From contig CAMAPH010000002.1 in NCBI GenBank assembly GCA_945859975.1, positions 91,768-155,767 of the forward strand: a stretch of 64,000 nt of DNA, read 5' to 3'. Of this stretch, positions 1 through 64,000 are shown one piece after another. Below the pieces are notes generated by a model. That model made no database searches. It was not told the DNA's origin and saw only the letters and a program-made list of their open reading frames with translations. The translations under genes were made by a program, and so were the position numbers. Numbering within the stretch: position 1 is the first letter of the stretch; every line of letters begins with the position of its first letter. This DNA is from Chthonomonas calidirosea. GTDB taxonomy: Bacteria > Armatimonadota > Fimbriimonadia > Fimbriimonadales > Fimbriimonadaceae.

Positions 1-2
1 CC

Positions 3-461
3 GAGGGCTTCACGATCGTCCGCGATCGGGACGCCTCGAAGGCGCTCAACTTCCGCCCCGGCCCGTTTGTGGTCATCGCCGGTTCCGGAATGGCAAACGC
101 GGGCCGGGTGGTTCACCACCTGATGCATCGGCTCGGACAAGCAAACACCCAGGTTCTTTTCACCGGCTACCAAGCCGAAGGCACGCTTGGGCGGCGACTG
201 ATGGACGGCGCCGATCGAGTCAAGATGCTCGGAACCGAAATTGCGGTCAAGGCAACCGTCGATAAACTGAACTCGCTCTCGGCCCACGCGGACCAGGATG
301 AGATTCTCAAATGGCTTGGCGGATTCCGACGCGCGCCAAAGACCACGTTCCTCGTTCACGGCGAACCGGATGCGCAACATGGACTTGAAGCGAGAATCAA
401 AGCCGACCTTGGCTGGAACGTTGAGATTCCTGCGATGAATCAGTCGTTCGAACTCTCCTAA
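3..461 (+). CDS. MBL-fold metallo-hydrolase, beta-CASP/RNA-specificity C-terminal part (5' truncated by window edge)
   Basis: Frame is open from base 3. Motifs IAGSGMANAGRVVHHL, GYQAEGTLGR, LSAHADQ and LVHGE are typical of beta-CASP ribonucleases. Confidence 0.9.
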   Translation, partial: EGFTIVRDRDASKALNFRPGPFVVIAGSGMANAGRVVHHLMHRLGQANTQVLFTGYQAEGTLGRRLMDGADRVKMLGTEIAVKATVDKLNSLSAHADQDEILKWLGGFRRAPKTTFLVHGEPDAQHGLEARIKADLGWNVEIPAMNQSFELS

Positions 462-464
462 CAT

Positions 465-1727
465 ATGGCTACACGAATGAAAATCCTCGTTATCGGATCT
501 GGAGCCCGCGAACACGCCCTCGTATGGCGACTCGCGCAAGAAGCAGACGTCATCTGCGCCCCGGGGAATCCGGGAATTGAGGATGAGGTCGAGTGTTTCG
601 CCGTCGCGGCCGTGGATACTCCCGGACTCATTGCTTTGGCCCGCGAGCACGCGGTGGACTTGGTCGTTTATGGACCTGAGGATCCGCTCATCCTCGGTGG
701 GGCCGACGCCTTTCGCGCGGCAGGCTTCGCCGTCTTCGGACCCGGCTCCGCAGGTGCCCAGTTGGAGGGGTCCAAGGCGTTCTCGAAGGAGTTCATGGTC
801 TCCGCTGGCATCCCGACGGCAACGCATGAGAGCTTCGTTGATGCGCAAACCGCGATCGAGTACGCCCGCATCCGATTTGCTGACGGCTACGGTGTCGTAG
901 TTAAGGCCTCCGGCAATGCGCTTGGCAAGGGTGTGATTGTCTGCGAGGATATCTTCGAAGCAGAAGATGCGATCCAGCGGATCATGGTGGACCGGATTTT
1001 TGGCGACGCTGGTGCCGAGATCGTGATTGAAGATCGGCTTGACGGTCGCGAATTCTCACTGTTCACCCTCATCAGCGACAACTACGCGGCGAGCTTGCCG
1101 ATTGCTAGAGACTACAAGCGCATCGGCACGGGTGATTCCGGGCCAAACACCGGTGGCATGGGCTCCTTCTCTCCTGACGCCTCAATCACACCCGACCTGC
1201 TTCACGAGGTCGAAGAACGGATTATCCGGCCGACGGTCATTGAACTCCATCGTCGAGGACTGCCTTACAGAGGGAACCTGTTCGCGGGCGTGATGCTCCA
1301 TAAAGGTCGCCCGCATTGCCTTGAATTCAATGTCCGGTTCGGTGATCCCGAGACGCAAAGCTTGATGGCAAGAATCCGTAGCGGATTCGCGGCGGCGCTA
1401 TATGCCGCGGCAATCGGCGAGGCGATCCCACCGGTGGAGATTTCAGATGATGCGGCGGTCACCGTAGTATTGGCTAGTGCGGGCTATCCCGGCGAATACA
1501 CGCGGGGCAAGAGGATAGAAGTCGGCCCGGTCGCCGAAAACGTGAAGCTGTTCCATGCCGGAACAACGGTCGTAGACGGCTGGCTGGTCACGAACGGTGG
1601 AAGGGTAATGAGCGTGACCGCGACGGGAGAAACCGTGGAGGCCGCACGGTTTGCCGCGTACCAGGCCGTTAGTTCGGTGCGTTTCGAAGGAATGCAGTAC
1701 CGCTCGGATATCGCCGAATCCATCTAG
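465..1727 (+). CDS. purD: Phosphoribosylamine-glycine ligase
   Basis: GSGAREHAL, APGNPG, LEGSKAFSKEF, GPNTGGMG, EFNVRFGDPE and TNGGRV motifs. Confidence 0.97.
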   Translation: MATRMKILVIGSGAREHALVWRLAQEADVICAPGNPGIEDEVECFAVAAVDTPGLIALAREHAVDLVVYGPEDPLILGGADAFRAAGFAVFGPGSAGAQLEGSKAFSKEFMVSAGIPTATHESFVDAQTAIEYARIRFADGYGVVVKASGNALGKGVIVCEDIFEAEDAIQRIMVDRIFGDAGAEIVIEDRLDGREFSLFTLISDNYAASLPIARDYKRIGTGDSGPNTGGMGSFSPDASITPDLLHEVEERIIRPTVIELHRRGLPYRGNLFAGVMLHKGRPHCLEFNVRFGDPETQSLMARIRSGFAAALYAAAIGEAIPPVEISDDAAVTVVLASAGYPGEYTRGKRIEVGPVAENVKLFHAGTTVVDGWLVTNGGRVMSVTATGETVEAARFAAYQAVSSVRFEGMQYRSDIAESI

Positions 1728-1740
1728 CGGGGTCCCAAAA

Positions 1741-1765
1741 TAAAAAGGGGTGCCCGAAGGCACCC
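1741..1765 (-). terminator. Intrinsic terminator-like hairpin with its U-tract on the minus strand
   Basis: GGGTGCC-CGAA-GGCACCC (1748-1765), preceded on the + strand by an A-run. Confidence 0.6.
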
Positions 1766-1863
1766 GCTCTCCTTTCAACACACAAAGGAACTAAGCAACG
1801 ATTCGTTGACTTTGGGCCAGAAAAGAAAGTTCCAACAAATTTTTCGGCTGGTACCCTTTCGGT

Positions 1864-3159
1864 GTGATTGACCGCTATTGCACCCCTGCGATGACCGAGA
1901 TTTGGTCCCAAAACGCGAAGTACCAGACTTGGCAAGACGTGGAGGTTGCGATTGTGGAAGGGCACGTTGCGCTCGGACAAGTGCCGGCAGAAGCGCTCGC
2001 CGCAATCCAGACCCGTGCTTCCTTCACGGTCGAGCGATGCGAAGAGCTTGAGAAAGAAACCCGTCACGACCTGATGGCGTTCGTGCGAAATCTGAGCGAG
2101 AACATTGGGCCCGAAGGTCGATTTGTTCACTTGGGCGTCACCAGTTACGACGTCATCGACACCGCGCTCGGGATCATGCTTCGCAACTCCTGCGACGTGC
2201 TTCTGGCTAGCGGAGAAAGGCTTGCAACGGAAATTGCTCGACTCGCGAAAGAGCACGCCAACACGCCATGTATCGGCCGTACCCACGGCATCCATGCCGA
2301 GCCCATCACTTTCGGATTCAAGTGCGCCAACTGGTACGCCGAACTCCAGCGAAACCTGGAGCGCCTGCGTACGGCTAGAGCAGAGGTATCCGTAGGCAAG
2401 GTCAGCGGCGCGGTCGGCGTGCATGCGATCGCTTCACCAGAGCTCGAAGTCTGGGTGTGCAATCGTCTCGGACTCCAGGCCGACCCTGCCAGCACGCAGA
2501 TCATCAATCGAGATCGTCACGCAAACTTTTTAAATGTCCTTGCCCTTCTCGGCGCTGGACTTGAACGCATCGCAACCGAGCTGCGGAACCTGCAGCGAAC
2601 CGAGATTTTGGAAGTCCAGGAGGCATTTGCCAAGGGACAAACCGGAAGCAGCGCGATGCCGCACAAGCGGAACCCGTGGAACAGCGAGACGGTCTGCGGC
2701 CTTGCTCGGTTGCTTCGAGCGAATTCCCACGCGATGTTGGAAAGCGTTGCCACTTGGCACGAGCGCGACCTCACGAACTCTTCCCTCGAGCGGATCATTT
2801 TCCCGGACTCATGCCAACTTGCCGACTTCATGCTGAACCGACTAACCAGCATCTTGGCGGGACTACAAGTCTTCCCTGAGCGAATGCATCAGAACCTGCG
2901 CCTCATGGGTGATCTCGTTTTCTCGGAGCATGTGATGATCTCGCTCGTTCAAGCCGGGATGGCTCGCGAGGACGCTTACAAGGTTGCCCAGCGGAATGCG
3001 GCGAAGAGTTGGGAGGGCGAAGATTTCCGCACTTCCGTTACGAACGATCCCGACGTTCAGAGTCGCCTCACCCAAGAGCAGATTGATGAGATTTTCAGCC
3101 TTGAGCACCACCTCCGGCACGCAGGTCACACCATCGCGGCGGTTGGACTAAAAGGCTGA
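1864..3159 (+). CDS. purB: Adenylosuccinate lyase
   Basis: MIDRY start, GRTHGIHAEP, and the fumarase/ASL signature GSSAMPHKRNP. Confidence 0.97.
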   Translation: MIDRYCTPAMTEIWSQNAKYQTWQDVEVAIVEGHVALGQVPAEALAAIQTRASFTVERCEELEKETRHDLMAFVRNLSENIGPEGRFVHLGVTSYDVIDTALGIMLRNSCDVLLASGERLATEIARLAKEHANTPCIGRTHGIHAEPITFGFKCANWYAELQRNLERLRTARAEVSVGKVSGAVGVHAIASPELEVWVCNRLGLQADPASTQIINRDRHANFLNVLALLGAGLERIATELRNLQRTEILEVQEAFAKGQTGSSAMPHKRNPWNSETVCGLARLLRANSHAMLESVATWHERDLTNSSLERIIFPDSCQLADFMLNRLTSILAGLQVFPERMHQNLRLMGDLVFSEHVMISLVQAGMAREDAYKVAQRNAAKSWEGEDFRTSVTNDPDVQSRLTQEQIDEIFSLEHHLRHAGHTIAAVGLKG

Positions 3160-3160
3160 A

Positions 3161-3820
3161 ATGTGCGCGAGATTCGGCGTCCAGCTTTCCCAAGCTCAGC
3201 TTGAGCTGACCTTCGGAATTGCGCCGGAAGAAGACGAACTTCTGGATCAACCGGAGGTTCGTCCGACGGACATGTCGATCATTCTGGCCTCCGACGCGGA
3301 AAGCCAAAGATGGCGCAAAGTTCGCTGGGGACTCGTGCCGAGCTGGGCTAAGGACGACCGCTCCGCGGCCAACCTCATCAACGCCCGAAGTGAAACGGCC
3401 GCCGAAAAGCCCTCCTTTCGCGAAGCGATGAGTAAGCGCCGGTGCGTCGTTCCGGCGAGCTTTTACGTGGAGTGGCGTGACGAGGCTGCGGACGTGCAAC
3501 TCAACTTGTTCGGTGAGCCTACGGCAATCTCCAAGCCCAAGAAAGTCAAGTACGCCTTCTTTCGGGCTGACGCCGAGGTCACCATCCTGGCCGGCCTGTG
3601 GGAACGATGGGCCGCTCCGGACGGTCCGCTTGAGACCTTCACCATCCTCACGTGCGCCCCAAATGAGCTTGCTGGTGAGTTTCACGACCGCATGCCGTGC
3701 TTACTGAGTGATGAGGATGCAGAAACTTGGCTTCGCCCAAGCACAACGGTCGAAGAAGCTCAAGCACTTCTTCGACCGTTTGATTCCGCCCAGATGGGTA
3801 CTCGGCTAATCGCCGACTGA
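3161..3820 (+). CDS. SOS response-associated peptidase (SRAP/YedK/HMCES family)
   Basis: MCARF N-terminus with catalytic Cys2, WGLVPSW, INARSET, RRCVVPA, FYVEW and HDRMP. Confidence 0.9.
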   Translation: MCARFGVQLSQAQLELTFGIAPEEDELLDQPEVRPTDMSIILASDAESQRWRKVRWGLVPSWAKDDRSAANLINARSETAAEKPSFREAMSKRRCVVPASFYVEWRDEAADVQLNLFGEPTAISKPKKVKYAFFRADAEVTILAGLWERWAAPDGPLETFTILTCAPNELAGEFHDRMPCLLSDEDAETWLRPSTTVEEAQALLRPFDSAQMGTRLIAD

Positions 3821-3821
3821 G

Positions 3822-4820
3822 TTATTCGCCGAGCAAACCGTTTAGGTAAGCCGCGAGCCGGTAGCCGCCGAGCACCGCCATTTTTCGCGAAAGATCTGCG
3901 GTTCGGCGCTCATAGCCTGCGGGCACCACGCCGCGGTTGGTAAGGCCACGGTAGACCTCGGCAACCGCCACCTCGCTCTGTCGCTTGGCGATCGCTTCCC
4001 AGTTCAGGTTGGCAACGTCCTCATCCTTCGGCTTAAGATCAGCCCGCGAAAGCCACGCGTTCGTTACCGCGACGAAGCTCGTGAGCCCATCCTGCTTCAG
4101 AGCCTTTTCGATTCCGTCATCCCAATAACCATGCAGTCGGGTCTCGGTCGCGCTCGGAGTCACCTTAATGAAGAATTGATTCCCACCATCATCGCCTCCA
4201 GGGAGGAATTCGCGACCAAAGTGCTCTGAGCAATGCAATGGTTGGTGAATATCGGCGATCACGTGCGTCGCCCAGTAAATCCAGAATGCGCCTTCGCGGT
4301 ACTTCTGATTGGTTCCGGCGAGGGTGGTTCGCAACCCATTGTCTATCTGCTTCAAGCCATAGAGCGCGTTTGAGGGGCGTGGCGGCGCTGGTGTTCCCGA
4401 GCCGGCAAAGAACAACGGGAAATCTACGTAGTGCCAAGTCTTCATCCGGTTCTCCTCGCTTCCACGCTGGAACGGATCTTGCGTAGGCTTCGTCCCCGGA
4501 GACTGCTTGTTAAGGTTGTTCACCCAGTCTTCAAACCGCTCAGACGGCTTTCCTTTGATGTCGTCCGGCCACAGACCTGCCTCGCGGAACCACGGTCGAA
4601 CCCGACTTTCGAGGTACTGCTCGGAGTACACATTATCGATGGGCCGCTTTGGCTGATAGGCGGTGTCCCCTTCAATGAGCGCACGAGCAATCTTTGCTTT
4701 CACCGCAGGCTTGAGAAGCTTCCAGGCGATGTCGTTGACTTGCTGGTGACCGATGCCATCCCAGCCGAAAGCCGAAGCTCCGGCAGCGAGGGTGAGCACG
4801 AGGCAGATATTGCGGCGCAT
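3822..4820 (-). CDS. Secreted S1/P1 nuclease
   Basis: Signal peptide followed by WDGIGH, WPDDIK, WHYVDFP, HVIADIHQPLH and LHGYWD. ATG 4820 chosen because GAGGT lies upstream. Confidence 0.9.
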   Translation of the reverse strand: MRRNICLVLTLAAGASAFGWDGIGHQQVNDIAWKLLKPAVKAKIARALIEGDTAYQPKRPIDNVYSEQYLESRVRPWFREAGLWPDDIKGKPSERFEDWVNNLNKQSPGTKPTQDPFQRGSEENRMKTWHYVDFPLFFAGSGTPAPPRPSNALYGLKQIDNGLRTTLAGTNQKYREGAFWIYWATHVIADIHQPLHCSEHFGREFLPGGDDGGNQFFIKVTPSATETRLHGYWDDGIEKALKQDGLTSFVAVTNAWLSRADLKPKDEDVANLNWEAIAKRQSEVAVAEVYRGLTNRGVVPAGYERRTADLSRKMAVLGGYRLAAYLNGLLGE

Positions 4821-4984
4821 GCCTATGGATACCTCAGACATCTAGAGTTTCATGCAACTATCCGAGACCCTCGTGATCAAATCTATCGCTTCATAAGGAT
4901 GGAAAATTGCACTGATTCTATCGAACCGAATCTACTTAATGACCATCATACGAGAGGGACTCATGTCCCATCTAAGTTGCCGTC

Positions 4985-7798
4985 ATGAAAGCCGGACCAT
5001 TTGCACTCGCCCTATTCACGCTCTCAACAATGTCGTTGGCAGACAGCCCGCAATCGCGCCAGGCCGGCGTCCGATGGCTTTCTGACATCGTGATTCAACT
5101 TAAGCCGAACCAGAACGCAGAGATTTTCGCCACTCTCAACGGCCTCAAGTACAAACGCGCGCTCCCTTCGATGAAGGACAGTTTTGTCTTCACCGTCGCC
5201 AATTCGTCCCTCGTGCCAGATGAAGTCGCTCGCTTGCGACGGAACCGAAACGTCATTGGCGCTTGGCAAGACGTAGTCGCGCCACGAATGCAGTGCCAGT
5301 TCGTTCCCAACGACCCGTACATCAATGCAATCGAGACGCAACCCAACGCCCCGTCCGATGACACGTACTATTACGGCCAAGCCGTTATCGGGTTCGAAGC
5401 GTTCGCGCAGTCATACACCGGCTCGTCCAAGGGGTATTCGCCGTTTCCAATCCCGATCAACTTTCTTGATGACGGTTTCGAAGGTGCTCACCCAGACGTA
5501 GCCATCAACACGTTTGGTTATGATTTCATCGGAAACGATAACGACGTCCGTCAGCCTGGTTCCTTCCACGGCACCGCGATGATCGGTTTGGCAACCGCCC
5601 GAGGCGGAAACGGGATTGGAGTCTGTGGTACGGCTCCTCACGCAACGGCGAATGGAGTCCGCGTCAACGTCGTTTCTGGCCCGATCTCTGCCTATGTAAA
5701 CGCCATGAATAGCGGCTATCCAAATAGCGCCATGGTTCACGGAAGCGTGATCGCGACTCCTTGGCTCTCTGCCCCACTGGCTCGCACCGGCCTACAACAG
5801 TCGAGTACGAACCTCAGCCTCGTGCATTTGATGCCGTCCGGAAACATGAATCGAACGGCGGAAGCCGATGAGATGCTCACCAGTTCGGATGTGATCGTTG
5901 TAAGCGGCTACAACATTAACACGTCAACCGGAGATAACGAGATGATCGAAAACTCGGCGTTCGGCCCGAACGTTTTCTGCACGGCGCCGGCGTCGATTTC
6001 TAGGGAGCCGAGCATGTTCGGCTCGCCACCGATACTGCGGGGCTTCGGAACCACCGAATCTCTGTCCGGAGGGTTTGGCTCAGACGGGCGCCTGCTTTCT
6101 GGCTATACCGACCGGTTCTCGGGCACGAGCGCATCGGTCGCGATGATGGGAGGCGTGATGGCCCAGTTCCAAGAGTCGGTCCTGAGCCGGCCAAGCATGT
6201 TCCAGACCCGCGTCATTAAGCATCTGATCGCGAGAAACTCCACCCCGATCAATACCGAGGACAACACCAATCCACGCGGCGGCTGGATTACGAACGCCGC
6301 CGGGCGCCAGTTCAACAACAGCTACGGGTTCGGACGAGTTCGGGTGCTCGACATGATTCGGGACGGAGCGATGTTCGATGGAGTCACCGCTCCAAGCTTT
6401 ACGTCGAACGCACTCGAAAATCCGGTTGGTATTCCAGACAACGATGTCGTCTCCATTCCATTCGAAATGTCTGCGGCGGCACCGCTTGAGGATGTCCAGC
6501 TGTTTCTGAATACCGATCACAACAACATCGGGCAGCTTCGAATCGAGCTGGTGAGTCCAGCGGGGACGGTTGCTTTGTTGAAACCCGAAGACTTCTCTGA
6601 CACCACAAACGGTCTGGTGTGGAACTTTAGTGCCAATACGTTTTGGGGCGAAGCGGCCACCGGAACTTGGCAACTGAACATCAGCGACCTCTCGCTAGGA
6701 ACGGCTGGAACGGTTGATGCTGCCATTCTTCGCCTGAACACCGGACAGCTGATTCCGCGAGGTGTGGTGAACGATGCGCAGTTCATCGATGCTACTTTCC
6801 GAACTCCGCTGTATCGTGGAGCTCAGACCGAAGCTACCGTTACCCTTCGCAACACTGGTTCAACGACTTGGAGCGAAGCCCAGTCCTACCGACTGATCTC
6901 ACTTCCGTTCGGAACAAACACCTGGGGACGAGTCAACGTTGCCTTGGGACCTACGGAGACGGTCGCACCCGGAATGCTCAAGACATTCCGCTTTAACATC
7001 GTCGCACCGAATACAGTTGGTTTCCACCTGTTCCAATGGCAAATGCGACGGGGCGCTGCACCGGCGGCAAACTTTGGTCAGACCACTCCGTTCCGAATGC
7101 TGGAAGTACGCGACGGCAACGATGCGCAGTTCGTGAGCTTCTCCACTCCAACGTTTATGCAGGCAGGTCAGCGCTATTACGTGCGAGTGATCATGAAGAA
7201 CGTCGGAACGCGATCTTGGACCAATGCTGGCAACTACTATCTCGTTTCGCAAAACCCGTTCAACAACACCACTTGGGGCCGAAACAACGTGCCACTTCCC
7301 GTGACCGACAACGTTCGAACGAACCAGTCGAAGGAGTACTTCTTCCCCGTTATCGCACCGAATACTCGCGGATTTGTGAACATGCAATGGCGAATGCGGG
7401 AAGGCGGTCGTGAGAACTTCGGCGACTTTACAAACAACGTTCCGGTGTACGTGACCCCCGACAAAGGTGTCCTGGTATCGGAGAACTTCGATGGCGACTT
7501 CTTTGCCGGTGGAACGGTGAGCTACACCATCACGATGCGCAATACCGGAACGTCAACATGGACCCGAGGAAGCTTTGACCTCGTTTCGTTGATTCCAGAA
7601 GCCGTCACCACTTGGGGTTGGCTCAGCGAGCCGATTCCTGAGGGTGTCTCCGTTCCGCCCGGTGGAACCTTGGCGCTTTCGGTGAACCTGCGCTGCCCGC
7701 TCGTTCCTGGGGAGTATCCGTTCGAGGTTGGGTTCCGGCACACCACATCGAATCGCTTCTTTATCAATGGAGCACCTCGAACGTTCACCGTAAACTAG
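4985..7798 (+). CDS. Secreted kexin-like S8 serine peptidase with P-domain and three NBR1-Ig-like C-terminal repeats
   Basis: Triad FLDDG / HGTAMIG / FSGTSAS, YGFGRV, P-domain LELVSPAGT...ATGTWQLNISD, and three repeats of xMRNTGxxTW...VAPG...FQWQMR. Confidence 0.85.
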   Translation: MKAGPFALALFTLSTMSLADSPQSRQAGVRWLSDIVIQLKPNQNAEIFATLNGLKYKRALPSMKDSFVFTVANSSLVPDEVARLRRNRNVIGAWQDVVAPRMQCQFVPNDPYINAIETQPNAPSDDTYYYGQAVIGFEAFAQSYTGSSKGYSPFPIPINFLDDGFEGAHPDVAINTFGYDFIGNDNDVRQPGSFHGTAMIGLATARGGNGIGVCGTAPHATANGVRVNVVSGPISAYVNAMNSGYPNSAMVHGSVIATPWLSAPLARTGLQQSSTNLSLVHLMPSGNMNRTAEADEMLTSSDVIVVSGYNINTSTGDNEMIENSAFGPNVFCTAPASISREPSMFGSPPILRGFGTTESLSGGFGSDGRLLSGYTDRFSGTSASVAMMGGVMAQFQESVLSRPSMFQTRVIKHLIARNSTPINTEDNTNPRGGWITNAAGRQFNNSYGFGRVRVLDMIRDGAMFDGVTAPSFTSNALENPVGIPDNDVVSIPFEMSAAAPLEDVQLFLNTDHNNIGQLRIELVSPAGTVALLKPEDFSDTTNGLVWNFSANTFWGEAATGTWQLNISDLSLGTAGTVDAAILRLNTGQLIPRGVVNDAQFIDATFRTPLYRGAQTEATVTLRNTGSTTWSEAQSYRLISLPFGTNTWGRVNVALGPTETVAPGMLKTFRFNIVAPNTVGFHLFQWQMRRGAAPAANFGQTTPFRMLEVRDGNDAQFVSFSTPTFMQAGQRYYVRVIMKNVGTRSWTNAGNYYLVSQNPFNNTTWGRNNVPLPVTDNVRTNQSKEYFFPVIAPNTRGFVNMQWRMREGGRENFGDFTNNVPVYVTPDKGVLVSENFDGDFFAGGTVSYTITMRNTGTSTWTRGSFDLVSLIPEAVTTWGWLSEPIPEGVSVPPGGTLALSVNLRCPLVPGEYPFEVGFRHTTSNRFFINGAPRTFTVN

Positions 7799-7807
7799 GC
7801 TCGACAA

Positions 7808-7846
7808 TGCGACGGGCAGTCAGAAATGGCCGCCCGTCGCAACTTT
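7808..7846 (+). terminator. Probable intrinsic terminator
   Basis: TGCGACGGGC...GCCCGTCGCA stem followed by a short T-run after the S8 stop codon. Confidence 0.5.
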
Positions 7847-7952
7847 ATCAGCTTAAAATTCTCAATTCTTTATAAATTGGGAACCATTTTGTCCTTCGCG
7901 GACTTAGAATGGATTGTAGGCAGTGATTCTGCCCCCAAACGAGGAAAAGACC

Positions 7953-8489
7953 ATGATCAACACCCTAATCGCTCTCAGCGCCGTCGCGTTCGCTGGCCCT
8001 AACTCTGGTCTCAAGCCAGGCGAAGCCATCACGCCTTTCCACCCAACGCACGTTGCTGGCCCTCTCGCTGGTTCGACCGACTGCTTCCCTTGCACCTTCC
8101 AGAACCGACCACAGGTTCAGGTTTGGGTTAACGGCGATGACAGCGCAAACGTTGGCAAGATCGTCAGCGCCCTCAACAAGGCCGTCGAAGCTAACAAGTC
8201 AAGCGAATTCAAGGCCATGGTCGTCATCCTCGCACCAGCCGGAAAGAAAGCTGCCTACGTCAGCATGGTTAAGGGAATGATTCCAAACCTCAAGCAGGCA
8301 ACCGCAGTTTCGGTTCTCGAGAAGAACGAAGATGCCGTCAGCGCATACAAGATCAACACCTCGGCCGACGTCAAGAACACCGTTTTGGTCTACAAGAACT
8401 GGAAGGTCGCACAGACGATGACCAACCTCAAGGCAGACGAAGCTGGCGTTAAGTCGCTCAACGCTGCTATCGCAAAGATCGCTAAGTAA
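7953..8489 (+). CDS. Secreted hypothetical protein with a CxxC motif (possible thioredoxin-like fold)
   Basis: GAGGA RBS at 7941-7945, signal peptide, DCFPC, strongly biased codon usage. Confidence 0.75.
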   Translation: MINTLIALSAVAFAGPNSGLKPGEAITPFHPTHVAGPLAGSTDCFPCTFQNRPQVQVWVNGDDSANVGKIVSALNKAVEANKSSEFKAMVVILAPAGKKAAYVSMVKGMIPNLKQATAVSVLEKNEDAVSAYKINTSADVKNTVLVYKNWKVAQTMTNLKADEAGVKSLNAAIAKIAK

Positions 8490-8506
8490 GTTAGTCGATC
8501 CGTGCC

Positions 8507-8539
8507 GCCCCGCTGAAGTGATTCAGCGGGGCTTTTTTT
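8507..8539 (+). terminator. Intrinsic terminator
   Basis: GCCCCGCTGAA-GTGA-TTCAGCGGGGC followed by T7. Confidence 0.85.
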
Positions 8540-8557
8540 CGCCTCATTGCGACCGAA

Positions 8558-9166
8558 GTGCTGTATCATGGTTGGCAAGTGGCAATAGCGAGAAATCTAA
8601 GAGAGCGTGCGGGCAAGCGTGGTTTCTCGCTGCTTGAACTTCTCGTGGTGCTGGCGATCTTAGCCGTCCTTGCCGCGCTGCTGTACCCCGTGTTTGTCTC
8701 AACGCAACGCAGCGCTCGAACGACTGAGACCATCGCCAAGTTGCGAAACATTGCCATCGCGACGGCTTTGTACCGCGCTGAGCATGATGGGGATGGCAAC
8801 TTTGGGACTCCAGCGGAAATGGGTTTGCCGACCTTTTTTCAGATGGACTTAATAATGCGGCGCGATGACAATCCGTTTTTCAAGCGATCGATGTTTGAAC
8901 CCGCATGTGACTGGCACGGAGTCGAGGGAGGCTTTACATTCGGTTATGTGGAAGAAGAGGACAACGAATGGATGCCAATCCTAAAAAGATTGCGAGGCGA
9001 TTTTCCTTTGGTATACACAACCGGCTGCACACCTCCTCGTGCATCGCTGCATAACCCATATATGCCAACGCTTTTTCTCGGAAACGCAGTGGATGGTCAC
9101 TTAATCCGGTTCACTACCCACGGGAATCCGGAGTTTTCAGAATACTGGAAGGATTGGAGCCCGTGA
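8558..9166 (+). CDS. Prepilin-type N-terminal cleavage/methylation domain protein (start uncertain)
   Basis: KRG|FSLLELLVVLAILAVLAALLYPVF class III signal. Confidence 0.8.
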   Translation: MLYHGWQVAIARNLRERAGKRGFSLLELLVVLAILAVLAALLYPVFVSTQRSARTTETIAKLRNIAIATALYRAEHDGDGNFGTPAEMGLPTFFQMDLIMRRDDNPFFKRSMFEPACDWHGVEGGFTFGYVEEEDNEWMPILKRLRGDFPLVYTTGCTPPRASLHNPYMPTLFLGNAVDGHLIRFTTHGNPEFSEYWKDWSP

Positions 9167-9792
9167 TAAAGTCCAAAAAGAACCAATCCAGTAAACGACG
9201 GTTACTTCGGTCGGTCACCATCGGACTCGGTGTCGTATCTGCTAGCATCCTTGGCTTTTTCTTGACTCGGGCGGAAACGGGCGAGGATGTTGCTCGAAAA
9301 GTCCTCGCGTGCGTGGAACGGGGCGATGGCGCGTGCGTCAATAAGTACCGTTGGGAACTTGACAAGCGTGACCAACCCATTTCTGATGCGGAAATGTCCC
9401 GGTTCTTGCGCGAGTTTATGGACGCGAGACTGTCATTGAACGAACCACTTGAGGCACCAAAGGTTGTTGTGGAAAGATCGTCTGTTACAATCGAGAGACA
9501 GTATCAAGGTGGGCTGATCGCATTGGCCGTTGAGCAAACGGAAGCTGGATACCGAGCAATTCATCCGGTAACGATGATGATCCTCTGCTCGTACCACGGC
9601 ACGCAACGCCTTTCAGGACGAGCCAAAACGCAGGCTTGGGTGGCAGGACTGACTAAAGATGCGAGTCAACTGAATTCCTACGGCATCATCGGTCTAGAGC
9701 GCCAGCCATACGGTTCAGTAGAGACCTTTGAAGATTTCGTCCGCCGGAGGACTGCGGTGCTTAGCAAACCGATTCCGAAGATGAAGCCGTAG
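9154..9792 (+). CDS. Hypothetical protein with an N-terminal membrane anchor
   Basis: Basic N-terminus followed by a hydrophobic helix. Overlaps the stop of the prepilin gene. Confidence 0.65.
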   Translation: MEPVIKSKKNQSSKRRLLRSVTIGLGVVSASILGFFLTRAETGEDVARKVLACVERGDGACVNKYRWELDKRDQPISDAEMSRFLREFMDARLSLNEPLEAPKVVVERSSVTIERQYQGGLIALAVEQTEAGYRAIHPVTMMILCSYHGTQRLSGRAKTQAWVAGLTKDASQLNSYGIIGLERQPYGSVETFEDFVRRRTAVLSKPIPKMKP

Positions 9793-10303
9793 GTGCGCAA
9801 CGCGCATGGAACGCCACCACCGCCGCCGCGACGTGGACGTTGATGCTTCTTCCCTTCCCGGCCATCGGAATAAACACTGCCGCATCGCACTGCTTGAGCA
9901 CGTTGCCGTAGATGCCCCCGCCCTCACTGCCTAACACCAAGCACAACTTGTCGGGGTACTCAAACTCGGTGTACGACACCGCAGAATCTGCGACCTCAAC
10001 CGCCACCAGCGTGTAACCCACTGCCTTGGCGGCCGCGACCGCCTCATCATGCCGGGCAAAGTGGTGGAACGGCACCCGCCGATGCGCCCCCATGCTGGTC
10101 ACGCCAACCATCGGATTCTCGAGCGTCGGCGTCTTCCCGCTCGCAAAAATCTCCACCGCCCCGCAGGCATCGGCTACGCGAAACATTCCGCCGACGTTGT
10201 AGCCATCCGCCCAGTCTTGGAGTAGAAACGCAACGTCCATCTCCCGCATTTCCGCTGCCTCAAGGAAGCGCTTGATCTGGGTTTTGGATCGTAGCTGTTT
10301 CAT
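9761..10303 (-). CDS. TrmH/SpoU family RNA methyltransferase
   Basis: NVGGMFRVADACG, LVLGSEGGG, IPMAGKGRSINV. Confidence 0.9.
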   Translation of the reverse strand: MKQLRSKTQIKRFLEAAEMREMDVAFLLQDWADGYNVGGMFRVADACGAVEIFASGKTPTLENPMVGVTSMGAHRRVPFHHFARHDEAVAAAKAVGYTLVAVEVADSAVSYTEFEYPDKLCLVLGSEGGGIYGNVLKQCDAAVFIPMAGKGRSINVHVAAAVVAFHARCAPTASSSESVC

Positions 10304-10326
10304 CGCGTGGTCGATGCTACTACAAA

Positions 10327-10365
10327 ACAAAAAACGGGCTTCGGCGAAAACCGCCGAGGCCCGTT
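10327..10365 (-). terminator. Intrinsic terminator of rplJL
   Basis: AACGGGCTTCGGCG...CGCCGAGGCCCGTT stem with an adjacent A-run (U-tract on the minus strand). Confidence 0.8.
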
Positions 10366-10381
10366 AACATCTTGTAACGAA

Positions 10382-10783
10382 TTACTTGATGTCGACTTTG
10401 CCGCCGGCTTCTTCGACCGACTTCTTGATCTTCTCGGCATCGTCCTTGCTGATGCCCTGCTTGAGTGGCTGTGGAGCGCCATCGACGAGGTCCTTGGCTT
10501 CTTTGAGGCCGAGACCCGTGAGTTCTCGAACGACCTTGATAACCTGAAGCTTGGCAGCGCCAGCTTCGGTGAGGATGACATCGAATTCGGTCTTCTCTTC
10601 TTCAACCGGTGCAGCTGCTGCTGCGCCGCCGCCCATGCCAGCGAACATGGCTGGGTTGAAGCCACCCATCGGAGCAGCGGCGGTTACACCGAACTTGTCT
10701 TCGAGGGCCTTCTTGAGTTCTGAGAGTTCAATTGCGGTCATTCCTGCAATCGATTCGACGAGTGATTCTACGGTGGTTGCCAT
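10382..10783 (-). CDS. rplL: 50S ribosomal protein bL12 (L7/L12)
   Basis: [33 protein letters not shown]. Confidence 0.98.
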
Positions 10784-10788
10784 GGTTT

Positions 10789-11436
10789 TTAGTTTCCTTC
10801 TGCTTCCGGGGTCGCCGGGGTTTCGGCCGGAGCCTCGGTGGCTTCCGGTTCTGCCACAGCTTCGGCGGCGGGCGCTTCGGCTGGGGTCTCTTCAGATGTC
10901 GTTGCCGGGGTTTCTACACCCTCATTGACCTTGTCGGCCACGGCATAAATGGTGCGAATCGGATCGGCGTATAGCGCCTCGATAACGCCCACAAGATTGG
11001 TTAGCGGTGCAGCGATGGCACCGATCACTTGCGAGATCAGTACTTCCTTCGATGGCAGTTCGCTGATGCCTTCAACTTCTTTCGAAGTGTAAGCTCGGCC
11101 GGCGAACAGGCCACCCTTCACCACCAGCTTCTTGCTGGTTCGTGCGTAATCGAGGAGCAGCTTGGCCACTTCCGGCTCGTTCTCGAACACAAACGCATAA
11201 GCGGTCGTTCCGTTGTCGTATTCGAAGGGCAGGTTCTGTCCCGCTTCGCCCGCGGCCTGGCGGAACAAGGTGTTCTTGACGATGTGCAGCTCGGCGCCCT
11301 TCTCTCGAAGGCTAGCGCGAAGCGCCTGCAGGTCCTTAACCTTGAGTCCGCGATAGTCGGTAAAGACTACGCCGCTCGACTTGGAATACCACTCCCGCGT
11401 TTGCTCGATGACTTGTGCTTTTTCTGCGGTCGGCAT
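10789..11436 (-). CDS. rplJ: 50S ribosomal protein uL10 with an acidic Pro/Ala/Glu-rich tail
   Basis: MPTAEK...TDYRGLKV...IVKNTLF...LPSKEVL. AGGAG RBS upstream of ATG 11436. Confidence 0.96.
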
Positions 11437-11461
11437 ATTGCTCCTGTTTTCTCGGAAGCCT

Positions 11462-11602
11462 TCGGCAACAAAAAAGCCCCTGCCCAAACCGAAGGACAGA
11501 GACGTGTGCGAGGCGAACCTCCAACGTATTCTCTTGTATCCCCTCGGCGGGCCGATCCTTGCGAATCGCTTAAGGCAATTAAGCCACCTGCTGTCTCCAG
11601 AG
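11462..11602 (-). promoter_or_regulatory. Ribosomal protein L10 leader with attenuator hairpin
   Basis: Minus strand GAGACAGCAGGTGG...TTAA...CCCGCCGAGG resembles the L10-leader consensus. It is followed by a GC stem and U-tract (GGGGCTTTTTT) upstream of the rplJ RBS. Confidence 0.75.
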
Positions 11603-11644
11603 TTCGTAAGAGTATGACACGAGCGATGCCGCAGAATGCAACAC

Positions 11645-11682
11645 AAAAAATGCGTCGGCTCCCGAAGCGGGAGTCCGACGCA
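11645..11682 (-). terminator. Intrinsic terminator
   Basis: TGCGTCGG-CTCCC-GAAGC-GGGAG-T-CCGACGCA with an A6 run on the + side. Confidence 0.8.
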
Positions 11683-11701
11683 AGTTTTGAATTCAAAAAG
11701 C

Positions 11702-12478
11702 TCAGTTCTTGATCGTGTTCTCAGACAGCTTCCAGGTGATGTAGCCTTTGTCGCCGTCCGGCTTCGTGTACACCGCGTGGAAGTACGAGAAGTTCTTGTC
11801 AAGGTTCTCGGCGTAAACCGTTCCCGCAATCGGGTTCGTCTTTCCGCGCTCATAGAAGCCGACAAACAGAGGCGAATCCACCGGGAACGAACCCGTGAGG
11901 GCGTTGCCGCCGCTCTGGATGGCTCCAACCGGACCGACTACCGTGCGCTGAGAATCGGTTTGACTCACCCGTCGCCAAGCCGCGTCGAGGTTTGGCGTTG
12001 CTTTGTACGCCGACATCAGGTTGACCCAGGCAAAGTTGTTCGCGTATCCGATCGGGAAGTCCAGCCAGTTGAAGGCCGAGTTGGAACCGGCGAAGGCGAA
12101 GACCTGGAACGAGTACTCCATCTTCTGGTAGCCACCGAAGACGTAGTTGCCGGTCGTGGCGTCCGTGACCGACCAGTAAACGTCTGGCCCGGAGAACACG
12201 CGGTCAAAGAACTGCCCCTGCTCGAGGTTATCTACGATCGTCACTCCGTTGACGCGAACGCGAATCCGCTCATATTCCGTGAAGTTCGCGAAGCGAACCT
12301 TTGGCGTCGGATCGAGGATCGGCGCTGGGCCAGTTCCACCTGCCGTTGTTCCTGAGCCTCCGCTCGAACTGGAGGTCGATCCGCCAGAACTTGACGATCC
12401 TCCGCCAGAGCCGCCGCAAGCCAAGATGACAAGCGCGGCAACCGTAAGGGTTCCGATAGCAACGGGTGAAGTGCGCAT
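11702..12478 (-). CDS. Lipoprotein with a Gly/Ser linker and DUF4397-like domain
   Basis: Lipobox VILAC, GGSGGG/SS linker, KVRFAN...VNG beta-sandwich-like sequence. Confidence 0.7.
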   Translation of the reverse strand: MRTSPVAIGTLTVAALVILACGGSGGGSSSSGGSTSSSSGGSGTTAGGTGPAPILDPTPKVRFANFTEYERIRVRVNGVTIVDNLEQGQFFDRVFSGPDVYWSVTDATTGNYVFGGYQKMEYSFQVFAFAGSNSAFNWLDFPIGYANNFAWVNLMSAYKATPNLDAAWRRVSQTDSQRTVVGPVGAIQSGGNALTGSFPVDSPLFVGFYERGKTNPIAGTVYAENLDKNFSYFHAVYTKPDGDKGYITWKLSENTIKN

Positions 12479-12581
12479 TTTTCCTCTCTGGCGTCCCCAA
12501 GCAAGCCGGGGACGCTTTTGCAAGAGTTTAGGTCACCCGCAAAATGTACGAGGTCACACGATTCCGTGAACTCAAATCACC

Positions 12582-14444
12582 TTATTTTGGCAATGGCAAA
12601 CTAAGAGCACTCAGGAAGCTACGGAGCTTTTGAATTCGGTTTGGCGTGTTCAGATTGATGTCGAAAGGTCGTCCTCGGGCGTCAACGATGACGCCAACCG
12701 TGCCGCCTTCCAACTTGACCTGAATGGCCTTGCCCTTTCCTTCCCCAACGTCAAAGCCTTTTGCCGGAGTAATCGTGACGTTTTTAAACTCGTCTCGACC
12801 GACCGGAATCACCTTGACTTCGCCGAACGGCACCGAGACGTTGATGCCGTCGCCGGAGATCGTAACGCAAGGTTCGCCGTCCTTGCCCGTGCCGACCGGT
12901 GCGATGCAATGTCCGCACTTGACGATACAGTCGTACTCAAATACTTGCTTCGCGGCCGCGTAAAGGTGCTCGGAAAGCACGCCGAGGTGCGGCATCATGA
13001 AGATGCTGTCGACGGTGAGCATCGTGACGCCTTCCGGCAGGTAGGCATCCATCATCATCAGCGCCGATTGAGCTCGGTTTGGTGCGTGAGAAAGCACGCC
13101 GCCGGAGCCGATGACCATGTCGAGCGCCATCATGTTGACCAAACTTTGCCCCGCCGCGCCTTGGTTGAAGAGACGGTCGATGTTCGATTCGGTCTGAACG
13201 CCGACGAGGTCTCGGGCAAGGGACTTGTGGTGCAAGAACGCAAGCCGCAGCGCTTCGCGCGAAACCGCATGCTCGATAAGCAAGTCCTCGTAAGTCTGAG
13301 GAATCGTCGTCGGACGAATCATCTTGTTGCGAAGTCGGTTTCGAACCTCCGCTGGCGAAATTTCAAACGGTAGCCATCGGGCAATGTTCTCGACTCCGGT
13401 CTCCTTGAGGACGTTACAAATCGAGTAGCTCATGCCGAGGTTGGCCGAAACCGTTCGGTTGTAGATGCGCTCGCCGGAACCAGAGAGGAAGACCGAGAAA
13501 ACGTCGGTGGTCGCGCCGCCGATGTCCACGCCAAGAACGTTGATCTTTTCGTTTTCAGCGTATTCCTTAAGCAGCTTGCCCACCGCGTTTGGCGTGGCCA
13601 TAACCTCTTCGCTGGTCCATTCGAGGAGCTTCGAATAGCCCGGCGCCTGTTGCATCACGTGCTCCAAGAACATCTCGTGAATCTCTTCTCGCGCGGGGCC
13701 GAGGTTTTCCTTCTCTAGGGTCGGTCGAAGGTTGTCAACCACTTGAAGGCTGATGCCCTCGCCGAGAACCTTGCCGACGTCTGCGCTGGCTTGCTTGTTA
13801 CCCGCGTAAATGATCGGAAGCTTCATGTCGCCGAATCGTGGCTTCGGGTCGGCGCGGCGAATGACTTCCGCCATTTCGATAAGGTGGCTGGTGGTGCCGC
13901 CATCGGTTCCGCCCGACATGAGAATGATGTCGGGGCGAAGCTGTCGAAGTCGTTCGACCTTTTGGTAGTCCTTTCGACCGTCATCAACGGCTAGCGTGTC
14001 CATCAGGATCGCGCCGGCGCCAAGGGCAGCGCGCTCGGCGGATTCGGCCGACATCGACTTGACCACGCCCGCGACCATCATCTGCAAGCCGCCGCCCGCG
14101 CTCGAAGTCGAAACGTACAGGTCGGAGCTTTCGAGCGGGCCGTTCACGCCACTGCTATCTCGCGCGCCTTCTTTAAGCTGTCGCCAAACTTTCCCGTCCT
14201 TAATGAGCGTTCGGCGGCCAGCGGTGTAGCCAGCCGGAACCGTGGTCTCGGTGATCTCCTCAAGCTCGGTGATCGAGTTGAGCACGCCGAGGGTCACGTC
14301 TTCGAACGGTCGTTCAACCGTCGTCGGTGCCTCACCACGGGCAACGAGGCGATAATCGCCGGCCTCGTTCTGCTCAATGAGGATCGCCTTGGTCGTGGTG
14401 GAGCCGCAGTCGGTAGCTACGATACGCTTGATCGCGTCGGACAT
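12582..14444 (-). CDS. Glutamate mutase L (GlmL/MutL) family ASKHA-type protein
   Basis: ATDCGSTTTKA, STSSAGGGLQM, SGGTDGG, DIGGATTDVFS, RTVSANLGMSYS, IGSGGVLSHAP. Confidence 0.88.
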   Translation of the reverse strand: MSDAIKRIVATDCGSTTTKAILIEQNEAGDYRLVARGEAPTTVERPFEDVTLGVLNSITELEEITETTVPAGYTAGRRTLIKDGKVWRQLKEGARDSSGVNGPLESSDLYVSTSSAGGGLQMMVAGVVKSMSAESAERAALGAGAILMDTLAVDDGRKDYQKVERLRQLRPDIILMSGGTDGGTTSHLIEMAEVIRRADPKPRFGDMKLPIIYAGNKQASADVGKVLGEGISLQVVDNLRPTLEKENLGPAREEIHEMFLEHVMQQAPGYSKLLEWTSEEVMATPNAVGKLLKEYAENEKINVLGVDIGGATTDVFSVFLSGSGERIYNRTVSANLGMSYSICNVLKETGVENIARWLPFEISPAEVRNRLRNKMIRPTTIPQTYEDLLIEHAVSREALRLAFLHHKSLARDLVGVQTESNIDRLFNQGAAGQSLVNMMALDMVIGSGGVLSHAPNRAQSALMMMDAYLPEGVTMLTVDSIFMMPHLGVLSEHLYAAAKQVFEYDCIVKCGHCIAPVGTGKDGEPCVTISGDGINVSVPFGEVKVIPVGRDEFKNVTITPAKGFDVGEGKGKAIQVKLEGGTVGVIVDARGRPFDINLNTPNRIQKLRSFLSALSLPLPK

Positions 14445-14610
14445 GGACTTATTATGAACATGGATTGGCTTCAGCGAAGTTTGAAGCTAGCGGAGACCGT
14501 CGTCTTGAAGTACGGCGATTCCGGTGCGTACTGCAAGGACTTTGTTTAAGTTTGCTTGCACGACAAATTTTCTGATTACGCAGGGTCGGTTTCGCCGTCT
14601 TGATGATGTG

Positions 14611-15633
14611 ATGAAAATTGCGGTATTGGCGGGTGTTCTTTTGGGGATCAGCGGGGATTGCCTGGCCAGTGGTCCAGTGCTACCTATCCCGGCGAGCAAC
14701 ATTTTGTTCAGCCACCGGATTAATGCGCAGCAACCTGATCTGATCGTGGACAAGTTCGAAGCCAACAACGAAAACGTCCGAGGGGTTCTACGAAGCCTCT
14801 TTAAAAAGATGGGAGTTGCGGGCTACACGATTGATCCCACAGTTCAGGGGAACGTGACGCTATCACTATCACGAATTTCGTTAAATACCGCTTTAGAATC
14901 ATTAGTGCGTCAGGTTGATGCGACTTTTAGGGTCGAGGATGGGATTTACCAAGTACTGAGGAAGGAACCTTCGCCAAGTCCCGTGTCCACGACTCTAAAC
15001 AAAACAGGGATACGATGGGTTAGCTACGAAGACCCCGAACTCAGAACTCTGGTCCAAAAAGCACCAGTCGGAGACGAGGTTGGAGAGAAACTGATCACGA
15101 TCGGATCGGGTTCCGATGAAGACATTCGTGACTTCCTTTCTCGAATCTTTTCCGAAGCATACGTGTCGTTCGTACTCAGCCCGAAAATTGAAGGTAAGGC
15201 GTATTGCACATTTAACTCGATGAAGCTGAAGGATGTTCTAGCTGTCCTAGGCGAAGTTCACGGGTTTCACGCGGAGTTGCGAGCGGGTTGCTACGTTCTG
15301 CAGCCAACCCTTCAGGTGGCGGTGAATCTCGCTCCCTCCAAAAGCAGCCGCATTCTGGTTCTTGACGGCGGCACGGTGGAGCTAATGGCGTCCCCCAGGG
15401 CGAGCACGGCAGGAAAATTACCGGCAAAGCGACTGCGGTCCGTCCCGGTCGCGGATGAGATCACCGCGCTGTTTCGACAAATGAACGCGAAGTACCGCAT
15501 CTCTCCGAACTTGCCAAAGATTTCCGGGAACCTCCCCAGCGAATCTAAAGCGTCAAGGTTGTATCGACTCAAGAATCTTGCCAACGTGAGCGTGAAGCTT
15601 GAAAATGGCGTCTACGTAGTTCGACCAAAGTGA
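14611..15633 (+). CDS. Secreted protein with tandem secretin-N0/STN-like domains and no secretin barrel
   Basis: Signal peptide and repeated VRGVLRSLF...YTIDPTVQGNVTL...ALESL...FRVEDGIYQV-type units. Confidence 0.7.
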   Translation: MKIAVLAGVLLGISGDCLASGPVLPIPASNILFSHRINAQQPDLIVDKFEANNENVRGVLRSLFKKMGVAGYTIDPTVQGNVTLSLSRISLNTALESLVRQVDATFRVEDGIYQVLRKEPSPSPVSTTLNKTGIRWVSYEDPELRTLVQKAPVGDEVGEKLITIGSGSDEDIRDFLSRIFSEAYVSFVLSPKIEGKAYCTFNSMKLKDVLAVLGEVHGFHAELRAGCYVLQPTLQVAVNLAPSKSSRILVLDGGTVELMASPRASTAGKLPAKRLRSVPVADEITALFRQMNAKYRISPNLPKISGNLPSESKASRLYRLKNLANVSVKLENGVYVVRPK

Positions 15634-15782
15634 CGCTTGGCTAGGGCCCGAACCTTGGAAGAAGCTCAATTTTCAACTTAGTGTTAAGAGAGCCGAATCC
15701 TGCGGAGGAACGCGCAAAATCTGACGCACGAAATCGACAGATTCGTGTTGTCACCATAAGTGACCAGCGATAGAATGACGGC

Positions 15783-16694
15783 ATGCGAGCGGTCTGTGTT
15801 GCTCTGTTTGTTTTTGGTGTTTTGTCGAACGGTTTTGGAGATATAGCCCCGATCTCCGGTCAAGCCCCGGTGCTGGTTACTTACAAAACTCAAGGGGCAG
15901 AGGTTCGCGAGGTCCTTCGCGAACTGTTTCGGCAGGCCAAGGTCAGCGGATATACGATCGATCCCGATGTGCAGGGCAAGGTCCAGTTCTCGGCTGCGAA
16001 AGTGCAGATTGATGTTGCGCTTGCATCCGTTCTAACTCAAGTGGGCGCGACGTTTTCCGCTGAGAACAACGAATACCGAATCTTCTCGAAGCAGCAAGCC
16101 GCAATCCAGACGACGGAAGCCCCTGGTTTTGAAGCCAAACGTGCGAGCTTCAGCTTCAGTGGCGAAGATTTAGAAGCGGTTGTTGCTCACATTTTTAGCG
16201 AGTTCGATCAGAGCTTTGTGATGAGCTCAAAGATCCAAGGCAAAGTAACACTGATCTTCAACTACGTCACCCTTCCGGTCGCTCTGGATCGCCTTGGCCG
16301 CGCTTGCGGATTTACGTATGAGTTGAAGGACACCGTCTACACCTTGTTGCCTTCCCAAACGAGCGCACCGCTTGGAATGGAAAGCGCTTTGCCTGGGTTC
16401 TCCGAGCGACTGGCGACCACGACTTTAGCCGACCAGAAGGGCATTCAAAAGGAAGTCCCGGCCAGTTCGGGACAGTTTGTCGCCCTTACCTTCACTGATC
16501 GCCGCGCTTCCGATCTCTTTGCCGAGACCTTTGCCCAAATGCGACTGCGGGTAAAAATCATGCCCGGACTTACGCAGAAACTGAGCGGCTACTTTGCCGC
16601 CGGAAGTTTTGAGTCGCGACTCTACGAACTCAAGACCCTCGCGAACGCCAAGGTCACCCTCGAAAAAGGCGTTCACGTCGTGCGGCCACGCTGA
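15783..16694 (+). CDS. Paralogous secreted STN/N0-repeat protein
   Basis: GYTIDPDVQGKV, and a C-terminal RLYELKTLANAKVTLEKGVHVVRPR that matches the upstream paralog. Confidence 0.7.
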   Translation: MRAVCVALFVFGVLSNGFGDIAPISGQAPVLVTYKTQGAEVREVLRELFRQAKVSGYTIDPDVQGKVQFSAAKVQIDVALASVLTQVGATFSAENNEYRIFSKQQAAIQTTEAPGFEAKRASFSFSGEDLEAVVAHIFSEFDQSFVMSSKIQGKVTLIFNYVTLPVALDRLGRACGFTYELKDTVYTLLPSQTSAPLGMESALPGFSERLATTTLADQKGIQKEVPASSGQFVALTFTDRRASDLFAETFAQMRLRVKIMPGLTQKLSGYFAAGSFESRLYELKTLANAKVTLEKGVHVVRPR

Positions 16695-16695
16695 C

Positions 16696-17028
16696 TCAGG
16701 TCGTCAGCACTGAATAGGTAGCGAACTCGCTTTGCATCGGCGGTGCTTCCCCACAGGCTTTCGCCGTCGCGAGGTCGGCAAAAGCGCGCCGATGCCCTTC
16801 GATGAACTCAGGAGAAGCGGTCCACGCCTTGAAGCTGTCCTCATCCTGCCACTGACTGACCACCAGGTAGGGCTCCTCTGGCTTCGCGGGACGTAGCACC
16901 TGCATGCTCACGAAGCCCGAAAGGCGGTCAATGGCCTGCGCACGAGTTGAGAACAGCTCCTCAAATCGGGGCCGATAATCTGCGCGAACGACGATGCGAT
17001 TTACCGCGACGAATCCGATATTTTGCAT
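16696..17028 (-). CDS. Antibiotic biosynthesis monooxygenase (IsdG/MhuD-like) family protein
   Basis: FVAVNRIVV...FEELF...GFVSMQVLRP...YLVVSQW...FKAWTASPEFIEGH. Confidence 0.85.
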   Translation of the reverse strand: MQNIGFVAVNRIVVRADYRPRFEELFSTRAQAIDRLSGFVSMQVLRPAKPEEPYLVVSQWQDEDSFKAWTASPEFIEGHRRAFADLATAKACGEAPPMQSEFATYSVLTT

Positions 17029-17165
17029 AGACTTACTCAAAAGTTTGATGAGCCAAACTTTTTTCATTCTACACAAATCCGTCCAGTTTCGTGAAATCAA
17101 GGCGAACACTGAACAGATTCCGTTAAGTTCGCTATAATGGACCCGTCCAGAAACAGGAGACCCTA

Positions 17166-18314
17166 TTGGCAGGAGTAGCGTTCAAAAGCGTAACAAAGGT
17201 GTACGGTAAGGACGTCAAGGCGGTCAGCGACCTCAACCTCGACATCCAAGATCAAGAGTTCATGGTCCTCGTCGGGCCTTCAGGCTGCGGAAAAACCACC
17301 GCCCTGAGAATGATCGCCGGCTTGGAAGAAGCGACCGGTGGAGACATCATGATCGGCGACGTTCGCGTCAACGACGTTCCGCCAAAGGATCGAGACATAG
17401 CGATGGTTTTCCAAAACTACGCGCTCTATCCGCACATGAACGTGTACGACAACATCGCGTTCGGTCTTCGGCTTCGAGAACTCAAGAGCTTCTTCTGGCA
17501 AATCACCCATTTGGCCGAAGCCAAGACGATCAAGGAAGACATCGACAAGCGGGTCAAAGAAGTTGCCCGTATGCTGGACATCGAGAAGTACCTCCATCGA
17601 AAGCCGAAGGAACTCTCAGGCGGTCAACGACAGCGTGTCGCTCTTGCGCGAGCCATCGTCCGAAAGCCGAAAGTCTTCTTGATGGACGAGCCGCTATCGA
17701 ACCTGGACGCAAAGCTCCGCGTTCAAACTCGAGCCGAGCTCATTCGACTTCACCGCCAGCTCGGAATCACGACCGTATATGTCACCCACGACCAGGTCGA
17801 GGCCATGACGATGGGCCAGCGAATGGCCATCATGCGCGACGGCATCCTCCAGCAGTGCGATCAGCCTGAAAAGGTCTATCAGTACCCGGCAAACAAGTTC
17901 GTTGCGGGCTTTATCGGCTCTCCTCCGATGAACTTCATCGATGCTGAGATTCGCATGGAGAACGGTGTCGCGATTGTTGACGCCGGGGAGTTCAAGCTTC
18001 CGGTGCCAGATGGCAATCCTGCAGCTCACATGAGCGGCAAAAAGATCACCCTCGGCATTCGCGCTGAAGACATTCACGACGCTGCCATTCCAAGCAACGT
18101 GGTTGCGACCGATGCGAATAGCGTCCAGGCAACCGTTGACGTAATGGAACCACTCGGCCACGAGTACGTTGCTTATCTGAAGATCGGCAAGATCAACCTA
18201 GTTGCTGCCATCAGCAACGAGAGTAAGGTCCGCGTCACCGAAGTCGCCAAGTTCGTGGTCAACCTTGACCGCGTACACCTCTTCGATGCCGAGACCGAAC
18301 AGGCAATCCGCTAA
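17166..18314 (+). CDS. Sugar ABC transporter ATP-binding protein (MalK/MsmX/UgpC family)
   Basis: GPSGCGKTT, LSGGQRQRVALARA, MDEPLSNLDAKLR, TOBE-like C-terminus. AGGAG RBS. Confidence 0.95.
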   Translation: MAGVAFKSVTKVYGKDVKAVSDLNLDIQDQEFMVLVGPSGCGKTTALRMIAGLEEATGGDIMIGDVRVNDVPPKDRDIAMVFQNYALYPHMNVYDNIAFGLRLRELKSFFWQITHLAEAKTIKEDIDKRVKEVARMLDIEKYLHRKPKELSGGQRQRVALARAIVRKPKVFLMDEPLSNLDAKLRVQTRAELIRLHRQLGITTVYVTHDQVEAMTMGQRMAIMRDGILQQCDQPEKVYQYPANKFVAGFIGSPPMNFIDAEIRMENGVAIVDAGEFKLPVPDGNPAAHMSGKKITLGIRAEDIHDAAIPSNVVATDANSVQATVDVMEPLGHEYVAYLKIGKINLVAAISNESKVRVTEVAKFVVNLDRVHLFDAETEQAIR

Positions 18315-18328
18315 GAAACCTGAATCCT

Positions 18329-18367
18329 AAAAGCGCGAGGTGAACCTAGGTTCCCTCGCGCTTTTTT
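18329..18367. terminator. Bidirectional intrinsic terminator
   Basis: AAAAGCGCGAGG...CCTCGCGCTTTTTT between convergent units. Confidence 0.85.
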
Positions 18368-18380
18368 GCGTCTTCTGTTT

Positions 18381-18576
18381 CCCCTAAGGGCGACGACGGG
18401 ACTGACCGCGGGAAGAGTCTTGATGTTTAAGGTTTGAGGATTGAAGTCACGAACTTTGAGTTTTGAGGCCATAGGCCGCTTGATCAGGTTCAATGATTCT
18501 TGTCAAGAATCAGCCAGGATTCGATGTTGATCGAAGGTGCTAAGTCAGTCGTATTCCGTCAATCGCCCTTAGAGGC
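18381..18576 (-). ncRNA. Candidate novel structured ncRNA downstream of the DIP1984-like gene
   Basis: Closing stem 18381-18406 / 18544-18575 (10+5+7 perfect bp plus two G-U pairs that form only on the minus strand), internal hairpins, a heptamer repeat array, and TAGAAT 7 nt upstream of the stem. Confidence 0.6.
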
Positions 18577-18596
18577 GGCTTCATTCTATCGGTTTT

Positions 18597-19046
18597 TCAC
18601 TCGGAAAACTCAATGGAAACGGTGGCGTTGTGCTCGTCCAGACGATCCTGAAGTTCGTCGATCTCCGCTTCAAGCCGCGATACTTCTTCTTCGACTTCGC
18701 GGGCGGAAAGGGTCGCGATGTACTCCTGCGGTTCCTGCATTCCGTACGGTTGCATGAACTTTCCCGACGTGGTCGGAATCCTCCGCAAGAAGCTGATGTG
18801 ACTCTTCAGTTCCCCGATGCGATAGATCGTCTCCTGAATCGGAGCATTGGCGAGGCTAATTGCCGCTTTCAATTTCACGAGCGCCTCAGTTGCATTTCGG
18901 AGTTCAGCGAGACTTGCCGCCACATCAAACTCTTCCCTGCCGCCAACGAGGCGCGAATTGTGAGCGGTCACGATGCCCTGAAGCTTTTGAATCTTCGCCA
19001 CTTGGCGATTCTTGAGCTTCAGGGCTTTCGCGAGCGAGATTGCCAT
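18597..19046 (-). CDS. DIP1984/DUF6847-like alpha-helical coiled-coil protein (149 aa)
   Basis: MAISLAKALKLKNR...KAAISLAN...YRIGELKS...EIDELQDRLDEHNAT. ATG overlaps the upstream TAA (TAATG). Confidence 0.75.
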   Translation of the reverse strand: MAISLAKALKLKNRQVAKIQKLQGIVTAHNSRLVGGREEFDVAASLAELRNATEALVKLKAAISLANAPIQETIYRIGELKSHISFLRRIPTTSGKFMQPYGMQEPQEYIATLSAREVEEEVSRLEAEIDELQDRLDEHNATVSIEFSE

Positions 19047-21577
19047 TACTGGACGGTAACCCAGACCGATGTGCTCGCCGAACCGAACTGAACGGTTCCG
19101 CGGGTGAACTTCCAGCAGGACTGATAGAGGCCAACGGTGTTCGGCGCCGTGAGTCGAGCCTGAACCGTGATCGTTTGGCCAGGTGCAACGTTGCTTCCGG
19201 GCGGCATTCCGAGGCGGCTCTTGCCGAATGTGGTCGACCCCACGGGCATTGAGGTCAGCGCAAGGCGCTGCACATCCGCCGAGGTCCAGTTCTGCGTACC
19301 GGCGTTTCGGAACGTGAACGCGACCGTGAAGACTTGCCCCGGTGCGACCGTGTTCGGAACCTGCTGGGAAACAAACGCGGCATCCCATTCGGTGTTGACC
19401 GACATTGGGACCGAAATCGTCGTGGTCGTTCCGTTACCGTTGGTAACCGTTAGCGTTGCGTAGAGTTTTGCGCTAGGCGTGATAGCGGCATGATTCAGCA
19501 CGACTTCATTGCTGGTCGGAGCAATTTCGGTGTTCGCGACAACATCGCCTGCGCCAGCCGTTCGACCAATCTTGATCTGGTACTTCTCGATTCCCGTCTC
19601 GGTGTCGTATGCCCAGAGCTTGAATCGAGTCGCCGAGTAGGCGCCACCCGTCGGGACGCCTTCCCAGTTGGAAAAAGCAAATCGATCCACGATCGGCGCG
19701 GTGTCATCACCGGTGTAAGTTCCGCACCAGAAGTCCGTCGCCGGTGCATCGCTGCCCGAAATGACTTCGACGCGCCGGACCTTAGTCTTCCCAAAGGCCA
19801 CCGCGGTTACGGTGTACATGCCCGGTGCCAGCTGGTCGTATCGGTACGTACCGTTAGCAAGCGTCGAGGTTTGGTAGGTGATCGTGCCACCGTCCTTCTT
19901 AGCGCGAACCGTAGCGTTGCCTTGTGCAGTGCCTTCGTTGTAGACGATTCCTTCGATTGCCCCGGCGGTAGCTCCTCGGGAGTCCGCATCCTGCAACAGA
20001 TAGTAAGCATCAAGCGAGCCGTAACCCTGGTGGGTCTCCCAAGAGCCTTTCGGTGCGCCGTACACGCTCAGTGCCGACCGCTGCAAGGCTCGATAGGCCC
20101 GAAGGTTCTGCATGCCCTGAGCTCGATCCATATCGTTCTTGCCGTAGTACAAGCTTGCCGCGCCCGCGACGATCGGGCTCGCCATCGATGTTCCAATCAA
20201 GTAGCCGTAGCCAAGGTCATATCCTGGCGCCCCGACGTCCATGATCGGGTTATGGGTGGTCATCGTGGTGGAGTAGATGTACGCCAGCATCGCGATCGGG
20301 TCTTCGATGTTGCTGTAATCGAGGATGATGTTTCCTCCTGGTGCAGCGAGGTCGATGTACGAACCGGTTCCCGCGTAGTAGTCCGAGGCATGGATGTAGC
20401 CGTAGCCGTTCGCGGTGACCGCGAAAGCGCCACTGCAAGCCGCAGGATAAATCGGCCCTAAGTCACCGCCACCGGCGCCGTCCTCGTTACAAGCCACCAC
20501 GACGAGGACTCCCTTCTGCCAGGCGTAGGTCACCGCGTCCTGGAAGAGCTGCGAGAAGTTTTCCGTGCCAAGGCTAAGGTTGATGATGTCCACGCCATGA
20601 TCGGTCGCGTAGAAAATCGCGCCCGCCGCATCGGCGTCTGAGCCGTTTCCGGTGTCATCGAAAACGCGGAGATTGATTCCCTTGCTTGGATAGCCGAGCC
20701 CGACGATTCCCTTTCCGTTCCAGTTTCCGTTGTTCCCAGAAGCAAGGGCAAGTCCGGTGACGTGAGTGCCGTGCCCCATCGCATCTTCGGTGGATCCTTC
20801 TTGCAGAACTTCGCCAAAGCTGAACTGGGCGTCCAGGCTCAAATCGAACTGCCCGCCTTCTTCGATGCTGCTGTCAAATCCCCCGGCGTTGATGAAGTCC
20901 GGGTGTTGTCGCTCAACTCCGGTGTCGATGACCGCGATCATCGGCACGTTCTGTGGTTTGTCGGCGCTCGTAAACCATCGATTGGGCCAATCGTTCCAAG
21001 CATCGAAAGCGCTGGTCTCGTCGAGATACCAGAGCCGGCGATACGTGACGCCCTCTCCGAGCGGAATCATTGGCTCTCCGATTTCAATAACGTTCCAGTC
21101 CCCGTCATTGGGCTCTGGCAAGAGCGGATAAATTTTGTTGAGCGGCTGTGCCGCCACGACGTTTGGTTTGCCCTTCAGGCTTGCCGCGACCGCCTTGGGA
21201 TCCTCGCCCTTTCCGAGTTGCCATACCGTCCAGCCGGACCGCTGAATCCGGTTTCGAAAATTCTCGGAGCGCAATCCGGTAGGCACAAAACGAGCGCGCG
21301 TCGCTTCGGTTTTCGTTAGCTCTGCCGCAACCTTGGTCGGAAACTTGACCAAAACGTAGCCAGGAACGATCTCGTTCTTGCGCTTCGCGGGAATGTTTCG
21401 CTTCAAGATGCTTCGCAAAACCAATCCCAGTGGTTTCGGTGCAAAAATAGAAACGGCCGGATTACCGATGACTCGGCTTCTCCGTCCTAGCGATTCGCTC
21501 ACGGGACCAACGGTCTGGGCGGGAGCAACGGCAACCAGAAATAGGCTTGCAGCCAAACTCAAAACTCTAAAATTCAT
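19046..21577 (-). CDS. Secreted S8 peptidase with carboxypeptidase-regulatory-like, Ig/FN3-like and NBR1-Ig-like domains
   Basis: AVIDTG / HGTHVTG / GTSMASP triad, then GAIEGIV...LAPGMYTVTA and a C-terminal FRNAGTQNW...VAPGQT. Confidence 0.88.
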   Translation of the reverse strand: MNFRVLSLAASLFLVAVAPAQTVGPVSESLGRRSRVIGNPAVSIFAPKPLGLVLRSILKRNIPAKRKNEIVPGYVLVKFPTKVAAELTKTEATRARFVPTGLRSENFRNRIQRSGWTVWQLGKGEDPKAVAASLKGKPNVVAAQPLNKIYPLLPEPNDGDWNVIEIGEPMIPLGEGVTYRRLWYLDETSAFDAWNDWPNRWFTSADKPQNVPMIAVIDTGVERQHPDFINAGGFDSSIEEGGQFDLSLDAQFSFGEVLQEGSTEDAMGHGTHVTGLALASGNNGNWNGKGIVGLGYPSKGINLRVFDDTGNGSDADAAGAIFYATDHGVDIINLSLGTENFSQLFQDAVTYAWQKGVLVVVACNEDGAGGGDLGPIYPAACSGAFAVTANGYGYIHASDYYAGTGSYIDLAAPGGNIILDYSNIEDPIAMLAYIYSTTMTTHNPIMDVGAPGYDLGYGYLIGTSMASPIVAGAASLYYGKNDMDRAQGMQNLRAYRALQRSALSVYGAPKGSWETHQGYGSLDAYYLLQDADSRGATAGAIEGIVYNEGTAQGNATVRAKKDGGTITYQTSTLANGTYRYDQLAPGMYTVTAVAFGKTKVRRVEVISGSDAPATDFWCGTYTGDDTAPIVDRFAFSNWEGVPTGGAYSATRFKLWAYDTETGIEKYQIKIGRTAGAGDVVANTEIAPTSNEVVLNHAAITPSAKLYATLTVTNGNGTTTTISVPMSVNTEWDAAFVSQQVPNTVAPGQVFTVAFTFRNAGTQNWTSADVQRLALTSMPVGSTTFGKSRLGMPPGSNVAPGQTITVQARLTAPNTVGLYQSCWKFTRGTVQFGSASTSVWVTVQ

Positions 21578-21715
21578 GGGCAGAACCAATCCTCAGAGAG
21601 AGTTTAACGGAAAAAAGTCAAAAGACCAACCATTCCTCCCCCAGAACGTTAGCCTTTTTAGACTTGGAATAGGAAGGCGTTGTTCCGTGGCAAGTAACCT
21701 GTTTGCAGGTCGGAT

Positions 21716-22387
21716 TTGAGCATGTTTTTCTGCCTGCGAATCGATGTCGATTACGTTCCGTGGGATACGCCAGATGCGGAGGAGTTTGGGCATGGCGAGC
21801 CGGCGATGTTACTGCGAATCTTCGAGTTTGCAAAGGAGCGAGGCCTGAAGTTCCAGTTCTTCGTTTCCAACCGAGTGATCCGAGCTTTTCCCACTACCGC
21901 CGATGCCATTTTGAACGAGGGACATGATCTCGATTGGCTCTGCAAGCATCCCGATGATTCCGCCTCCCGCTACGAAGAGGCCCTTGTTCTTCTCCGGGCC
22001 ATTGGACATTCGCCACGAGGCGTCGCGGTAAAGCAGGTTTGGCCAGAATCGGCAGCGACCCAGCACTTCGAAGGCATCGAATTCCTCAGCTCCGAAGGGG
22101 CCTTTTGCCCAACCGCATGGCGGCACTTTCCGATTGAGCTGAAGCAAGCGCGTTCGGCGCAGCAAGCCGGGATGAGTGTTCGGACTTGGACCGATACGGC
22201 CAAGAGACTCGTGCGCGACGCTGCGAGCCGTAATCGCAACGTGACGATCGCGGTCCGGCCTCAAGCACTTGCTCGTTGGGACCCTCGTCTCACCCACCTC
22301 GCCGAAATCGTGGACCTCGCCACCGCCGTGATGCTGCCCGTGATGACTCTTCGTGAGGCGTTTAGCGTAGCCCAGGCAGATTCATAA
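21716..22387 (+). CDS. Polysaccharide deacetylase-like (NodB-fold) protein with degenerate motifs
   Basis: LRIDVD, GEPAMLLRI...GLKFQFFV...ILNEGHDL. Confidence 0.6.
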   Translation: MSMFFCLRIDVDYVPWDTPDAEEFGHGEPAMLLRIFEFAKERGLKFQFFVSNRVIRAFPTTADAILNEGHDLDWLCKHPDDSASRYEEALVLLRAIGHSPRGVAVKQVWPESAATQHFEGIEFLSSEGAFCPTAWRHFPIELKQARSAQQAGMSVRTWTDTAKRLVRDAASRNRNVTIAVRPQALARWDPRLTHLAEIVDLATAVMLPVMTLREAFSVAQADS

Positions 22388-22826
22388 CCACCGTCCACTC
22401 ATCGGGCGTTACCGGCATGATGCTGAGGCGCTGCCCGCGCCGTGTTACGAACATTTCTTCAAGGCCCGTGGTCTGACGCAGCTCCGCGAGGGGCACGACG
22501 CGCGAAAATTTCTCAACGAATTCAACGTCTCGAACCAGCCATCGCGGGTTGTCTGGCAGGCTCTTCGGGTCGTGGTATTCCGAAGTTGGATCGAACTGCG
22601 TGGGATCGGGATAGGCCTCGCTCGAGATTCTTAGAACTCCGACAATTCCGCTGGGCGCCGAATTCGAATGATAGAAAAACGCAAGGTCTCCGATGGCCAT
22701 CGAGTCTCGAATAAAGTTGCGAACCGTGTAGTTTCGGCAACCTTCCCACATTTCAGGCTTGCCCGCCTTCGCGAGATGGTCAATTGAGTAAACGTCCGGC
22801 TCGGACTTCATCAGCCAGTAGTTCAT
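22362..22826 (-). CDS. EVE domain protein
   Basis: MNYWLMKSEP, WEGCRNYTVRN, FFYHSN, QRLSIMPVT. Confidence 0.93.
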   Translation of the reverse strand: MNYWLMKSEPDVYSIDHLAKAGKPEMWEGCRNYTVRNFIRDSMAIGDLAFFYHSNSAPSGIVGVLRISSEAYPDPTQFDPTSEYHDPKSLPDNPRWLVRDVEFVEKFSRVVPLAELRQTTGLEEMFVTRRGQRLSIMPVTPDEWTVVMNLPGLR

Positions 22827-22903
22827 GAAACATATTGTGCCGACCCGAGCAAAACTCGGATCGGCATATATCACACCAGCAGGCTGGTTTATGGCAGGCT
22901 GGT

Positions 22904-24100
22904 TTACGGGAGGCTGACGTGAACGGCGATGTCGCCGGTCACCGCGCTGATGTCCAACACGCCGGTGCCTTCGCCGATCCGGCCGGTGATCCGCTGCGCG
23001 GTTCGGTGCTCTTCTGACAGCTCACCGCTGAATGCGACTTCGCCGTTGAGCGTCGAGATCGAAACCCGAGAATCCGAGTTCGCGGGAATCTCGATGTTCG
23101 CATCACCGGACACCGTCCGAATATTGACCGTACCGCTGACCGCATTGATGAGCGACACTGCGATGTCCCCGGAAACGGTTTCAAGCGAGATCACCTTGCT
23201 TTCCAATCGCTTGGCACTCACATCGCCGCTTGCGGTTCGAGCACTGACGTTTCCGCGAATGTTCTCCAATGAGACGTCGCCTGACTTGTGCTCGATATTG
23301 AGGATCGTCGCCGTTACGTTTGAAACGTGAACATTTCCAGAATCGGAACTGACCTCAATTGCGCCATTCAGCCCCGAGAGGTGAATGTCGCCGGATCGAC
23401 TATTGATGCGTACGCCAGCGCCAGTCTCGTGGATGTGGATGTCGCCCGACTCGGCCCGCACTTCGATTGCGGCAAAGCCGTTAAGATCGATGTGCAAGTC
23501 GACGTTGAGCCCGGTCATATCCGGCTGCTTGATCACGACCGCATGGTCGCTCTCCTCGATCGTGAGGGTGTATTGGTCAGCTTTTGCCTTCGCGTCATCA
23601 AGTGACGCGCCCCGAATTGAGGCTTCGGCTCGAACGTTTCCGATCTCCTTTCCGCCATGGATATGGATGTCGCCAATCGGATTCTCGATCCGAAGCACCT
23701 TGCCGGTTGGAACCATCAACGGCAGGTCGATGCTCTTGTGCTCACTCGTTCCCAGCCAGCCAAGATTGACCGATCCCTTCGAAATGTCATCGATCGTCTC
23801 GCGAACGATATCTCGGCCACGCTTGGCGCCTTCGTTCATCTTTCGGCCAAGATCGGCCCAGTCAATGGACTCGGTCTTTTCACGCGCCATCCTCTCAAGG
23901 TCTTGGAAGAACCCAGAGATCTGATCTACGGGTGGCTTCGGGGCATCGGGCGGAGGAGGAGGAGTGCCCGCATCAGGAGCCACACGTTCGGTTTCGGTGC
24001 GTTCTCCCTGCATCAACGCCTCGATCAAATCGGCCGCTTCATCTGCGGTTAAAGCACCATCGGCTACGAGTTGGTTGATTTTTCGAATTTGTTCTTTCAT
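22904..24100 (-). CDS. DUF4097 beta-strand repeat protein with a SHOCT-like N-terminus
   Basis: Repeated SGDI/SGDV beta-repeats and an N-terminal GALTADEAADLI. Confidence 0.85.
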   Translation of the reverse strand: MKEQIRKINQLVADGALTADEAADLIEALMQGERTETERVAPDAGTPPPPPDAPKPPVDQISGFFQDLERMAREKTESIDWADLGRKMNEGAKRGRDIVRETIDDISKGSVNLGWLGTSEHKSIDLPLMVPTGKVLRIENPIGDIHIHGGKEIGNVRAEASIRGASLDDAKAKADQYTLTIEESDHAVVIKQPDMTGLNVDLHIDLNGFAAIEVRAESGDIHIHETGAGVRINSRSGDIHLSGLNGAIEVSSDSGNVHVSNVTATILNIEHKSGDVSLENIRGNVSARTASGDVSAKRLESKVISLETVSGDIAVSLINAVSGTVNIRTVSGDANIEIPANSDSRVSISTLNGEVAFSGELSEEHRTAQRITGRIGEGTGVLDISAVTGDIAVHVSLP

Positions 24101-24492
24101 CGGAGTTCCTGTAATCTTCGCTTTGCCTCTTGAGCCGACAGTTCGCCGTTCTCAAGCTGCTCGATAATTCGTCGTTTTTCATCCACAATCGCTTCCCGGC
24201 GGTTCTCTTGCTGGGGCGGGTGTAGGTCAAGTGCGGCAAGCAAGGCATCGAGTCGCCCGCGCACGGTTGGGTAGCTGATGCCAAGCTCCTTCTCTACGTG
24301 GCTGAGCATTCCGCGGCACTTCAGGAATGCTTCCAAGAATTGAACGTGCTCGGGCTCAAGCTTCGCATACCTCGGGATCTCGAACTTGCCTCGAATCGTT
24401 ATCCCGGACTCTTCGCTGGCGAGTTCGCTGATGTAAAGCTCTCCGCCGGAGACCGGGTCTCGTGGTGGGATGGGATGAAGACTTGACTTCAT
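24097..24492 (-). CDS. DUF2089 family protein
   Basis: FLEAFLKCRGMLSHVEKELGISYPTVRGRLD and a C-terminal LENGELSAQEA. Confidence 0.88.
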   Translation of the reverse strand: MKSSLHPIPPRDPVSGGELYISELASEESGITIRGKFEIPRYAKLEPEHVQFLEAFLKCRGMLSHVEKELGISYPTVRGRLDALLAALDLHPPQQENRREAIVDEKRRIIEQLENGELSAQEAKRRLQELR

Positions 24493-24609
24493 GGTTCTAT
24501 TATTCTCGTCTTTTTAAATGTTTCACGAGATTTTAATAAGTTTTTTCAATTTTCGTCTTTAAATTATGAAGTTTTCAGTGAATTCAGGCTCACAAAGTAC
24601 AATTTGGGC

Positions 24610-26088
24610 ATGGCTAATGCACTGGAGTCCCTGAAGGACCGATTGTTCGATGTGAACGCGCTCAACGTCGCGGCGGTAATCATGGACTGGGACCAGCAGA
24701 CGTATATGCCAAAGCAAGGCTCCGACGCCCGTGCCGAACACATGAGCATCTTGAGCCGAATGGCCCACGAGATGTTCGTGGCCGACGACACGCAGCGCTG
24801 GACGGAGTCTGCCCAGCCGACTTCCGAAGACGATGAAGCCCTGATTCGGATCGTCAAGCGGCAACTCCTTTTAAAAACTAAGTTGCCAAGTCGGTTGGTC
24901 GAAGAAAAAATGAAAGCATCCGTGCTTGGCCATGAAGCATGGGTGAACGCCAGAGCCAACAACGACTTCAACGCATTCGCTCCAGTTTTGGAGAAGCTGT
25001 TTGATCTCTCCCGTGAAGAAGCGGAATGCTACGGCTATTCCGATGACATCTACACTGCTCTTCTCGATATCTACGAAGAGGGTGCCACCGCGGGCGAGGT
25101 CCGGTCCATGTTCGACGCCATCAAGGGTCCACAAGTTGAGCTCGTAAAGGCCATCGCCGCTCAGGGTCCAGTGGATGACTCCTTCCTCCACGGCGAATGG
25201 GACACCGCTGCGCAGCAGAAACTCACGCTCCACTACGTAAAGGCCATTGGCTTCGACCTTGAAAGAGGTCGGCAGGACACCGCACCACACCCGTTCTGCA
25301 CCACTTTCTCGGTGAACGATGTCCGGCTTACGACCCGGTTCAAGCCGTACCTGCCAAGCAGCATTTTCGGCTCTTTGCACGAAGCAGGCCACGGACTTTA
25401 TGAGCAGGGCTCGCCTAAGGCTTGGGACCGCACACCGCTCGCTGGCGGAGTTTCGCTGGGAGTTCACGAGAGCCAGTCTCGGCTTTGGGAAAACCTCGTT
25501 GGCCGATCCCCCGCCTTCTGGGAATGGGGCTATGGCGACCTTCAGAATGCCTTCCCGGCCCTGAAAGACCACTCGCTCGACAAGTTCCTCAAGGCGGTAA
25601 ATCGCGTGCAGCCATCGTTCATCCGCGTGGAAGCAGACGAGCTGACCTACAACCTTCACATCATCATTCGGTTTGAAATCGAAAGCGCCGTTCTGAAGGG
25701 TGAGTTGGCGGTCAAAGACATTCCGGATGCATGGAACGCGAAGTACGAAGAGTATCTCGGTATCACGCCGAAGACCGACTCCGAGGGCTGCCTCCAAGAC
25801 GTCCACTGGTCAATGGGCTCGATCGGCTACTTCCCTACCTACACCATGGGCAACCTACTGAGCTACCAGATTTGGGCTGCGATGCAGGCTGATCTCGGCG
25901 ATCTCGATGCGCTCATCGCGGTCGGCGACTTTGCTCCGATCCTGAACTGGCTGCAGACCAAGATCTACCGACAGGGCAGCAAGTTCCCGCCGAAGGAACT
26001 GATCGCTTCGGTGACCGGCAAGCCAATGGGCGCCGAGGATTACCTAGCCGGCCTGGGTGCAAAGTACCGGAATCTGTACGGGATCTGA
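24610..26088 (+). CDS. Carboxypeptidase M32 (Taq-type)
   Basis: HPF, HEAGH, HESQSR, IRVEADELTY, DVHWS and GYFPTY motifs. Confidence 0.95.
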   Translation: MANALESLKDRLFDVNALNVAAVIMDWDQQTYMPKQGSDARAEHMSILSRMAHEMFVADDTQRWTESAQPTSEDDEALIRIVKRQLLLKTKLPSRLVEEKMKASVLGHEAWVNARANNDFNAFAPVLEKLFDLSREEAECYGYSDDIYTALLDIYEEGATAGEVRSMFDAIKGPQVELVKAIAAQGPVDDSFLHGEWDTAAQQKLTLHYVKAIGFDLERGRQDTAPHPFCTTFSVNDVRLTTRFKPYLPSSIFGSLHEAGHGLYEQGSPKAWDRTPLAGGVSLGVHESQSRLWENLVGRSPAFWEWGYGDLQNAFPALKDHSLDKFLKAVNRVQPSFIRVEADELTYNLHIIIRFEIESAVLKGELAVKDIPDAWNAKYEEYLGITPKTDSEGCLQDVHWSMGSIGYFPTYTMGNLLSYQIWAAMQADLGDLDALIAVGDFAPILNWLQTKIYRQGSKFPPKELIASVTGKPMGAEDYLAGLGAKYRNLYGI

Positions 26089-26118
26089 CCGGTCGGACGG
26101 TCGAGGGTTTTGAATTTC

Positions 26119-26175
26119 TCACACTTCTTCGAGTCCCGGTGATCCGAAACTTGAAGAAGTGTGATATCTTTTTCT
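26119..26175 (+). terminator. Long-stem intrinsic terminator after the M32 gene
   Basis: 16-bp arms 26119-26134 / 26149-26164 (one G-U) followed by a T-rich tract. Confidence 0.65.
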
Positions 26176-26339
26176 TGGATTGGCGGGAAACTCCGGTCTT
26201 GCCTGCGCTCGACGTTGAGCCAGGCTAAGCAATCCCTCTGCGGCCGATTTTCAGCCAAAGATTCGTTCGGTTTCTGCTTCCGAACGTTCAAGTAAGCGAG
26301 TAGATCACATTCAAACCTGCTTCCTTGGTTTAATGAACT

Positions 26340-28298
26340 ATGCTCAAATCCACCCTGTTGGATGCCCTACAAGATCGCGTGCTCATTTATGACGGCGCGA
26401 TGGGGACGCAGATCCAAGGGTCGAACCTGACCGATGCCGACTTCATTCTCCGGCCGGAGCATGGCCACTCTCCTGCCCTGGCGGCTGCCGCCGAGCGACT
26501 GAATGGCACTTTGCTGGATGGCTGCAACGAAATCCTCAGCATCACCCGGCCCGAAGTCATTCGCAATATCCACGCGGCGTACTTTGCGGCGGGTTCTGAT
26601 CTGGTGGAAACCAACACGTTTGGTGGAACCTCGATTGTCCTTGCCGAATACGACATTCCCGAACTCGTTTATGACCTGAGCCTGGCGAGCGCTCGAATCG
26701 CAAAAGAAGCAGCGATCGCCGCGAGTACCACCGCCAAGCCACGATGGGTTGTTGGAGCTTTGGGTCCAGGCACGAAGCTGATCTCGCTCGGCCAGACCAC
26801 TTGGGAAGAACTAGAGGAAACCTACAAAACGGGATTCGTTGGACTCATCGAGGGTGGCGCGGATGCGCTGCTTCTGGAAACTCTCCAAGACTTGCTGATG
26901 GTGAAGGCCGGGGTTGTCGCGGCCGAGAAGGCGATGGCCGAGACTGGCAAGCGCCTTCCCCTCTTTGTCCAAGTCACGATGGAGCAGACCGGAACCATGC
27001 TCCTCGGCTCCGAAATCGGCGCCGCCCTCAACATGCTGGAGGCATTCCCGAGCGTCGTCAGCTTCGGCATGAACTGCGCGACTGGCCCGGTCGAAATGGC
27101 TCCTCACGTCCGATTCCTTGGTCAGAACTCGACCCGCCCAATCGCCATTCAGCCCAACGCGGGACTACCGCAAATGGAAGCTGGGCGAGCGGTTTACAAG
27201 CTGAGTCCTGACGATCTTGCTGGCCACCACGACCGGTTCGTTTCTGAAATGGGAGTCGCCCTCTGCGGCGGCTGTTGCGGCACGACACCTGCACACCTCA
27301 AGGCGGTGGCCGATGCCGTCGGCGGTCGCCGGCATCAGGACAACGCACACTGGCAAAAGAGCCGAGCCGTGTTTCCCGGATTCGATTTTGAGATTAAGCA
27401 ACCCGAGCAGGCCGATGCGTTTGCCCTCGTCGGGTGCTCGTCGCTCTACCAATTCCAGCCGTACGTTCAAGACAACAGCTACCTGATCATCGGCGAAAAG
27501 ACAAACGCCAATGGTTCGCGTGCCTTCCGCGACATGCTGGCAGCGGAGAACTGGGATGGCCTGACGGAGCTCGCTCGGGAACTGGAGGGCGAAGGCTCGC
27601 ACATTCTTGACGTGTGTGCCGCCTACGTTGGTCGCGACGAAGTTAGGGACATGAAGTCTTTGCTGGCCAACTACAACCAGCACATCACGGTGCCGATCAT
27701 GATCGACTCGACCGAGGTTCCGGTGATGGAAGCGTCGCTTCAGGCATTGGCAGGCAAGCCGATCATCAACTCGATCAACTTTGAGGACGGTGATGACCGT
27801 GCCCGAAAGGTTCTGGGCTTAGCGCGAAAGTACGGCGCCGGCGTGGTTGCGCTGACGATCAACGAAGACGGCATGGCCAAAACCGCCGAGAAGAAGTTGG
27901 AGATCACGGACCGACTGATCGCCCTGACTCGCGAGTTCGGATTGCCCGACCACGATGTCTTCATCGATACTCTCACCTTCACTTTGGGTTCGGGCGACGA
28001 AGAATTCCGCACCGCAGCCATTGAAACGATTGAGGCCATCAAGGGGGTTAAGGAGCGGTACCCGAGGGTGAACCTGACGCTTGGCGTTAGCAACATCAGC
28101 TTCGGCCTCAAGCCCGCTTCGCGGCAGATTCTGAACAGCGCATTCCTGCACTTTGCCCGTGAAGCTGGGCTAACGAGTGCCATCGTCCACTTCAGCAAAA
28201 TCCTTCCGGACAACCGGATTCATCCCGACATCTGGAAAATCGCTTCGGACCTCGTCTTCGATCGTCGCGAGTTTGCCGAAGCACCCGTCGAAGCATAA
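26340..28298 (+). CDS. metH: Methionine synthase N-terminal half (homocysteine-binding and pterin-binding domains only)
   Basis: DGAMGT, ETNTFG, GMNCATGP, GGCCGT, IIGEKTNANGS, DSTE, GVSNISFG. Stops before the B12-binding cap/Rossmann domain. Confidence 0.9.
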   Translation: MLKSTLLDALQDRVLIYDGAMGTQIQGSNLTDADFILRPEHGHSPALAAAAERLNGTLLDGCNEILSITRPEVIRNIHAAYFAAGSDLVETNTFGGTSIVLAEYDIPELVYDLSLASARIAKEAAIAASTTAKPRWVVGALGPGTKLISLGQTTWEELEETYKTGFVGLIEGGADALLLETLQDLLMVKAGVVAAEKAMAETGKRLPLFVQVTMEQTGTMLLGSEIGAALNMLEAFPSVVSFGMNCATGPVEMAPHVRFLGQNSTRPIAIQPNAGLPQMEAGRAVYKLSPDDLAGHHDRFVSEMGVALCGGCCGTTPAHLKAVADAVGGRRHQDNAHWQKSRAVFPGFDFEIKQPEQADAFALVGCSSLYQFQPYVQDNSYLIIGEKTNANGSRAFRDMLAAENWDGLTELARELEGEGSHILDVCAAYVGRDEVRDMKSLLANYNQHITVPIMIDSTEVPVMEASLQALAGKPIINSINFEDGDDRARKVLGLARKYGAGVVALTINEDGMAKTAEKKLEITDRLIALTREFGLPDHDVFIDTLTFTLGSGDEEFRTAAIETIEAIKGVKERYPRVNLTLGVSNISFGLKPASRQILNSAFLHFAREAGLTSAIVHFSKILPDNRIHPDIWKIASDLVFDRREFAEAPVEA

Positions 28299-28327
28299 AA
28301 AATGCCCTCGGTCAAAGACCGAGGGCA
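28297..28327 (-). terminator. Intrinsic terminator
   Basis: TGCCCTCGGTC-AAA-GACCGAGGGCA with an A-run on the + strand. Confidence 0.75.
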
Positions 28328-28354
28328 AACGGGCAATGGCCCTAACTCAGTTGA

Positions 28355-29140
28355 TCAGTCTCGGGTGTCGAAGCAGAAAGCGATCACTCGATCGGAGCCT
28401 CGGAAAGCTCCGTAAAGGGTAAGCGCCCCAGTTGCTAGGTCGATCTGGTGGATCGTGCTTGAGCTTGAGCCCGGAAGGTTCACAACGATGAAGCCGCGGT
28501 TCTTGCCGCTTCGGCTGTAAATATCAAAGCTCGTTCTGTCGTCCAGGTCGACGCCAAGGTTTGCAACCACGGTCAGGGTGCCATCATTGGGTGGACTCTG
28601 GAGAACGAGGGCATCGAGTTCGGAATCGATGTTATAGAGAGCGGTCGAAGTTGCACCAGCGAAGCTATTGGTGTAGGCCGAAGCGACGATGTTCGGCGCG
28701 GTTGCGGTACCGAAGGAAAGGGTTCCATCGATGAGGGCAACGCCGGTTTCAACGTTTACGCGCAGGTTCTGGTTCTGCGTGCTGGTGATCCGAAGTCGGT
28801 CTGGGACCGGATTGAAGTCAACTCCGAACTTGGAGCCGTTCAGCATCGTCGAGATCAGCGAAGCCGGGGTTGCGTTTGCGGTGAGCGGGTTGATGGTGTA
28901 CAGGTTGCCGAAGCTACCGACGCCGTAGACCATGCCGGTGGCCGGTCGCGAATCGATTCCAACGATCTTTTCATTCGGAGCAAGACCGGTAATCGCCAAG
29001 GTGTAGTAAGGCGATTGAGGTGACGTATGCTCAAAGGAAACAAAGTTTCCAGATTCCGTGACCGCGTAGGAACGAACGGCGTGAGCGCTTGCAACAGCAG
29101 CTCCAAGAACAACGAAAGCAAGGATCCGATTTGTTTTCAT
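28355..29140 (-). CDS. DUF4394 domain secreted protein
   Basis: GIDSRPATG, GVDFNPVPDRLR, AYTNSFAG, LYNID. GGAG RBS upstream of ATG 29140. Confidence 0.88.
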   Translation of the reverse strand: MKTNRILAFVVLGAAVASAHAVRSYAVTESGNFVSFEHTSPQSPYYTLAITGLAPNEKIVGIDSRPATGMVYGVGSFGNLYTINPLTANATPASLISTMLNGSKFGVDFNPVPDRLRITSTQNQNLRVNVETGVALIDGTLSFGTATAPNIVASAYTNSFAGATSTALYNIDSELDALVLQSPPNDGTLTVVANLGVDLDDRTSFDIYSRSGKNRGFIVVNLPGSSSSTIHQIDLATGALTLYGAFRGSDRVIAFCFDTRD

Positions 29141-29298
29141 AAGAATCTCCAGCAAGCTGGGCATTTTGATTATAACCTTAATTGCTCTTTTGTGCGCACT
29201 TTTTTACTTTCGTGCCTTGTTTTTGATCTTTTTCAACATCTAGTCGGAGTGAGGGTTTTTTCGATGCGCTTGGGGTATCCTTTCTTGTTCACGACGTT

Positions 29299-29583
29299 AT
29301 GGCAAACCTGAAGTCAAGCAAGAAGGATATGCGACGAAGCCGACGAAAGTCGCTCGTCAACAAGTCGGTCAAGAGCGCGCTCAAGACCTACATCAAGAAA
29401 GTTAAGGTCGCGGCCGCAGTTGCCGCTCCGGATGCTGACGCGATTCAGAGCGCCCTTACCCTCGCGGTGAAGGCACTGGACAAGGCTGCTCAGAACGGAA
29501 CGATCCACAAGAACCAGGCGGCACGCCGAAAGAGCCGAATTGCCAAGGCTGCAAACGCTGCCAAAGCTAAGCTCGCTGCCTAA
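29299..29583 (+). CDS. rpsT: 30S ribosomal protein bS20
   Basis: MANLKSSKK...IHKNQAARRKSR. Confidence 0.97.
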   Translation: MANLKSSKKDMRRSRRKSLVNKSVKSALKTYIKKVKVAAAVAAPDADAIQSALTLAVKALDKAAQNGTIHKNQAARRKSRIAKAANAAKAKLAA

Positions 29584-29594
29584 ATTCACTTTCT

Positions 29595-29631
29595 AAAGCC
29601 CTCGATGAGATAACTCATCGAGGGCTTTTTT
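29595..29631. terminator. Bidirectional intrinsic terminator
   Basis: AAAGCCCTCGATGAG-ATAA-CTCATCGAGGGCTTTTTT. Confidence 0.85.
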
Positions 29632-29635
29632 ACGC

Positions 29636-30310
29636 CTACTTGATCTCGACGGCTTCGAGTTCGAACACGAGGGTTGCGTCCGGTGGAATGACCCCGCCGG
29701 CACCCTGCGAACCATAACCCAAAGTTGGTGGGATTGTGACCGTGCGCTTTTCGCCCTTGCGCATGCCGAGAATTCCTTGCTCGAATCCAGGAATGACTTG
29801 CTGCGCGCCAAGTTTCACGGCTATCGGCTCGCCGCGAGTGTAGCTTGAATCAAACTGCTTGCCACCCTTAAGCGTGCCCTTATAGTGAATCTTGACATCC
29901 GAACCGACAACGGCTGCTGGACCAGATCCCTTCTTTGTAACCTTGAACGTTGCTCGCTCGATCGCTTTAAGCGTCACATCAAACAGCAAAGTTGAATTCG
30001 CCGGGATGTCGCCCTGAGCTTGGTCACGATAGCCCATCTCCGGCGGAATACGAAGGCTTCTCTTGCCGCCAACTTTCATACCGGCCACTCCCTTATCCCA
30101 GCCCTCGATTACCTGACCGACTCCGAGGCGGAACCGGAACGGGGCACGGCCGATGCTGGAATCAAACTTCTTGCCGTTTGTGAGGGTGCCGGTGTAATCC
30201 ACCACCACAAAGTCCAGCGCCTGAGCCGCTTGGCCGCTGCCTACCTTAACGTCCTTCACTACCATCTTCTCTGCGCTCATCATCGCAATTGCCGCAACCG
30301 TGGCTAACAT
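29636..30310 (-). CDS. Tandem two-domain FKBP-type peptidyl-prolyl isomerase
   Basis: Two copies of YTG.L..GK.FDSS...VI.G...G...M..G.KR...IPP..GY. Confidence 0.93.
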   Translation of the reverse strand: MLATVAAIAMMSAEKMVVKDVKVGSGQAAQALDFVVVDYTGTLTNGKKFDSSIGRAPFRFRLGVGQVIEGWDKGVAGMKVGGKRSLRIPPEMGYRDQAQGDIPANSTLLFDVTLKAIERATFKVTKKGSGPAAVVGSDVKIHYKGTLKGGKQFDSSYTRGEPIAVKLGAQQVIPGFEQGILGMRKGEKRTVTIPPTLGYGSQGAGGVIPPDATLVFELEAVEIK

Positions 30311-30367
30311 GCTGGCAGGGTACCCGTCGATATTCTCACTGCGTTCCCTCGAAGATATACTGACCGA

Positions 30368-30973
30368 GTGCGGAAATGGATGCCTCTGCTCGGATGGATT
30401 GCCTTGTTCTCGGCAGCAAGCGGCCAAACGGCGGTTCCACAAGGTTCAACCCCGACCGAAACGCTGAACCAATACGATGACCCCGTAGTGCGGCGTACCG
30501 TTTCGCTGGCTGGAAACTATTCCGTCACCGAAATTCTCGACTTCATGAAGTCGTTTAGCGTCAACTTCGTCGTCCCGGCACGAACGGACCTCGATACGTT
30601 CCGGCTTCGTCTGAACATCCAAGACAAGCCTCTGCGCGACATCATGGTTTGCGTTTCGACCGCGATGAACGGCACTTGGATTTATCAAGCCGGGATTTAC
30701 ATCTTGCGGCTACCCGGCACTGACCTTGTTCGCACGGCCGCACCGGCGCCAAAGTCGCCCAATCCCAACGCGATTCTGCCTAAGCTGTCCGACGACGAAT
30801 TCACGCGACTTCGCGAAGCCGCGGAACAAATGAAGGCGAAGCCACCAACGCCGAAGCCGGCTCCCGCCCCCAAGGTCGCGCCGAAGAAAGTGACCACAAA
30901 GAAGCCGACCACGCGAAAGCCAACGGTAAGAAGAACTTCGTCGAAGCGAAAGAGATCATCCTCGCGGCGTTAA
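30368..30973 (+). CDS. Secreted STN-like domain protein with a Pro-rich linker and Lys/Arg-rich tail
   Basis: Signal peptide, LNIQDKPLRDIM...GIYILR, and tail KKVTTKKPTTRKPTVRRTSSKRKRSSSRR. Confidence 0.65.
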   Translation: MRKWMPLLGWIALFSAASGQTAVPQGSTPTETLNQYDDPVVRRTVSLAGNYSVTEILDFMKSFSVNFVVPARTDLDTFRLRLNIQDKPLRDIMVCVSTAMNGTWIYQAGIYILRLPGTDLVRTAAPAPKSPNPNAILPKLSDDEFTRLREAAEQMKAKPPTPKPAPAPKVAPKKVTTKKPTTRKPTVRRTSSKRKRSSSRR

Positions 30974-30998
30974 GCGCCGTTCCGGGTAACACCGGCAA

Positions 30999-32000
30999 AT
31001 GGAATATCGATCCCTCGGCCGCACTGGCATCCAAGTTTCCGTTGCCTGTTTCGGCACCATGACGTTCGGCTGGGACCCGGAAGATTGGGGCAGTTCCGAG
31101 GAGGCGTCGATCCAGATCACGAACACTGCCCTCGATCTGGGGATCAACTTTTTCGATACCGCCGACGTGTACGCCCGCGGCGTCAGCGAAACCATCCTTG
31201 GCAAAGCTCTCCAGGGCAAGCGCGCCGAAGTCGTGCTCGCGACAAAATGCCACGGCAAAATGTCCGATTCAGACGTGAACGCGTCGGGCAATTCGTATCG
31301 GCATATCATCCTCGCGTGCGAAGCGTCATTGAAACGACTGGGCACGGACTACATCGACCTTTACCAAATTCACCGGCCCCAGCCGAGCGTTCCCATTGAC
31401 GAAACCCTCCGGGCACTGGATGATCTGCGTCGGGCCGGAAAGATCCTTTATGCGGGTTGCTCAACGTTTGCGGCATGGCAAGTCTGCGAGGCGCACTACG
31501 TAGCCAAGGAGCTTGGCGCGGCTGGATTCGTCACCGAACAACCACCCTACAACCTCCTCGATCGACGCATCGAGCGTGAGCTTCTTCCCTTCTGCCGAAC
31601 GTACGATTACGCTGTCATCCCTTGGTCACCGTTGGCGGGTGGAATGTTAAGCGGCAAGTACCTCGATGCAAAGCCGGAAGAGGGACGCTACGCCAAGAGT
31701 GATCCGGGCGGACGGCTGGCGCAGCTGCCGATGGACAAGCTTCGTGAGTTCCAAACCGTGGCGACGGAACTTGAAATGAGCATGGCCAGCCTGGCGCTGG
31801 CCTGGGTTGCGAACCAGCCAGGAATCACCAGCCCAATCATCGGAGCAAGAAGCGAAACCCAACTGAAGGAATCGGCTGCTGCCCTTGAAATCAAACTGAG
31901 CGACGAGACGCTGAAAAAGATCGACAGCATCTTTGCGCCGGCGTCGCACTCTGTTGCTTACTACAACGCAAACTTCGGGCCGAACGCACGAACTCGATAA
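30999..32000 (+). CDS. Aldo/keto reductase
   Basis: LGRTG, FFDTADVY, SLKRLGTDYIDLYQIH, WSPLAGG. Confidence 0.95.
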   Translation: MEYRSLGRTGIQVSVACFGTMTFGWDPEDWGSSEEASIQITNTALDLGINFFDTADVYARGVSETILGKALQGKRAEVVLATKCHGKMSDSDVNASGNSYRHIILACEASLKRLGTDYIDLYQIHRPQPSVPIDETLRALDDLRRAGKILYAGCSTFAAWQVCEAHYVAKELGAAGFVTEQPPYNLLDRRIERELLPFCRTYDYAVIPWSPLAGGMLSGKYLDAKPEEGRYAKSDPGGRLAQLPMDKLREFQTVATELEMSMASLALAWVANQPGITSPIIGARSETQLKESAAALEIKLSDETLKKIDSIFAPASHSVAYYNANFGPNARTR

Positions 32001-32048
32001 TCTTGCACCTTCTCCCCGGTAGAGAGTGTCTTGAACTTCCGGGGAAAC

Positions 32049-32732
32049 ATGTTAGCGAAGGCGCTTGTATCTGAATTCGTAGGGACGTTCGCGATTTGTT
32101 TCGTTGCGTTAGCCGTGAAGGCCAATCTCGGCGAAGTACCGGGAGGTTTGCTCGGCATTGCCCTTGCAAATGGGCTGGTGGTGGCTTGCTTCGCCACGGC
32201 GGCGGGACCGATCAGTGGTGGACACTTTAACCCGGCGGTCACGATCGGTTTTTGGGTTGTCCGCAAGATGGATCACCTTCGGGCATTGACGTACATTGGC
32301 GCTCAACTTGCTGGTGCGGTCGCCGGTTCGTTCTTCGCGAGTTCTTCGTTCACAAACGACCCGAACGTCGCCGCGAAAGGGCTTTCGGCGGTAGAGCTTG
32401 GGTCCACCGTCGGGGCTGCATTTGTCGCGGAGATCATTGCGACCTTCATGCTGATGTGGGTCATCTATGGCACAGCCGTAGATCAGCGACAGCCGAAGTT
32501 TGGTGCCTTGTACGTCGGACTATTTGTGGCCGTTGGCATCCTTGCCGTGGGACCGATCAGCAGCGGTGCCATGAATCCTGCCCGCTGGTTTGGACCCGCG
32601 GTGGTTACCGGAGATTTCAGCGCCTTAACGCTGTTTGTTGGTGGTCCGGTTGCCGGGGCCATCTTGGCATCTGTGGTTTATTCCTGGTTCTTAAAGGAAG
32701 ACGCCAATAAAAAGCCCGAAGCTATCGCATAG
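32049..32732 (+). CDS. Aquaporin (MIP family)
   Basis: SGGHFNPAVT and GAMNPAR NPA motifs, six hydrophobic helices. Confidence 0.95.
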   Translation: MLAKALVSEFVGTFAICFVALAVKANLGEVPGGLLGIALANGLVVACFATAAGPISGGHFNPAVTIGFWVVRKMDHLRALTYIGAQLAGAVAGSFFASSSFTNDPNVAAKGLSAVELGSTVGAAFVAEIIATFMLMWVIYGTAVDQRQPKFGALYVGLFVAVGILAVGPISSGAMNPARWFGPAVVTGDFSALTLFVGGPVAGAILASVVYSWFLKEDANKKPEAIA

Positions 32733-32750
32733 CTTCGGGCAACTGGAATC

Positions 32751-33047
32751 TCAGAGTTCGCCAGCGGCAGCCATCTCGGCAAGCGTTTTGTAGTGCTTGT
32801 CAGCCTGTGCAGCGTCGTTGTTGTGATACTGCAAAAACGGAGCCTTTTCGGCCTCCGGTACGGCGGCCCAACCGGCTTGTTTCTTAGCGGTTGCGGTCAT
32901 TGCAGGAAGAAGCGCCTGCTTTGCGGGATCATCGCTGGTTTTTTCGACCTTTGCGGTCGAGTCAACCTTAACATTCTGGTCGTTGTTGGGTTCACATCCA
33001 ACCAAAAGGATGGAAGTGAGGGCGACAAAAAAGAGGATCTTGTTCAT
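32751..33047 (-). CDS. Small lipoprotein
   Basis: MNKILFFVALTSILLVGC lipobox. Confidence 0.75.
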   Translation of the reverse strand: MNKILFFVALTSILLVGCEPNNDQNVKVDSTAKVEKTSDDPAKQALLPAMTATAKKQAGWAAVPEAEKAPFLQYHNNDAAQADKHYKTLAEMAAAGEL

Positions 33048-33051
33048 ATAC

Positions 33052-33080
33052 AAAAAGGCCCTCCGCTTTTGCGGAGGGCC
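33052..33080 (-). terminator. Intrinsic terminator after the prepilin gene
   Basis: GGCCCTCCGC-AAAA-GCGGAGGGCC-TTTTT on the minus strand. Confidence 0.7.
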
Positions 33081-33089
33081 ATGGGCTCT

Positions 33090-34100
33090 TTAGAGCTGAA
33101 CTGGGAGACCCGAGATTGGGTCGAGGATGTTCTGGTTGTTAACCGTGTACATCTGAGCGCCCCACATGTATCGGTTTGGTGCGAGGGTTGCGTTGAACTT
33201 GGAGTACTTCGCAGATCCGTCGGCCATGCCGTAGTTGTCGCCTTCGTTCCATCGGAATGCCGAGTGGTACGAGATGAGTGGGTAGGTGCCTGCTGGGTTG
33301 CTCTTGCAGTTCGCGAAGACGTTTCGGACCTGGCCGAAGTTCAGCGCGTAAAGCACAGCAGTTGCAGCGTCGGTGTTCTCACCAAGGTACTGCTGGGTGT
33401 TAGCAGCATCTCGGGTAACGGCGTTGGTGGATCGGTGCGAAGAGTTTCGGATACCGGTTCCAAGCGACTGGCCGTTCAAGCACTCGAGGTTGTCGGTGAG
33501 ACCAGCGATCATGATCGTGCTGGAGACCGCTGGAAGAACGGTCTGGCTGATAACCTTAACGCCTGCGTTGAGGTCGTTGATGTTTCGAGCTCGTGGCATA
33601 ACCGCACTGTTAACGGTGTACGAAAGTCGTGGAACCTGGTTGTCGATGATGAAGCCACCGAGCGAAGGCGTTCCTGGAGGGGTGTTGCCGCTGACTGCAC
33701 ATCGGTCAGCCTGCTGTCCGGATGGGAAGCCCTTTCCGCTGTTGTTGTTAGCCGAAGCGAAGCACGTTGGACCGTGACCGCGGAGGGTGTCTCCTGGGCT
33801 CACGAACATGTCAACGTTCTTGATGTATGGCTGGCAAACGCCGGACCAGTGCTCGTATCCGCCAGCGGTACCGCCAAGAGCTGGGCTGAATGCGCGGTGG
33901 AAGTAAGCCGATGGAAGAACGTCATCAGCATCGCCCGAGTAGATGAGGATGCCGAGCGCGGTCTGCTTGATGTTCGAAAGATCCTGAGTCTTCTTTGCAG
34001 CAGCCTTAGCCTGTGCGAAGACAGGGAATAGGATCGCGGCGAGAATTGCGATGATCGCGATGACCACCAAGAGTTCAATCAGAGTAAATGCCTTTTTCAT
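33090..34100 (-). CDS. Prepilin-type N-terminal cleavage/methylation protein (DUF1559/H-X9-DG-like)
   Basis: MKKA|FTLIELLVVIAIIAILAAILFPVFAQAK, C-terminal H...NYGMADGSAK. GAGG RBS. Confidence 0.9.
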   Translation of the reverse strand: MKKAFTLIELLVVIAIIAILAAILFPVFAQAKAAAKKTQDLSNIKQTALGILIYSGDADDVLPSAYFHRAFSPALGGTAGGYEHWSGVCQPYIKNVDMFVSPGDTLRGHGPTCFASANNNSGKGFPSGQQADRCAVSGNTPPGTPSLGGFIIDNQVPRLSYTVNSAVMPRARNINDLNAGVKVISQTVLPAVSSTIMIAGLTDNLECLNGQSLGTGIRNSSHRSTNAVTRDAANTQQYLGENTDAATAVLYALNFGQVRNVFANCKSNPAGTYPLISYHSAFRWNEGDNYGMADGSAKYSKFNATLAPNRYMWGAQMYTVNNQNILDPISGLPVQL

Positions 34101-34355
34101 GGTTGCGTTCCTCACGCAACGTATAGAGAACCCCGGGAAAGTTAAGACAGGGTTAACGAAATGTTAAGGCTTCGTAAATTTTGACCTTCGTGATGCATTT
34201 CTTAGATCGAATTTTAATGCTGAAAATCGATGATTTGAACCTAAGTAGGTTGTAGGTTGAACCTACTCAACGGACAGGAGTACATTTAACAATGAATCGG
34301 CCTTGTTTTACTTGTAACACTTTTCAGTGACATTGGATGACAGGCCCTCTTAACG

Positions 34356-34390
34356 AAAAAACGCCCGAAACAACTGTTTCGGGCGTTTTT
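34356..34390. terminator. Bidirectional terminator downstream of clpC
   Basis: AAAAAACGCCCGAAAC-AACT-GTTTCGGGCGTTTTT. Confidence 0.85.
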
Positions 34391-34409
34391 GGTACTTCGA
34401 ACCGCGAGC

Positions 34410-36908
34410 TTAGTTCAGCGCGAGTTCTTTCTGTGGTTCGTTGCCGTCCGGTGTACTCTTCCGTCGAAAGATCACCGTATCGGTTCCTGGCTCAAGTTCC
34501 GCGATGATCACGTCACCAGTCTGGAATCGGCCGAGCAGCATCTCTTCGCTGAGCGGATCCTCAATGAATCGCTGAACCGCTCTTCGAAGCGGTCTTGCGC
34601 CCATGTTCGGATCGTAACCCTTGTCGACGAGAAGGTTCTTGACCTCTTCGCTGAGTTCGATCTGAATCCCCATCGAAGTCGCCTGCTCGTTGACTCGCGC
34701 CAAGAACAGCGAAGCGATCTGGAGGATCTCTTCTCGCTTGAGGTGTTGGAACACGATGACTTCATCGATTCGGTTGATGAACTCAGGGCGGAACGATTTT
34801 TTCATTTCGTCCAGCATCTTGGTCTTCATGTTCTCGTACACCTTCGGATCGTTGTAATCCGGTCGCGTATCGCGGAAGCCAAGTCCCTTGTCCATTTCGA
34901 TCGGACGAACTCCGATGTTCGAAGTCATGATGATCAGGGTGTTTCGGAAGTCCACCGTCCGTCCCTGCGAGTCGGTCAACTGTCCATCTTCCAGAACCTG
35001 GAGAAGCAAGTTGAAGACTTCAGGGTGTGCTTTTTCGATTTCATCGAAGAGCACAACGCAGTACGGATTTCGCCGAACCTGCTCGGTCAACTGACCGCCC
35101 TCATCGTAACCCACGTATCCGGGAGGGGCACCGGTCAGTCGGCTTACCGCGAATCTCTCCATGTATTCGGACATGTCGATTCGGACCATGTTGCTTTCCT
35201 TTTCGTAAAGGTAAGCCGCAAGTGCCTTCGCGAGTTCGGTCTTACCGACACCGGTTGGGCCAAGGAAGACGAACGAGGCAATCGGTCGCTTTGGATCCTT
35301 GAGTCCGGATCGGGAACGTCGGATCGCTCGCGAGACCGCGCGGACCGCATCTTGCTGGCCGATGATTCGCTCGTGCAAGTCCTCTTCCATGCGAAGTAGC
35401 TTTTGGCTCTCGGTCTCGACAAGTCGCGTAACCGGGATACCGGTCCAGCTCTGGACGATGCCAGCGATTTCGGGCTCACCAACGACAGGCTCCGGTTTTG
35501 GCTCGGCTGCCCAAGCTTCTTCTCTTTCGAGAATGCTAGCTTCGAGGCCTTCAATCTCAGCCTTCATCTTCTCAAGCATTTCCTGATCTTCTGATCGCTT
35601 AGAAAGATGCTCGAAATTCGTTCGAAGCTTCGTCAGCTTTTGTCGATCGGCGCGAACGTCTGCCGGCGGCAAACTCTGCTGCAAGCGAACTCGCGAAGCG
35701 GCCTCATCGATCAGGTCGATTGCCTTGTCGGGCAAAGTTCGATCCGAGATGTAGCGCTGAGACAATGAGACCGCGCTGGTGATCGCCTCGTCGGTGATCT
35801 CCACTTGGTGGTGAGCTTCGTATCGCTCACGCAAGCCGCGCAAAATCTCAATCGCTTCTTCTTCACTCGGTTCTTTGACTTTGACCGCTTGGAATCGTCG
35901 CTCAAGAGCCGCATCTCGCTCGATGTACTTGCGGAATTCGTCCTGCGTCGTCGCACCAATGCACTGGAGTTCGCCGCGCGCCAAGGCAGGCTTCATGATG
36001 TTTGAGGCATCAATCGCGCCTTCGGCTGCACCAGCTCCCACCAAGGTGTGAAGCTCGTCGATGAAGAGAATGACTTGGCCTTCCGACTTGCGGACCTCTT
36101 CCATCACTTTCTTCATGCGCTCTTCGAATTCGCCGCGGTACTTCGTACCAGCGACCAATCCAGCAAGGTCAAGGGAAACGATGCGCTTGTTCTTCAGGAT
36201 CTCTGGAATGTCACCAGAGACGATTCGAAGGGCCAGCCCTTCGGCAATCGCGGTTTTTCCGACGCCTGGGTCACCGATGAGACAAGGGTTGTTCTTTGTT
36301 CGTCGACAAAGAATTTGCATAACTCGCTCGATTTCGGTGTGTCGTCCGACCACCGGGTCAAGCTTCCCTTCTCGTGCCAATTCGGTCAAGTCCCGACCAA
36401 ATTCGTCCAGGGTCTGGGTCTTGGCGTTGGTAGTTGAAGCAGCCTTGGAGCCGAAGCCAGACTTAGCTTGCGTATCGTTGTCTTGAAGGGTCATCACCTC
36501 TCGGCGAGCCTTTTCAAGTTCAACTCCGAGTTTCGAAAGGACGCGTCCAGCTAGGCCATCGCCTTCTCGAATCAGCCCGAGGAGCAGATGCTCGGTGCCG
36601 ATGTAATTGTTGTTCAGGTTGCGAGCCTCGTCATATGCAAGATCGATCACGCGCTTGGCTCGAGGAGTCAGGGTCATATCCTGATTGGGTCTCGCATCGC
36701 CACGAGGAAGCTGCTTCTCAACCTCTGAGCGAATGCGATTTAGGCTGACGCCTAATTTCTCGAGAACGCGTGCGGCGACGCTATCCGACTCTCGTACGAG
36801 CCCGAGGAGAAGGTGCTCCGTCGAAACGTAGCCTTCCCCGAACTTCTGAGCCTCTTCTTGCGCATAGAACACCACCTTTCGGGCGCGTTCAGTAAAGCGT
36901 TGCCACAT
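34410..36908 (-). CDS. clpC: ATP-dependent Clp protease ATP-binding subunit
   Basis: Double Clp-N domain, Walker A GDPGVGKT and GPTGVGKT, and two AAA+ modules. Confidence 0.97.
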
Positions 36909-37090
36909 ATTTATTCTTTTCCTGTTTCGAAGATGAATTCATCCCGGTTGTTTAGTTCTACGTCGTCAGGCAAGTTGTCATTAGGACCACCTGAGCTTAG
37001 ATACATGACGTGCGGGACTACTTCATCGCATCGATGTAATAAGGAGAGTACCACTGCTCCCCATAAGTTCCCAGACCCTGTTATAAGGAC

Positions 37091-37177
37091 CTAGTGGGCG
37101 CTACCGGCATCGCTTGATTCTTTTGCCGCTGGCGGCATCGGGATTCGACTTCGATGGACGCCGATCTGAACTGTCAT
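37091..37177 (-). pseudogene. Remnant alternative 3' end of the NDH-2 gene (28-codon ORF MTVQIGVHRSRIPMPPAAKESSDAGSAH)
   Basis: The first codons match the NDH-2 tail TVQIGVHRSRIPMP at 39/41 nt identity. Confidence 0.55.
37134..37174. repeat. 41-bp direct repeat, copy 1 (copy 2 at 38228-38268)
   Basis: GGCATCGGGATTCGACTTCGATGGAC(G/T)CCGATCTGAAC(T/C)GT, 2 mismatches, 1094 bp apart. Confidence 0.95.
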
Positions 37178-37222
37178 CCCTCTCCAATTCCGGGTCGACA
37201 GCGCCGCTGCCTGCCACGAAAG

Positions 37223-38122
37223 TCAGCCCAACCGCTTTTGGATCTCGTCAACTGCGCGGCGCAGGTCCTCCAAGGAAACTCCAACGCTAGCCAGTATTCG
37301 CGCCGCAGCGCCATCTTCCACCAGCATGAGCCCCAACAGAATGTAGTGAGAACTGAGATTTGAGTCTCCGAGCGGTGCTTCAGCGTACGCGAACTGGATT
37401 GCTTGGTACGCATCGGCACTGAGAACGGGAGATTCGGCTCGGGAACCGGGATGCTTCGAGACTTCGGCTTCCAGAATCGTCCGAAGGTGGTCCAAATCGA
37501 TCTGCAACTCGTTTAAAACGGCGATGGCACAGCCGTCTGGCACATCCAAGAGGCCCAGAAGGAAGTGATCGGTTTCGACCAGGGCTTGCCGTCTTTCAAA
37601 GGCGGCTTGGCTGGCATAGTAAACCGCCGTCCGGCCCTCGGTTGAAAATTGCAGCCAACCGCGAAACCGGACGGAGTCGAAGCCGGCTGAATCGATCTCT
37701 GATTTTGCAATTTCCAGCCGCGCCGAGTTGACCACGACACCAAACTTGAACAATATTTGCGCAGCAGTGTTGTTACTGTGCTTGACTATGCCGACCAAGA
37801 TGTCTTCCGATCCAATCTTCGATCGCCCCTGATGTTTACACTCCAACTCTGTGAGGTCAAGCGAGTCTTTCAGACCGTCGTCGAGATTGGAGAACCAACC
37901 GGCTGAGGTCGGTTGCTGGGAAATGACCCGGTGAAGCTCGTGCTGCAGCTGATCAATCGCAATGCCAAGGCTGACGAGAACACTCGTTGCCTCGCAGTTC
38001 GGCTGCTCAAGCATGCCTAGCAAACAATGAGCCGTCCCCACCTTTTTGTGTCCATATCGCTCGGCAACTTTCTTCGCCATGTAAACGGTATTCCGAGCGT
38101 CATCAGAAAGGTTCTGCCACAT
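37223..38122 (-). CDS. Stand-alone Clp N-terminal domain protein (two double Clp-N units, no ATPase)
   Basis: MWQNLSDDAR...GTAHCLLGM and WLQFSTEGR...ETDHFLLGL resemble the ClpC N-domain. Confidence 0.85.
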   Translation of the reverse strand: MWQNLSDDARNTVYMAKKVAERYGHKKVGTAHCLLGMLEQPNCEATSVLVSLGIAIDQLQHELHRVISQQPTSAGWFSNLDDGLKDSLDLTELECKHQGRSKIGSEDILVGIVKHSNNTAAQILFKFGVVVNSARLEIAKSEIDSAGFDSVRFRGWLQFSTEGRTAVYYASQAAFERRQALVETDHFLLGLLDVPDGCAIAVLNELQIDLDHLRTILEAEVSKHPGSRAESPVLSADAYQAIQFAYAEAPLGDSNLSSHYILLGLMLVEDGAAARILASVGVSLEDLRRAVDEIQKRLG

Positions 38123-38166
38123 CGCCTATCCTCACGCAAAGCCAAGCATTACGCGATACCTAAATT

Positions 38167-39504
38167 CTATTCCTTTTCCCTCAAAGGAGCAACTAAAGAT
38201 TCTTCAACCTCATTTCCGATCGAGCCTGGCATCGGGATTCGACTTCGATGGACTCCGATCTGAACCGTCGGCACTCGCAAAAACAGGTCCAAGAACCAAT
38301 CCATTGACAGCCTTAGCTTCAGCGCAAAGGTGGGCATCTTGCTGAGGTACGCCCCCCGGAACAGGAACCAACCGATCAGACCGTTGACATTGAAGCCAAA
38401 CAGGTCCGCAGCTGCTTTGTATCCCCCCACGACCGCGAAAGCTCCCAAGGATCGGTATTCAAAGTTCTCGAGTGGCTTTCCGCCGACACTGCTGAGGATG
38501 TTTTTCGCCACCTGCGGACCTTGGCGAACCGCGTTCTGTGCGGTTGCGGCAAAAGGTTTCCCGTTTGGCATCGGCACCGAAGCCGCGTCACCAACCGCCC
38601 ACACGTTGTCGTAGCCCTCAACGCGAAGGTCAGCCTGGGTTTTGATGTACCCGCGATCCGTCAAGGGCAAGCCTTCGATCTGGCGAAGGAGCGGAGATGG
38701 CTGAATCCCAGCCGTCCAAAACGTGCTTTCGGCAGGAACCCACTCGCCCGCTTCCGTGCGCACACGGTCGGGCAAAACCTCAACGACGCTGGCGCCAAGG
38801 TGCACAACGACCCCTCTTCGGCGCAACGTTGCGAGCGCCCAAGCCGAAGCCCGCTCGCTCATCGCGCCCAGGAGTCGACTTCCATGCTCGAAAACCATAA
38901 CGGAAATGTCGGACTTCTTTAGGTTCGGATAGCCATCCACAAGCTCAAGCAAGAAGTGTTGGAGCTCACCTGCAAGCTCGGTCCCCGTAAAGTTTCCGCC
39001 CACGATCACGAACGTCAGCAGTTGCTTACGCTTCTCCGGATCTCGACACTCATTGGCCTGCTCAAGCAAAGCGATCGCGCGGTCCCGAATTCCGATTGCG
39101 TCTGCGACCGACTTTAATTCGTAGGCATTCTCCGCCAGACCAGGAATGTTTGGAAACCGCGTGACGGAGCCCATTCCGATGACCAAATGATCGAACGGAA
39201 TTTCGGTTGGATTGGATACTCCGGCTGGTTGGAACCGAACAGTTTTGCGCGACAGGTCCACGCTCAGGATTTCGCCCATGCGAAAACCGTCTCGGGCGTA
39301 CGAACGGAGCGGAACAACGACATGGCGTGGCTCAATGCCACCAACCGCCGCTTCGACGAGCAAGGGATAGAAAGTGAGGTAGTTGTGCCGATCCAGCAGC
39401 ACCACGTCGACTTCCCCACGTCCATGCTTCACTAATCGCTTTGCGGCTTCGGCTCCGCCAAACCCACCACCAAGAATTACAACTCTCGTTTTCGTGCTGG
39501 ACAT
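38167..39504 (-). CDS. NAD(P)/FAD-dependent oxidoreductase, type II NADH dehydrogenase family
   Basis: VVILGGGFGG, VIVGGNFTGTELAGEL, WTAG, WAVGD, TAQNAVRQG. Confidence 0.92.
   Translation of the reverse strand: MSSTKTRVVILGGGFGGAEAAKRLVKHGRGEVDVVLLDRHNYLTFYPLLVEAAVGGIEPRHVVVPLRSYARDGFRMGEILSVDLSRKTVRFQPAGVSNPTEIPFDHLVIGMGSVTRFPNIPGLAENAYELKSVADAIGIRDRAIALLEQANECRDPEKRKQLLTFVIVGGNFTGTELAGELQHFLLELVDGYPNLKKSDISVMVFEHGSRLLGAMSERASAWALATLRRRGVVVHLGASVVEVLPDRVRTEAGEWVPAESTFWTAGIQPSPLLRQIEGLPLTDRGYIKTQADLRVEGYDNVWAVGDAASVPMPNGKPFAATAQNAVRQGPQVAKNILSSVGGKPLENFEYRSLGAFAVVGGYKAAADLFGFNVNGLIGWFLFRGAYLSKMPTFALKLRLSMDWFLDLFLRVPTVQIGVHRSRIPMPGSIGNEVEESLVAPLREKE
38228..38268. repeat. 41-bp direct repeat, copy 2 (inside the NDH-2 3' end)
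   Basis: Matches 37134-37174. Confidence 0.95.
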
Positions 39505-39566
39505 CCACTCTCATGATGTCGCCAAGCCGAAGGAGCGCCTGGGCTAAGCCTCATTCCGGATCGCCG

Positions 39567-41264
39567 CTAGCGACCTAACTGCTGGGGAATCACAACGTCG
39601 TACATCCGGCTCATAAAATCGTTGATGAACTCGCCGCCTTTCCCGCCGTCGTAAGGGCTCGCGTTGGTCATCGCGACGACCGCAACTCCGCGCACCGGGC
39701 GAATAAACATGTCGGCCGAGTTTAAGGTGTTCGATCCGCCGTGGCTCAGGTCGTATTCGCCGGTAGGATACGGTCCGCCAACTGCCCAGCCCATGCCATA
39801 GCCGTTGTGTGGAGTGTGCAGAGTTTTGAAGGTCGGTCCGGTTAGCAACGTCGGATAACCCATCTCGGCCCGCAGGTGCAATCGGGCGAATCTAGCAAAG
39901 TCGGTCACCGTCATTTGTAGGCCCCCTGCCGGGTTCCCCCAACCCTGGTTATCGGCCCATGCCGGCTCATACGCTTGGTTGACAAAGCGGTGACCATAGG
40001 GCCCGAGCAAGGTGCCTGGTAGGCCCATCGGGCCGTACCCGACCCAGTTGGCCCCGATGGGCTGGAACAAACGCTTTTTAATCGACTGCTCCCAAGGCTC
40101 GGCGGACAGGCGATCCAAGATTGCTCCGGCAATCACGAAATTCATGTTCTGATACTGGAACTGAGTGCCCTGCGCGAAGGTTGGGGCTTTGCCTACTGCC
40201 TTTCTCACCGCTTCAGTCCGAAGGGCCATGAGGGAGGTGCCGGCGTAATCTGGATAACTGGTGTCCCCAGGGATTCCGGAACTGGCATGGAGCAGATTGA
40301 ACAAGGTGATCTGCTTGGTGGAAGGGTGCATGGCGCTTTCCAGATCGGGGAGCAAGACGGCGAGCGTGTCGGAGAATCTGATCCGACCGGCGTCAACGTA
40401 CTTGCCAAGCAACGTCGCCGTCATCGACTTTGTGTTTGAGCCGAGGTGAAAAAGGTCGTTTAGGGTGACTAGGGTTGGGCTGCCGACTCGGCGGACTCCG
40501 GTCGCGGCCGAGCAAACAATCTTGTCGTCAACGACCACCGCGCAAGTCGCTCCAGGCAGATTGAACTTCGCGCGTGACTTCTCAAGTTCGGCCTTCACAA
40601 TCGTGGCGAAGTTTGAGAATCCCGGCTCGCTCTCCAAAGTGAGTCCATTCGGGACATAACTTGGAAGCTTGGAAGGAAGTAAAGCCATTGGCAGCTCCTG
40701 GCGGTCCAAGGGGCCACGTTTGATAAATGCGGTGAACGAAGTTAGCGAGCCTTTCGAATCGTACGCAAATGCCGCAGGCTCCTGGAAAGCCGCGAGGGTG
40801 GACGGTAGATCAACGTTTTGTTCGGCTCCGCCATCGACTTTGATCTTCAATCGACTGCGAGTTGATGACAGTTGGACAAGCGAAACATCGATCAGAGACT
40901 CTTTCCCGTAGGCCAGCGTTGGAGCAGAAATGTTCTTCCAAACCGTGCCTTGCCAAGGCATTTCGTAGATCACGACATTCTTGGCTCCAGGTTGTATGCC
41001 GATCACGTACCGAGGGCCGTTTGCCGCCACGGAGGATGGAATGAAGCCGAAAGTTTGGCCCTCTTCAACTCGAACCTTTGCTTGGAGCCGCGAAAACTTG
41101 ATGCCTGGGGCCTCGCTTGGCAGTGCCCACGCGCTATCCCGGGCTACTTTCGCAGCCGCAACCGGGTAGCGATTGGCCACCGACCAAACGCCATCCACAA
41201 GACTGCTTTGCGCGGCGAGAAGCAACCAGGCCCCAACATACATCACATTGAATTTTAGCTCCAA
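39567..41264 (-). CDS. Secreted serine hydrolase (beta-lactamase/class C-like) with an extra N-terminal domain (start may be GTG 41246 or ATG 41243)
   Basis: FHLGSNTKS (SxxK), YQN (YxN), HGGS. Confidence 0.85.
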   Translation of the reverse strand: MELKFNVMYVGAWLLLAAQSSLVDGVWSVANRYPVAAAKVARDSAWALPSEAPGIKFSRLQAKVRVEEGQTFGFIPSSVAANGPRYVIGIQPGAKNVVIYEMPWQGTVWKNISAPTLAYGKESLIDVSLVQLSSTRSRLKIKVDGGAEQNVDLPSTLAAFQEPAAFAYDSKGSLTSFTAFIKRGPLDRQELPMALLPSKLPSYVPNGLTLESEPGFSNFATIVKAELEKSRAKFNLPGATCAVVVDDKIVCSAATGVRRVGSPTLVTLNDLFHLGSNTKSMTATLLGKYVDAGRIRFSDTLAVLLPDLESAMHPSTKQITLFNLLHASSGIPGDTSYPDYAGTSLMALRTEAVRKAVGKAPTFAQGTQFQYQNMNFVIAGAILDRLSAEPWEQSIKKRLFQPIGANWVGYGPMGLPGTLLGPYGHRFVNQAYEPAWADNQGWGNPAGGLQMTVTDFARFARLHLRAEMGYPTLLTGPTFKTLHTPHNGYGMGWAVGGPYPTGEYDLSHGGSNTLNSADMFIRPVRGVAVVAMTNASPYDGGKGGEFINDFMSRMYDVVIPQQLGR

Positions 41265-41304
41265 TCCACTCGTCAGTCAAACCCGGCCAAGAAGCGACTG
41301 CGCG

Positions 41305-42237
41305 CTAGCCGAGCCTCAGGCTCATCGAAGCATAGGACCGCGAGACCTCGAAACCGAACTTGCCATAGAAATCGGTGAGCGTGGTCCAGTCGATGATGGT
41401 GCGCTGGCACCCTCGGTCCCGCAAAATTTGAAGCGCCGACCCGAGCAGATACCCTCCGCGGCCCGAACCCCGAACGGCCATCGAAACGCCAATCGGTCCG
41501 AGCGAACCCCAGTTCGGACCGAGGTCGGCATGCCAAACGGCGCCACCGATCGGATACCGATTACTTGAGTCCTGAATTAAGGCAAATCCCTCAATTCTTT
41601 GACCACAGCGGAGCACGGCCACGCACTCCGGCCCTTCTTGGCGGACTTTCGTCAGGGTGTCGTAATGCCAGCGACCCGGAAATTCCCTTTGTAGGAACCC
41701 TTCCAGCTCCGCGATCTCAGGCTTGGACAAAACTTCGACTCGATCACCTTCGTGGGAAGGACCAGAGTACGTAAAGTCATAAAGGTCGCGCTCCATGTCG
41801 ACCTGAAGTCCATGCTCCATAAATCCTTCGATTTCCAAGAACTCCTTGAGCTTTGGAAAATCCTGCGGACATCCGGGAAAGAAGTGATTGTTGTCTTGCC
41901 CAAACACCAACCGGGTGGCGCCGCGATCCGTGAGCAACTGCCGCACATCGCTGAGCAAATCCCCGCAGACTCCCGGCTCGGAGTACGCAACGGCACTTAG
42001 GTGGTACTGATCGATGTCGCTGACTCGGTACAGAGATGCCGACGGTCGCTTTACGAAGGCAAACCCGATCACACGCTCGTCCCGGACATAGATCGACGAC
42101 GCCCCCCAGTCAAACACCGGGCAATCGACCGACTTCTGCTTCAGAAGTTCGGGCGAAACGCGATATCGCGCGGGATAGAACTGGTTCCAGAGTTCGGCCA
42201 GTTCGGTAAACGGTGCTGAAGCGAGCGGGATTCTCAT
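41305..42237 (-). CDS. Tandem GNAT family N-acetyltransferase
   Basis: C-terminal LGPIGV...RGSGRGG...IIDWTTL.DFYGKFGF. Confidence 0.85.
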   Translation of the reverse strand: MRIPLASAPFTELAELWNQFYPARYRVSPELLKQKSVDCPVFDWGASSIYVRDERVIGFAFVKRPSASLYRVSDIDQYHLSAVAYSEPGVCGDLLSDVRQLLTDRGATRLVFGQDNNHFFPGCPQDFPKLKEFLEIEGFMEHGLQVDMERDLYDFTYSGPSHEGDRVEVLSKPEIAELEGFLQREFPGRWHYDTLTKVRQEGPECVAVLRCGQRIEGFALIQDSSNRYPIGGAVWHADLGPNWGSLGPIGVSMAVRGSGRGGYLLGSALQILRDRGCQRTIIDWTTLTDFYGKFGFEVSRSYASMSLRLG

Positions 42238-42629
42238 CCGACCGCGCGCGCAAGCTCCCGCAAATGCTGGCCGTACAGCGTGATCGCTTGCTCAGTGCGA
42301 TAAAGCACATTCATCAACTCAGCGGTATCCCGCAGTCTTGTATCTCGCAAAGCGCCAAAATTCCCCAAAGCCTCAAAGTCCTCGATGCCGGTTACTGCGG
42401 TGTACGACCGCAGGTATTCGGCAACTGGTTCGTATTCTCCGCGATACTTCGAGCGCACGGCCCGAAATTCCGCTTCGATGACTCCAACCGGTCCGTACCG
42501 AAGGATATCTTCGATCGCCTGGCGGTATGCCTCGTAAGCGCGGCGGAAACTCGCCAGCTCATCGGTTCGTTGCTTCACCCGGTTTCGGCAAACGATGGGC
42601 CGGGTGGAAGGTCGGGACGAGTCTTTCAT
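42234..42629 (-). CDS. Hypothetical protein
   Basis: Overlapping start/stop (ATGA) coupling to both neighbours. Confidence 0.65.
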   Translation of the reverse strand: MKDSSRPSTRPIVCRNRVKQRTDELASFRRAYEAYRQAIEDILRYGPVGVIEAEFRAVRSKYRGEYEPVAEYLRSYTAVTGIEDFEALGNFGALRDTRLRDTAELMNVLYRTEQAITLYGQHLRELARAVG

Positions 42630-42910
42630 GACTGAGCCCCGACGCGCTGGACGTAGTTCACCTTCAGGTCTCGGATAGAGTTTTGCACCGTTCGCCGGTC
42701 GGCATCGTCGAGCTGCGGGATCGCGGCATCGGCGAGTTGCGAAGCAACGTCAATCATAACCTTCGCCTGCGCAAGATCCGGTTCTATCCGACCGGTCATA
42801 AAGTCGGGTTGCAACCCAAGCTTTTGCCACGACAGTTCAATCGACTGCTGCAGCATCATGCCAATCACATCGTAGACATCAATAGGACCCTTTTCCGGTG
42901 AATCTTCCAA
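42626..42910 (-). CDS. DUF1844 domain protein
   Basis: WQKLGL.PD..TG.IE.DL.QAK..ID...L...LKVNYV. Confidence 0.85.
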   Translation of the reverse strand: MEDSPEKGPIDVYDVIGMMLQQSIELSWQKLGLQPDFMTGRIEPDLAQAKVMIDVASQLADAAIPQLDDADRRTVQNSIRDLKVNYVQRVGAQS

Positions 42911-43079
42911 AATCGCCCCCTTTACCTAGCCCTCGCTTGGCGCTTCCACGCCGTTCTTGGGCCGCAAATTGAGTGACGTTTCAAATGTCCCTCTAGCCGC
43001 CAAAACTTGAATCCCTTTCTGTCCGCGACAAGAGGGGACAGGAACCCGGTCGGTAGACTACGTATTGGTCTTTATAAGA

Positions 43080-44009
43080 ATGGAAAATGTGATTATCATT
43101 GGCTCTGGCCCTGCGGGATACACCGCCGCTCTTTACGCCGCGCGGGCCGATCTGAAACCTCTTCTCTTCGCGGGTTGGCAGCCTGGCGGTCAGCTCATGA
43201 TCACCACGGACGTCGAGAACTATCCTGGCTTTCCCAAGGGCATCATGGGACCAGAAATCATGGAGCTGTTCCGAGAACAGGCCGCTCGCTTTGGTACCGA
43301 CATTCGGGATATCAACGTTGACAAAGTTGACCTGACCGGCCCGACCTTTAAAGTCTGGGTCGGCGAGGAACTTCACGAAGCACGGTCAATCATCATCTGC
43401 ACCGGTGCAAGCGCGAAGTGGCTCGGGCTGGAAGGTGAAGTCACGTTCGGCGGATACGGTGTGAGTGCTTGTGCGACCTGCGACGGGTTCTTCTTCCGAA
43501 ACAAGAAGGTCGCCATCGTCGGCGGTGGCGATACCGCTATGGAAGAGGCCCTCTTTTTAACGCGCCACGCTTCGGAAGTCCATGTTCTGCACCGACGTGA
43601 CAGCTTCCGCGCCAGCAAGATCATGCAAGAACGCGTGCTAGAGCACCCAAAGATCAAGATTCACTGGAACACGGCCGTGACCGAAATCCACGGCGAGATG
43701 GAACCGCACAAAAAGCTGAAATCGATCACTTTGCAAGATACGGTCACCAGTGACATTCGTCAGATGGAAGTTGACGGCTTGTTCATCGCGATCGGACACC
43801 AGCCGAACAGTTCGCTGTTCACCGGGGTTCTCGATATGGACGAGGCTGGCTACTTGATCACCATGCCTGATAGCACCCGCACCAAGATCCCCGGCGTGTT
43901 TGCCGCTGGCGACGTTCAAGACAGCGTTTATCGCCAAGCCATCACCGCTGCCGGTTCGGGCTGCATGGCTGCAATCGAAGCTGAGCGCTTCTTGGCAGGG
44001 CTGCACTAG
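43080..44009 (+). CDS. trxB: Thioredoxin-disulfide reductase
   Basis: IIGSGPAGYTAA, CATCDG, VGGGDTA, VFAAGDV. Confidence 0.97.
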   Translation: MENVIIIGSGPAGYTAALYAARADLKPLLFAGWQPGGQLMITTDVENYPGFPKGIMGPEIMELFREQAARFGTDIRDINVDKVDLTGPTFKVWVGEELHEARSIIICTGASAKWLGLEGEVTFGGYGVSACATCDGFFFRNKKVAIVGGGDTAMEEALFLTRHASEVHVLHRRDSFRASKIMQERVLEHPKIKIHWNTAVTEIHGEMEPHKKLKSITLQDTVTSDIRQMEVDGLFIAIGHQPNSSLFTGVLDMDEAGYLITMPDSTRTKIPGVFAAGDVQDSVYRQAITAAGSGCMAAIEAERFLAGLH

Positions 44010-44011
44010 TC

Positions 44012-45133
44012 ATGACGGGCGTTCTGTGTTATCTCGCGTTGGCTCAAGCGGTGAATCAGAAACCGCAAGACCCCAAAACGACCTACACGGAATACCGCCT
44101 GCTTCAGCCGGGGACGAACGATTCCCGGCTGAGCGTTTTCGCTTTTGACAAGCGAATGGACCCGCCAAAGCGATCGCCGAAGAAGTTTGGCGATCCACCC
44201 TTGCAGTGGGAGTTCGACTGGATCACCGGTGGCTACGGCGTTCACCCTTCGGTGAACAACAATCTCACCCTGCGGTTCTCCATCTTTAGTCAGCAGCGAG
44301 CTTCGAAAAACGATTCCGCACTCGATGTTGGCAAGATGCTCATGCGACTTTGGGATTTCAGTTTCCAGAGCCTCAAAATGGACCACTCGGGTGCCCTAAA
44401 CAACGGGATCGTTGACGTCTACCTCTGCTGGGGCGGCAAGGCAGGCGGCGAGCAGCTCTTCGACGAGGACTATCGCGGCGGTCGCAACATCAAGGTCAAC
44501 ACGATCTACATCTATGACCTCGCGAGCTTCACCGATCCAGTTGAAAAAGCACGCGAGATCGCCCACGAATACGGCCATGCGATGCTTCCGCCAGTGGGAG
44601 TTTTTACCGCGCCGGAAGATTGGTCTAACGGCTACTTGGGCGAGAAGCTTTACCTTCGCCATATTCGAGACGAAATGGCGGCCGGACGATATGGCGCGCC
44701 GGACGTGATGGGAGCCGACCTTCCCGGACTCGATAAATGGGTGAAGGCAAACGTTAACCCGATCGTTTCCAGCGCCGCTACAAACGGCCCAGCGAACAAG
44801 ATCAGCGCCGGCGGCAAGCTGGCCATGGACATGTACCTCGGCCTAGCCTTGTACGTTGACCAGATCTACGGCCACAACGTGCTCTCGCGCGCCTATCGCT
44901 TTACCGACATGACCAAGCCAGAAACCTTCTTGGACGCCGTGATGACCGCCGTCGAAGAATTACCGAACGCCACCCTGAATTTTCCAAAGGAATGGGCCGG
45001 ACGGACGGTGTGGGTTCCCGTGAGCACTTCCAACCTCACCGGGTCGGCGATTCTGGCCAAGAAGACAGGTTGGGTTCAGGTTCGAATCACCGAGAAGCCG
45101 ATCGTGATCCGCTCGGTTCGTGCTGATCAGTAG
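44012..45133 (+). CDS. Secreted hypothetical protein with a HExxH motif
   Basis: Short signal peptide, EIAHEYGHA, downstream GEKL. Confidence 0.7.
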   Translation: MTGVLCYLALAQAVNQKPQDPKTTYTEYRLLQPGTNDSRLSVFAFDKRMDPPKRSPKKFGDPPLQWEFDWITGGYGVHPSVNNNLTLRFSIFSQQRASKNDSALDVGKMLMRLWDFSFQSLKMDHSGALNNGIVDVYLCWGGKAGGEQLFDEDYRGGRNIKVNTIYIYDLASFTDPVEKAREIAHEYGHAMLPPVGVFTAPEDWSNGYLGEKLYLRHIRDEMAAGRYGAPDVMGADLPGLDKWVKANVNPIVSSAATNGPANKISAGGKLAMDMYLGLALYVDQIYGHNVLSRAYRFTDMTKPETFLDAVMTAVEELPNATLNFPKEWAGRTVWVPVSTSNLTGSAILAKKTGWVQVRITEKPIVIRSVRADQ

Positions 45134-45156
45134 TTCTGCACGGTACAACCAAGCGC

Positions 45157-46518
45157 ATGAAAGCCGCACCGCGAATTCTTGTTTTCGCGGTTCTTGCTCT
45201 TTTGAGTTGGAGCATTCTGGCGTCTCACGCCTCAAGCCCATCATTGTTGCAAGACAGCGACACGAAGGTTCTGCTCCTCAAAATTCGCGAAGTTAACGAC
45301 CCAATGCGTTGGTTCTTTGGCGATTGGCCGCTGGAAAACCATTTCTACCGCCCGATTTCAACGCTGTTCTTCGAACTTGACAACGCAATTGGCGGTTCAA
45401 ATGCGGCGGTCTACGGGTGGACAAACGCGATTCTTGTGACCGCGAGCATGCTGCTTCTGGTGTGGCTGGCGTTTGAGCTCTTCGCGAGCTTGCCCATCGC
45501 CATTGCTTCGGGAGTGGTCTTCACGCTCTACATCCATGACCGAACCGGCCTTGTCGGAGTCATTCCGGCGTACTTGGCCATGTTGGTTTTGGTCGTTGGG
45601 CTATTCCGGCATGGATTTGCCTTCCGGCAATACATTCCCGCCACGCTAGCCTTGTGGGGACTACAAACCATCGCGTTCGGAGCGAGCCCGCTGTGGAACC
45701 GCATGATTGGCTGGATTCCCGGACGAACGGCTAGCGTCATGACCGTATTTGCCTTGATCGCAATGGCGGCATACGCACGGTACGAACGGCTATCTGCGGA
45801 GCGATTGCCCCCGCCAGAACCCGGTCCGCTGGACCCGCCAGCCACCCGTGGGACCAAGAAGTTTACGGCTAAGAACGGCCTTGGATGGGCGTTGCTCAGC
45901 ATCGTTGCCGCCGCGCTGGCGTTTGGCAGTTATGAGCAAGCCGTGATGCTTCCGGCGGTCCTCCTTGGGACGGCCATTCTTCTGCGTTGGCAACGGCTCA
46001 AGGTTCGTTGGGGCTGGCAAGGCGCTTATTGGGCGCTCCTTGTCGGATACCTGGTGCTTCGACGGCTGATTCTCCCGACCGAGAACTCGGGTTACCAGGA
46101 CCAGCAACTGCGGTTCGGACAAGGAGTTTTGATCTCGTTGCTGGAATATGCCGCTCCATTCGCGGCCGGGTACAGCACGTTCTGGATCATTGTTACGGGC
46201 GACCCTTTGATCTGGGTCACGGGTAGCCCTTGGGCATACATCATTCGTTGGGCCTCTGAGGTCAACACCTTCGCCGCTGCCCGCAATCAGTGGATCATCT
46301 GTGCGGGCGGATATCTCATGAGCCTACTTGCGTACTTGCCGATGGCTTGGCTCCAGCAGTTCGACCACTATCACTTCTGGCCGCTTGCGCTTCGCTCAAT
46401 GATGGTTGTCGGGCTCTATGCGGCGATGGTGCCGCTGGTGATTACCGCAGTATCCCGCCCAACTCAACAATCGCCGCAACGATTGCGTCCCGCGCCTGGT
46501 TCCCTTCCTCGTCCGTAA
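45157..46518 (+). CDS. Polytopic membrane protein (GT-C-like glycosyltransferase possible)
   Basis: About 10 hydrophobic segments, FYRPIS, GRTAS, YEQAV. The 3' end overlaps pheT by 77 bp. Confidence 0.7.
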   Translation: MKAAPRILVFAVLALLSWSILASHASSPSLLQDSDTKVLLLKIREVNDPMRWFFGDWPLENHFYRPISTLFFELDNAIGGSNAAVYGWTNAILVTASMLLLVWLAFELFASLPIAIASGVVFTLYIHDRTGLVGVIPAYLAMLVLVVGLFRHGFAFRQYIPATLALWGLQTIAFGASPLWNRMIGWIPGRTASVMTVFALIAMAAYARYERLSAERLPPPEPGPLDPPATRGTKKFTAKNGLGWALLSIVAAALAFGSYEQAVMLPAVLLGTAILLRWQRLKVRWGWQGAYWALLVGYLVLRRLILPTENSGYQDQQLRFGQGVLISLLEYAAPFAAGYSTFWIIVTGDPLIWVTGSPWAYIIRWASEVNTFAAARNQWIICAGGYLMSLLAYLPMAWLQQFDHYHFWPLALRSMMVVGLYAAMVPLVITAVSRPTQQSPQRLRPAPGSLPRP

Positions 46519-48481
46519 GGTTCGCGCCCATCTTTCGGAACTGCAGCCCGATGCCGAGGCTGTGCTTTCCTTCAGGAATTCCGATGCCTTCGTACACGTC
46601 GAACAGCCAGCAGTTCTCTAGCAAATCGGTCGGTGCCGAAGTGATCGCCGCTTGGATTTTGTCAAATGGCACTGACTTATCGATGAGAACCGCGATATCT
46701 CGACTGACCGCTGGGTTGCGGCTAATTGATTTCAGTTGCGGATTTTCTTGAGCATTTCGGAAGGCCGGATCAAGCCAGATTTCTGCGATGAACGTCGCTT
46801 CAGGCAAGTCGGAAGCCTCGGCCACAAGCGGATGAATTTGCCCCATGACTCCGATGCAGTCACCCGCACGGTCAAAAACTAACGCCCGACGTCCTGGATG
46901 GAATCGGCCCTCGTTAGGTAACTCGTCTGCGGTGAACCGTGCCTTGATGCCAACACTTCGAAGCACCGATTCCAGTTCCGCCTTCAACGAATAGAAATCA
47001 GCAACCGGTGGCTGATCGCTCGCGCGATTTGCAGGTTGGAGCTTGCCGGTGGAGAGAACAGCCATAAAGGCTAGTTCTCGATGTCCATCTTCATCATTCT
47101 CGAAAACCTTCCCAACCTCGAAAAGGTGAACGTCTTTGCCGCCGTTGCGCAGTGCCGCTTCCGTCAGACCCGGCAAGAGCGAGTTGCGCAGTAGCGCAAG
47201 CTCTGGCGAGCCCGGATTTCGGGGGCCAACGCGTTCGGTCGGGGCGTCCAGAGGGTGCTCCGATCGTAGCGTGTGACTGACAACCTGCACATAGCCGAGC
47301 CGAATCATGCCTTCGACGACGGCATCGGAGAGTCGATACTTGCCATGCACTCCGCCCATCGTGGTGTGTCCAACCGGGAGTTCTTCGGGGATCCGCTGGT
47401 AGCCGTGGACTCTTCCGAGTTCTTCGACGACGTCCTCTGCGCGCACGACATCAGGGCGCCAACTTGGGACTTTCACCTTGAGCGGTTCGGTGGCGAGGAT
47501 TTCGAAGCCTAGCGCCGAAAGGTAGCGACTGGCTTCATCAAGGGTGATCTCCATGCCAAGAAGCCGCGAGGCACGAGCGAGCTCAAGTTCAACAGAGACT
47601 TCTGCGGGCTCACTTCGAACGACATCGGTCAGTTCGGAGATCGAAACATCTGGCAGAACCGTCGTCAGCAATTGAAGAAATCGCCGAATCGCGACGTCCG
47701 TGATCTTGGGGTCAACGCTGCGCTCGAATCGGTAGCTCGCCTCTGTGTTGAGTCCAAGCTGCTTTCGTGTTTTGCGGACGGAGGTGTTGACGAAGTGGGC
47801 TGATTCCAAAAGGATCGCGGTCGTTGAATCGTCCACTTCCGTGTCGAATCCGCCCATCACTCCGGCTACTCCGACCGGTCGCGATGCGTCGCAAATCATG
47901 AGTTGGCCCGCGGTCAGGTTGCGGTCGACGCCGTCCAGCGTCTTGATCGTCTCACCGTCTCTCGCTTCGCGGACGACGATCTCTTTTCCGAGCTTTCCGA
48001 GGTCGTATGCGTGCAGCGGCTGGCCGATTTCCAGCATCACGTAGTTCGTGAGGTCGACCAGCAGGCTTATTGAGCGCATTCCGATCCGCTCAAGTCGATA
48101 CTTGATCCAGTCCGGAGTGGCGGCACTAGAGATGCCGGAGACGGTCACACAGGCGAACCGATTGCATAACGCCGAATCGATGCGGACCAAAGCCTCCGCC
48201 GGTCGAGACGTAGCCACGTTTGGGAAGCCCGACTTGGCCGCAAGATAGAGTTCGGTCGGCTGGCTGTCGGCGTCCTTAGCAAGAACTTCGCGAGCGAGGC
48301 CGAGAATGCTGAGCCCGTCGCCGCGGTTCGACATCACTTTGACGTCGAGAATAGGATCTTCTGAAGTTTCCTCTTCAATCCCCTCAAGCTCAAAGCCGGC
48401 CATCGTGAGCAGGTCGCCCAGGGCTTCGGCATTAAGGGAAGTCGCGACGTAGTCGCGCATCGTGGAGTAGGTGAACTTCAT
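46442..48481 (-). CDS. pheT: Phenylalanine-tRNA ligase beta subunit (short form)
   Basis: NRGDGLS, EIGQPLHAYD, SYRFER, RPDV..AEDVVEELGR, FDVYEG anticodon-binding domain. Confidence 0.95.
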   Translation of the reverse strand: MKFTYSTMRDYVATSLNAEALGDLLTMAGFELEGIEEETSEDPILDVKVMSNRGDGLSILGLAREVLAKDADSQPTELYLAAKSGFPNVATSRPAEALVRIDSALCNRFACVTVSGISSAATPDWIKYRLERIGMRSISLLVDLTNYVMLEIGQPLHAYDLGKLGKEIVVREARDGETIKTLDGVDRNLTAGQLMICDASRPVGVAGVMGGFDTEVDDSTTAILLESAHFVNTSVRKTRKQLGLNTEASYRFERSVDPKITDVAIRRFLQLLTTVLPDVSISELTDVVRSEPAEVSVELELARASRLLGMEITLDEASRYLSALGFEILATEPLKVKVPSWRPDVVRAEDVVEELGRVHGYQRIPEELPVGHTTMGGVHGKYRLSDAVVEGMIRLGYVQVVSHTLRSEHPLDAPTERVGPRNPGSPELALLRNSLLPGLTEAALRNGGKDVHLFEVGKVFENDEDGHRELAFMAVLSTGKLQPANRASDQPPVADFYSLKAELESVLRSVGIKARFTADELPNEGRFHPGRRALVFDRAGDCIGVMGQIHPLVAEASDLPEATFIAEIWLDPAFRNAQENPQLKSISRNPAVSRDIAVLIDKSVPFDKIQAAITSAPTDLLENCWLFDVYEGIGIPEGKHSLGIGLQFRKMGANLTDEEGNQARDAIVAAIVELGGILR

Positions 48482-48540
48482 GCGTCGGACAGTTTACTAG
48501 CGGCCCCTGATTTGGGGCCGCTAGGGCGAGACGGAATGTC

Positions 48541-49635
48541 TCAGCTTGGGATCAGCTTAAGGAAGGAAGTGCGCTCGGACTCAGGGACTTGGATGCCCTC
48601 TTCGTACTTGGCAATCTTCTGCCAAAGCATGTTGGCCTTCTTGGTTGCCTTCTCGTAGTCGAAGCCTTCAAACACGGCACCAGGTCGCATCTCGCCGTCG
48701 ACCTCGGGCACTCGGCGCGAAGCGCGAATTCCAGCCTCAACTGCCTTCAGATCGTCAATGCCAAGTGCTTCTAGAGCAACCTTCGCAACGTCTCGCGAAT
48801 ACTGTCGCATACCGAAGATCGCCGACTTGTGCAGGATCGTCGCAAACTCATCGTAGTCTGGAATGATGTGGCGGGCAGGCATCGCGAAGTGGCGAAGCAC
48901 CTCGACGCAGACCTCGGTCGCTCGCTCTGGGAAGAAGTACATCAGCAACCAGCAACCTTCAAGGAAGAAGGCATAGTGGGCGCTTTCGTCCATCGCGATA
49001 AAGCGACAAGCATCGACGAAAACTGGATCGTAATCCGTCGTAAGCGTGCTTGCATTCCAGTTTCCTTTTGCTACCAAACCAAGGTTAAGGTAGTTGATCT
49101 GGGTTGCGCGTTCTTGGAAGACGGTATAGAAGAACATGTGGATGGGATCTTCCCAAGGAAGGTGCCATTGTTGTCCTCTTAAGTTGTAGCTGTACTCCTC
49201 AATCTCGTCCGTCGTCATCGCCTTCGTGAAGATGAGGGAGTTGCGCCAGAGGTCGCTATGTCGCTCTTCCTCGGCGCCCCATCGAAGGTGGAACTGCACC
49301 CGCCCATAGCTTTGGCGGAACATCTTGAGGCCTTCCGAAACGTAGTCTGGGATGTACTGCTCGACGGCATAGAATCCACGCAGAATCGTGTTGAATTCTT
49401 CGGTGTGGTCCGTTCGAACTTTCGACCATTCGATCGACGTGTCTGGGTTCCAGTTTCGGGCACGTTGCGATTTCTCGGTGTACCACCGATAGAGACCGTA
49501 GAGGCAGCGTTCCAAACAGAGCCATCGCTCTTGAATGGAATAGTTTCCTACCGGGCCAGACGGGAGATTATCTTCGTACCACTGGACCAGGGAGCGAGGA
49601 ACGATTTCGTCCTTGTAACAATTAACTTGCGTCAT
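48541..49635 (-). CDS. Acyl-ACP desaturase-like ferritin-fold diiron protein
   Basis: WGAEEERH, FQERAT, IAMDESAH diiron motifs, F.MP. Confidence 0.85.
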   Translation of the reverse strand: MTQVNCYKDEIVPRSLVQWYEDNLPSGPVGNYSIQERWLCLERCLYGLYRWYTEKSQRARNWNPDTSIEWSKVRTDHTEEFNTILRGFYAVEQYIPDYVSEGLKMFRQSYGRVQFHLRWGAEEERHSDLWRNSLIFTKAMTTDEIEEYSYNLRGQQWHLPWEDPIHMFFYTVFQERATQINYLNLGLVAKGNWNASTLTTDYDPVFVDACRFIAMDESAHYAFFLEGCWLLMYFFPERATEVCVEVLRHFAMPARHIIPDYDEFATILHKSAIFGMRQYSRDVAKVALEALGIDDLKAVEAGIRASRRVPEVDGEMRPGAVFEGFDYEKATKKANMLWQKIAKYEEGIQVPESERTSFLKLIPS

Positions 49636-49812
49636 TTCTATAAGTCCTGGTGTGACCACTCTCGAAGATGCATTGCATCATCATCACTCGGATGTGTCAT
49701 CAACTCTGCCTTCATCCCGGTGCACCCTCGGCCAAAGGTGAATGCAGCTACTGAACGTGTTTTACGTGCTGTACTACTCATTCTAGCGGTTTTCGTCTTT
49801 GCTTTTCCGAAC

Positions 49813-50820
49813 CTACGCGGCAATTCCTTGGAATTGGGACAAGAACCTCAAATCGTTCTCCAGGAACAACCGGAGGTCATCCACACCGTAGGCCATCATC
49901 GGGATTCGCTCGACTCCTAAGCCAAAGGCGAACCCAGAATACTTCTGAGGGTCGATTCCGTTGGCCTCGAGGATGTTTGGATGGATGAGGCCAGCGCCGC
50001 CAAGCTCCACCCATCGGCCGTTGAAGAGCTTCGGTGACGAAATCGCGTAATCCACGCCCGGCTCCACGAACGGGAAGAAATCGGGACGGAATCGCACCTT
50101 GACCTCCGGTCCAAACATCGCTCGGGCGAAGGTGCCCAACGTTCCCTTGAGGTGCGCCATGGAGACGTTCTCGTCAATCATGAAGCAGTCGACCTGGTGG
50201 AACGTGTGGTTATGGGTTCGGTCGACGGCCTCGTTTCGGAAGGTTCGGCCGACGGTGAACACTCTCAGCGGCGGCTTCTCCTGCGCGAAGATTCGGCCTT
50301 GGAGTGCGGTGCACTGGGTTCGCAGCACGAGGTCGTCCGCAACGTAGAACGTGTCCTGGTCGTCCATGGCCGGGTGATCGGGAGGGTAGTTCAGGGCATC
50401 GAAGTTGTACTTAAAGTCCTCAAGCTCTGGGCCTTCTTCGTAGCGAAATCCGAGGCCGCCGAGCACGCGCTTGATCTTGAGCGTTGTGAGGTGCAGGATG
50501 TGAGCATAGCCGACTCGGGTCTGCCGTCCTGGCATCGTGACATCGATCTTTTCGGCTTCGAAGCGATGCGCCATCTCGACATCACGCAAAGCGGAAAATC
50601 GATTGTCGATCGATTCTTGAACGGTAGCCTTTGCCGTATTGACCGCGGCCCCGAATGCGGGTTTTTCTTCGGCGGACAGCGAACCCATTTGCCGCATGAG
50701 CGAAGTGATCAGCCCGTTCTTGCCAAGATATTTGATCTCAATTTGTTTGAGATCAGCCGTAGATGCTGCGGCGGTGATTTCGTCCTGCGCCGCCAAAACC
50801 AGCGAACCTACGTTTTCCAT
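49813..50820 (-). CDS. pheS: Phenylalanine-tRNA ligase alpha subunit
   Basis: NFDALNYPPDHPA, FHQVD, FPFVEP, GFAFGLGVER. Confidence 0.97.
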   Translation of the reverse strand: MENVGSLVLAAQDEITAAASTADLKQIEIKYLGKNGLITSLMRQMGSLSAEEKPAFGAAVNTAKATVQESIDNRFSALRDVEMAHRFEAEKIDVTMPGRQTRVGYAHILHLTTLKIKRVLGGLGFRYEEGPELEDFKYNFDALNYPPDHPAMDDQDTFYVADDLVLRTQCTALQGRIFAQEKPPLRVFTVGRTFRNEAVDRTHNHTFHQVDCFMIDENVSMAHLKGTLGTFARAMFGPEVKVRFRPDFFPFVEPGVDYAISSPKLFNGRWVELGGAGLIHPNILEANGIDPQKYSGFAFGLGVERIPMMAYGVDDLRLFLENDLRFLSQFQGIAA

Positions 50821-50840
50821 GTGCCGCTCATTTTGACACG

Positions 50841-52100
50841 ATGGGCATTGGCGAAATGCGGACGCTAAACTGTGGTGTGGTTACCGAGCGCATCAGTCTG
50901 CATGGCGATCTTCTGGACAAGAATCTTTTGGGCCAGGTCCTAGATCTTCTGAACGCGCACGGCGTTCAATTTGCCACCAAGAAGTTTCATGTTGGCGAGT
51001 GGAGCCAAATGCCTTCGATCATCGAGATCTCCATTTCTGCGGACACGATGGACCGCCTGAACGAGACTCTGGAGGCTCTGCGTCCCCTTGGCGCAACCTT
51101 CTCGCTCGAAAACGCTACGCTCGCCGTCGCGGAGCAAGATGGCGTTTTGCCGGAAGACTTCCACAGCACCACCAACTTCCCCACTCAGGTCCTCATTGAC
51201 GGGCACCGGATCGATGTCGAGAGGCTGGAGATGGACTGTGGCATTCGAGTTTGGCAAGACCAGGGCCGCTGGCGAGCCGAAACTTGCCCGATGCATCGCG
51301 TCATCAAGGGTGACCTATTGGTCGTCGGTTGGGATGGCGTGCGGGTGAGCCCGGAAACCGAGGAAGCCGATGAGCAGGAAGCCTTCCGCTTTATGAGCAA
51401 CGACATCAGCTCAGAGCGTCCGAAGTCCCGCATGATCGCCCAAGCCGCCGCACACATTCGCGAGGCCCGTGCAAAGGGCGAAAAGGTGCTGCTCGTCGGC
51501 GGTCCCGCCATCATCCATTCCGGCTGTGGGCCGGTGCTTGCTCAGCTCATTCAGAACGGCTGGATTACGCTGCTCTTCGCGGGCAACGCACTTGCCGCGC
51601 ACGACATCGAATCCGAGATGCTCGGAACGTCTCTCGGCGTTGATCTCGGAACCGGGCAGAGCAAGACTCACGGACATACCCACCATCTGCGCGCGATCAA
51701 CCGTGTGCGCCGCGCGGGCAGCATTCAAGCTGCCGTTGAGACCGGCCTCATCACGGCGGGTGCAATGCATGCCTGCATCAAAACGGGCACGCCGTTTGTA
51801 CTTTGCGGCTCGATTCGAGACGACGGCCCATTGCCGGATGTCATTACGGACAACGTGCTCGCCGTGGACACGATGCGCGAGCACGTCGGGAACGTTGGCG
51901 TGTGCCTGATGGTCGCGACGACCCTTCACAGCGTTGCTACTGGCAACATCCTTCCGGCCAAGGTCAAGACTTACTGCGTCGATTCCGATGCGGATACCGT
52001 GATCAAACTCACTGACCGTGGCACCCACCAGGCGGTCGGGATCGTGACCGATTGCGAGTTCTTTATGAAGGAACTGTCCGCCCAACTCGGAACCAACTGA
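50841..52100 (+). CDS. TIGR00300 / LOR-SDH-like protein (ornithine cyclodeaminase type, related to the ArgZ/AgrE C-terminal domain)
   Basis: DGVLPEDFHSTTN, MDCGI, FMSNDISSERP, GNALAAHDIE, GSIRDDGPLP, KLTDRG. Confidence 0.85.
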   Translation: MGIGEMRTLNCGVVTERISLHGDLLDKNLLGQVLDLLNAHGVQFATKKFHVGEWSQMPSIIEISISADTMDRLNETLEALRPLGATFSLENATLAVAEQDGVLPEDFHSTTNFPTQVLIDGHRIDVERLEMDCGIRVWQDQGRWRAETCPMHRVIKGDLLVVGWDGVRVSPETEEADEQEAFRFMSNDISSERPKSRMIAQAAAHIREARAKGEKVLLVGGPAIIHSGCGPVLAQLIQNGWITLLFAGNALAAHDIESEMLGTSLGVDLGTGQSKTHGHTHHLRAINRVRRAGSIQAAVETGLITAGAMHACIKTGTPFVLCGSIRDDGPLPDVITDNVLAVDTMREHVGNVGVCLMVATTLHSVATGNILPAKVKTYCVDSDADTVIKLTDRGTHQAVGIVTDCEFFMKELSAQLGTN

Positions 52101-52131
52101 AACAATTTCATCCGAAGATCCCAAAAACTGG

Positions 52132-52160
52132 CGCCTTGGTAGACACTGTCTACCAAGGCG
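52132..52160. promoter_or_regulatory. Perfect 29-bp palindrome, probable TetR operator
   Basis: CGCCTTGGTAGACA-C-TGTCTACCAAGGCG. The 1-nt centre argues against an RNA hairpin. Lies just before TAGGGT (52164-52169) and the operon start. Confidence 0.75.
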
Positions 52161-52180
52161 TGGTAGGGTGACGCTGGCTC

Positions 52181-53506
52181 ATGAAAATGGATCATCCGAC
52201 CGTCCTCAAAGTGAAGGCGCAACCTCCGGCAGCGGAACCAACGCGAATTACTGCCCAAGAACTCCGCCAGCTCTGCCTCGATTGCGGTGCCGACGATGCC
52301 GGTGTGGTTCTCCTGGAGCGCCCGGAGCTTGATACGGAGCGTTCTTACATCCTGAAGGCCCTCCCTTCTACTCAGGCGGTCATTTCCTTTGTTGTCCGAA
52401 TGTCACCCGAAGCCGTCCGCTCGACCGCCCGAAGCGTGGCGAATCAAGAATTCCATGCCGCGACCAAGGAACTCACCCACATTGCAAGGGCCATTTCGAA
52501 AGCTTTGCGAGACCGGGGGATCAGGTCGCTCCCGACCGCCGCCGGATTTCCGATGGAAATGACGGAGCTGCCGGGCCGAAGTTGGATTGTCGCGCACAAG
52601 GTCGTGGCCGAAGCCGCGGGCATGGGCAAAATGGGGATTCACCGGAATGTCATCCATCCGATCTTCGGCAACTTCATCTTGCTGGACAGCATTCTCATCG
52701 ACACGGCGCCAACCGATGACAGCCAGCCGATCGATTACAACCCGTGTCTCGAATGCAAGCTTTGCGTGGCCGCTTGCCCGGTCGGGGCAATTGCGCCAGA
52801 TGGTCACTTCGATGCCGTGGCGTGCCTCAACCACAACTATCGTGAATTCTTTGGTGGGTTTATCGACTGGGTGGATACCGTCGCGGATAGCAAGAACCGG
52901 CACGAGTACCAAAGGAAGGTGGAAGACACGGAAACCGCAAGCCTTTGGCAAAGCCTATCGTTTGGTGCGAACTACAAATCGGCTTACTGCGTTGCGGCTT
53001 GCCCGGCTGGGGAGGACGTGATCGGGCCGTTTCTTCGAAACAAAGCAAAGTTCATCAAGGAAGTTTTGAATCCGTTGCAGGAGAAGGAGGAGCGAATCTA
53101 CGTGGTGCCGGGAACGGACGCGGATGCATACGTGCAGAAACGATTCCCCCACAAAACGGTCCGGCACATTGGAAGCGGGATTAGGCCACGGACCCTTGCA
53201 AAGTTTCTCGAAGCGATGCCCCTTGGCTTCCAACGCGGAAAAGCCCGTGGCCTTTTGCTACGACTGCACTTTACGTTCACCGGGCCCGAGCCTGGTCAAT
53301 TCACGTTCACGATTGCGAATCAAAAGCTCAACATCGAACGCTCCCACACCGGGACTCCGGATCTTTCTGTCACCGTGAACTCCCGAGCTTGGCTGGATTT
53401 TGTTTCGAAGCGGCGTTCGTTGCCAAATCTCCTTCTCACCCGAGCCCTCCGGCTGCGTGGAAATCCCAAACACCTGGCTGCTTTTGGAAAGTGCTTCCCC
53501 GGATAA
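52181..53506 (+). CDS. QueG/reductive-dehalogenase-like Fe-S protein fused to an SCP2 sterol-binding domain
   Basis: GADDAG, AAGMGKMG, HPIFGNFILL, CLECKLCVAACPVGAI, YCVAACP, and a C-terminal SCP2-like LHFTFTG...PDLSVT. Confidence 0.8.
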   Translation: MKMDHPTVLKVKAQPPAAEPTRITAQELRQLCLDCGADDAGVVLLERPELDTERSYILKALPSTQAVISFVVRMSPEAVRSTARSVANQEFHAATKELTHIARAISKALRDRGIRSLPTAAGFPMEMTELPGRSWIVAHKVVAEAAGMGKMGIHRNVIHPIFGNFILLDSILIDTAPTDDSQPIDYNPCLECKLCVAACPVGAIAPDGHFDAVACLNHNYREFFGGFIDWVDTVADSKNRHEYQRKVEDTETASLWQSLSFGANYKSAYCVAACPAGEDVIGPFLRNKAKFIKEVLNPLQEKEERIYVVPGTDADAYVQKRFPHKTVRHIGSGIRPRTLAKFLEAMPLGFQRGKARGLLLRLHFTFTGPEPGQFTFTIANQKLNIERSHTGTPDLSVTVNSRAWLDFVSKRRSLPNLLLTRALRLRGNPKHLAAFGKCFPG

Positions 53507-53512
53507 TTGAAC

Positions 53513-54307
53513 ATGAATCAACGCCTGAAATCTCAGTACGGCCCTTGGGCCATTGTCACTGGTGCATCCTCCGGCATCGGGCAAGCGTTTGCCACTGAGC
53601 TTGCCACCGCCGGGCTCAATGTCGTCCTGGTCGCCCGAAACGAGTCTGCTCTAGCCAATCTCGAATTGATTCTTCGGAAGGCGCACTCCATCCAAACCCG
53701 GGTGATCGTGGCCGATTTAGCCGAGAGAGCCGGGGTGATCAGCGTTACAGAAGGCACCAAAGATCTCGAAATCGGACTACTGGTTGCATCGGCTGGGTTT
53801 GGCTCATCGGGGCCGTTCCTTGCCGCCGATATCGCGGAACACCAAAACATGCTCAGCGTCAATTGCGATGCGCTGATGACGCTGACTCACGGCATCGGGG
53901 CTCGACTCAATGCACAACGCCGAGGCGGGGTCATTCTGCTCTCCAGCCTCCTGGCTTGGCAGGGGGTGCCGAACTCGGCGGTTTATGCCGCGAGCAAGGG
54001 GTTTGTGCAATCGCTTGCGGAAGGTTTGTCGCTGGAATGGAAATCGAACGGCGTGGACGTGCTGAGTTGTGCGCCCGGGCCGGTGCTCACCGCCTTCGAA
54101 AAGCGAGCGAATATGACGATCAAGGCCGGCGCGACCGCCGAGCAGGTCGCCAAGGCATCGCTCCGCGCCCTCGGGAGGCGCTCATTGGTCATTCCCGGAG
54201 TGCTTTCAAAAGTTCTCAGCTATTCGCTATTCACCTGTCCGCGCCCTTGGCGGGTCCATATCATGAAGCAGGTGATGGCGGGACTCTCGAACTACGGAAA
54301 GTCGTAG
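53513..54307 (+). CDS. Short-chain dehydrogenase/reductase
   Basis: TGASSGIG, LVASAG, YAASK. Confidence 0.93.
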   Translation: MNQRLKSQYGPWAIVTGASSGIGQAFATELATAGLNVVLVARNESALANLELILRKAHSIQTRVIVADLAERAGVISVTEGTKDLEIGLLVASAGFGSSGPFLAADIAEHQNMLSVNCDALMTLTHGIGARLNAQRRGGVILLSSLLAWQGVPNSAVYAASKGFVQSLAEGLSLEWKSNGVDVLSCAPGPVLTAFEKRANMTIKAGATAEQVAKASLRALGRRSLVIPGVLSKVLSYSLFTCPRPWRVHIMKQVMAGLSNYGKS

Positions 54308-54321
54308 ACTTGACGTCACTG

Positions 54322-54984
54322 ATGTCGGAACTCTCCAACCCAACTCGGGCGGATCGGTCAGGGCTTGGCGTGCGCGAAGCATGTATTCAGGAAGCCCTGA
54401 ACATCATCGCGACCGACGGGATTGAGAACCTGAGCCTCCGCGAAGTTGCACGCCGACTTTCGATTTCCCATCAGGCGCCATACAAGCACTTCCCTAACCG
54501 TGAAGATTTGCTGGCCGAGGTCATCGGGCGGGCATTCGACGACTTCGCGACTTTTCTCCATTCTCGTCCGGTGGCCGAGCACCCTCAGCAGGACCTTGGC
54601 GAGATCGGCCAAAGGTATCTAACTTATGCCCGGGTAAAGCCGCTCCAGTACCGGCTGATGTTCGAGACGCCCTTTCCAAACCTCCATCGCCACGCGGGAC
54701 TAGAACAAAAGGCGACGGCCGCCTTCGGCCTTCTTCACGACGCGATTCGGCGGTTGCGCGGCAACGACAATCCCGAAGCGAACCGGGAGTTGGCGCTTTT
54801 TGCTTGGTCCACCGTACATGGTTTGGCTTCGATCACGACGAACGGCGCATTGCCGGCGGTCGGAATTTCTGCCCCGGATGCGCAATCCCGCGCGGTCGAA
54901 CATGTGCTGGCCATGATCTGCAACGGCATCGTCGCGCCTTCTCCGTTCACAATATCGAAGCCCAATGAGCCAACCAAACCCTGA
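54322..54984 (+). CDS. TetR/AcrR family regulator with a WHG-type C-terminal domain
   Basis: LSLREVARRLSISHQAPYKHF, AWSTVHGL. Confidence 0.9.
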   Translation: MSELSNPTRADRSGLGVREACIQEALNIIATDGIENLSLREVARRLSISHQAPYKHFPNREDLLAEVIGRAFDDFATFLHSRPVAEHPQQDLGEIGQRYLTYARVKPLQYRLMFETPFPNLHRHAGLEQKATAAFGLLHDAIRRLRGNDNPEANRELALFAWSTVHGLASITTNGALPAVGISAPDAQSRAVEHVLAMICNGIVAPSPFTISKPNEPTKP

Positions 54985-55975
54985 AAGCTGGCAGCGCATG
55001 GTGTTGAAATCCATGCCAAAACCGCTTTGGCTCACCCAAGAGGGCCCGCATCGCGATGTCTGTCTGAGCACCCGCGTTCGGATTATGCGAAACCTTGTGG
55101 GCCATCGGTTTCCTACCTTTGCCGACCCCGAGGAGCTAAATGGGATCATGGCGGAGGTTCTTGCCGCGACCGAGGTGGAAAAGTTTGAATCGACGAAAAA
55201 CCTCACCAACGCGGAGCGGGACTACCTCGTTGCCTCGCGTCTCGTCAGCCCGGAATTTCCTTGGACCCTCCCCGGCCGTGCCCTGCTGACTAACCAAGAA
55301 CGCAGCCTTTGCGTGATGGTGAATGAGGAGGACCACGTCCGCGCGCAGGCGATTCTCGGCGGATGGAACCTAGACGCGGCCAGCCCTTTGGTCTCGGGCC
55401 TCATCAAGCGGATGGCGGGCAAACTCGATTTCTGCACTCACCCCAAATTCGGCTACCTGGCCGCATCGCCGCCCAACTGTGGATCGGGCCGTAGGACGAG
55501 CATTTTCTTCCACCTCATCGGCCTCGCCCACTCCAAACGTCTACCATCTGTCCTCCAAGCTCTGGCAACCAAGAACATCGTTGTTAGAGGGCTCTTTGGC
55601 GAATCGAGCCGAGCGATCGGTGCCTTTTTGCAGGTGAGCGTTTTGCGAGAGGAAGACGCCGAGTTTCGGGGTGCCTGCGAATATTTGGTGCAGCAAGAGC
55701 GGATCGCCCGTGAGGACCGGCTGAGCGGGCAATTGCGAACTCGGGCCGATCAGGCTCGGGATTTTGCGCTCGCGAACCGGACTCTGTCGCTCGCCGACTC
55801 CGTCCGAATCCTTGGCTGGATTCGCTGGGCTGCCGCCGAAAAACTTTCCACCTTCCCCGCGACCGTGCTTTCGGTCGATCACGTTTTGGCATCTCTAGAA
55901 CTCCGGCCAACTCTCGGTGAGGACGCGGCGGGCACCACCCGCGCCGACCTTATCCACCAATTGTGCGAAAGCTAA
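54965..55975 (+). CDS. ATP:guanido phosphotransferase, McsB-like protein arginine kinase
   Basis: STRVRIMRNL, MVNEEDH, FGYL, VRGLFGE, FLQVS. Confidence 0.8.
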   Translation: MSQPNPESWQRMVLKSMPKPLWLTQEGPHRDVCLSTRVRIMRNLVGHRFPTFADPEELNGIMAEVLAATEVEKFESTKNLTNAERDYLVASRLVSPEFPWTLPGRALLTNQERSLCVMVNEEDHVRAQAILGGWNLDAASPLVSGLIKRMAGKLDFCTHPKFGYLAASPPNCGSGRRTSIFFHLIGLAHSKRLPSVLQALATKNIVVRGLFGESSRAIGAFLQVSVLREEDAEFRGACEYLVQQERIAREDRLSGQLRTRADQARDFALANRTLSLADSVRILGWIRWAAAEKLSTFPATVLSVDHVLASLELRPTLGEDAAGTTRADLIHQLCES

Positions 55976-56051
55976 GGGAAAACCCGTTAGCAACCATTCC
56001 CTCTGGAAAACTCCGTGGAAAAGCTGCGTCAAACATTCGGAAAAATTATGC

Positions 56052-56081
56052 TTGACACACAACCGCTTGTGGTTGAATAAT
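56052..56081 (+). promoter_or_regulatory. Sigma70-type promoter of nrdR-nrdJ
   Basis: TTGACA (56052-56057), 18-nt spacer, AATAAT (56076-56081). Confidence 0.7.
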
Positions 56082-56104
56082 GTTTGTAACCCAATATGTT
56101 GGGT
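56057..56104. promoter_or_regulatory. Tandem NrdR boxes
   Basis: ACCCAATATGTTGGGT (56089-56104) fits acaCwAtATaTwGtgt. A weaker ACACAACCGCTTGTGG (56057-56072) starts 32 bp upstream. Confidence 0.7.
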
Positions 56105-56119
56105 TGGAGTCTAAAGAAA

Positions 56120-56587
56120 GTGCGTTGTCCGTTCTGTGGTTATGTCGATCAGCGAGTGCTGGATTCACGTCCATCGCTCGAAGGCGACTCCGTTCGACGT
56201 CGCCGTGAGTGCACGGGATGCGGACGAAGATTCACGACGTTCGAAAAAGCCGAAAGGCCGCGACTATTTGTCGTGAAGCGAGATCGATCGCGAGAAGAGT
56301 TCGACCGAGACAAGGTGATGAACTCGCTCCTCCTCGCGTGCCGCAAACGCCGGATTCCAATTGAGGACCTCCGCGCCGCCGTACAACGCATCGAACGGGA
56401 CCTATTTATCGAAGCCGATGAAGAAGTGCCCACCCAAGCCATCGGAGAGCGCGTCCTCCGAGAACTTCGCCGCATCGATCAAGTCGCCTACGTACGCTTT
56501 GCCAGCGTCTACCGCGACTTCGAAACTCTCGATGATTTCATCGGCATCGTCAACGATGTCAGCGGCCGCGCAACCATCGCCGTTTAG
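56120..56587 (+). CDS. nrdR: Transcriptional repressor NrdR
   Basis: CPFC...DSR...RRRRECTGCGRRFTTFE, ATP-cone, VAYVRFASVYRDF. GGAG RBS before GTG. Confidence 0.96.
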   Translation: MRCPFCGYVDQRVLDSRPSLEGDSVRRRRECTGCGRRFTTFEKAERPRLFVVKRDRSREEFDRDKVMNSLLLACRKRRIPIEDLRAAVQRIERDLFIEADEEVPTQAIGERVLRELRRIDQVAYVRFASVYRDFETLDDFIGIVNDVSGRATIAV

Positions 56588-56649
56588 TAATCAGATCAGA
56601 ATTTAGGTAGACAAAAGTCCACATATCAAGGAGAATGTAGCAGGAAGCC

Positions 56650-59600
56650 ATGCAAGTTAGTCGTTATTTCACTGTCGCCGATCAGAGTCCGTACTCAGGG
56701 ATTGAGTTTGAAGCTCGAAAATCCGAAATCAAGAACACCGACGGGTCAAAGGTGTTCTCGATGGAGAACGTCATGGTTCCATCCGGATGGAGCCAAGTTG
56801 CCACCGACATCCTGGCCCAAAAATATTTCCGCAAAGCGGGCCTAACCGTCGGACAGGTGAACGGCAAAGAGTACGCCGGAGTCAATGCCGAGCACGTCAC
56901 CCCAGTTGCCGAGCACGAGTCCGATTCCCGCCAGGTCTTCCACCGCCTTGCCGGCTGTTGGCGAAGTTGGGGCGAAGCGAACGCCTACTTCGATACTGCC
57001 GCAGATGCTCAAGCTTTTTATGACGAGCTCGTCCGCATGCTCGCGATGCAGGTCGCCGCGCCGAACAGTCCGCAGTGGTTTAACACCGGCTTGCACTTTG
57101 CCTACGGCATCGAAGGTGTGGCTCAAGGTCACTACTTCGTCAATCCAAATACCGGCGAACTTGAGCGATCGGCGAACGCCTACGAGCGACCTCAGCCGCA
57201 TGCTTGCTTCATTTTGAGCGTCAAGGATGACCTCGTGAACGAAGGCGGCATCATGGACCTCTGGACCCGTGAAGCCCGAATCTTCAAGTACGGCTCCGGC
57301 GTCGGCACCAACTTCTCGAAGATTCGCGGCGAGAGCGAAAAGCTGTCCGGCGGCGGCCGCAGTTCCGGCCTCATGAGCTTCCTTCGCGTCGGCGACCGAT
57401 CTGCCGGCGCCATCAAGTCCGGTGGAACCACCCGCCGCGCGGCGAAGATGGTCTGCCTTGACCTTGATCACCCAGACATCGAAGAGTTCATCAACTGGAA
57501 GGTTCGCGAAGAGCAGAAGGTTGCCGCGCTAGTTGCCGGTAGCCGGATTGTTCAGAAGCACCTGAACGCCGTCATGGCCGCTTGCACCAGCGACACGAGC
57601 GAAGGTCGATTCAACCCGCGCACGAATCCCGCGCTGTACCGCGCCGTCGCCGAAGCCAAAGCTTCCGAGGTTCCACCGAACTACATCCAGCGGGCGATTC
57701 AGTTTGCCCAGCAGGGTTACACCTCGCTGGAAACCGAGACCTACGACACCGGCTACGAGAGCGAGGCTTACCTGACCGTATCTGGCCAGAACAGCAACAA
57801 CTCGGTCCGCGTTCCGAACGAATTCTTCTATGCCGTTCAGCAGGGCAAGTCTTGGGATTTGACTTCCCGAACCACCGGCAAGACGGTGAAGTCGGTTGAG
57901 GCGACCGACCTTTGGGAGCAGATTTGCGAAGCCGCTTGGAACAGTGCTGACCCAGGTCTTCAGTACGACACCACCATCAACGAGTGGCACACCTGCCCCG
58001 CCGATGGTCGAATCAACGCCAGCAACCCTTGCTCGGAGTACATGTTCCTCGACGACACCGCGTGCAACCTCGCCAGCATCAACCTGGTGAAGTTCTACAA
58101 CCCGGAGACGCGAGAATTTGACATCAAGGGCTACCAGCACGCCATCCGAATCTGGACGATGGTTCTGGAAATCAGCGTTCTCATGGCGCAGTTCCCGAGC
58201 AAGGAGATCGCCCAGCTCAGCTATGACTTCCGCACCCTCGGCCTCGGCTATGCCAACCTCGGCGCGCTCCTCATGCAGATGGGAATCGCCTACGACAGCC
58301 CAGAAGGCTTCGCGATCACCGGAGCCCTCACCGGCATCCTTGGTGGCGGCGCCTATGCTGCGAGCGCCGAAATGGCGCGAGAGCACGGACCGTTCCCGGG
58401 CTACGAGCGCAACGCGGAGAACATGCTGCGGGTCATCCGAAACCACCGCCGCGCTACTTACAACGCGCCGAAGGACGACTACGAATCGCTCAGCGTGTAT
58501 CCCGTCGGGATCGACCAGAACATCTGCCCGGCCGATATGCTCGCCGCATCCAAGGACATTTGGGATCAGGCACTGGCCCTTGGCGAGAAGCACGGCTTCC
58601 GCAACGCTCAGGTCACCGTTCTCGCCCCAACCGGCACGATCGGTCTGATCATGGACTGCGACACCACCGGAATCGAGCCCGATTTCGCGCTGGTCAAGTT
58701 CAAGAAGCTCTCGGGAGGCGGTTACTTCAAGATCATCAACCAGGGTATTCCGGTCTCCCTTCGCGGCCTCGGATACTCGCAGGCTCAGATCGACGGAATC
58801 ATCGGCTACGCGCTTGGCCACAAGACGCTCGCCGGTGCGCCGTACATCAACCACGAATCGCTGGGCATGAAGGGCTTCGGCTCCGAGCAGATCCAGGCGA
58901 TCGAAGCCGCCCTTGAGTCGGCCTTCGAAATCGGCTTTGCCTTCAACAAGTTCACCCTGGGCGATGACTTCTGCCAGAACGTGCTCGGCTTCAACGCCGA
59001 TCAGCTCAACGATTGGTCGTTCAGCATGCTGCAGGAGCTCGGCTTCTCCAAGGCCGAAATCGATGCTGCAAACGAGTACGTCTGCGGAACGATGACCGTC
59101 GAAGGTGCACCAGACCTTCGACCCGAGCATCTACCGATCTTCGACTGCGCCAACAAGTGCGGAAAGAAGGGCACGCGGTTCATCCACGCCAGCGGACACA
59201 TCCGACAAATGGCCGCCGCGCAGCCGTTCCTTTCGGGAGCCATCAGCAAGACGATCAACTTGCCCGCCGAAGCTAGCATCAAGGATGTTGCCGACGCTTA
59301 CTGGCTCAGTTGGAACCTTGGCATCAAGGCAAACGCCCTGTACCGAGACGGAAGCAAACTAAGCCAGCCGCTGAACGCGAGCTCGGACGATGCTGCCGCC
59401 GCCATTCTCGACGCATCGCTCGATCACCCGGCTCCGGTCGCGGCGGTCGAAACCAATGACGCCGTGATGGACGCCGCCACCAAGCTGGTCTATCGCTACA
59501 TCAGTAAGCGCCGAAGCATGCCCGCCCGACGTCGCGGCTACACGCAAAAGGCCCGAGTTGGAGGCCACAAGGTCTACCTGCGAACGGGTGAGTTTGAAGA

Positions 59601-60306
59601 CGGAACGCTGGGAGAAATCTTCGTGGATATGCACCGCGAAGGTGCCGCCTTCCGGTCGCTCATGAACTGCTTCGCCATCGCGATTTCGCTTGGCTTGCAG
59701 TACGGCGTGCCGCTCGAAGAATTCGTCGAAGCGTTTGTCTTCACCCGGTTCGAGCCAAATGGCCCGGTCGCCGATCACCAGAACATCAAGATGTCCACCA
59801 GCATCGTGGACTACATGTTCCGCGAGTTGGCGCTGAGCTACCTTGGCCGAACGGACCTGGTTCAGGTGAAGCCCGAAGATCTGCGGAATGACACGGTTGG
59901 CCGACCAAGCCAGTACCCTGACTTCGATGATGAAGAAGTGGAAGACGAGAACTTCGCTGGCCACATCCCTGGCCGCGCCGGGACCGAGCACTCCTCGGCC
60001 GGTTTCCAAGCCCCGCTGCCTTTCGGTGACAACGCCGGAGCAACGGGTAGCCCAACCGACACCCTGATCCGCTCCCAAGTCGGCGCGGCGGCGGTATACG
60101 AGGATCGTTTCGTGAGCGGAAACGGCGCCAATGGCCGAGCGCTGATTGAGACCTCGGCTCGGTCGGAGAGTTCGGAGAAGGTTCGAATCGCTCGCCTAAA
60201 AGGCTACGAATCCGACCCGTGCACAAACTGCGGGTCGTTCACGATGGTCCGCAATGGCGTCTGCCTCAAGTGCGACACCTGCGGCGAAACGAGCGGCTGC
60301 AGCTAG
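56650..60306 (+). CDS. nrdJ: Class II (adenosylcobalamin-dependent) ribonucleotide reductase with TSCPD domain
   Basis: [48 protein letters not shown]-terminal CTNC...CDTC. Confidence 0.96.
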
Positions 60307-60311
60307 GAAGT

Positions 60312-61052
60312 ATGGAAGGATGTTCCCCACAAAATGTGCTCCTGGCTTTCTATGAAGGTTCCGAGCGCCTCCTAAGATCACAGTTTGATGGTCTTCGGTC
60401 ACATCCTTCCAAACATCCATCTATTAGAGGACAGTATCTAGAGTCATTTGTGAGTAGTTTTCTAACGAACGTGCTTCCTGATCATGTTGGCATCAGCGCA
60501 GGAACGGTGATTTCTTCCACTGGTCAATTAATGGAGCAATCTCGTCAACACGATATAATCGTGTACGATAAAACGGTTCCATCCTTCCGCGTGGATCCCC
60601 ACAACGGGATTTTTCTTGCGGAAGGAGTGATCGCCTGCCTGGAAGTTAAGACTCGAATAGATCTTCCAGCAATTCGGCAGGCATCATCTGCAGCGACGAT
60701 GTTGAAAGGAATGCCGAGGAACTATGGTTCTGGTCTAGGCTTTGAGAGCCCAGCACATGATCCTTCTCGGTACGCTCGTCCACTATACTTCTTGGTTGGA
60801 TCGGAGGGCGCAGGGTGTAGGAGTATCTCGAACGATTATATCAGCAAGTCGCTCATCGACGCCGTAGTCATACCATGCAGCTTAAATGTAAGTCACTCAG
60901 ACCTAACGTTTAGAGCTAAAAATGCATATCACCAAACGCTACTAACGAGTAGTGACCCCGTTGGCATGGGAATCATAGCCCTAAACATCTCGACTTGGGC
61001 TGCACATCGAGGTTGTAGAAACTTTTCTCTAGCACCGTACTTTAGCGAATAG
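60312..61052 (+). CDS. DUF6602/NucC-like restriction-endonuclease-fold protein
   Basis: HPSIRGQYLE...LP...QSRQHDIIVYD...AEGVIACLEVK. More AT-rich than its neighbours. Confidence 0.75.
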   Translation: MEGCSPQNVLLAFYEGSERLLRSQFDGLRSHPSKHPSIRGQYLESFVSSFLTNVLPDHVGISAGTVISSTGQLMEQSRQHDIIVYDKTVPSFRVDPHNGIFLAEGVIACLEVKTRIDLPAIRQASSAATMLKGMPRNYGSGLGFESPAHDPSRYARPLYFLVGSEGAGCRSISNDYISKSLIDAVVIPCSLNVSHSDLTFRAKNAYHQTLLTSSDPVGMGIIALNISTWAAHRGCRNFSLAPYFSE

Positions 61053-61098
61053 AATTGTTTTAGAAATATATCTTCTCTGTAGGTTTGAAAAACGAAAA

Positions 61099-61311
61099 AT
61101 GTCGGACGATAACAAAGTGAAGGGACCGGCTTCCTACTTCCCTTCAATCGAAAAAACCTACGGCCAGCCGATCTCGCATTGGGAGACGATCCTTTCCGGG
61201 CTCGCCGACAAGACCCACATGGAGCGGGTTACGGTTCTGAAAGAGCAGCACGGATTAGGCCACGGTCACGCGAACGCTTTGGTGGCCTACTTCAAGTCGA
61301 AGGCTAGTTGA
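61099..61311 (+). CDS. DUF4287 domain protein
   Basis: KGPASYFPSIEKTYGQPI...LKEQHGLGHGHANALV. Confidence 0.9.
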   Translation: MSDDNKVKGPASYFPSIEKTYGQPISHWETILSGLADKTHMERVTVLKEQHGLGHGHANALVAYFKSKAS

Positions 61312-61313
61312 GC

Positions 61314-62051
61314 TCAGCCACCGTAGAGAAGGGCCTGGTTCACTCGGTAGGTTTCGTCAAAGCCAACGCGGATCACAATGGTGTCTCCACTCTTTGTAGT
61401 GATCACGTCAACTGGTGCGTCGCTGGCGACGGCTTTGCCTTTGACGAAAAGCACGCGCCGCTTTTGATCTTTGAATGTAAATTCGAGCGTGGCGGTCCCG
61501 CCGGTACCCCGGCGGATGACTCCGGCTTTGGCCTTCTTGATGTCCTTGTACAGGTAATGCTCAAACGGCACCTCGGCAGTGGCGTGGTATGGGGTGCCAG
61601 GGACTAGAGCATCTTTCCCGCCGGACAGCGCAGGCAGCGGCTGACCGGAAATTTTTGCGTTAAACGAGTAGTTCGTCGACTCGCCTCTCCGACCCGCGGC
61701 ACGATTGATAAAGACACGAACGCGGACTGGCCCATCGATTGGCATCATGCAGGTCGCCTTGTTTCCGCTGATGTCGCTGGTAGCCATTGCGGTCTCCGTA
61801 TTTGGCGCGTAGATAAGGTATCCCGCGCTCAGATTCTTTGCAGAGAAATCGAGAGAAAGGGTTTGACCCGCCTTCATTTTGATGAGGTGATCCGCCATTT
61901 GACGCCCCACCAACTTGCCCTGAACGGTCTTTGAGGTCTGCCCAGGACCGAAAGTCAGCGGCATCTGTTTTGGTGCCTGCGCATGCGCGAAGGGCGTGGC
62001 ACACAGGAACGAAAGCAGAAACGCGGGCGACCAAACAAGAACTTTTTTCAT
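61314..62051 (-). CDS. Secreted protein with a PliG-like N-terminal domain and a second beta domain
   Basis: Signal peptide, LTFGPGQTSKTVQG...KAGQTLS...VRVFINRAAGRR, then GTPYHATAEV. Confidence 0.65.
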   Translation of the reverse strand: MKKVLVWSPAFLLSFLCATPFAHAQAPKQMPLTFGPGQTSKTVQGKLVGRQMADHLIKMKAGQTLSLDFSAKNLSAGYLIYAPNTETAMATSDISGNKATCMMPIDGPVRVRVFINRAAGRRGESTNYSFNAKISGQPLPALSGGKDALVPGTPYHATAEVPFEHYLYKDIKKAKAGVIRRGTGGTATLEFTFKDQKRRVLFVKGKAVASDAPVDVITTKSGDTIVIRVGFDETYRVNQALLYGG

Positions 62052-62265
62052 CTTCAAATTCTCTCGCAGAACGCCGCCCCCGCCGGTTCCGGCTGCGAAT
62101 CGCAAACCGCCAACTGGGCGATGGCGCACGCTCAATCTAAGTTATTGGCTGATTCACGCCGGGCCGCACCAGGTTTTTGGGGCTTTCGATTTGCCAAAGT
62201 CACGTCGTCCTAGGGCTCCCGAAACTTTGTTTGAGAAATGAATGCATTGACGATAGACTATTGCT

Positions 62266-63621
62266 ATGCCGCTCGCTTCGACGCTCAGCTTATTGCTCGT
62301 GATTGGGGCCTCCAGCGCTTCTGGGCCGATTCAGGGCCAGAAGGTGCGGACGGCGCAGGACGATTATGCGGCGGCTGGCAAGCTGGTGCGAGGATCAATT
62401 GCGGCAACCCTGACTACCTACGACACCGTCGAGCAGCTACGCGCCTCGATGGAACAGAGTAAGCAAAGCGCGAAAAAAGAAAACGAACTTGGTATTGGCC
62501 CTGAAGAGTCAAATCAGTTTATCAAGGAACTTGAAAGAGCGCTTCGTGCCTTGCCCACTGGACCAAGGCGGCCGACTCGGCTCGACTTCGACCGGGTGAT
62601 TGCCCAGGAATTCGAACCCACATGGCGCTTGATTCTGCAAGGGAATCGAAATCCTAATATGCCTGAGCCACGAAAGGAGGCGAGCCTTGGTCTTGACTTT
62701 CCCATAAGCGCAAGTTTCAAATTTCTTGTAAAGATTGCCGTCCGAAAGGCTCGCTTTGAACTCGCGATTGGCAACGGCGCGGCGGCGCTGCGAACCTTCC
62801 GCGAAACTTTCCAGTTCGCTCAGCGAACCAGAAATGAGTCTTACATTGATCGCCTGGTGATGGTGGCTCTAGAAGCGATCATCTTTGCTGAGCTCGAAAA
62901 GTCCTTGAGTGCTCTTCCGTCCCAAGGACTTCCCGAGCTCATACAAGCCATTAATGCCAGCATTTCTGGCCCATCGAAGTTACAAAGCTCAATACTCGGC
63001 GAAAAACTCAATAATTTGGCGCTTATTGAAATGACGGAGAAGGGATTTGAATCTGACCCGAAAGGGTCTGCGGACTACGATTCAGATTCGGATGATGACG
63101 AGGAAAAGGATGAAGACGAACCAAAGTGGCGTGCATTGTTCCAGAGTCTTGGGAATTCAACTCCCGCCGAGCGCCGAATCTTCTTCCAAAATACTCGCGC
63201 TCGATTGGATCAAACCTACGGAGCGTTCGGACGAATGCTGTCTCAACCGGAGTTCAACTGGAACTTCAAACCGGCATCGACGCCTTCTGAAAGCCACTTA
63301 GATTTCTACGTGTATTTCCACACACAGCTTCTTCCGAGCGTGGCTCGAGCTGATGCCGAGGCGCGAACGCGATGCCGAATCGCTGCAATCACACTGGCGG
63401 CGAGGGAGTTTGCTTGGCAGCATGGGCGGTACCCGACCGAGCTTTCGGAGTTCCTCACCAAAGCCGAAGCTCACGACCCGCTCAACAACAACCCGTTTGA
63501 GTATTCGATCGAGCAGGGCAATATCGTCGTCAAGACCGCCGTCCACCCAATCCTCGGCCAGATCACCCTCCGCAAACTCCCAGCGGACCCGGCGGCAGCG
63601 CGGCGTCCGAAGCGGCCTTGA
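62266..63621 (+). CDS. Secreted alpha-helical hypothetical protein with an acidic tract and pseudopilin-like C-terminal motif
   Basis: Signal peptide, DSDSDDDEEKDEDE, HGRYPTELSE...DPLNNNPFEY. Confidence 0.7.
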   Translation: MPLASTLSLLLVIGASSASGPIQGQKVRTAQDDYAAAGKLVRGSIAATLTTYDTVEQLRASMEQSKQSAKKENELGIGPEESNQFIKELERALRALPTGPRRPTRLDFDRVIAQEFEPTWRLILQGNRNPNMPEPRKEASLGLDFPISASFKFLVKIAVRKARFELAIGNGAAALRTFRETFQFAQRTRNESYIDRLVMVALEAIIFAELEKSLSALPSQGLPELIQAINASISGPSKLQSSILGEKLNNLALIEMTEKGFESDPKGSADYDSDSDDDEEKDEDEPKWRALFQSLGNSTPAERRIFFQNTRARLDQTYGAFGRMLSQPEFNWNFKPASTPSESHLDFYVYFHTQLLPSVARADAEARTRCRIAAITLAAREFAWQHGRYPTELSEFLTKAEAHDPLNNNPFEYSIEQGNIVVKTAVHPILGQITLRKLPADPAAARRPKRP

Positions 63622-63625
63622 TCCA

Positions 63626-64000
63626 ATGAAACCAACCCTCCTTCTCAAATGGCTTGCGATCATTCTGGTTGGCGAATCATTGGTTTTGGCGCAAATTGCG
63701 TTTGGCGATCAGTTCCTGACGTTCTTCGTCCTGATGTTTATCCAACTATTCGCTGGCATGTTTCTGTTCGGCGTCGTGCCTAACCTTGGCCCAGATTCAA
63801 AATCTTATCAATATTGGCTAGCTGGCGTTGTTCTGGTTGTCTGGATAACCTCGTCATTCGCTCCAGCGAGAGAAACCGTTTACTCAGCCGTACGGTTTAA
63901 CTTTGTAAAGCCACAGCTCCTGCAGGCCGTTTCGGAAGCGCAGAGAGCAGCGGCCAAATCGGGAACAGTTGGACGATGCGAATTTGAAAGAACGGATGCG
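63626..64000 (+). CDS. Hypothetical membrane protein (3' truncated by window edge)
   Basis: ATG 63626 opens a frame reading MKPTLLLKWLAIILVG... with three hydrophobic segments and no stop before 64000. Confidence 0.7.
   Translation, partial: MKPTLLLKWLAIILVGESLVLAQIAFGDQFLTFFVLMFIQLFAGMFLFGVVPNLGPDSKSYQYWLAGVVLVVWITSSFAPARETVYSAVRFNFVKPQLLQAVSEAQRAAAKSGTVGRCEFERTDA

What the first reader, a model, noticed from the sequence alone, without database searches (positions are those of the whole stretch)
18329..19046. Candidate undescribed protein-ncRNA module: DIP1984/DUF6847-like coiled-coil gene plus a downstream structured RNA
Seen: 21 nt after the stop of a 149-aa helical ORF (18597-19046, minus) begins a long-range stem. 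On the minus strand, CCUCUAAGGGCGA-UU-GACGG-AAUAC-GACUGAC (18575-18544) pairs with GUCAGUC-CCGUC-G-UCGCCCUUAGGGG (18406-18381). Two positions that mismatch on the plus strand become G-U pairs on the minus strand. The stem encloses about 137 nt with small hairpins (18520-18535, 18494-18512, 18467-18477) and a tandem heptamer array, and an intrinsic terminator follows (18329-18367). The interval has no credible ORF. Established: DIP1984-like proteins are uncharacterised helical proteins, sometimes misannotated as septicolysin. I know of no RNA family assigned to them. Inference: an oligomeric RNA-binding protein and its cognate ncRNA form a ribonucleoprotein system (regulatory, toxin-antitoxin type III-like, or anti-phage).
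Basis: partly seen in the sequence, partly recalled or inferred. Interest (0 to 1): 0.85.

Follow-up and report, generated by a model that had tools for sequence, protein, structure and literature searches.

The report
Conserved heptad RNA beside DIP1984-like gene
Right behind a small gene of unknown function, this bacterium encodes a roughly 195-base folded RNA carrying a row of evenly spaced 7-base units; the same gene-plus-RNA pair recurs in several bacterial phyla and in huge phages and matches no catalogued RNA family, so it is probably an undescribed protein-RNA particle.

Summary
Window 18381-18575 (minus strand) is a 195-nt RNA. A 29-bp closing rod (18539-18575 with 18381-18409) encloses three hairpins and a 55-nt tract of eight 7-nt units (nnYCAAr). 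It starts 21 nt after the stop of a 149-aa gene and ends 13 nt before a strong terminator.

The protein has the DIP1984 fold (TM 0.70 to PDB 3KDQ) and is a divergent relative of DUF6847 (hhalign 95.9%).

An RNA of the same design follows at least 79 of 95 distinct homologous loci from Armatimonadota, Planctomycetota, other bacteria and huge-phage-like contigs. The rod covaries: in the window's own clade 10 of 14 outer pairs changed on both sides, and in a second clade 38 of 62. G-U asymmetry puts the RNA on the gene's strand. The adenines of the 7-nt units are invariant and in register across 40 diverse sequences. Rfam 15, PADLOC and PHROGs match nothing.

In one clade the module sits as tRNA-Ile, gene, RNA, tRNA-Phe, often followed by RtcB.

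The best reading is a dedicated protein-RNA particle. Binding and function are untested. Earlier notes of this scan describe the same gene-RNA partnership on other genomes.

The parts
18597..19046 (-). 149-aa gene for a three-helix protein, a divergent relative of DIP1984/DUF6847
   Evidence: ORF. Pfam DUF6847 E 1.1e-3, 19.3 bits, below the 27-bit cut-off. NCBIfam DIP1984_fam 33.5 bits, below the 70-bit cut-off. AlphaFold2 pLDDT 94. Foldseek best hit 3KDQ, TM 0.70. hhalign against canonical DUF6847 gives 95.9%.
18381..18575 (-). The structured RNA, 195 nt: rod, head hairpins and heptad tract
   Evidence: RNAfold z = -6.3. Model R2, built from relatives, hits exactly these coordinates at 36.2 bits. 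Homologous elements follow at least 79 of 95 related genes.
18539..18575 (-). 5' arm of closing rod P1
   Evidence: Arms pair at -46.4 kcal/mol, 29 pairs. The outer 14 pairs are 92.5% paired in the clade, and 10 of 14 changed on both sides.
18381..18409 (-). 3' arm of closing rod P1
   Evidence: The arm starts 2 nt after the heptad tract, as in all clades.
18520..18535 (-). Head hairpin 1 (6 bp, 4-nt loop)
   Evidence: The head hairpins vary in number and sequence between clades.
18494..18512 (-). Head hairpin 2 (perfect 9-nt inverted repeat)
   Evidence: (I7).
18467..18477 (-). Head hairpin 3 (GGCC UAU GGCC), directly before the tract
18412..18466 (-). Tract of eight 7-nt units (nnYCAAr) ending in CUCUUC
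   Evidence: In a 40-sequence alignment the A columns recur every 7 columns and four columns are invariant. Predicted unpaired probability is 0.60 in the tract against 0.30 in the rest of this element.
18329..18367 (-). Intrinsic terminator ending the transcript. It lies between convergent genes and has an A run on one side and a U run on the other
   Evidence: I3. The convergent MalK-like ABC ATPase gene ends at 18314.
19046..21589 (-). Upstream subtilase (S8) gene whose stop overlaps the start of the 149-aa gene, probably the same transcription unit
   Evidence: The same order (aldehyde dehydrogenase, S8, gene, RNA, convergent MalK) is seen in a relative whose protein is 62% identical. No sigma-70-like promoter was found in 18000-22000.

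Best explanation
Window 18381-18575 (-) encodes a stable, trans-acting structured RNA that is the dedicated partner of the DIP1984-fold protein encoded just upstream.

In this genome the RNA is made as the 3' part of the subtilase/149-aa-gene transcript and ends at the terminator 18329-18367. In another clade it is cut out of a tRNA operon.

Its roughly 30-bp rod of nearly constant length acts as a rigid handle. Its head displays eight or nine evenly spaced YCAAr units as a single-stranded rail.

The inferred mechanism is that several copies of the elongated three-helix protein, or an oligomer of it, each read one 7-nt unit. Candidate contacts are its invariant basic N-terminal motif (LAKALKxKNR) and conserved Asn, Ser, Thr and Gln residues. 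The result would be a ribonucleoprotein particle.

By context the particle most likely acts in tRNA or RNA maintenance (repair or quality control), not as a toxin-antitoxin or defence system.

Shown: the RNA is real and structured, its strand, its conservation, and its linkage to the gene. Inferred: protein binding, stoichiometry and cellular role.
For: 1. Structure in the window: z = -6.3, and a model built only from relatives hits exactly these coordinates.

2. Covariation:
- Window's clade: outer P1 helix 92.5% paired, 10 of 14 pairs changed on both sides, 0 of 500 shuffles reach this, slid controls 32-59% paired.
- Second clade: 87.7% paired, 38 of 62 pairs changed on both sides, 0 of 500, slid controls 30-42%.
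- Alignment-free test: cognate arms -49.4 kcal/mol against -30.1 for non-cognate arms over 46 elements. For the window, -46 against -26 for the best non-cognate arm.

3. Strand: the arms are more stable on the gene's strand in 39 of 46 elements, with 198 G-U pairs against 116.

4. Linkage:
- The motif lies directly 3' of at least 79 of 95 distinct homologous loci.
- The own genome has one gene and one RNA.
- In the genus, full-length RNA hits fall in 8 of the 10 genomes that have the gene. The other 36 gave one weak full-length hit (E 0.007).

5. Sequence-specific single-stranded rail: the A columns are invariant or nearly so every 7 columns in 40 sequences from several phyla. Helices proposed inside the tract are poorly supported, 57% paired. 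The tract is more unpaired than the rest in 45 of 46 elements.

6. A discrete RNA: terminators follow it. In clade A a tRNA-Phe gene starts 0-9 nt (mostly 4-9) after the 3' arm, and tRNA-Ile precedes the gene.

7. Context: RtcB lies downstream in 6 of 72 loci and is the top neighbour family. tRNA arrays also sit beside canonical DUF6847 genes. Homologues occur in huge phages, and proteins with the same fold occur in jumbo phages and giant viruses.

8. Canonical DUF6847 genes also carry a downstream uncatalogued RNA with a 7-nt-periodic tract. The partnership is therefore a trait of the whole protein superfamily.
Against: - There is no expression or binding data.
- The protein has no recognised RNA-binding domain, and its oligomeric state is unknown.
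- For the window alone, the plus strand folds to a lower absolute energy (-104.1 against -93.6 kcal/mol), so the strand call rests on the comparative G-U test and on gene orientation.
- In one genome (locus L019) the gene reads as frameshifted while the RNA is intact.
- A few homologous loci lack the motif (L045, L110, L111).
- Thermodynamic folding leaves the tract only partly unpaired (mean 0.45).
- In the window's own genome RtcB is unlinked, and RtcB is so common in the genus (39 of 46 genomes) that co-occurrence says nothing.
- The loci were collected with the conserved N-terminal peptide as seed, which biases the sample towards one protein clade.
Confidence: 0.55

Rival explanations
1. 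Cis-acting 3'-UTR element. The structure stays on the mRNA and stabilises it against 3' exonucleases, or serves as the operator through which the protein feeds back on its own message. The protein's main job would then lie elsewhere.
For: The RNA begins 0-21 nt after the stop codon in many loci, and no promoter is seen between gene and RNA in the window. It is always on the gene's strand.
Against: - A 30-bp rod of constant length plus an invariant 8-9-unit rail, kept across phyla, is far more than a stabiliser needs.
- In several loci a terminator-like hairpin or 110-180 nt separates gene and RNA.
- In clade A the RNA is bounded by a tRNA and would be released by tRNA processing.
- The RNA persists beside a frameshifted gene.
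Confidence: 0.2
2. An independent small RNA or sponge that works with some other factor. For example, the YCAAr rail could titrate a global RNA-binding protein or a nuclease. The neighbouring gene would be only a co-inherited passenger or an accessory.
For: No binding is shown. Several genomes of the genus that gave no protein match carry long perfect (GGCTCAA)n arrays with the same unit consensus, so something else in these cells might read such units. The RNA survives beside a broken gene.
Against: Gene and RNA are adjacent in at least 79 of 95 loci across phyla and in varied surroundings. Full-length RNA hits in the genus essentially follow the gene. The canonical branch of the protein family also has its own downstream RNA.
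Confidence: 0.15
3. A toxin-antitoxin (type III-like) or anti-phage module, in which the repeat RNA neutralises a toxic protein.
For: A small protein sits next to an RNA with short repeats. The module occurs in varied contexts and in phages.
Against: - PADLOC has no credible match (one weak coiled-coil hit, E 0.004) and PHROGs has none.
- The fold is a three-helix rod, not a ToxN/AbiQ-like endoribonuclease.
- The RNA lies downstream, and its units are 7 nt.
- In the window the gene overlaps a housekeeping-type protease gene.
- The neighbours are tRNAs and RtcB.
Confidence: 0.05
4. A DNA-level element: a miniature inverted-repeat transposable element, a cruciform, or an array of 7-bp protein-binding sites such as iterons or a centromere.
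For: There are long terminal inverted repeats and a 7-bp periodic array. Both strands fold well.
Against: It is single-copy in the genome. The arms change by compensatory substitutions, and G-U pairs favour one strand. It always has the same orientation relative to the gene.
Confidence: 0.03

Closest known systems
Ro60 (Rsr) with bacterial Y RNAs (Yrn1, YrlA), including the rsr-yrlBA-rtcBA operon (PMC4201824; PMC7790460)
   Same: A non-coding RNA of about 100-200 nt is encoded next to the gene of its protein partner. A long stem formed by the 5' and 3' ends acts as a handle, with a functional module in the head. Some lineages show genomic linkage to RtcB. The RNA beside canonical DUF6847 genes even carries a T-arm-like GGGUUCGAUUCCC hairpin.
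   Different: No TROVE/Ro60 gene is present, and the partner is an unrelated three-helix protein. No Rfam Y RNA model matches. The window's RNA has no tRNA-like domain and has a heptad rail instead.
TRAP on the Bacillus trp leader, and HutP on the hut leader: homo-oligomers that read tandem short repeats (own knowledge)
   Same: Evenly spaced short units in single-stranded RNA, with invariant core bases and free spacers, in a number (8-9) that would fit one unit per subunit. HutP sites (UAG plus 4 spacer bases) also have a 7-nt period.
   Different: The units are YCAAr, not (G/U)AG. The rail sits inside a large stand-alone RNA closed by a 30-bp rod, not in a leader that switches a terminator. 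The protein is all-helical, and no ring is known for it.
Orphan gene-associated structured RNAs found by comparative genomics, for example OLE RNA with OapA/B/C and the raiA motif (own knowledge)
   Same: Defined by covariation and by a fixed gene neighbour, and widespread with unknown biochemistry.
   Different: Different sequence, structure and partner. No Rfam 15 family matches.
Type III toxin-antitoxin systems (ToxIN and relatives; own knowledge)
   Same: A small protein gene adjacent to an RNA with tandem repeats.
   Different: In ToxIN the repeats are about 36 nt, they precede the toxin gene, and the toxin is an endoribonuclease that cuts them. None of this holds here.

Membership tests
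DIP1984 / DUF6847 protein family (Pfam PF20935, NCBIfam NF038048) | Score above the curated cut-off of the family models | tested here: not met
   Pfam 19.3 bits against a cut-off of 27. NCBIfam 33.5 bits against a cut-off of 70, although the alignment is full-length, residues 5-143 on profile positions 2-147.
DIP1984 / DUF6847 protein family (Pfam PF20935, NCBIfam NF038048) | Same fold as the solved member (PDB 3KDQ, Corynebacterium diphtheriae) | tested here: met
   Model pLDDT 94. Foldseek rank 1 is 3KDQ, E 3e-4, probability 1.00, TM 0.70.
DIP1984 / DUF6847 protein family (Pfam PF20935, NCBIfam NF038048) | Profile-to-profile homology over the whole length | tested here: met
   hhalign gives 95.9%, E 5.8e-9, 136 aligned columns. 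The protein is best filed as a divergent sister clade. That clade has 2097 clusters at 50% identity with E up to 1e-3.
Any Rfam 15 RNA family | Match at the family's gathering score | tested here: not met
   Window, the region at E up to 10, 20 related loci and 20 canonical DUF6847 loci. Only tRNAs and an unrelated L10 leader were found.
Bacterial Y RNA with Ro60 | Adjacent rsr (TROVE) gene | tested here: not met
   The neighbours are a subtilase and a MalK-like ATPase. TROVE is not among the families listed for the neighbours of 146 flanking ORFs.
Bacterial Y RNA with Ro60 | tRNA-like domain in the head | tested here: not met
   ARAGORN and the Rfam tRNA model report no tRNA inside any element of the window's type. 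A T-arm-like hairpin is seen only in the RNA beside canonical DUF6847 genes.
TRAP or HutP binding sites | (G/U)AG or UAG triplet repeats in a leader, with an mtrB or hutP gene | tested here: not met
   The units are nnYCAAr. The RNA lies 3' of the gene. The protein is helical.
Type III toxin-antitoxin | Repeats of about 36 nt upstream of a ToxN/AbiQ-fold endoribonuclease gene | tested here: not met
   7-nt units lie downstream of the gene. PADLOC has no credible match, only one weak coiled-coil hit at E 0.004. The fold is a helical rod.
MITE or REP-type repeat element | Many dispersed copies in the genome | tested here: not met
   There is one copy in 3.1 Mb.
Intrinsic terminator (for 18329-18367) | G+C-rich hairpin followed by a U run at the end of the unit | tested here: met
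   12-bp perfect arms within a longer predicted G+C-rich hairpin, then UUUU.

The most novel reading that the evidence does not exclude
The DIP1984/DUF6847 superfamily and its downstream RNAs form a previously unrecognised, widespread class of ribonucleoprotein particle in bacteria and huge phages. A helical protein assembles unit by unit on a 7-nt-periodic RNA rail held by a long rod, and the particle works on tRNAs or damaged RNA, alongside RtcB.
Probability: 0.35. Interest if true: 0.9.

Novelty: categorically new. Interest (0 to 1): 0.8.

Why it matters
- It would give a first functional handle on a large protein family. This clade alone has about 2100 clusters at 50% identity, and the canonical DUF6847 branch returned at least 998 proteins at E up to 1e-10. 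The family has had a crystal structure since 2009 but no known role, and it is widely mislabelled 'septicolysin'.
- It would add a new structured RNA class, with strong covariation and an unusual strictly periodic single-stranded rail, to the short list of bacterial RNAs that come with a dedicated protein partner.
- Its placement inside tRNA operons next to RtcB, and its presence in huge phages, point to an unexplored layer of tRNA or RNA maintenance.
- The system is small (149 aa plus about 195 nt), so it can be tested directly in vitro.

Tried and rejected
- **Transposable or repeat element:** rejected, because the element is single-copy.
- **Known RNA family:** none matched in four Rfam searches.
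- **Defence or phage family:** no credible match.
- **Solved relatives by sequence:** only weak coiled-coil noise. The fold search was needed.
- **Literature:** searches for DUF6847, DIP1984 and septicolysin gave only annotation mentions on Acinetobacter plasmids and no function. No paper links RtcB, tRNA arrays and such an RNA.
- **Plasmid collection:** no homologue found with two queries.
- **RtcB co-occurrence in the genus:** uninformative, because 39 of 46 genomes have it.
- **MAFFT alignments across clades:** they align the heptad tract well but not the inner rod, so RNAalifold sees only the outer helix. I used clade-specific covariance models (R1, R2) and an alignment-free arm-swap test instead.
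- **A single model for all clades:** R1 reaches other clades only weakly.
- **Helices inside the heptad tract:** those proposed by RNAalifold are not supported, 57% paired.
- **The GAUC/GAUC helix in the window's clade:** weak, 73% paired.
- **A pseudoknot:** It was not examined here.

Full report
**What is in the window**

On the minus strand, a 149-aa ORF (18597-19046) starts with an ATG that overlaps the UAA stop of an 847-aa subtilase gene (19046-21589) and ends with UGA at 18597-18599.

Twenty-one nucleotides later a 195-nt element begins (18575 down to 18381). Its 37-nt 5' arm (18575-18539) pairs with a 29-nt 3' arm (18409-18381) in 29 base pairs, two of them G-U. The stem encloses:
- hairpins at 18520-18535, 18494-18512 and 18467-18477;
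- a 55-nt tract (18466-18412) of eight 7-nt units of the form nnYCAAr, the last reading CUCUUC.

Thirteen nucleotides after the 3' arm lies a strong hairpin plus U run (18367-18329), shared with the convergent MalK-like ABC ATPase gene that ends at 18314.

The minus-strand fold has z = -6.3 against dinucleotide shuffles.

**It is not a repeat element or a known RNA**

The sequence occurs once in the 3.1-Mb genome, as does the gene. Rfam 15 gives nothing here at gathering or permissive thresholds.

**The protein**

- Pfam DUF6847 and NCBIfam DIP1984_fam match over the full length but below their curated cut-offs.
- An AlphaFold2 model built from 22 homologues is confident (pLDDT 94). It has three long helices and a small sheet.
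- Its best structural match in the PDB is 3KDQ, the uncharacterised Corynebacterium diphtheriae protein that names the family (TM 0.70).
- A profile-profile comparison with canonical DUF6847 proteins gives 95.9% probability.
- The clade is large: 2097 clusters at 50% identity with E up to 1e-3.
- Its most conserved feature is a basic N-terminal motif (LAKALKxKNR), together with invariant Asn, Ser, Thr, Gly and Gln positions.
- Proteins with the same fold occur in jumbo phages and giant viruses, and sequence homologues occur in two huge-phage genomes.

**The RNA is conserved with the gene**

I collected 111 homologous loci: 10 from the genus (Fimbriimonas, Armatimonadota), 21 from reference genomes (mostly Planctomycetota) and 80 from metagenomes. 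Ninety-five of them are distinct and have at least 150 nt of downstream sequence.

A profile of the heptad tract finds it downstream, on the gene's strand, in 79 of the 95. Most of the rest are A+T-rich versions that are visible by eye or found weakly by a covariance model. Three or four loci truly lack it (L045, L110, L111, perhaps L038).

Every element has the same plan:
- a rod of about 30-35 pairs interrupted by small internal loops, whose 3' arm starts within a few nucleotides of the end of the tract;
- a variable head with one to three hairpins;
- a tract of eight or nine units.

Total length is 163-225 nt.

**Covariation**

- *Second clade.* Its outer helix reads GUGCGCGG.../...CCGCGCAC. 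In a model-based alignment of 27 sequences, 87.7% of cells are paired and 38 of 62 pairs changed on both sides. No shuffle of 500 reaches any measure, and slid controls fall to 30-42%. All five rod helices and two head hairpins are supported. The helices proposed inside the tract are not (57% paired).
- *The window's own clade.* A model built from six relatives finds the window element exactly at 18381-18575. In the resulting 12-sequence alignment the outer 14-bp helix is 92.5% paired, with 10 of 14 pairs changed on both sides, and no shuffle of 500 reaches four of the five whole-structure measures.
- *Alignment-free test.* Among 46 non-redundant elements, each 5' arm pairs with its own 3' arm at -49.4 kcal/mol on average, against -30.1 with the others' arms. 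The cognate arm is best, or beaten by at most two others (mostly of the same clade), in 36 of the 46. For the window the figures are -46 against -26 at best.

**Strand**

The arms are more stable on the gene's strand than on the complement in 39 of 46 elements (mean difference 7 kcal/mol), and they hold 198 G-U pairs against 116. This matters because, for the window alone, the plus strand folds to a lower absolute energy.

**The rail**

In a 40-sequence alignment spanning all clades the units are in perfect register:
- A is invariant at three unit positions and nearly so at the others, recurring every seven columns;
- it is preceded by C (75-88%) and by U or G, and is followed by A or G;
- the tract ends with an invariant U within CCUCWU.

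Such conservation of unpaired bases, with free spacers, is the signature of direct recognition. The tract is predicted to be more accessible than the rest in 45 of 46 elements, though not fully unpaired.

**Linkage and context**

In the genus, 10 of 46 genomes have the gene. The clade model gives full-length RNA hits in 8 of those 10. The other two carry a divergent form seen. The remaining 36 genomes gave essentially no full-length hits.

The immediate neighbours differ between lineages, so gene plus RNA behave as a self-contained two-part module.

One recurrent theme stands out. In the GUGCGCGG clade, 22 of 30 loci are flanked by same-strand tRNA genes, typically as tRNA-Ile, gene, RNA, then tRNA-Phe after 0-9 nt (mostly 4-9). 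RtcB often follows. tRNA arrays also flank canonical DUF6847 genes in Armatimonadota. In those operons tRNA processing would release the RNA as a discrete molecule. In the window's genome RtcB is present but unlinked.

**The wider family**

Canonical DUF6847 genes occur in 24 of 201 Armatimonadota genomes, and Deinococcus radiodurans was positive among the control genomes. These genes are also followed by a conserved, uncatalogued RNA. It is of a different type, with a T-arm-like hairpin, a shorter 7-nt-periodic tract and a G-rich 3' motif.

Earlier notes of this scan describe the same partnership on other genomes. My results agree with them and add the window's clade.

**Interpretation**

It is well supported that this is a real structured RNA, that it lies on the gene's strand, and that it is genetically tied to the DIP1984-like gene. 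I put this at about 0.95.

That the protein binds the rail, one copy per unit, is an inference from linkage, from the invariant unpaired bases and from analogy with TRAP and HutP. I put this at about 0.55.

A role in tRNA or RNA maintenance rests only on context, about 0.3.

Rivals, in order of weight:
- a cis-acting 3'-UTR or autoregulatory element;
- an RNA that works with another factor;
- a toxin-antitoxin or defence module;
- a DNA-level element, which I consider excluded.

**Limits**

- The loci were seeded with the conserved N-terminal peptide.
- Inner-rod homology between clades is not resolved.
- The sequences are related, so the shuffle controls overstate significance. The slid and arm-swap controls do not have that weakness.

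Noticed in passing
L134:1562-1703 (also L129, L133, L135): Several genomes of the same genus that gave no match to the DIP1984-like protein carry long, nearly perfect heptanucleotide microsatellites (about 20 copies of TCAAGGC, or GACTCAA and AGATCAG variants). The unit matches the consensus of the RNA's rail. One array starts right after the stop of a 361-aa ORF, and two species share the flank. Several lie at contig ends. It is unclear whether they are related to the RNA.
   Followed up: partly
L019 (genome G015), gene region; RNA at L019:1291-1487 (-): The DIP1984-like gene reads as split over three frames (three TGA and one TAG in the match) while the downstream RNA is intact (31.6 bits). 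This is either a real pseudogene with a surviving RNA or assembly errors in a fragmented genome.
   Followed up: partly
L136-L155, about 0-260 nt after each canonical DUF6847 gene: Canonical DUF6847 genes of Armatimonadota are followed by a different conserved RNA: a closing stem, a T-arm-like GGGUUCGAUUCCC hairpin, a short 7-nt-periodic tract (UACAAGC GCACAGG GCA...) and a 3' GAGGGCGGG...GGGG motif. It is not in Rfam 15.
   Followed up: partly
L087, L112, L088, L096, L109 and other clade-A loci: A fixed operon order: tRNA-Ile, gene, RNA, tRNA-Phe (0-9 nt, mostly 4-9, after the RNA), sometimes tRNA-Arg, then RtcB. Larger tRNA arrays lie upstream in some contigs.
   Followed up: yes
window 11461-11618 (-): Ribosomal protein L10 leader (Rfam RF00557, 48.2 bits), the only Rfam match in the window.
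   Followed up: no
window 19046-21589 (-) and L121:3457-5949: The upstream subtilase carries a C-terminal Ig-like N_BRCA1_IG domain and a CarboxypepD_reg domain. Its stop overlaps the start of the 149-aa gene (TAATG) in the window's closest relatives, whereas a relative whose protein is 62% identical has a 52-nt gap. The coupling is therefore specific to this lineage.
   Followed up: partly
LR756511.1:280140-280550 and LR756500.1:432085-432510 (phage records); L123: Homologues of the protein lie in two huge-phage genomes (595 and 462 kb) and on a phage-like contig next to DHH, HNH, peptide deformylase and an intein-containing ribonucleotide reductase gene. The contig copy (L123) has the RNA downstream.
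   Followed up: partly

What the first reader, a model, noticed from the sequence alone, without database searches (positions are those of the whole stretch)
18417..18466. Seven-unit, 7-nt-periodic TCAAANY array in the unpaired loop of the candidate ncRNA
Seen on the minus strand: TCAAAAC TCAAAGT TCGTGACT TCAATCC TCAAACC TTAAACA TCAAGAC. This is seven consecutive units, six of them exactly 7 nt, in an A/C-rich, G-poor and therefore likely single-stranded stretch. Established: ring-shaped RNA binders such as TRAP read tandem short repeats, one per subunit. Inference: these are multivalent binding sites for an oligomer of the adjacent protein, or a repeat template. Degenerate units with a conserved period suggest selection rather than recent slippage.
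Basis: partly seen in the sequence, partly recalled or inferred. Interest (0 to 1): 0.75.

Follow-up and report, generated by a model that had tools for sequence, protein, structure and literature searches.

The report
Conserved seven-base rail in new RNA
The seven evenly spaced 7-base units are a real, deeply conserved part of an uncatalogued folded RNA that follows one small gene of unknown function in several bacterial phyla and in giant phages, and they most likely line up several copies of a protein on the RNA.

Summary
The minus strand at 18466-18417 reads exactly as described: seven units, six of 7 nt and one of 8 nt, with only 8% G. On its own this is only suggestive. It is the best lag-7 stretch in the 64 kb, but Tandem Repeats Finder does not call it.

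Conservation is decisive. A phased array with unit consensus K-C-A-A-R-N-Y sits at the same place in about 80 non-redundant homologous loci: Fimbriimonas, Planctomycetota, many metagenomic lineages of 24-70% GC, and two phages of 462 and 595 kb. It always lies inside a roughly 200-nt RNA that starts just after a DIP1984/DUF6847-like gene. The RNA is closed by a long helix with abundant compensatory changes.

The layout is fixed: three units (the third 1-2 nt longer), four strictly phased units, then a UCUU/UCAU tail that runs into the closing helix.

There is no Rfam match and I found no literature. Binding by the adjacent protein is plausible but untested. A TRAP-like ring and a repeat template have no support. 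In some lineages the module sits inside tRNA gene arrays, next to RtcB or RlaP.

This scan has already met the same gene-RNA module in at least seven other genomes.

The parts
18597..19046 (-). 149-aa DIP1984/DUF6847-like gene, the constant partner of the RNA. Its ATG overlaps the stop of the upstream S8 peptidase gene (TAATG).
   Evidence: NF038048 E 4e-8 and PF20935 E 0.006, both below their curated cut-offs. Relatives carry PF20935. AlphaFold model pLDDT 94. The only real fold match is 3KDQ, TM 0.71. Start context.
18381..18575 (-). Core of the structured RNA (about 195 nt) that holds the array.
   Evidence: Fold z-score -5.7. A covariance model built from Planctomycete members matches 18382-18575(-) full length, though weakly (15.7 bits, E 0.06-0.12). 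No Rfam family matches.
18544..18575 (-). 5' strand of the closing helix P1 (segments of 13 + 5 + 7 bp).
   Evidence: Coordinates. In the family, 96% of P1 cells are paired and 12 of 13 pairs show compensatory changes, against 28-39% paired in slid controls.
18381..18406 (-). 3' strand of the closing helix P1.
18495..18535 (-). Two hairpins of the 5' domain: P2 at 18535-18520 and P3 at 18511-18495. P3 has a 7-nt loop, UUGACAA.
   Evidence: Comparable 7-nt loops (CUGAUAA, CUNCAAA) recur in other lineages.
18467..18477 (-). Small hairpin P4 (GGCC-UAU-GGCC) directly 5' of the array.
   Evidence: A short hairpin precedes the array in the other Fimbriimonas loci as well.
18445..18466 (-). Array block 1: units 1-3. 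The third unit is the 8-nt odd one (UCGUGACU) and carries the family's +1 phase shift.
18417..18444 (-). Array block 2: units 4-7, strictly 7 nt apart.
   Evidence: In the family the last four units are 7 nt apart in 66-70 of 70 loci.
18410..18416 (-). Tail heptad UCUUCCC linking the array to the P1 3' strand.
   Evidence: Family tail consensus is U (100%), C (82%), U/A, U (80%). Coordinates.
18329..18367 (-). G+C-rich hairpin with A-run and U-run. Likely a two-way terminator shared with the convergent ABC ATPase gene (17166-18314, +).
   Evidence: The simple terminator scan did not list it.

Best explanation
The array is the single-stranded 'heptad rail' of a new family of roughly 200-nt RNAs transcribed together with a DIP1984/DUF6847-like gene. 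Shown: the RNA starts within a few bases of the stop codon. Its two ends form a long helix. Inside, two to four hairpins are followed by 7-9 heptads of consensus K-C-A-A-R-N-Y. These are laid out as three units (the third lengthened by 1-2 nt, by a small hairpin, or in one lineage by an extra unit), four strictly phased units, and a UCUU/UCAU tail that enters the closing helix. Inferred: each heptad offers one CAA-centred docking site. The rail therefore binds several copies of one protein side by side, most likely the co-encoded helical-bundle protein. That protein's most conserved motif is the basic N-terminal AKALKxKNR helix. Seven bases of extended RNA span about the width of such a bundle. 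The result would be a particle of defined size, about 7-9 protomers in two blocks. Because the module sits inside tRNA gene arrays next to RtcB or RlaP in some lineages, the particle probably acts in handling damaged RNA or tRNA.
For: The array is real, and in the own genome it is the only match to the array model. The same array sits at the same place in homologous loci from several phyla and two huge phages. Lag 7 wins in 41.9 of 78 loci against 4.6 in shuffles. Spacing is 7 nt in 350 of 421 steps. The phase shift falls at a fixed place and the modal count is 7-8 units. A3 is at least 90% conserved in most units across 24-70% GC. The consensus fold leaves the array unpaired. It shows no excess complementarity to the 5' domain (-22.1 against -21.5 kcal/mol for shuffles). 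The CAA core has the lowest pairing probability, 0.35. The RNA always follows the gene on the same strand, and no other gene recurs across all groups. The family is large: 2087 clusters. Helix 1 of the protein carries +5.4 net charge and holds the most conserved motif. A precedent for protein sites at a 7-nt period exists: HutP reads XAG plus a 4-nt spacer in two blocks of three (PMC2425495).
Against: The basic helix 1 is matched by an equally acidic helix 3 (-4.9), so the conserved lysines may make salt bridges inside the protein rather than contact RNA. Pairing probabilities only mildly favour an open array (0.53 against 0.67). Congeners that lack the protein carry long TCAAGGC-type heptamer repeats, so such heptads can exist without this protein. 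The oligomeric state of the DIP1984 fold is unknown (3KDQ has four chains in the crystal).
Confidence: 0.45

Rival explanations
1. Tether model, like a Y RNA. The DIP1984-like protein binds another part of the RNA (for example the closing helix or the 7-nt hairpin loops). The rail recruits a different multi-subunit cellular RNA-binding machine, such as an exoribonuclease, chaperone, helicase or repair enzyme.
For: The architecture resembles Y RNAs: the ends are paired and a single-stranded effector module lies inside (PMC4201824). RtcB follows the RNA in one lineage, RlaP is a neighbour in another, and tRNA arrays flank the module in group C. TCAAGGC-type heptads occur in congeners without the protein, which could fit a host factor that reads them.
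Against: No second conserved partner gene recurs across lineages. The own genome has no Ro60/TROVE, and its RtcB is unlinked. No known bacterial factor is known to me to read KCAAR at a 7-nt period.
Confidence: 0.2
2. RNA-only architecture. The phased CAA cores make periodic tertiary contacts (U-turns or A-minor docking into the long closing helix), or they join RNA molecules into a multimer. The period would then reflect RNA geometry, not protein sites.
For: The fixed layout, and conserved adenines at fixed phase. A 25-35-bp helix lies beside the array. Unit starts of U or G followed by C-A fit U-turn or GNRA-like turns (my inference from the sequence).
Against: Unit number does not scale with P1 length (rho 0.00, n = 64). 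I know of no tertiary motif with a 7-nt period. The RNA never occurs without the protein gene in the loci examined.
Confidence: 0.12
3. Mimic or bait. The heptads imitate 7-nt tRNA loops (read as Y-U-C-A-A-R-N, they resemble a T-loop or an anticodon loop). They would act as decoy, sensor or sponge for a tRNA-directed nuclease or enzyme, or pair with a target RNA.
For: The unit length equals tRNA loop length. The module is embedded in tRNA arrays with RtcB in group C. Some members have T-arm-like or tRNA-like elements before the array. KCAAR also appears inside 7-nt hairpin loops.
Against: The position that would be the invariant U33 or U55 is G in up to half of the units. The units have no flanking stems. 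ARAGORN and Rfam call no tRNA within the RNA. No complementary target was identified.
Confidence: 0.1
4. Neutral heptanucleotide microsatellite (like cyanobacterial STRR repeats) that has decayed in place.
For: Some Fimbriimonas genomes are full of heptamer tandem repeats, including TCAAGGC, CAATCCT and CAAGACT. Period 7 is the commonest tandem period there: 22 of 47 arrays in 143 kb.
Against: The own genome has only one other, weak period-7 array. The finding's units are all different from one another. Unit count and the place of the phase shift are conserved across phyla and in phages. The position inside a covarying RNA is constant.
Confidence: 0.03
5. Repeat template for a polymerase, or DNA-level iterons (TTGA on the plus strand) bound by a DNA-binding protein.
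For: Repetition alone.
Against: No reverse transcriptase or replication gene recurs nearby. A 7-bp period does not fit the DNA helical repeat. Strand-specific G-U pairs and compensatory changes place the element in RNA of the gene's strand. The units are degenerate.
Confidence: 0.02

Closest known systems
HutP binding sites in the Bacillus subtilis hut terminator RNA (PMC2425495)
   Same: Short single-stranded motifs at a 7-nt period (XAG plus a 4-nt spacer), arranged in two blocks and read by a homo-oligomer.
   Different: HutP sites are 3 + 3 with a 12-17-nt linker and lie in a 5' leader that controls termination. Here there are 3 + 4 units (plus a tail) with a 1-2-nt shift, the core is CAA, the array lies inside a closed 3' RNA, and the protein has an unrelated fold.
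TRAP binding sites in the trp leader (11 G/UAG triplets round an 11-subunit ring; from my own knowledge)
   Same: One short repeat per protein subunit in unstructured RNA.
   Different: The TRAP period is 5-6 nt and the core is GAG/UAG. The protein here is not a beta-sheet ring, there is no attenuator context, and no ring is indicated.
Bacterial Y RNAs with Ro60/Rsr (YrlA, RF02553; PMC4201824, PMC7790460)
   Same: A small RNA with paired ends and an internal effector module, always next to its protein gene, sometimes in RtcB RNA-repair operons and in phages. Some members have tRNA-like elements.
   Different: There is no Rfam match and no TROVE protein in the genome. The partner protein is a small helical bundle, and Y RNAs have no heptad array.
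Csr/Rsm sponge RNAs (CsrB, RsmZ; from my own knowledge)
   Same: Many copies of a short protein-binding motif on one RNA.
   Different: The motif there is GGA in hairpin loops at irregular spacing. The own array has no GGA and a strict phase.
Cyanobacterial STRR heptanucleotide repeats (from my own knowledge), and the heptamer repeats of other Fimbriimonas genomes
   Same: A 7-nt unit, in part with the same sequence (TCAAGGC, CAATCCT).
   Different: Those are long, near-perfect, copy-number-variable tandem repeats at many sites. The finding is a degenerate array of fixed count inside a conserved RNA.

Membership tests
Uncatalogued RNA that trails DIP1984/DUF6847-like genes | Lies directly downstream of a DIP1984-like gene, on the same strand. 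| tested here: met
   Gene at 18597-19046(-), RNA at 18381-18575(-). The same order holds in all homologous loci with enough downstream sequence.
Uncatalogued RNA that trails DIP1984/DUF6847-like genes | Long closing helix formed by the 5' and 3' ends, with compensatory changes. | tested here: met
   The own RNA has 25 bp in three segments. In the family, 96% of cells are paired and 12 of 13 pairs show changes on both sides, against 28-39% paired in slid controls (the alignment was fitted to the model).
Uncatalogued RNA that trails DIP1984/DUF6847-like genes | Phased heptad array just 5' of the closing helix's 3' strand. | tested here: met
Uncatalogued RNA that trails DIP1984/DUF6847-like genes | Matched by a covariance model built from other members. 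| tested here: inconclusive
   Model R1, built from Planctomycete members, hits 18382-18575(-) full length but with only 15.7 bits (E 0.06-0.12). A broader model could not be calibrated.
DIP1984 family / Pfam DUF6847 (the protein) | Score above the curated cut-offs of NF038048 or PF20935. | tested here: not met
   33.5 bits against a cut-off of 70, and 16.9 bits against 27. This is a divergent branch whose relatives do carry PF20935.
DIP1984 family / Pfam DUF6847 (the protein) | Same fold as the solved member 3KDQ. | tested here: met
   Foldseek E 2.4e-4, TM 0.71, and the only significant PDB match. Model pLDDT is 94.
TRAP-type repeat RNA | 9-11 G/UAG triplets with 2-3-nt spacers, and a TRAP (MtrB) protein. 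| tested here: not met
   The sequence shows a CAA core at a 7-nt period. Pfam gives no TRAP domain in the neighbouring proteins.
HutP-type repeat RNA | XAG triplets 7 nt apart in a terminator leader, and a HutP protein. | tested here: not met
   Only the period agrees. The motif, position and protein all differ.
Y RNA (Ro60 partner) | Rfam Y RNA model match, and a TROVE protein in the genome. | tested here: not met
   No Rfam match even at E 10. PF05731 was not found in the 95.8% complete genome.
Csr/Rsm sponge RNA | Multiple GGA motifs, mostly in hairpin loops. | tested here: not met
   There is no GGA in the 50-nt array, and no Rfam CsrB/Rsm match.
STRR-like heptanucleotide tandem repeat | Near-identical head-to-tail heptamers with variable copy number. 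| tested here: not met
   Tandem Repeats Finder at score 30 finds nothing at 18417-18466. All seven units differ. Unit count and phase shift are conserved across phyla.

The most novel reading that the evidence does not exclude
The heptad rail is the counting track of a so far unknown ribonucleoprotein particle. A fixed number (about 7-9) of DIP1984-like protomers would assemble on it in two blocks. This particle, widespread in bacteria and giant phages, would work in the response to tRNA or RNA damage, as a functional counterpart of Ro-Y RNA built from unrelated parts. The heptads might double as tRNA-loop-like bait.
Probability: 0.2. Interest if true: 0.85.

Novelty: new variant of a known kind. 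Interest (0 to 1): 0.7.

Why it matters
DIP1984/DUF6847 is a large protein family: 2087 clusters at 50% identity match this branch's profile. It has a solved structure but no known function, and it is found on chromosomes, in giant phages and (per the literature) on Acinetobacter plasmids. If it always travels with a folded RNA carrying a strictly phased, fixed-count rail of binding-site-like units, the family becomes experimentally tractable. The rail predicts a stoichiometry, a binding motif (CAA core, 7-nt spacing, one phase shift) and simple mutants. The links to tRNA arrays, RtcB and RlaP point to RNA-damage biology, where only the Ro-Y RNA particle is known so far. It would also add a widespread family to the catalogue of bacterial and phage non-coding RNAs.

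Tried and rejected
- Rfam at gathering and permissive thresholds found nothing relevant.
- PADLOC and PHROGs gave only coiled-coil noise.
- PDB search by sequence gave only coiled-coil noise. 3KDQ appears only at E 4.5 by sequence.
- Literature searches for DIP1984, DUF6847, septicolysin and 3KDQ found only annotation mentions on Acinetobacter plasmids and no functional work.
- Tandem Repeats Finder does not see the array.
- A global MAFFT alignment of all the RNAs failed, as they are too divergent. Per-group and model-based alignments were used instead.
- The idea that the rail runs along the closing helix predicts that unit number scales with helix length. It does not.
- The idea that the rail pairs with the 5' domain predicts excess complementarity. 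There is none.
- The sequence-only array model (R2) cannot tell the RNA's array from perfect heptamer microsatellites, so it could not settle whether orphan RNAs exist in genomes without the protein.
- tblastn against plasmids found no close relative of this branch.

Full report
**1. The observation**

Composition is A20 C14 U12 G4.

Self-match at lag 7 is 23 of 43 positions. The stretch contains the best lag-7 50-nt window of the whole window (24; mean 10.6, sd 2.9). That alone would not be compelling. Lags 6 and 9 reach 27 and 24 elsewhere in coding DNA, and Tandem Repeats Finder does not report the array even at score 30.

**2. Setting**

Directly upstream on the same strand lies a 149-aa gene (18597-19046). 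It matches NCBIfam DIP1984_fam (E 4e-8) and Pfam DUF6847 (E 0.006), both below their curated cut-offs. Its relatives carry PF20935.

The AlphaFold model is confident (pLDDT 94). It shows long helices plus short strands. The only real PDB match is 3KDQ, an uncharacterised Corynebacterium diphtheriae protein (TM 0.71).

The gene's ATG overlaps the stop of an S8 peptidase gene (TAATG). The organism is a Fimbriimonadaceae bacterium (Armatimonadota), judged from a 97% identical locus with a named record.

The 21 nt after the stop codon are followed by a long helix. Positions 18575-18544 pair with 18406-18381 in segments of 13 + 5 + 7 bp. The helix encloses three hairpins, the array and a UCUUCCC tail. 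A G+C-rich hairpin at 18367-18329 then ends the unit.

No Rfam family matches, even at E 10.

**3. Conservation**

- Eight of 36 sampled congeners encode the protein (33-97% identity). Each shows, right after the gene, a short hairpin, a run of heptads and a CUCUU-like tail.
- The same holds in 21 loci from named genomes: Fimbriimonas, Gemmata, Fimbriiglobus, other Planctomycetota, and one bin labelled Bifidobacterium.
- It also holds in 80 metagenomic loci of 24-70% GC, and in two uncultured phages of 462 and 595 kb.
- Seven more members were drawn from a profile search that found 2087 protein clusters. All seven show the same pattern.

Lag 7 is the winning lag in 41.9 of 78 non-redundant downstream regions, against 4.6 in dinucleotide shuffles. 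These sequences are related to one another, so this is not a formal probability.

A covariance model from Planctomycete members finds the RNA after the gene in 38 loci of other groups. One of them is the own window at 18382-18575(-), although weakly (15.7 bits, E about 0.06-0.12).

On that alignment the closing helix is 96% paired. Twelve of 13 pairs show changes on both sides, against 28-39% pairing when the partner is slid. The alignment was fitted to the model, which favours the structure.

**4. Anatomy of the array**

In 70 parsed loci the unit consensus is K-C-A-A-R-N-Y. A3 is at least 90% conserved in most units. 350 of 421 steps are exactly 7 nt. The modal count is 7-8 units. The tail is U-C-(U/A)-U.

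The last four units are 7 nt apart in 66-70 of 70 loci. The unit before them is typically 8-9 nt.

An independent MAFFT alignment of 40 arrays gives the same picture: U1, U2, U3 (plus 1-3 nt, or an extra unit in one group), U4-U7, then the tail. Invariant adenines are spaced 7, 15, 7, 7, 7.

The own array, with its 8-nt third unit, is a typical member. Across the family alignment, adenine frequency autocorrelates 0.70 at lag 7 and 0.51 at lag 14.

**5. Is the array unpaired?**

The consensus fold leaves it open. It shows no more complementarity to the 5' domain than to shuffled 5' domains (-22.1 against -21.5 kcal/mol).

Its pairing probability is lower than that of the rest of the RNA in 42 of 44 RNAs (0.53 against 0.67). 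The CAA core is lowest, at 0.35.

This is consistent with a single strand, but it is thermodynamic prediction only.

**6. Context**

No second gene recurs across all groups. In one large group, however, RtcB follows the RNA.

In that group the module is also embedded in same-strand tRNA gene arrays. tRNA-Ile(GAU) lies just upstream of the gene and tRNA-Phe(GAA) lies right after the RNA. One 3.4-kb locus holds twelve tRNAs.

Another member has RlaP as a neighbour. Some members carry a T-arm-like or tRNA-like element before the array, though ARAGORN and Rfam call no tRNA inside the RNA.

The own locus has no tRNA nearby. Its RtcB lies on another contig. The genome has no Ro60/TROVE.

**7. A complication: heptamer repeats elsewhere in the genus**

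A sequence-only model of the array finds only the locus itself in the own genome. In congeners that have the protein, it finds the expected site.

In congeners that lack the protein it hits long, near-perfect heptamer repeats, such as (TCAAGGC)x20-22 and (CAATCCT)x60. Those genomes carry heptamer repeats of many sequences: 22 of 47 tandem arrays in 143 kb have period 7. The model therefore selects the CAA-containing subset.

This shows that heptamer slippage is a habit of the genus. It does not explain a degenerate, fixed-count, phase-shifted array conserved across phyla and in phages.

**8. Mechanism**

Shown: a conserved, phased, probably single-stranded array inside a covarying RNA that is tied to one protein gene.

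Inferred: each heptad is one docking site, and the co-encoded protein is the most economical reader. Its most conserved motif is the basic N-terminal helix (AKALKxKNR; +5.4 net charge over helix 1). Seven bases of extended RNA roughly span the width of a helical bundle. The 3 + 4 layout suggests two blocks of protomers.

I put 0.45 on this reading. The rivals are:

- a Y-RNA-like tether that recruits another oligomeric factor (0.2);
- an RNA-only periodic fold (0.12);
- a tRNA-loop mimic or bait (0.1);
- a decayed microsatellite (0.03);
- a template or DNA iterons (0.02).

A ring like TRAP is not indicated.

**9. Comparison and novelty**

The nearest mechanistic precedent is HutP, which reads XAG plus a 4-nt spacer in two blocks of three (PMC2425495). 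The nearest organisational precedent is Ro60-Y RNA in RtcB operons (PMC4201824, PMC7790460). The finding is a member of neither.

I found no literature on the function of DIP1984/DUF6847 or on this RNA.

Earlier notes of this scan describe the same gene-RNA module in at least seven other genomes, including a 'heptad rail' and a GUU-unit variant. I used them as leads only. I tested the links to RNA repair and to phages on my own loci.

**10. Limits**

There is no family-wide calibrated model. There is no structural model of the complex, and no test of whether the RNA occurs without the gene.

Noticed in passing
L127 872-1292; L133 15498-15654; L134 13236-13377; L129 9489-9716; L128 14142-14396: Several Fimbriimonas genomes that lack the DIP1984-like gene carry long, near-perfect heptanucleotide tandem repeats (CAATCCT x60, TCAAGGC x20-22, CAAGGCT x33), plus other heptamers (TTGGGGA, GGTGTTC, GTGCTCT and others). 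Period 7 is the commonest tandem period there, which recalls cyanobacterial STRR repeats.
   Followed up: partly
own genome G000:C8:58474-58509 (outside the window): The only other period-7 array of the own genome is CTCAAAG-type, about 5 units with a 14-nt super-period. It is intergenic, upstream of a nucleotidyltransferase-like gene.
   Followed up: partly
L088 561-3227; also L079, L103, L107, L073, L055, L093: In one lineage the gene plus RNA sits inside a same-strand tRNA gene array. tRNA-Ile(GAU) lies just before the gene and tRNA-Phe(GAA) lies within about 15 nt after the RNA. L088 holds 12 tRNAs in 3.4 kb. In L022, RtcB follows.
   Followed up: partly
L053 about 582-690; L143 about 1100-1270; L069 and L105 5' domains: Some members carry a T-arm-like hairpin (GGTTCGAnTCC), and in L053 and L143 an acceptor-like helix, ahead of the array. 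This is a tRNA-like element that neither ARAGORN nor Rfam calls.
   Followed up: partly
window 18495-18511 (-); L021, L056, L073, L110, L111, L059, L063: A 5-bp hairpin with a 7-nt loop CUGAUAA recurs in Planctomycete and tRNA-array lineages (UUGACAA in the own RNA). A second hairpin with loop CUNCAAA presents the same CAA-A motif as the rail units.
   Followed up: partly
window 19044-19050 (-): The stop codon of the 847-aa S8 peptidase gene overlaps the ATG of the DIP1984-like gene (TAATG). This suggests co-transcription and translational coupling in this genome only. Neighbours differ in the other loci.
   Followed up: no
L113 1193-1279: In the 595-kb phage, a 28-codon lysine- and proline-rich small ORF lies between the DIP1984-like gene and the RNA.
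   Followed up: no
L030 and L021 (same metagenome-assembled genome): One Planctomycete bin holds two copies of the module on different contigs. In L021 the RNA lacks the usual 3' strand of the closing helix.
   Followed up: no
L139 1-189 (-): RlaP (PF10127), a nucleotidyltransferase family, lies next to a member that carries an N-terminal extension (210 aa).
   Followed up: no
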